This document shows, piece by piece, positions 1 to 21,593 of a DNA stretch of 21,593 nt. The position numbers and the translations under genes were made by a program. The notes under the pieces are model-generated. The model had not been told where the DNA came from and searched no databases. It saw only the letters and a program-made list of their open reading frames with translations. Numbering within the stretch: position 1 is the first letter of the stretch; each line of letters starts with the position of its first letter. The stretch lies in assembly GCF_006345805.1 (NCBI RefSeq), contig NW_021823675.1, positions 1 to 21,593 of the forward strand, read 5' to 3'. Source of the DNA: Octopus sinensis. Lineage: Eukaryota.

Positions 1-112
1 CCTAGGCTCGAAACGTTAAAAACTTTTCACTTCCCGAGCATTATACTAATACATCAGTTTTGTTTCTATACCACCTGTCTTCGTCTTTTGTTTTTTTTTC
101 TGAATTCTCCCT
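1..112 (+). mobile_element. Probable 3' tail of a Penelope-like pseudo-LTR, cut by the window edge
   Basis: Starts with ctcGAAACGTT (second half of a hammerhead-type core), continues through a pyrimidine-rich tail and ends at a TG/TA microsatellite. The CTGANGA half would lie outside the window. Confidence 0.35.
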
Positions 113-274
113 GTGTGTATATATGTATATACAATATATATATGTATATATATATGGGATATTTCTAATTTTGTTGTTTTTGCTTAACATTAAAATAGCC
201 TTCCTTTACATTCAAGAACTTACTACAACTGACCAACTCACCATCAACACCGTCACATCATCTCACTTCATATC

Positions 275-288
275 AACTACTACTACTT

Positions 289-330
<42 letters not shown>

Positions 331-425
331 TTATCATCATTATATTTATTTTATTTTATTATTAATATTATCATTATTATTTTTATATCATCATCATCAT
401 CATCATCATTATTATAATTATTATT
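275..425. repeat. Compound (ACT)n/(ATT)n/(ATC)n microsatellite
   Basis: Direct reading of the trinucleotide runs. Confidence 0.95.
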
Positions 426-974
426 GAGTGAGAGAGCAGTGCATGCGATCAAAGTGACACTGGGGTAAAATATACGAAACCTAGTATACGCATCATGACT
501 ACCCATCTGATAAGGGTACACCATGCATCACAACCATATGTGTGCGACATGGTGATCTCATATTAAGATAAACAGTGCATGACCTTGCAGGTGGGGCCCA
601 GTTAGAATTTTCTTCTGGTCGAGTAACCCATCCCGCTCAAAAGGTCCCTGAATAAGGGTTGTTTAAGGATGTTGAACGAAACACCCATGTTTCCAAAGGT
701 GAATTATTCAAACCCCAAAGAATTCCTCTCAATACATGGTTATGATGCTCCCCCAGTACTTCTGCTCGTGATCAGAGATGCACATATCGTCACCCACTAA
801 GGGGCATGCTCAACTGGATAAGGTCAAACAACTGACAAACAAATCTGTGGTATTGAGCAGAATATTTGCTGTAGCCCATCTTTTATACCAAGAAAAAACA
901 ATGTACATGATAACACTTCCAATCAGATAAGATCAGGAGTCATGAGGGCCACTGTCTGGTACTGCATGAGGGCA

Positions 975-975
<1 letters not shown>
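426..975 (-). mobile_element. ~550-bp non-coding, non-autonomous retroelement inserted in (TAA)n, probably Dong-mobilised
   Basis: Flanked on both sides by (AAT)n on the minus strand, like the Dong copies. Its first 60 nt (916-975) recur at 19921-19980 (51/60 identical) with the same boundary. No coding capacity seen. Confidence 0.65.

Positions 976-1022
<47 letters not shown>
976..1022. repeat. (ATT)n microsatellite, about 15 units
   Basis: Direct reading. Confidence 0.98.
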
Positions 1023-1579
1023 GTGTTTTTCTTCTTCTTTCAAATTTGTTTCCATTTTTCGCCGAGTGTCTTCCCGACTCCTAGGGCAAAGAAACTCATA
1101 GTATACATTGGTAGGCCATCAAACTAAACTCACTAGTTCAATCATTTTTTTTTATAGAAATAAAGTTAAATTAAAATACATGGGTAGTAATAGTTCTCAC
1201 ATCGACAATGCTCTTCTCAATACGTGTGATGTACCAGTTAAGACAATCTTTTGCACTTCTTGCAGGGATGTAAGCCAGGGATCATTCTCATATAATTTTT
1301 CGTTCCCTTCTTGATCATTCCTAGTGCTCCTACGATCACTGGTATTGTAACCGCCTTGAGATGCCACATTTCTCAATTTCAATGAGCAGGTATTTATATT
1401 TTCTGAGCTTGTCAATTCTTTCGCCCGAGTATTATGATCACAGGGATGCTCATGTCGATCAATAAGCAAACTTTATTGTTTTTTGTCTTTCACAATATCC
1501 GGTTTATTGGCTTTGATGGTTCGGTCTGTATGTACTGGAAAGTCCCACAGAATCGTTACATTTTCTCCTCCAGCTACAC
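1023..1579 (-). mobile_element. 5'-truncated R4/Dong LINE, subfamily A (endonuclease C-terminus plus 3'UTR)
   Basis: Minus-strand frames give ILWDFPVHTDRTIKANKPDI ... LQEVQKIVLTGTSHVLRRALSM*, homologous to the C-terminus at 14824-15252. Frameshifted; followed by an (AAT)n tail. Confidence 0.9.
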
Positions 1580-1720
1580 TTCTTCTCTTCTTCTTCTTCT
1601 TCTTCTTCTTCTTCTTCTTCTTCTTCTTCTTTCTTCTTCTTCTTCTTCTTCTTCTTCTTCTTCTTCTTCTTCTTCTTCTTCTTCTTCTCTTCTTCTCTTC
1701 TCTTCTTCTTCTTCTTCTTA
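1580..1720. repeat. (TTC)n/(GAA)n microsatellite of about 140 bp
   Basis: Direct reading. Confidence 0.98.
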
Positions 1721-1761
1721 TTCTTATGATTATTATTATTATTATATATATTATTATTATT

Positions 1762-2089
1762 CGTAGTTTTATTTTTATAACGTGCTTTCACTTCACTACC
1801 AGCGCAGCTCTGTGTGCCTTGGGTATGTGCTGTGATTTGTTGTGATGCTCTGATGGTTACTGTATTGAAAGTGTTTCTGCGTAGGATGTGTGCAGTGCCT
1901 AGTATGCAATTTTCTGTATGTTATAATGTGTTTTGTAAGTCCTGGTGTTTTTGTTATTATTTGTCTGAATAATTTTTTATCATGCCTAAAGTACCTACTA
2001 TGATAGGAACTGTTTTCTGTTTTTAGATTCCACATTCTAGTTACCTCTATTTCTAGGTCTTTGTATTTTGAAAGTTTCCTCATTTCTTT
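1762..2089 (-). mobile_element. 5'-truncated R4/Dong LINE, subfamily B 3' end
   Basis: KLSKYKDLEIEVTRMWNLKTE...GTAHILRRTLSIQ* plus 3'UTR ending aaaactacg(AAT)n. (AAT)n lies on both sides; closely similar to 19537-19920. Confidence 0.92.
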
Positions 2090-2579
2090 ATTGTTATTAT
2101 TATTATTGTGTCCGGTTTTGGAGACTAGTTGTTCGGAGCTCTAAGTTTTCTTTAGAATTTCTTGTTCCAATGTCTGTTTTCAAAATTTTATTGACGACAG
2201 AACCCACGTCGCTGTAAGCGGGGCTAGCTGCGGTGGCCAGAATTAGCCCCTTAAAGGCGAATTTTGAGTTTTAAAAACTACAAATTAATATTTTAAAAAG
2301 AAAAAGTTCAGTATGGCTTCCCAAATCGAGGCAAGTAAAGGTTCTCTTACATCATCCGTTTTGACATTTTGTCACCTCCGCTTGTTAATGTTTTTGAGAA
2401 ACAAAGCAAAGACAGCAGCAGCACAGCAGTAGTAGTAGCAACAACAACAACAAAACAGCATCACACAACCATCAGCACAAACAACAAAAACATAACAGAA
2501 AAATGAAGAGGAGGCAGCAAGGAATCAACCCACTTTGACCCTAAAAAAAAGAAGACACACCACCAGAAATAGACGCTGA

Positions 2580-3170
2580 TTCTTGGTGGGAGCTGTCCCT
2601 TGGACATATAGGTCAAAACGAGCATCTTACAGATGCGGAAACTTTACTAACAAACTATTCGGGTCAAGCCTAAAATTGTGGGTGAAAATGGGCAGCCAAA
2701 GTCTGGACACAATTCCAGATATCATAAATTTACACGTGGCACCAACCTCCACGTGGACTTTGAAAGCTGATGGCTGCGGTATCACCTGTGTGGGGACACT
2801 GATCATCTAAGTTTCTTCTGTTGCCCACAACAAATTAGAGAAAGGAGCCTCTCACTTTTGCCAACATCATCATCACCACCACCACCACCACCACCACAGC
2901 AACAATAACAACAATAGCAACAGCACTAATAGAGGCAGGTGACCATCGCGGCTACAAAGAGTAACAGTAGCAGCAACACTAATCGCAGCAGCAAAAACAA
3001 CAGCATCAACCCCGGTCCCCATCACCAAAAAAAGCAAGAACTTTATGGATAGGACAACGTCATAAAGCTCTAAGAGATTTGCCCCTCCCCTGTTCGGAGC
3101 ACTCAGACATACCTTGCGCGGATAGGGACGACGAAAGACCAAAATGGCAAGAAGTCGCCTGAACACACAA
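2580..3170 (+). pseudogene. Decayed Gag/ORF1-like fragment with a CCHC zinc knuckle (possible L1/Tx1-type ORF1)
   Basis: Frame at 2771-2827 reads WLR-Y-HL-C-GDTD-H-LSFF-C-CP, i.e. CX2CX4HX4C with the first C mutated (TAT for TGT). It is preceded by TIPDIINL/GTNLHVDFE across a frameshift and followed by a low-complexity linker. Confidence 0.45.
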
Positions 3171-3240
3171 AAGAAAAAGAAACAGAACTAAAAACACACA
3201 GACAATACAGACATAAACTTGCCCAAATGCATCAATAAAT

Positions 3241-4374
3241 TAACATTGATATTTTTGCACCGTTGTTGCAATCATCTGAAATGGAACTGTCAAATCGCGA
3301 TATTCGAAAAATTTTGCTATTCAGCATCAAAAAAGGATGTAAACAGCTGAAACTGCTGACGATTTCAACGAAACATTTCATGAGGAAATAACCAGTGAGT
3401 GGTCAGCTAGAAAAGGGTTTAAACGATTTAGCAGTGGAAACCTGAAGATCATAAGCGTAGTGGTCCCCCGTCTGTCATCGATGACGGTCAATTGAAGACC
3501 GTCATTGAGAAAGACCCACGTAAAACCACTCGAGAAATGGCAAAGAACTTCAAGTTTGCCAGAAATGCCTGAAACCATTTGCATGCGATCGGAAATCAGA
3601 AAGCTCGACAAATGAGTACCACACGATTTGAATGAAAATCAGAAAATGTGAACTTATGAAGTGTGCTCGTCGCTTCTTCTGCTTTCTTCGCCGAAACCAG
3701 ACCGATCCATTTCTTGACCGTATTTGCGATGAAAAGTAGATTCTATATAATCATAAAAAATGTTTTTCGGAGTGGATGGACCCAAATGAAGCACCGAAAA
3801 GCTTCCCTAAACCCGATCTCTTCAAAAAAGAGATTATGGTGATTATTTAGTGATGTGCTGTTGGACTCATCGACTATAACTTATTAAAACCCCGAAAAAC
3901 CATTACTGCAGAATCATATTACCAAGAAATTGCCAAAATGAACGAAAAACTGCTACTCCTCTGTCTCAGACTGGTCAACAGAAGAGGCCCAATCATTCTT
4001 CATGACAATACTCAACCACACGTTTCACTAATGACGCTCCAGAGGTTTAGAGAATTTGGCTACGAAGTTCTTCCCTACTCAGCCTATTCCCAAGACCTTT
4101 CTCCCAACGACTACCACTTTTTCAAGTATCTTTATGGTTTCCTTCGAGAGGAGTTCAAAAATCAAACCGATGCTGAAAGCGCGTTCAAAGAGTCCATCAG
4201 CTCCAGAACTCCAGATTTTTATGTTAACGGAATAAACAAACTTTGTAACTCATTGGCAAAAATGTGTTTATAGTAATGGTACAGACTTTGATGAATAAAA
4301 TTTCCGCATTGCTGAAATACATTGTGATGAATTTCATGTTTCAAAACTTTGCTTACTTCTTACTCAGCCTGATA
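3241..4374 (+). mobile_element. Decayed mariner (DD34D) DNA transposon; 3' TIR present, 5' TIR missing
   Basis: ATG at 3281 (MELSNRDIRKILLF), *VPHDL (WVPHDL), CDEK*ILY, HDNTQPH, then 34 residues to YSQDLSPND. 3' TIR-like aaactttgcttacttcttactcagcctga plus TA at ~4344-4374. Many stops and frameshifts. Confidence 0.93.
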
Positions 4375-4892
4375 TTTATTTCCATGTCAAACGGGAATGA
4401 GAGGAGGGGTGGAATGGCAGTGTTGTCCCAGAGACGCCTGGATCTCAACACAAAGATTAAAAAGGCTGTAAAAGGTTTACCTTGCTCAGCTATACATTGA
4501 GCAATTGTGTAACTACATTATTTGGCTTAATTTTTGGTTCCAAGCATTTGAACAAAAATAGAAGTGCTTTTTTTGTAACTAGAAATAGCCCGAAATTGAT
4601 TCAATATAGAGATAACGAAATAAAAATTTTCTAAAGGTTAGTTGCCCGCTTTCAGTTCAATTTTCCGGTAACAAGTGGATTATAAGTGAATAAATCAGTG
4701 TATTGGCTTTAGAATAACCTTCTTTAGCCCTTAATTATAAGATGTAAGTACATATATATATATATTGATACGCATTTAGATATATACACACACATGCATA
4801 CGCACACACATATATAAATGTGTATTCTTTTTCTTTAATTCTTTTACTTGTGTGTATATATATATTATATATATATATATCTATATATATAT

Positions 4893-5172
4893 TAGAATAA
4901 ATGAAGTAATCAGAAGATCGGATCGTTCATTTTATAGATATTTATTTATATATTACATTTTTTACATTATATATCATATCATTCAGATTATAAGCGCTTT
5001 CTCCCATTCCAGTGGGGTTTTCAAATCAAATTAATTCCTTTGTGGGGAATTTGGTCATTTTATAGAGTTTCGTAGTAGTGGGGAGGAACAAGATAGTATA
5101 AGAGGGTGAGGTAGATGAGGAGGAAGTGAGAGAGAGAACATGTGTGTATGTGTATGTGTGTATGTGTGTGTA

Positions 5173-5203
<31 letters not shown>

Positions 5204-5440
5204 TTGTATTTGAGGCTAAAGAGAAAAAGGGAAATGGGGAGGGGGAGGGGGAGAGGGAAGAAGAAGGATTTTCTTTGGCCTGTTGGACCCCCTGGGGAGT
5301 TCTAAGAATTTTAGCTCTCTGTCCATTCTGGTGTAACTGAGTGTGTGTTGGTGGGTAGGCTGGCCAGAATTACACCTTTTATGATTTTGGGGATGGACAA
5401 ATGTCATTTGGGGTCATACTTTGTACGATCGTTTTGTGGA
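4893..5440 (-). mobile_element. Possible decayed Penelope-like 3' end
   Basis: Minus strand has pyrimidine tracts, a degenerate hammerhead-like motif (4986-5030) and a tail abutting (TA)n at 4852-4892. No convincing protein motif. Confidence 0.25.
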
Positions 5441-5664
5441 GGTGTGTGTGTGTCTCTGTGTGTCCGTGTGTGTTTGTGTGCGTGTGTGTGTGTGTCTCTG
5501 TGGTGTTGGAGAAGGGGGAGAAGACAAGAAGAGAAAGGGAAAATAAAAATAAAATAAATATAAAAATAAAAAATAAAAAAAAATAAAAATAAGGGAGGAA
5601 AGGGAAGAAAAAATATTTTTGTGTGTTGATATTTATACCACTACATATATATAACACACAAACT

Positions 5665-6228
5665 TATACATAAAATATTTGAAAAAAAAACTTTTATCGG
5701 TTCAAAATGAACAACCAAATTACACCATCTTGAAAATTGTATATCATAGGAAAGTTAAAATTAAAGTGACAATTAAAAGTAAAGATGGAAGTAAATTATA
5801 AAGATAATAATTAATGTATATAACAGGCAATATATATATATATACATACACAGATATATATATATATACACATACAGACATATACTAAATGTTCTACTAT
5901 ATTAGATTGTAAATCGAAAGATGCGTCCTTCAATGTCACTATATAGATATATACATGCATACTCATGAAATATTAGAGAAAAACCCACCTTCTATCGAAT
6001 CAAAATGAACAATCAAATTACACCATCTTGAAAATTGCATATCATAGGAAGGTTAAAGTTAGAATGACAATTGGCAAGTAAAGATCAAGTAAATTATAAA
6101 AACAATATAATGTATATAACAGGTAACATATATACACACACACACCTATATATATATATATATATACACACATATATTAAATGTTCTACTATATTATATT
6201 GTAAATCGAAAAATTTGTCCTTCAATAT
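5665..6228. repeat. Diverged tandem dimer, period 298 bp
   Basis: caaaatgaacaa(c/t)caaattacaccatcttgaaaattg starts at 5703 and 6001; similarity continues to gtccttcaat in both copies. Confidence 0.95.
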
Positions 6229-6464
6229 ATGTTGAGTAAAGTTTCAGCCATTTAATTGTGGGGAGAACTTAGCTATGAAATGTTTCTCCATATTCCTCCT
6301 GATATATATATATAATATATCTATCTATATATATAGATATATATATATATATAATATATATATATATACATATATATATCAATTAATCAATATAGGGTAG
6401 CAAAAAATTCAATAGAAATTTTTCGGCCCAGCGGTCTAGTGAGAAAGAAATAATAGTCATAGAC

Positions 6465-6725
6465 TATATATATAAATTCAACAACAATTGAGGAATGGCC
6501 TTAATAGGCCACTCGATCCACTAGAAATAGCAGCCAGGACTCAAACCGCCCAGTAGTAGTAATCAGAAATTAAAGGAAAATTAAAAAAGTTTTAAAATGT
6601 TTTTTTAAATTTTCGTTTAATTTCTGAATTACTACCACTTGGTGGTTTGAGTCCTGGCTGCTCTTTCTAGTTGGTCGAAGGCCTATTAAGGCCATTCCTC
6701 AATTGTTGTTGAATTTATATATATA
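6465..6725. repeat. Palindrome P1 (arms ~125 bp), tail-out, ending in (TA)n on both sides
   Basis: aattcaacaacaattgaggaatggccttaataggcc... versus ...ggcctattaaggccattcctcaattgttgttgaattt, with a few mismatches. Shares caattgagg and agaaatagcagc motifs with the P2/P3 ends. Confidence 0.95.
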
Positions 6726-6762
6726 ATATATTATAATATATATATATATAATATATATATAT

Positions 6763-7053
6763 ATTATATAAAAGGGCTTAGTAAAATAAATTACTTTGCC
6801 GCATACTGAACTCATTAGAAATAGCAGCTAAAAAAAACTTTTTTAAAACTATTTCTAATACTTAAAGAAAACCTCTCTCATATAGTGTTTGCTCAATTCA
6901 ACATTTTGCTCAATTTGAATTGAGCAAACACTATATGAGAGAGGTTTTCTTTAAGTATTAGAAATAGTTTTAAAAAAGTTTTTTTTAGCTGCTATTTCTA
7001 ATGAGTTCAGTATGCGGCAAAGTAATTTATTTTACTAAGCCCTTTTATATAAT
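6763..7053. repeat. Palindrome P2: 139-bp perfect arms, 13-nt loop; right arm extends to the element end at ~7143
   Basis: 6763-6901 is the exact reverse complement of 6915-7053 by manual comparison. It is a sequence variant of the 3' part of the 564-bp unit. Confidence 0.97.
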
Positions 7054-7122
7054 GTAATAATTTGAATTCGCCTTAAATGGTCCCTTTGCATACTGAATAC
7101 TTGGTGAAATTGATTAATTAAT

Positions 7123-7452
7123 TAATTTTACCCTCAATTGTTGAAATATATATATATATATATATCAACAATTGAGGGTAAAATTAATTAATTAATCAAT
7201 TTCACCAAGTGTTCAGTATGTAAAAGGACCATTTAATTTTACCCTCAATTGTTGAAATATATATATATATATATATATATCAACAATTGAGGGTAAAATT
7301 AATCAATTTCACCAAGTGTTCAGTATGTAAAAGGACCATTTAATTTTACCCTCAATTGTTGAAATATATATATATATATATATCAACAATTGAGGGTAAA
7401 ATTAATTAATTAATCAATTTCACCAAGTGTTCAGTATGTAAAAGGACCATTT
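7123..7452. repeat. Three tandem ~110-bp units, each a (TA)n-centred hairpin of element termini
   Basis: aattttaccctcaattgttga-aa(TA)n-tcaacaattgagggtaaaatt...aaaggaccattt, repeated three times. Confidence 0.95.
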
Positions 7453-7662
7453 AAGGCGAATTCAAAATTTTACATTATATAATTAGGGCTTAGTAAAATA
7501 AATTACTTTGCCACATACTGAACCTAGTAGAAATAGCAGCCAAAAAAAATTTTCTTAGCATTTCTACTACTTAAAGAAAATTTCTCTCAGATAATGTTTA
7601 CTCCAGACAGCCCACGAAGGTTTGGAGGTAAAGACAGAAAAATATCACAAGTACATAGATCG

Positions 7663-7725
7663 TTTGAGTACGTCAACGTTTCAAGATTAGCCAAATAAAA
7701 TCAGCATTTCTATCGTCAGCTCAAA
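7663..7725 (-). ncRNA. Type I hammerhead ribozyme, inverted copy
   Basis: Reverse complement of the motif at 8331-8393; predicted cleavage between 7669 and 7668. Confidence 0.78.
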
Positions 7726-8330
7726 ATTTCTTAATTTGGATTTGGAAACACTAAAAAGAAGGAAATTTACCTATCAGCGAACTTATCGCTTCCGATGAAC
7801 CACTCCAACTAAACAGTGTCAACAAATTCAAACGATCTATGTACTTGTGATATTTTTCTGTATTTACCTCCAAACCTTCGTGGGCTGTCTAGAGTAAACA
7901 TTATCTGAGAGAAATTTTCTTTAAGTAGTAGTAATGCTAAGAAAAAATTTTTTTGCTGCTATTTCTACTAAGTTCAGTATGTGGCAAAGTAATTTATTTT
8001 ACTAAGCCCTAATATATAATGTAAAATTTTGAATTCGCCTTAAATGGTCCTTTTACATACTGAACACTTGGTGAAATTGATTAATTAATTAATTTTACCC
8101 TCAATTGTTGATATTAATTCTTTTCTCTCGGTCATACTGCCTCGGTTCTCGCGGTTAAAATATAGTGTTTGCTAGATAGACCACGTGGGTGGAAGGGGAT
8201 TGAAGAAATTTACGCCTGCGCATTTTGAATTTGTTGACACTGTTTAGTTGGAGTGGTTCATCTGAAGCGATAAGTTCGCTGATAGGTAAAGTTCTTTCTT
8301 TTTAGTGTTTCCAAATCCAACTCAAGAAAT

Positions 8331-8393
8331 TTTGAGCTGACGATAGAAATGCTGATTTTATTTGGCTAATCTTGAAACGTTGACGTACTCAAA
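8331..8393 (+). ncRNA. Type I hammerhead ribozyme
   Basis: Stem I TTTGAG (8331-36)/CTCAAA (8388-93); core CTGACGA (8337-43); stem II AGA..TCT plus GCTGA/TTGGC; GAAA (8374-77); stem III ACG(T)-TG-(A)CGT; GUA cleavage triplet ending at 8387. The U-U at the base of stem II is non-canonical. Confidence 0.8.
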
Positions 8394-8894
8394 CGATCTA
8401 TGTACTTGTGATATTTTTCTGTATTTACCTCCAAACCTTCGTGGGCTGTCTGGAGTAAACATTATCTGAGAGAAATTTTCTTTAAGTAGTAGAAATGTTA
8501 AGAAAATTTTTTTTGGCTGCTATTTCTACTAAGTTCAGTATGTGGCAAAGTAATTTATTTTACTAAGCCCTAATTATATAATGTAAAATTTTGAATTCGC
8601 CTTAAATGGTCCTTTTACATACTGAACACTTGGTGAAATTGATTAATTAATTAATTTTACCCTCAATTGTTGATATTATAATTCATTTCTCTCGGTCATA
8701 CTGCCTCGGTTCTCGCGGTTAAAATATAGTGTTTGCTAGATAGACCACGTGGGTGGAAGGGGATTGAAGAAATTTACGCCTGCGCATTTTGAATTTGTTG
8801 ACACTGTTTAGTTGGAGTGGTTCATCTGAAGCGATAAGTTCGCTGATAGGTAAAGTTCCTTCTTTTTAGTGTTTCCAAATCCAACTTAAGAAAT

Positions 8895-8957
8895 TTTGAG
8901 CTGACGATAGAAATGCTGATTTTATTTGGCTAATCTTGAAACGTTGACGTACTCAAA
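8895..8957 (+). ncRNA. Type I hammerhead ribozyme, second direct copy
   Basis: Identical to 8331-8393; predicted cleavage after 8951. Confidence 0.8.
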
Positions 8958-9138
8958 CGATCTATGTACTTGTGATATTTTTCTGTATTTACCTCCAAAC
9001 CTTCGTGGGCTGTCTGGAGTAAACATTATCTGAGAGAAATTTTCTTTAAGTAGTAGAAATGCTAAGAAAATTTTTTTTTGGCTGCTATTCTACTAAGTTC
9101 AGTATGTGGCAAAGTAATTTATTTTACTAAGCCCTAAT

Positions 9139-9143
<5 letters not shown>

Positions 9144-9192
<49 letters not shown>
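9144..9192. repeat. (TA)n microsatellite
   Basis: Direct reading. Confidence 0.97.
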
Positions 9193-9244
9193 AATATTCA
9201 TGCGCATTCAGAGATCTACACACACATATAAATAGTGTAATCTC

Positions 9245-9720
9245 TTCTTTAATTCTTTTACTTGTTTGAGTCATTGGACTGCAGCCTTGCTGGAGTGCCA
9301 TCTCAAAAGCCGAAGAAATTTACATCTAGGTTTATTTTTTGTAAGACTGGTACATATTTTATTGAACGCTTTTGCCGAGCAGCTATGTTAAGGCGGGCGT
9401 AAAAGACCTGCTGTGAAACTATGAACGGGTAACAAACATAGTCACACAGACACACACACACACACACACACACACACGACACACACACACACTCACACAC
9501 AGACTCACGTACACACTCACGCACACACACACTCACACACACATATGTATATATATATATATAACGGACTTCCTTCGGGTCCGTCTACAATACCCACTCA
9601 CAAGTCTTTGCTCAGCCCGAGGCTATAGTAGAAGACACTTTCCCAGGTTGCCATGCAGGGAAACTAAACCTGGATCTATGTGCTTGCGGAGCAAGTTTCT
9701 TAACACATATACACGCCTAT
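9245..9720 (-). mobile_element. tRNA-head SINE family 1 with internal CA/TA microsatellite, diverged copy
   Basis: Reverse-complement homology to the clearer plus-strand copy at 13363-13740. Confidence 0.85.
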
Positions 9721-9984
9721 GCATGTGTGTTTATGTATAAGTCTATAAATAGGATGAACAAGACAAACCAATGTTTAAATAATAGTTCTTACGTGCGTGT
9801 AACAACGTTATGGTTGCTTGGAACCAAATGCTCTCCGACAAATGACTGTCAGGAACAACCTTATACAATTAAGTTGCATAGTTATAGAAACTTGAGAGAG
9901 ATGGAAAAATAAATCATATATACGTGTGTGTGTGTGTATAAATGTTAAATCTTAAAAGAAAAGTACAAAAATTGATTTATCTAT

Positions 9985-10082
9985 TCGCATTCTGAGTTCC
10001 TTTCCTGTCAAACTACACTTTGCCTTTCATTTCTCAGAGGTGCTGAAGTCCAATTAGTCGACTGACCACTTCCCCCACAAAA
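9985..10082 (+). mobile_element. Degenerate SINE family 2 fragment
   Basis: ttctgagttc...ctttgcctttcat...tcgactgaccacttccccc resembles 14380-14495. Confidence 0.55.
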
Positions 10083-10288
10083 CACAACCACTGGCATTCT
10101 ACCTAACCCAGAAACCACTTTATAGGCGGCAATCTAGGATTTTAGGACAAAAAATTGCTACGCGGCGTCATATGTAATCATGTATGGTTATATACATATG
10201 CATCAGGTTATATTTACATACACAAGTACGCACAAATATATGTTGTGTATGAGTGTGTGTGCAATGAGTGTGTGTATGTATGTACGTT

Positions 10289-10329
<41 letters not shown>

Positions 10330-10440
10330 ATATAAATGTACATGCGAGCGTGTGTCTACATCTGTGTGTGAATACATGCACATGTGTACGAGGCGAAACA
10401 TTCACACACACACATATATAAATATATATACATATATATA

Positions 10441-10780
10441 TATTCATACGCATTTATATATATACACACACGCATGCGCACACACACATATAAAGGTGTA
10501 TTCTTATTCTTTAAATTCCTTTACGTGTTGAAGTCATTTGCCCACGGTCATGCTGGAGCACCATATCAAAAGCCTTGAAGCCCAATGAATTGACGTCAGG
10601 GCTTATTCTTAGTAAGCGAATTACTTATTTTATTGGCCGCTTTTGCCGAACTGCAATGTTAAGGAGGGGGCGTAAAAAAACTACTGTCAAGATATGAATG
10701 CGTAACAAACATAGTCGCAAAGACAGAAACACACACACACACAAACAAACTTACACACACACACACACCCACAATACATT

Positions 10781-10830
<50 letters not shown>

Positions 10831-11293
10831 TTTATATATATATATATATATATATACATATATATATGTATATAAAGAACTTCTTTCGGTTTCCGTCTAC
10901 CAAATCCACTCGTAAGGTTTTGGTCGGCCCGAGGCTAAAGTAGAAGAGATTTTCCCAAATTGACATGCAGTGAAACTGAACCTGGAACTATCTGCTTGCG
11001 AAGCATGTTTCTTACCACATAGCCACGCCAGTACATATGTATTTATGTATAAGTCTATATATAGGATGAACAGGACAAACAAATATTTGAATAATAATTC
11101 TGACGTGAGTGTAACAGCGTTATGGTTGCTTGGAACAAAATGCTCACCGACAATTGATCGTCAGGAACGACGTTATTCTGTTAAGTTGCATAATTATAGA
11201 AATATATAGAGAGAGGGAAAAATTAATCATATATACGTGTGTGTGTAGATACAAATGTTAAATCTTAAAAGAAAAGTAACAAAAATTGATTTA
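10441..11293 (+). repeat. Old segmental duplicate of 9195-9979 (SINE plus unique flank)
   Basis: Colinear similarity extends beyond the SINE, e.g. gcgttatggttgcttggaacaaaatgctc and aaatgttaaatcttaaaagaaaagta. Confidence 0.93.
10501..11035 (-). mobile_element. tRNA-head SINE family 1 (inside the duplicate)
   Basis: Homology to 9245-9720 and 13363-13740. Confidence 0.85.
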
Positions 11294-11594
11294 CCTCTAT
11301 AACGCCGGCTCCAAATATGACTTCAGTTTCAATTTTTGAAAGAATTTAAATAAGATTTATCCACTAATCTGAATATTCTATTGCCTCATATAAGTCTTTG
11401 TCTCACGTTCCAGCTGCTATCCGAAAAGAATACTGAATGAAATACCCAGTTGTAATAATTCTCTATTTTTTTTAAAAGGAGAGTGGCAGTATTTTCCGTT
11501 GATGTATGTGATTGGCTGCAATTCTTTAATATCCGGAAAATAAATCCATTTTCCAGCTATTCACCATTCCTACAAGTCAAGTGTTGAAATGGTC

Positions 11595-11710
11595 CCTGTG
11601 CAACATGAGATGAAGTGTTTTGCGCACAATACATCTCTCGTTCCAGTATCTGAAATCACGACCTTGTTATCGTGAGTAGCACCCTTAACCACGATTTCAT
11701 GTGTCCTCGA
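11595..11710 (-). mobile_element. Degenerate tRNA-like SINE head
   Basis: Minus strand resembles gtggaggc..tggttagggtg..gatcgtggtttcgattcc, like the head at 21040-21115. Confidence 0.5.
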
Positions 11711-12512
11711 CTTCTATTATATTACCAAAACTTTATTTTTCATATATCCTGGCAACACCCAGAGAATATTCTTATCTACTTGACGCTTTTCTAAAACAAA
11801 CGCCATTGTTTTTATCGATGATTGTGATGGCGATATCTGCTCAAAGACACGACCTCATCTCTCTTGTTACTAAAATGTAAACCCGACGAATTTCCCTCCT
11901 TTCCCAGAAAATATTTCAGTTGGTTGTAAAGTATGCTTGTTTTTCACTGATGACAAGACTATGATTAGAGACGTTCGGTCATGATCATCCCGTCGATTTT
12001 CTTCTATTGCAATGTGTGTTGTGTTCTTTCCGGGGTTAAGACGATAGGGTGTGAGACAATGGAATATCATAGTCTCAAATGCTTACGATAGGTCTGGTAG
12101 CGCAAATGTACAAGTAATGGACATTCATTAGTCCTGAAACCTACATCTACAATAATTATTGTAATACATCACATGATGTGGATGTTAATTTTCATAGATC
12201 TTTCCGAAATATAAGCTCCAACTTACTATCAAGATGAAGCATCAATTTATTAAATGACATCTAGGACTGAATTATTCTGCTACTAGCAGAAGAATGAAAG
12301 CGATATTCTACGTGGTTTACTCGCCATGTGTGTTTAGTATATTGTAACTTTCATGTACAAGGGTTATCTCAAGTACAACATACCCTCAAATGTTTAGGGG
12401 CGTCCGGTTCACCCTGTGTAACTTGCCGCAGGACTTCCGCATCATATGCAGGTGCTACCGGGTAAAGACGGTACTCACTCCTTAAGTTGTTCATGCGAGC
12501 ATCCGCATACCA

Positions 12513-13015
12513 ATTTATTATTTTTCCATATAAACACAACAGTTTAGATTGTTGGAAACATTTTCCTACGTCGGGTTACATCAAGTAACCCTAGATGTCA
12601 AGACTTTCCTAAATATCCTTGCTGTCCCTAATATCACTTTTCCGGAGCTGCACAAAACTTGGTTTAATGCTTATTTCGTCATCCATTTCTTCATATCTTT
12701 AGGAATAGATCTTAGAGCACCTATGGCTACTGGAATAAATCTTACCTGCGCTTCCCATAGTCCCTGTAACTCAATGACTAGGTTCTGGCACTTTGCTATT
12801 TTTGCTATACCTCTTATATTGATTTTTTTTTGTTCATTATTTGTGATTGTAAAGTCAATTACCTAGCGCTTTCTATTCTTTTTGCTAATACTAAATCAGG
12901 GTTTCTAGTTTCTGTTGCTCGGTTAGTCTGAGTGTTAAAATGCCACATCTTATACTTCTTACTTTGTAGCATTTTACTAGGTTCATGTTTACCATACCAT
13001 TTATCAGTATCAACG
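12513..13015 (-). mobile_element. Old 5'-truncated R4/Dong LINE, subfamily C 3' end
   Basis: Minus strand reads DKWYGKHEPSKMLQSKKYKMWHFNTQT..NPDLVL..VIDF..ELQGLWEAQVRFIPVAIGAL..ILGTARIFRKVL, then a short 3'UTR and an AATAAT remnant. Confidence 0.85.
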
Positions 13016-13159
13016 CTAAGGTATAATATATACTTTTATGTGGCTTTGGGGAGTGGCATGAAACGGATTTCTTCTATTTGTCTGTATTTCAATTTCTCGT
13101 GTAACGAACAATTCCTTTAACGAACATGGCTCAGAAAGGATTATGTGTATATATAGAGA

Positions 13160-13345
13160 TGCCACTGGTTTGAGAAGTTTTGAGTCGAACTAATTGACCT
13201 CTGTACTTCATTTTTTAAGCCTGGTACTTATTTTATTGGAGTATATTGGTGAACCACTAAGTTACCGGAACGTAAAAACACCAACACATGTCGCCAAGCG
13301 GTTGTGGGGTACAAACACAGACACAGACATACACACACACACACT
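13160..13345 (-). mobile_element. SINE family 1, 3' half of an older copy split by a nested insertion
   Basis: Reverse complement of ~13545-13700. Confidence 0.85.
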
Positions 13346-13362
13346 GATACAGACATACATGT

Positions 13363-13740
13363 ATAGGCACAGGAATGGATGTATGGTAAGAAGATTACTT
13401 CCCAACCACATGGTTCCGGGTTCAGTCCCACTGCGTGACACCTTAGCTGAGTGTCTTCTAATAGAGCCCCGGTCTTTCCAAAGCCTTGTGAGTGGATTTG
13501 GTAGATGGAAACTCAAATAAGAACGTTGTATGTGTGTGTGTGTGTGTATTTGTGTGTCTATATTTATCCCTCCACCATCCCTTGACAACCGATGTTGGTG
13601 TGTTTACGTTCCTGTTAACCAGCGGTTCGGCAGAATAAGTACTAGGCTTACAAAAATTAAGTCCTAGTCTCGATTTGTTCTATTAAAGGCAGAGCTCCAA
13701 CAAGGCCGCAGTCAAATGACTGAAACAAGTAAAAGAATAG
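13363..13740 (+). mobile_element. SINE family 1, full-length copy
   Basis: Box A-like TGGATGTATGGT, box B-like GGGTTCAGTCCC (13418-13429), internal (TG)n, tail gactgaaacaagtaaaagaata. Confidence 0.9.
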
Positions 13741-13900
13741 TCACGATATGCTTCTTTCCGTTTCCATCTACCAAATCCACTCCTGAAGATTTTGAGAGTC
13801 CAATGGCTACAGTAGAAGACATGTGCGTAGTGTGTCACGCAGTGGAACTGAACCCGAAACCAGATTTGGAAGCAAGCATCTTACGACACAGCCGCGCCTA
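13741..13900 (-). mobile_element. SINE family 1, 5' head of the older split copy
   Basis: Reverse complement of ~13365-13520. Confidence 0.85.
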
Positions 13901-14044
13901 AACATGCCCACCTACACAGATAGAATCCAAGGAAACATACATAAAGATGAAACACTCTCCAAGCCGTTCACTTTATAATTTGTTAAAACCATTAACATGG
14001 TGTCCATTAGTGAGTAATGCTGTGTTTTGTTTTATTTCTCCTAC

Positions 14045-14175
14045 ACATTGATTTCAAATTTTGGCACAACACCAGCAATTTCGGGGGAGGGAGAAAGTTG
14101 ATTACATCGACCCCAGTACATAACTGATATTGATTTCATCCACCCCGAAAGGATAAGACAACCTCGGCGGAATAT
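14045..14175 (-). mobile_element. SINE family 2 fragment
   Basis: Reverse complement of 14390-14515 (tcgaccccagt, ccccgaaaggat, cctcggcggaat). Confidence 0.8.
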
Positions 14176-14339
14176 TTCTACTTAATATTTAATATTATTA
14201 CGTTCATGCATTTTTGAAATTGGGTGTTAAAACAGAAATTCTTCTATTTGGAGATGGTCGTCTGTTGCCAATGAAACACGCGCAATATATATTTGATCTT
14301 CATATTGTTATTATCATTGTTGTTGTTGTTGTTATTGGT

Positions 14340-14527
14340 ATGCCGGACGAAATGCTTAGCCTTATATCGTCTGCCGCTACGTTCTGCGTTGAAATTTCGA
14401 CGAGGTCGACTTTGCTTTTCATCCTTTCGGGGACGACAAAATTAAGTACCAGTGAAACACTGGGGTCGATATAATCGACTGGTCCCTTCCCTACAAATCT
14501 GAGGCCTTGTGCCTCCAGTAGAGAAGA
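14340..14527 (+). mobile_element. SINE family 2 copy ending in an (ATT)n tail
   Basis: gaaatgcttagc...gaggtcgactttgcttttcatcctttcgggg...gtagagaaga followed directly by (ATT)n. Confidence 0.85.
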
Positions 14528-14528
14528 A

Positions 14529-14585
<57 letters not shown>
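14528..14585. repeat. (ATT)19 shared between the SINE tail and the Dong target/tail
   Basis: Direct reading. Confidence 0.97.
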
Positions 14586-17500
14586 GTTTGACTTTTGCTT
14601 TATGTCTGTACAAGTTGGCTCCAAGTCTCACCCAGAGACCTCAAGAGACAACAGGTTGGAAGTTCTGTGCTATATATATTTGGGGTTTTTTTGGGTTTTT
14701 TGGTGTTGTACTAGTGAATGTCTAATACATAAAAATAAAATTCAAAAATAAATAAATAAATAAATAAAAAAAAATAAAAATAAAAAAAATTAAGTAAAAA
14801 AAAGTTTGTTTTAAACCTTGGGATTACATAGAGAGTATTTTGCGTAGGATATGAGCAGTTCCCATGAGCACTATCTTTTGAATTTCTGCCATTTTGGGGT
14901 TTCCTGGTATCTGAGTTAGGTAGCAATCAGTCCCTTTTGCTATCATTCCCAGGGCACCTATGACAACAGGTATTGTTTTAGTCTTCAGCTTCCACATTTT
15001 GCTGATTTCTATTTCAAGATCTTTATATTTGCTCAGTTTTTGGTAGGTCTTGACATATACGTTTATATCGATTGGAACAGTCATATCAATGAGGAGGCAT
15101 GTTCTTTGTCTGAAGTCTTTCAATATGATGTCTGGCCTATTTGCATCTATCTTCCTGTCAGTTTGAATGGTGAAGTTCCAGAGGAGTGAGATGTGGTCAT
15201 TTTCAAGCACTGGAGGTGGATTGTGTTCCCACCAGTTTTTGTCATGGGGCAAATCCAGGTTTTTGCAAATTACCCAGTGAATATATTGTGCAGCTCTATC
15301 ATGCCTGTTGAGGTACTCTGTAGGCGCTAGAAGACTGCATTTGGAGACAACATGATCAATGTTTCATTTTGTTGTCGGCATACACGACATGTTGGGCTAC
15401 TGCCGTTCTTTAATATGTTGGCCTGGTAGTTTCTTGTTGGTAGGCATTGATCTTGAGCTGCTATGATAAACCCTTCCGTTTCAGATTTTAAGCCAGAGGC
15501 CATTAGCCATTGATGGGTCAGGGCTTTGTCAATATCTGCATTATTCGCTCTCTTTGAGTATTTGCCATAGAAAGGTTTTTCTTGCCATTTATCATTCAGA
15601 ATATCTAAGGCCGCAGTTTTGGCACGGGTTTTCATGCGCCTAGCTTTTTCTGTGCTTGTTTCTTGTATGTCTATCTCTAATTCCGAAATTGGTTGTATCG
15701 GAATTCACTTAGATATTCCTTTGCCTGTTTTGTAACTGAGTATGATGCTTCTTGTTTTCATATTTTGAGACAAGTTTTAACATCCAGTCCTCAGAGTTTT
15801 CAGGTAGGTGTCTAGGCCAATTGTAGCAATCTTCATTGTTATTGCCAGTTGCAAAAGACCACGGCCTCTCCTCTTTTCTTGGCAGATAGAGTCGTTCTGT
15901 ATCTGCCTTAGGGTGGTGCATTCTATGCATTGTCAACAGTTTCCTTATTTTTCTGTCAAGATTACATATTTCAGTAATTGAACAGTTAACAATATTGAAA
16001 CTGTAAGTCACGACTGGTATGGCTAATGCATTGATCGCTTCGATCCTGTTTCTTGCATTCAGCTCTGTCTTGAGTATTGCTCTCACTCTTCGACAGCATT
16101 CTCTCCTGATCCTTTCCTTCATCTCTGAATGCCTTATTCCGTTCCCTTCAATTACCCCTAGGTATTGTAGCTCTCCGCTGGGTCTAGTTCTTTTATGACA
16201 TTCTGCTGGTCAAGGTTAACGTTAGATGTTTCTGTCATTTTTCCTTTGATAAAGGTAGCTTTTGCACATTTATCGAGGCTGAATTACATTCTGATGTCGT
16301 CACTGAATTGTTGACTATCGCTAGTAAGCCCTTGAGTTGTTGGTCATTTTTTTGCAAAAAGCTTTAAATCATCTATGTAAATGAGATGATTATATTTTTA
16401 TCAAACATTTTATACCCGTACTGCGCGTCATTGAGCAGCTTTGAGAGAGGCATTAAGGATAAACAAAAGAGGAGTGGTGACAGTGAGTCACCCTGGAAAA
16501 TGCCACACGAAATTTTTACATCCCAGCATTTAGGGATTCATTGTCACTGTTCAGAGTTAGTGTGGTTCTCCATGATCTCATACTTACACTCAAGAAGTTT
16601 CGCAGAGTAGGTGCTATCTATACATTTCCAGGCATTTCCTAATCCAGCTATGTGGTAGGCTATCAAAAGCCTTTTATAGTCTATCCAGGCTATTGATAAG
16701 TTTTGTGTCGTTGTGACAATCTTCTAAGATCATCTTATTGATGAGTAGCTGATCTTTACAACCATAGGATCCACGTTTACATCCTTTCTGTTCATTAGGG
16801 AATATGCTGCTGTCTGTCAAAAAAATTATAGGTATATTCCGTCAGGACAGATGTTAGTGTTTTATACATAGTTGTTAAACAGCTTATGGGTCTATAGTTT
16901 TTTGGTTCATTTGTTTCTTCACTTTTTGGAAGCAGGAATGTTAACCCATTAACTAGCCAAGGAGGCATCCTACTAGGGTGTGTGCAAAACATCATGTACA
17001 GTTACTGTTAGCAGTTCATGGCTCTCTGGGAAGGCATTAGCCAGAAGTTAGGAATTTTATCCTTTCCTGGAGACTTCCATTTGCTCGACCTCCTGAGAGC
17101 AGATCTTATATCTTCTACCTTGACACCCCCACTTTTGCTCTTCTAAGGGGTCCATTTCTGTAGATATTCTGTCAATCCAGGGGGCCTTTTCGTTGTATGT
17201 TTTTTCTTCTGCCCAGATTTTATTCTAAAATCTCTGCACTTCTTTTGATGGTACATACCTTGCAGTAAACGCTGTTTTTCCTATCTTCCTGTAAAAATTC
17301 TTGGTGTTATTTTTGAACATGTTGTTGTCCTTGTAAAATCTAACACGCTTTTCATACCTCGCTATGCGGGCAGCTTTGGCAGATACCTTTTGTTTGATGG
17401 TTTCTATGGTGGCATCAATATCAAGTATAGTTTTCATATTGTATTTTTTCAGTAATTTTGGGGGTTTTGTAGGTTTGGTAGTCTTGTGAGCCTTAAGGTT

Positions 17501-18716
17501 TTTCAAATATTCAATGTCAGATCTAAATATTTTAATTTGTTGTTGCAGACGCTCTTGCCAAGAAGGCTTTTTGTGGGAATGTTGCCGTTTTCTAATCTTT
17601 ACACCACATAGGATCGTTGAGATTTTCGCGGATGCACAGTATAGGTGGTTGAGGTTTGTGATCTCAACATCATTAGCTGAATTATATCCTTAAGTGCAAG
17701 CCGGATTTTACCAATTATTTTCATGTTTTGGTTAGAGTTGCGGTTTTAGGAAGTGTATCACGTCCATCCATGCTGGTTTCTTTATTTTCAGCATTCAATC
17801 ATGATTTGACTTTTTAGCTCATGTAGTCTGTTGGGTCAATATTTGTGTGACTTTCTTTATCTATTTGATGCTCATCTGTCTAGTGTTTATGATTGGTTCA
17901 GGGCGTATTTCACTTTGCCTATCACTTATACTAACTCTTTCAATCCTCACTTCGTTTTTATCAATTCTGGGCTGGTCTATAATTATTTCCTCTGTATTAT
18001 CTTCTCTAGCTGCAGCTTCGTTCATTTTATCCGATATTGCTTGTCTAACTTGATCAATTTTTTATAAGGTTTCTTCTGACGTTGGCAAGTTTGTTACTGT
18101 CTATGTAGGGTCTTACTTCAGGGTGTTTCTGTCTCCAGTTTAAGTATGCTTGTACAGTGTTAGATTTATCTGTGGGGAAATATATGGCATGGTAGAAGGC
18201 CTCAAGAACTTCTTTATTATCTTCCCTAGACCATTTTTCCTCTTTTTTCTTTTGATTATTTGGTGATGAGCATGGATAGCCATCTGTTGGAATATTCCGG
18301 TTGTGGGGTACGTCCAGCTCCTGTGTGTTTGGAAGATTTGATCCAGTAGCTGATTTTTCAATCAGAATTTGGTTCAATTTTCGGGTACGTGGTCTTTTGT
18401 AATCCGCGCAACGACCAATGCGGTTTATTGTTTGATTTGTTAACATTGAAGCACGACGAGCTTCCATTCTTATATTAGGAGATGGATCTGTCAGTTTAGG
18501 GTTCTCTACATGTAAGCATTGATCATAGCGCAGCTTCTTAAGACTAGCAGATCTATATTCGTCTGTATTTTTTTTTGTTGATAGTTTTATCTCCGAACAC
18601 TTTTTTTTCCTCCTCTTCCTTTCTTCAAGGCTCACTCTGCCTGTATTAGTTCGAAATAATGAGAATAAAATACGGAGAAGGAAAAGAAAAAAAGGGAAAA
18701 AGACGGGATCTTTCAG
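14586..18716 (-). mobile_element. Full-length (~4.1 kb) inactivated R4/Dong-clade non-LTR retrotransposon, subfamily D
   Basis: Single broken ORF with RT and restriction-like endonuclease, 3'UTR 14586-14823, (AAT)n at the 3' end and degenerate (AAT)n at the 5' end. Dong elements are established (TAA)n-specific R4-clade LINEs. Confidence 0.95.
14824..18635 (-). pseudogene. Disrupted Dong polyprotein: N-terminal Myb-like motif, RT, CCHC finger, PD-(D/E)xK endonuclease
   Basis: KWSREDNKEVLEAFY; LLPKSEETNEPKNYRPISCL; GIFQGDSLSPLLF (~16470-16505); HLIYIDDLK (~16360-16390); CRVC; NRPDIILKD..IDM..KYKDL. Multiple frameshifts and stops. Confidence 0.95.
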
Positions 18717-18800
18717 TTATTATTGTTATTACTATCACCTTCACCACAATCACCATCATCAGCAACATCACCATCACCATCATCATCATCAATGACATTG
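18717..18800. repeat. Degenerate (TTA)/(ATC)/(CAC) triplet tract
   Basis: Direct reading. Confidence 0.85.
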
Positions 18801-19424
18801 TTTTATGTGTAGCCACAGCCACTATCAACACTCCTACTGTCATTGTGTGGGAGAATGGTTGGTTAAAGAATTCATGTGCTTTGGGTCTATAAATAGATTC
18901 GGCAGATGGTGGAGACAAAGGACGTTAATGGTCAGTAAAAGGTCAAACCTGTTTACATTTATTTATTTTATTTATTTTTTCCTTTCCTTTTCTTTCTCTC
19001 ACATACATATGTATATGTATATGTATACTCACTCACACATATTATCTGATGTTTACGTCGATGATTTAAAAAAAAAATGTATATATATATCTTATGTATA
19101 TATTTTTAAAATTTCTGAATTCAGTTGTATGTATATAGTAGTAGGTGCTTAATTCAATAACTTTTTATCGTGCATTTAATTGTGTTGTTACAATAAAAGG
19201 TAATTTAAAAGGCAATTTTACACATTCTTATAGTCATGAGAGACGACTAAATGTAAATGTTCACACAGAATTGGAGATATTTATGTTTCTAATTTTTCTT
19301 GTTAGGTGTACGTTTGTATGAGCCGTAGATATGTAAGTTTTTTAACTTATTTTGATGGAAATTCAAATTACTCACAGAAAACAGTAGATCTTCCAGTTTT
19401 CTACAGTTGTCCTGCTGGGTTCGC

Positions 19425-19425
<1 letters not shown>

Positions 19426-19490
<65 letters not shown>

Positions 19491-19492
19491 TA

Positions 19493-19523
<31 letters not shown>

Positions 19524-19530
19524 CATTATT
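19426..19530. repeat. (ATT)n microsatellite
   Basis: Direct reading. Confidence 0.97.
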
Positions 19531-19536
19531 GCTATT

Positions 19537-19980
19537 CAGTAGTTTTATTTTTATAGCGTGCTTTCACTTCACTACCGATCGCATCTCTGTGTGCCTTGGG
19601 TATGTGCTGTGATTTGCTGTGATGCTCTGATGGTTATTGTATGGAAAGTGTTCTGCGTAGGATGTGTGCAGGGCCTAGTAGTGCAATTTTCTGTATGTTA
19701 TATGTGTTTGTAAGTCCTGGTGTTTTTGTTATGTATTTGTCTGAATATTTTTTTAATAATGCCTAATGCACCTACTATGATAGGAATTGTTTCTGTTTTT
19801 AGATTCCACATTCTGGTTACCTCTATTTCCAGGTCTTTGTATTTTGAGAGTTTCTCCATTTCTTTTAGAGACACGTTGTCATCTGCCGGTATTGATACAT
19901 CAATTTGAAGGCATTTTTTTCTTCCAATCAGTTAAGATCAGAAGCCACGAGAGCCACCGTCTGGTACTGCATCTGGGAAT
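19537..19980 (-). mobile_element. Chimeric insertion: 60-nt head of the 426-975 element fused to a Dong subfamily B 3' end
   Basis: 19921-19980 matches 916-975. 19537-19920 encodes KKCLQIDVSIPADDNVSLKEMEKLSKYKDL... plus the same 3'UTR as 1762-2089. (AAT)n on both sides. Confidence 0.88.
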
Positions 19981-19982
19981 TT

Positions 19983-19984
19983 AC

Positions 19985-20032
<48 letters not shown>

Positions 20033-20066
20033 TACTACTACTACTACTATTATTATTATTATTATT

Positions 20067-20146
<80 letters not shown>

Positions 20147-20170
20147 CATCATCATCATCATCATCATCAT
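19983..20170. repeat. Compound microsatellite (ATT)-(ACT)-(ATT)-(GTT)-(ATT)-(ATC)
   Basis: Direct reading. Confidence 0.98.
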
Positions 20171-20574
20171 TAGTTTATTTAAATTCTTTCGTCTCACATA
20201 CTATGATCTTCTCAGCGACTCTCTGCTCCACCTATTTCTTCTTCTCCCGCTTATTTCATATTAAAAATAACGTCTACTTATCTACTGTTTGTCAAGAGCA
20301 TTGTTTATCAAATAATTTATACTCGGAACAATTGTATATTTTCCCCTGGTTAAAACGGAATTTCCCACTTGGTGCAGCTCCTTGATTTAGTAATTGTTTG
20401 CAAGTGCTGTGGTACTTGTGAAGCTTACTTTCAACGACACAAATGTTTCATTTTCACAATGGCAAGTTTATATCTGCATGAAAAATTCGGGCAAAATGGA
20501 GTAGACGGAATGGATAGGGCAGGTCGGGGGAGTGAGCTCCGTATGGGCGAGAGGAGAAAAAAAGACAAATTAAT

Positions 20575-20576
20575 AT

Positions 20577-20643
<67 letters not shown>

Positions 20644-20650
20644 ATATTAT

Positions 20651-20683
<33 letters not shown>

Positions 20684-20773
20684 TGTTATATTTCGGAATG
20701 GTCATATTGCCAGTTTAGTCAAATATTTAAACGTATATATATATATATATATATATGTATGGATGGATGGAAG

Positions 20774-20813
<40 letters not shown>
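20575..20813. repeat. Interrupted (TA)n tracts
   Basis: Direct reading. Confidence 0.92.
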
Positions 20814-20816
<3 letters not shown>

Positions 20817-21115
20817 CGTGACTGACCAGGCTATCAGATGTTGCTACACATCACTGGTCATAATGCGCTTCGCATTGTTTTAGCCTTCAAATGACGCCAC
20901 CCCGCTGGCTAGGCGAGCAGGCCAACAGAAGAAAGAGTGAGAGAAAGTTGTAGCGAAAGAGTACAGCAGGGACCGCCACCACCCCCTGCCGGAGCCACAT
21001 GGAGCTTTAGGTGTTTTCGCTCAATAAACACTCACAATGCCCGGTCTGGGAAACGAAGCCGCGATCCTACGACCGCGAGTCCGCTACCCTAACCATTGGG
21101 CCATTGCGCCTCCAC
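20814..21115 (-). mobile_element. tRNA-derived SINE family 3, full length, embedded in (TA)n
   Basis: Minus strand: GGCGCAATGGCCCAATGGTTAGGG (box A) ... GGCTTCGTTTCCC (box B-like), then the body and a tail ending cacggtga(TA)n. Confidence 0.88.
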
Positions 21116-21166
21116 ATATATATATATATATATAATATATATAATATATATATATATTATATATAA

Positions 21167-21204
<38 letters not shown>

Positions 21205-21399
21205 ACTGTTGGGGGCAACCAAATCGAACCATCTCCAGTGTAACTGCCCGAGATGTCGTGACTTCTGGGACCTGACTGAGGAAAGAAAGCCACGAATGGT
21301 TCGTCCATTTTTTTGCCTGTCCTCATCGTTATTTCTCCTGTCCGCCTTTCTATCGTCTATCTGTCCGAATCTTTTATTGTCCTCTATTGCGTTTTTGTT

Positions 21400-21410
21400 C
21401 CATATATATA

Positions 21411-21449
<39 letters not shown>

Positions 21450-21593
21450 TGTGGTGTGTGTGTGTGTATGTGTGTGCGTCTATCAATTATCTATAGACCG
21501 TTCTATCTGTTTACCTATCTAATTATTTTTCTCATTATCTCTCTCTGTTTCTCTGTTTCTCTCTTTCTTTCTTTCTCTCTCTCTCTCTTTCTC
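21400..21593. repeat. (TG)n, (TCTA)-like and (CT)n simple repeats
   Basis: Direct reading. Confidence 0.9.

What the first reader, a model, noticed from the sequence alone, without database searches (positions are those of the whole stretch)
7828..9143. Tandem ~564-bp repeat with a complete hammerhead ribozyme in every unit (retrozyme-like array)
Seen: direct repeats, each with all three hammerhead helices and the conserved core (CUGACGA, GAAA, GUA^). Predicted cleavage sites at 8387 and 8951 are 564 nt apart, and there is no ORF. Established: Penelope-like pLTRs carry type I hammerheads with short palindromic stem III, and animal retrozymes are non-coding hammerhead tandem repeats processed into monomeric linear and circular RNAs. 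Inference: this is a non-autonomous ribozyme retroelement whose transcripts self-process to a 564-nt, possibly circular, RNA. That is longer than the animal retrozyme units I recall, and I do not recognise it as a described cephalopod family.
Basis: partly seen in the sequence, partly recalled or inferred. Interest (0 to 1): 0.92.

Follow-up and report, generated by a model that had tools for sequence, protein, structure and literature searches.

The report
Octopus hammerhead-bearing tandem repeat (retrozyme-like)
A non-coding 564-bp repeat in an octopus genome carries a plausible but atypical self-cutting hammerhead RNA motif in each copy and looks like one more family of the known "retrozyme" mobile elements, so it is a modest extension of known biology and not a new kind of element.

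Summary
The repeat is real: 2.35 head-to-tail copies of a 564-bp non-coding unit at 7828-9149, 98% identical. There are three hammerhead-like motifs, not two. All invariant core nucleotides are present (CUGACGA, GAAA, GUA^C). Helix I has 6 bp and helix III has 3 bp. Helix II is atypical: a U.U at 10.1-11.1 instead of G-C, 3 bp, then a 22-nt insertion. No Rfam hammerhead model matches, and a model built from four validated retrozyme hammerheads scores at noise level. A descriptor scan puts chance at about 1e-5 per unit. Supporting evidence: a validated axolotl retrozyme hammerhead also has U.U plus 3 bp and a GUA site; the hammerhead strand folds far better than shuffles (z about -5.5 against -2 for the other strand); two compensatory pair changes separate the subfamilies; the direct array starts 1-6 nt from the predicted cleavage site; and the layout matches Penelope-like insertions (partial tandem, inverted 5'-truncated copy, (TA)n flanks). 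The host is an Octopus-like genome. I could retrieve no other genomic copies and no RNA data. Verdict: probably a new octopod family of non-LTR retrozymes; catalysis is unproven. The 564-nt size lies within the published range of 51-972 bp.

The parts
7828..8387 (+). Repeat copy 1 (unit positions 2-564); its 5' end lies 1-6 nt from the predicted cleavage site
   Evidence: blastn of the unit against the window, 97.9% identity; the repeat finder D1 and D3
8388..8951 (+). Repeat copy 2, the reference 564-nt unit running from one predicted cleavage site to the next
   Evidence: The + strand RNA has MFE -152.1 kcal/mol, z -5.3 to -5.5
8952..9149 (+). Partial copy 3 (unit 1-198), ending in the TA-rich stretch ATTATATAAT that runs into (TA)n
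8325..8399 (+). Hammerhead-like motif 1. Stem I 8331-8336/8388-8393 plus a distal 3 bp; core CUGACGA 8337-8343; helix II region 8344-8373; GAAA 8374-8377; helix III 8377-8386; predicted cleavage after A8387
   Evidence: read from the sequence; descriptor hit; helix II and helix III also appear in free folds, and two copies cofold into a dimeric hammerhead
8889..8963 (+). Hammerhead-like motif 2, identical in sequence to motif 1; predicted cleavage after A8951
7375..7832 (-). Inverted partial tandem (unit 401-564 followed by 1-293 on the minus strand), 5'-truncated, head-to-head with copy 1
   Evidence: the repeat finder I1 and I2; blastn
7657..7731 (-). Hammerhead-like motif 3, on the minus strand inside the inverted copy (CUGACGA starts at 7719; predicted cleavage between 7669 and 7668)
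   Evidence: descriptor hit; sequence identical to motifs 1 and 2
7828..7832 (.). Head-to-head junction with 5-nt microhomology (TCAAA) shared by the inverted arm (unit 401-405) and the direct arm (unit 2-6)
9139..9197 (.). (TA)n microsatellite flanking the 3' end of the direct array
   Evidence: TRF; sequence
7364..7383 (.). (AT)n tract flanking the 3' end (unit 293) of the inverted copy
   Evidence: sequence
6760..7152 (.). Older subfamily copy (86-89% identical to the unit) arranged as a near-perfect palindrome. The minus arm covers unit 198 to 59, then a 13-nt spacer, then the plus arm covers unit 59 to 293. It is flanked by (TA)n at 6716-6770 and 7146-7170
   Evidence: the repeat finder I4, 142-nt arms 99% complementary; blastn; alignment
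7122..7454 (.). Three tandem modules of about 109 bp, each a foldback of unit 264-293 and unit 293-215 around (AT)n
   Evidence: TRF period 107-111

Best explanation
This is a member of a non-coding, hammerhead-bearing tandem-repeat retroelement family: a metazoan 'non-LTR retrozyme', that is, a non-autonomous derivative or passenger of Penelope-like elements, in an octopod genome.

Shown here: a 564-bp AT-rich unit without coding capacity is present as a 2.35-copy head-to-tail array. An inverted, 5'-truncated 0.8-copy lies directly upstream, and both outer ends run into (TA)n. Each unit junction carries a type I hammerhead-like motif with a complete catalytic core. The strand that carries the motif has an unusually stable, strand-specific RNA fold.

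Inferred mechanism: the + strand is transcribed as a multimer. The hammerhead, probably working best as a dimer through the 10-nt quasi-palindromic helix III (ACGUUGACGU), cuts after GUA to release 564-nt monomers with 5'-OH and 2',3'-cyclic phosphate ends. A host RtcB-type ligase may circularise these monomers. A Penelope-like RT/GIY-YIG enzyme nicks both strands of an AT-rich target, here a (TA)n microsatellite, and copies the RNA from both nicks, priming at the unit's own TA-rich stretches (unit 198 and 293). The two cDNAs meet head to head. The direct one ran to the ribozyme-generated 5' end of the RNA.

The hammerhead is atypical (U.U in place of G10.1-C11.1, and an expanded helix II), so its activity may be low or lost in these copies.
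For: Hammerhead motif. The core is complete: C3 U4 G5 A6 N7 G8 A9, G12 A13 A14, A15.1-U16.1 and H17=A. Helix I has 6 bp followed by an internal loop and a 3-bp closing stem, and helix III has 3 bp plus a tetraloop. A descriptor with these relaxed requirements hits nowhere else in the window. It is expected 3e-4 to 1e-3 times per window and 8e-6 to 3e-5 times per unit. It meets the field's catalytic-centre criterion CUGANGA / GAAAY / RUH (supplement of PMC7229834).

Precedent. The validated axolotl retrozyme Ax353 (HHR_Amex2) reads CUGAUGA-U-GCC..GGC-U-GAAAC..GUA. It has the same U.U base, 3-bp helix II and GUA site, and it self-cleaves at 22% per hour as a monomer and better as a dimer. Two copies of the motif cofold into a dimeric hammerhead at -30.6 kcal/mol, against 2 x -10.9 for separate monomers.

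RNA structure. The + strand gives z -5.3 to -6.0 and the minus strand -2.0 to -2.6, while eight control windows range from +0.6 to -3.5. The + strand MFE has 25 G.U pairs and the minus strand has 4; 63% of nucleotides are paired. Against the 86-89% subfamily copy, 2 compensatory and 4 one-sided changes keep pairs; 3 pairs break, 2 of them at the (TA)n boundary.

Insertion signature. The direct array starts at unit 2-6, within 6 nt of the predicted cleavage site, which has a chance of about 1-2%. PLE insertions are described as partial tandems with an adjacent inverted 5'-truncated copy and a bias for microsatellites (PMC8557442). A PLE enzyme cleaves AT-rich DNA and extends both strands (PMC11167929). 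Unit GC is 33.7% and there is no ORF, as in metazoan retrozymes. Penelope families are annotated in Octopus vulgaris (PMC13282606), and the window is octopod.
Against: No Rfam hammerhead model matches, even at E<=10 on the 96-nt motif alone. A covariance model built from four experimentally validated retrozyme hammerheads scores the sites at 9.3 bits, E about 1, below an unrelated hit in the window.

The G10.1-C11.1 pair, described as highly conserved in canonical and PLE hammerheads (PMC4209133), is absent. Helix II is weak and AU-rich with a 3x3 internal loop. The hammerhead secondary structure (-9.8 kcal/mol) is less stable than a competing local fold (-14.5 kcal/mol).

The three motif copies are identical, so the motif itself shows no covariation. 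Zero substitutions in the motif is not significant, because only 1.4 are expected.

I could retrieve no other genomic copies, no transcripts and no autonomous PLE with a matching pLTR. The window contains no PLE ORF. At genome scale the descriptor would give tens of chance hits. Recurrent breakpoints at TA-rich sites could also arise from DNA-level rearrangement at (TA)n.
Confidence: 0.62

Rival explanations
1. This is an ordinary AT-rich satellite or foldback repeat that grew and rearranged at the DNA level: (TA)n expansion at internal TA-rich seeds, hairpin or template-switch inversions, and unequal crossing-over. The hammerhead-like motif is then a chance match with no ribozyme function.
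For: No covariance model recognises the motif. Helix II lacks G10.1-C11.1. All but one of the breakpoints sit at (TA)n tracts, which are self-complementary and prone to foldback. The cluster holds a 99% perfect palindrome and a triplicated foldback module of about 109 bp. Tens of chance descriptor hits are expected per 2.5-Gb genome.
Against: The chance of a hit inside one 564-bp unit is about 1e-5. The motif lies on the strand with the exceptional, G.U-rich fold. The head-to-head junction at 7828-7832 is not at a (TA)n tract and falls within 6 nt of the predicted cleavage site. The 6-bp helix I and the four-position helix II match canonical type I hammerheads. A validated axolotl hammerhead shares the U.U feature.
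Confidence: 0.2
2. The unit is not a dedicated non-autonomous family. It is the pseudo-LTR (terminal non-coding region) of an autonomous Penelope-like element, present here as an ORF-less solo-pLTR array after deletion or extreme 5' truncation.
For: The hammerhead position, the tandem-plus-inverted architecture and the AT-rich target are the PLE signature. Retrozyme consensus sequences in Xenopus are sister to PLE pLTRs. Octopus genomes hold Penelope families.
Against: There is no RT or GIY-YIG remnant in the unit or anywhere in the window; the only RT is LINE-like. Complete unit-length periodicity of 564 bp across three junctions fits a self-contained unit. The unit's strongly structured RNA resembles retrozyme circRNAs.
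Confidence: 0.13
3. The array or its inverted junction is an assembly artefact, such as a collapsed or chimeric repeat or a palindromic long-read artefact.
For: Near-perfect palindromes and head-to-head junctions can be produced by some long-read library artefacts. Repeat arrays are often mis-assembled.
Against: The copies differ by 1-2% at scattered private positions. A second, diverged subfamily copy lies next to the array. The arrangement matches a documented biological pattern. This cannot be tested here.
Confidence: 0.05

Closest known systems
Metazoan non-LTR retrozymes (Cervera & de la Pena 2020, PMC7229834), especially axolotl Rtz Ax353 / HHR_Amex2 and mussel Mg353
   Same: Head-to-tail non-coding repeats with low GC and one type I hammerhead per unit. 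Helix I has 6 bp, helix III is short with a tetraloop, and the RNA of hammerhead polarity is highly self-paired. Ax353 also has a U.U at the base of helix II followed by 3 bp, and a GUA cleavage triplet.
   Different: There is no sequence homology to the mussel or coral retrozymes. Helix II carries a 22-nt insertion instead of a 5-7-nt loop. The unit (564 bp) is longer than the 150-450 bp of that paper, though inside the 51-972 bp range of the 2026 preprint. Only 2.35 + 0.8 copies are seen here. Expression, cleavage and circles are untested. No cephalopod example was found in the searchable literature.
Penelope-like element pseudo-LTRs and their insertion architecture (PMC8557442, PMC4209133, PMC11167929)
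   Same: A hammerhead in a terminal repeat, a partial tandem with an adjacent inverted 5'-truncated copy, an AT-rich or microsatellite target, a quasi-palindromic helix III that permits a dimeric ribozyme, and a longer-than-usual helix II in some PLE hammerheads.
   Different: There is no RT/GIY-YIG ORF. PLE minimal hammerheads usually keep G10.1-C11.1 and have a shorter helix I (4-5 bp) and a minimal helix III, whereas this motif has a 6-bp helix I and a 3-bp helix III, closer to canonical retrozyme motifs.
Classical hammerhead satellites (newt satellite 2; Schistosoma Sm-alpha), as summarised in PMC7229834 and PMC4209133
   Same: Tandem genomic repeats transcribed into self-cleaving monomer-length RNAs, with a type I hammerhead and dimer-dependent activity when helix III is weak.
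   Different: Those motifs match the Rfam hammerhead type I family (my recollection); this one matches no Rfam model. Those arrays are much larger.
Plant LTR retrozymes (PMC4918200)
   Same: Non-autonomous, non-coding elements with hammerhead-delimited RNA of 600-1000 nt that circularises.
   Different: Plant elements have type III hammerheads inside true LTRs, PBS and PPT motifs, GC above 55%, and are mobilised by Ty3/Gypsy. None of these features is present here.

Membership tests
Hammerhead ribozyme (type I) | Invariant catalytic core CUGANGA ... GAAA ... UH in the correct order and register | tested here: met
   CUGACGA at 8337-8343, GAAA at 8374-8377 and U8386-A8387 followed by C8388. The same holds at +564 nt and on the minus strand at 7719-7669.
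Hammerhead ribozyme (type I) | Helices I and III flank the core and helix I is open-ended | tested here: met
   Helix I is UUUGAG/CUCAAA (6 bp) plus a distal 3 bp. Helix III is ACG-UUGA-CGU (3 bp).
Hammerhead ribozyme (type I) | Regular helix II closed by the conserved G10.1-C11.1 pair | tested here: not met
   Positions 10.1 and 11.1 are U.U. They are followed by AGA/UCU (3 bp), a 3x3 internal loop and a 5-bp extension containing 2 G.U pairs. The same U.U occurs in the active axolotl HHR_Amex2.
Hammerhead ribozyme (type I) | Match to curated covariance models (the Rfam hammerhead families) | tested here: not met
   No hammerhead hit at the gathering score, at E<=10 on 2.6 kb, or at E<=10 on 96 nt. 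My own model from four validated retrozyme hammerheads gives 9.3 bits, E about 1.
Hammerhead ribozyme (type I) | Core conservation and stem covariation across homologous copies | tested here: inconclusive
   The three copies are identical in the motif; 0 substitutions against 1.4 expected is not significant. The diverged subfamily copy lacks the motif region. No other copies could be retrieved.
Hammerhead ribozyme (type I) | Site-specific Mg2+-dependent self-cleavage | not testable with these tools
   This needs in vitro transcription of monomer and dimer constructs.
Metazoan non-LTR retrozyme | Head-to-tail repeats of a few hundred bp, each with a type I hammerhead, and no LTR, PBS or PPT | tested here: met
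   2.35 direct units with 561- and 564-bp spacing, and a hammerhead-like motif at every unit junction. Whether the motif is a true hammerhead is qualified in the rows above.
Metazoan non-LTR retrozyme | Non-coding and low GC (below 45-50%) | tested here: met
   The longest ORF is 35 aa and the longest open frame is 53 aa. No homologue was found for that frame. GC is 33.7%.
Metazoan non-LTR retrozyme | RNA of hammerhead polarity predicted to be stable and highly self-paired | tested here: met
   The + strand has z -5.3 to -6.0 with 63% of nucleotides paired and 25 G.U pairs. The minus strand has z -2.0 to -2.6. Controls range from +0.6 to -3.5. There are 2 compensatory changes against the subfamily copy.
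Metazoan non-LTR retrozyme | Expressed as monomer-length linear and circular RNAs | not testable with these tools
   No transcriptome data were reachable.
Metazoan non-LTR retrozyme | Multi-copy, dispersed family in a genome that also holds PLEs | tested here: inconclusive
Penelope families are reported for O. vulgaris, and the window is octopod.
Penelope-like element (autonomous) | ORF encoding a telomerase-like RT plus a GIY-YIG endonuclease | tested here: not met
   There is no such ORF in the unit or among the window ORFs and long open frames scanned. The only RT (about 14.7-18.7 kb, minus strand) is a degraded LINE-type RVT_1.
Penelope-like element (insertion signature) | Partial tandem with an adjacent inverted 5'-truncated copy, in an AT-rich or microsatellite target | tested here: met
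   The layout is (AT)n 7364-7383, then the inverted copy 7375-7832, then the direct array 7828-9149, then (TA)n 9139-9197. The pattern is as drawn in Fig. 2 of PMC8557442 and fits two-strand extension in PMC11167929.

The most novel reading that the evidence does not exclude
This is an active octopod retrozyme family whose hammerhead tolerates a U.U at 10.1-11.1 and a 22-nt expansion of helix II, and which yields a 564-nt circular RNA. Its insertion scar would be direct genomic evidence that Penelope-like enzymes mobilise retrozyme RNAs after ribozyme processing: two cDNAs primed from both strands of a (TA)n target, one of them ending at the ribozyme-made 5' end. So far that link has been inferred only from co-occurrence and pLTR homology.
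Probability: 0.35. Interest if true: 0.55.

Novelty: new member of a known kind. Interest (0 to 1): 0.4.

Why it matters
If confirmed, it would extend hammerhead retrozymes to cephalopods. Their genomes are rich in repeats and in Penelope elements, but I found no retrozyme described for them in the searchable literature. It would also add a hammerhead variant that current covariance models miss, which suggests that retrozyme censuses based on Rfam undercount such families. The insertion architecture at this locus is a concrete, testable clue to how retrozymes are copied into DNA. It does not open a new category: tandem hammerhead repeats, their circular RNAs and their link to Penelope-like elements are all established.

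Tried and rejected
1. Rfam cmscan was run at the gathering score on the whole window, at E<=10 on 6800-9400 and at E<=10 on 8315-8410. It gave no hammerhead or other ribozyme family. The only hits were microRNA-like matches to the AT-rich palindromes at 6856-7409, far below their gathering scores, and I read them as hairpin artefacts.

2. A covariance model built from the four validated retrozyme hammerheads in the supplement of PMC7229834 aligns the candidate end to end in the hammerhead register. The score is only 9.3 bits, E about 1. The model is dominated by the stem sequences of its four members, so this is a weak test, and it gives no support.

3. I tried to fish for other copies through small ORFs. 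A 53-aa open frame across the cleavage site found no candidates in the 5.8-billion-protein collection.

4. The look-up of encoding contigs with two window ORFs found nothing on record.

5. Exact 22-mer and 24-mer scans of the metagenome and genome (bacterial/archaeal) collections, and a 22-mer scan of the viral collection, gave no matches. These collections are unlikely to hold octopus DNA, so the result says nothing about copy number.

6. ARAGORN found no tRNA-like part, so there is no support for a tRNA-derived SINE.

7. Pfam scans of window ORFs and long open frames found no GIY-YIG or PLE RT. They found only a weak RVT_1 match in a degraded LINE and a weak mariner Transposase_1 match.

8. 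blastn against the mussel and coral retrozyme sequences showed no homology.

9. I compared substitutions among the three motif-bearing copies. There are too few differences to be informative.

10. An alternative helix II register, with the U after A9 bulged as in PLE hammerheads, gives only A-U plus G.U. I rejected it in favour of the register with U.U plus 3 bp.
Full report
**What is in the sequence.** The window is animal DNA. It is AT-rich (26-41% GC), full of microsatellites, and contains a mariner-like fragment and a degraded LINE. A LINE-derived ORF at 14824-15252 (minus strand) is 80-91% identical to many Octopus bimaculoides proteins and at most 65% identical to anything else, so the host is an octopod.

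At the reported coordinates there is a true head-to-tail repeat. Taking the unit from one predicted cleavage site to the next (8388-8951, 564 nt), blastn gives three direct pieces:
- 7828-8387 = unit 2-564 (97.9% identical)
- 8388-8951 = unit 1-564
- 8952-9149 = unit 1-198, after which the sequence runs into (TA)n at 9139-9197

TRF missed the repeat because its longest period is 500. The unit has no ORF above 35 aa. The longest stop-to-stop frame is 53 aa and has no relative in the protein collection.

The array is one part of a 2.4-kb cluster of the same family in both orientations.
- Directly upstream, on the minus strand, lies a partial tandem covering unit 401-564 followed by unit 1-293 (7832 down to 7375). 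It contains a third complete hammerhead-like motif.
- Its 5' end meets the 5' end of the direct array head to head at 7828-7832, where 5 nt (TCAAA) are shared by both arms. Its 3' end (unit 293) runs into (AT)n at 7364-7383.
- Further left there are three foldback modules of about 109 bp around (AT)n (7122-7454).
- There is also an older copy, 86-89% identical to the unit, arranged as a 99% perfect palindrome: minus arm unit 198 to 59, a 13-nt spacer, then plus arm unit 59 to 293 (6760-7152). It too is bounded by (TA)n.
- The 3' boundaries at unit 198 (ATTATATAAT) and unit 293 (GATATTA) recur in both the young and the old insertion.

**The hammerhead-like motif.** Read directly from the sequence, the motif is: UUUGAG (8331-8336), CUGACGA (8337-8343), a 30-nt helix II region (8344-8373), GAAA (8374-8377), helix III ACG-UUGA-CGU (8377-8386), A17 (8387), then the predicted cleavage site and CUCAAA (8388-8393).
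- Every invariant core position is present.
- Helix I has 6 bp, followed by a 3x3 internal loop and a 3-bp closing stem.
- Helix III has 3 bp and a tetraloop.
- Helix II is the weak point. Positions 10.1 and 11.1 are U.U, not the G-C described as highly conserved in canonical and PLE hammerheads (PMC4209133). It is followed by AGA/UCU, a 3x3 internal loop, and a 5-bp extension with two G.U pairs.

Helix I of 6 bp and a helix II of four positions before the loop match the dimensions given for canonical metazoan type I motifs. The motif also meets the catalytic-centre criterion used by the field, CUGANGA / GAAAY / RUH.

**Tests of the motif.**

Against it:
- No Rfam hammerhead family is hit at the gathering score, at E<=10 on 2.6 kb, or at E<=10 on the 96-nt motif alone.
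- A covariance model I built from the four experimentally validated retrozyme hammerheads printed in the supplement of PMC7229834 aligns the sites in the hammerhead register. The score is only 9.3 bits (E about 1), below an unrelated hit.
- The hammerhead secondary structure (-9.8 kcal/mol) is less stable than a competing local fold (-14.5 kcal/mol) that sequesters the 5' strand of helix I.

For it:
- A permissive descriptor requires helix I of at least 5 bp, CUGANGA, helix II of at least 3 bp with one closing mismatch allowed, GAAA, helix III of at least 3 bp, and UH. It finds only these three sites in both strands of the window.
- In 0.6 Gb each of first-order Markov sequence trained on the window or on the unit, hits with helix I of at least 6 bp occur 4 and 16 times. 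That is 3e-4 to 1e-3 per window and 8e-6 to 3e-5 per unit, but also some tens per 2.5-Gb genome.
- The axolotl retrozyme Ax353 hammerhead (HHR_Amex2) has the same unusual features: a U.U at the base of helix II, 3 bp, and a GUA site. It cleaves at 22% per hour as a monomer and much better as a dimer.
- Two copies of the octopus motif cofold spontaneously into a dimeric hammerhead through a 10-bp helix III, ACGUUGACGU paired with itself including two central G.U pairs. The energy is -30.6 kcal/mol against -21.8 for two separate monomers.

The three copies are identical across the motif. With only about 10 substitutions in 460 shared nucleotides, this is not informative.

**Independent evidence about the RNA.**
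- The 564-nt + strand, which is the hammerhead strand, folds to -152.1 kcal/mol with z about -5.3 to -6.0. The minus strand gives -103.6 kcal/mol with z about -2.0 to -2.6. Eight control windows of the same length range from +0.6 to -3.5, and their strand differences are at most about 1.6 z-units.
- The + strand fold has 25 G.U pairs against 4 on the minus strand, and 63% of nucleotides are paired in a long quasi-rod with side branches.
- I compared the unit with the diverged subfamily copy over unit 59-296. Of 60 predicted pairs, 51 are unchanged, 2 change on both sides and stay paired (G-C to U-A at 102-142; U-A to C-G at 156-230), 4 change on one side and stay paired through G.U, and 3 break. 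Two of the three broken pairs lie where the old copy runs into (TA)n.

With one comparator this is modest evidence. It does point to selection on a + strand RNA structure, as described for retrozyme circular RNAs.

**Evidence from the insertion scar.** The direct array begins at unit position 2. With the 5-nt microhomology, the true start is somewhere in unit 2-6, that is, within 6 nt of the predicted cleavage site. For a random breakpoint in a 564-nt unit the chance is about 1-2%. This is what a cDNA copied to the 5' end of a ribozyme-processed RNA would leave.

The overall layout is a partial tandem with an inverted 5'-truncated copy adjacent upstream and microsatellite flanks. That is the arrangement drawn for Penelope-like elements (PMC8557442, Fig. 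2 and abstract). It also fits the finding that a purified PLE enzyme cuts AT-rich DNA and extends both strands (PMC11167929). Recurrent 3' ends at the unit's own TA-rich stretches suggest priming by microhomology with the (TA)n target.

This part is inference. DNA-level foldback and recombination at self-complementary (TA)n tracts could produce the (TA)n-associated breakpoints. It would not explain the head-to-head junction at 7828-7832, which does not lie at a (TA)n tract.

**Comparison with known families.** The closest known kind is the metazoan non-LTR retrozyme: AT-rich, non-coding tandem repeats with a type I hammerhead, expressed as linear and circular monomers, and thought to be mobilised by PLEs (PMC7229834; PMC7761336; bioRxiv 10.64898/2026.07.22.740005).
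- The 564-nt unit is longer than the 150-450 bp of the 2020 paper. It is inside the 51-972 bp range of the 2026 survey, in which 75% of families have at most seven units. Neither the length nor the short array is anomalous.
- There is no sequence homology to the mussel or coral elements.
- There is no PLE ORF in the window.
- Penelope families are annotated in O. vulgaris.
- Papers mentioning hammerhead ribozymes or retrozymes together with octopus or cephalopods describe no such element there. An octopod family would therefore be new as a member, not as a kind.

**Verdict.** It rests on anatomy, statistics and analogy. No covariance model supports the ribozyme, and no other copies, transcripts or cleavage data could be obtained. 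The main rival, a DNA-level satellite with a chance motif, gets about 0.2. I rate it as a new member of a known kind with moderate interest (0.4). The most useful follow-ups are a genome-wide census of the family and its hammerhead covariation, a search for a PLE with matching termini, and a cleavage and circular-RNA assay.

Noticed in passing
window 14700-18720 (minus strand): A degraded LINE-type retrotransposon with many stops and frameshifts. RT motifs are visible (FQGDSLSPLLF, YIDDLKLF), with a weak Pfam RVT_1 match. Its C-terminal ORF is 80-91% identical to many Octopus bimaculoides 'uncharacterized proteins'. It is not a Penelope-like element.
   Followed up: partly
window 1197-2140 (minus strand): A second fragment of the same LINE family's 3' end. 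The ORFs contain KYKDLEIEVTRMWNLKT and KIVLTGTSHVLRRALSM, paralleling 14824-15252.
   Followed up: no
window 3854-4270 (+): A mariner/Tc1-like transposase remnant (HDNTQPH...DLSPNDYHFF), with a weak Pfam Transposase_1 match at E 3e-4, below the cut-off.
   Followed up: partly
protein P0032: A UniRef entry labelled Escherichia coli (UPI00321971E2, 97 aa) is 85% identical to this octopus LINE ORF. This is most likely contamination or mislabelling in the source record.
   Followed up: no
window 6513-6678: An imperfect inverted repeat (76-nt arms, 76% complementary, 14-nt spacer) lies just left of the repeat cluster and may be a MITE-like element. At 6690-6712 a short CCTCAATTGTTG fragment of the unit precedes the (TA)n tract.
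   Followed up: no
window 6856-7409: Many sub-threshold Rfam microRNA-precursor hits (MIR6135, MIR1120, mir-154 and others; 30-48 bits against gathering scores of 52-99) fall on the AT-rich palindromes of the cluster. I read them as hairpin artefacts, not microRNA genes.
   Followed up: partly
window 1579-1725, 19425-19530, 19981-20146, 9443-9543, 20587-20813: Long microsatellites: (CTT)50, (TTA)36, (TTA)55, (CA)50 and (AT)113. The window is unusually dense in simple repeats.
   Followed up: no
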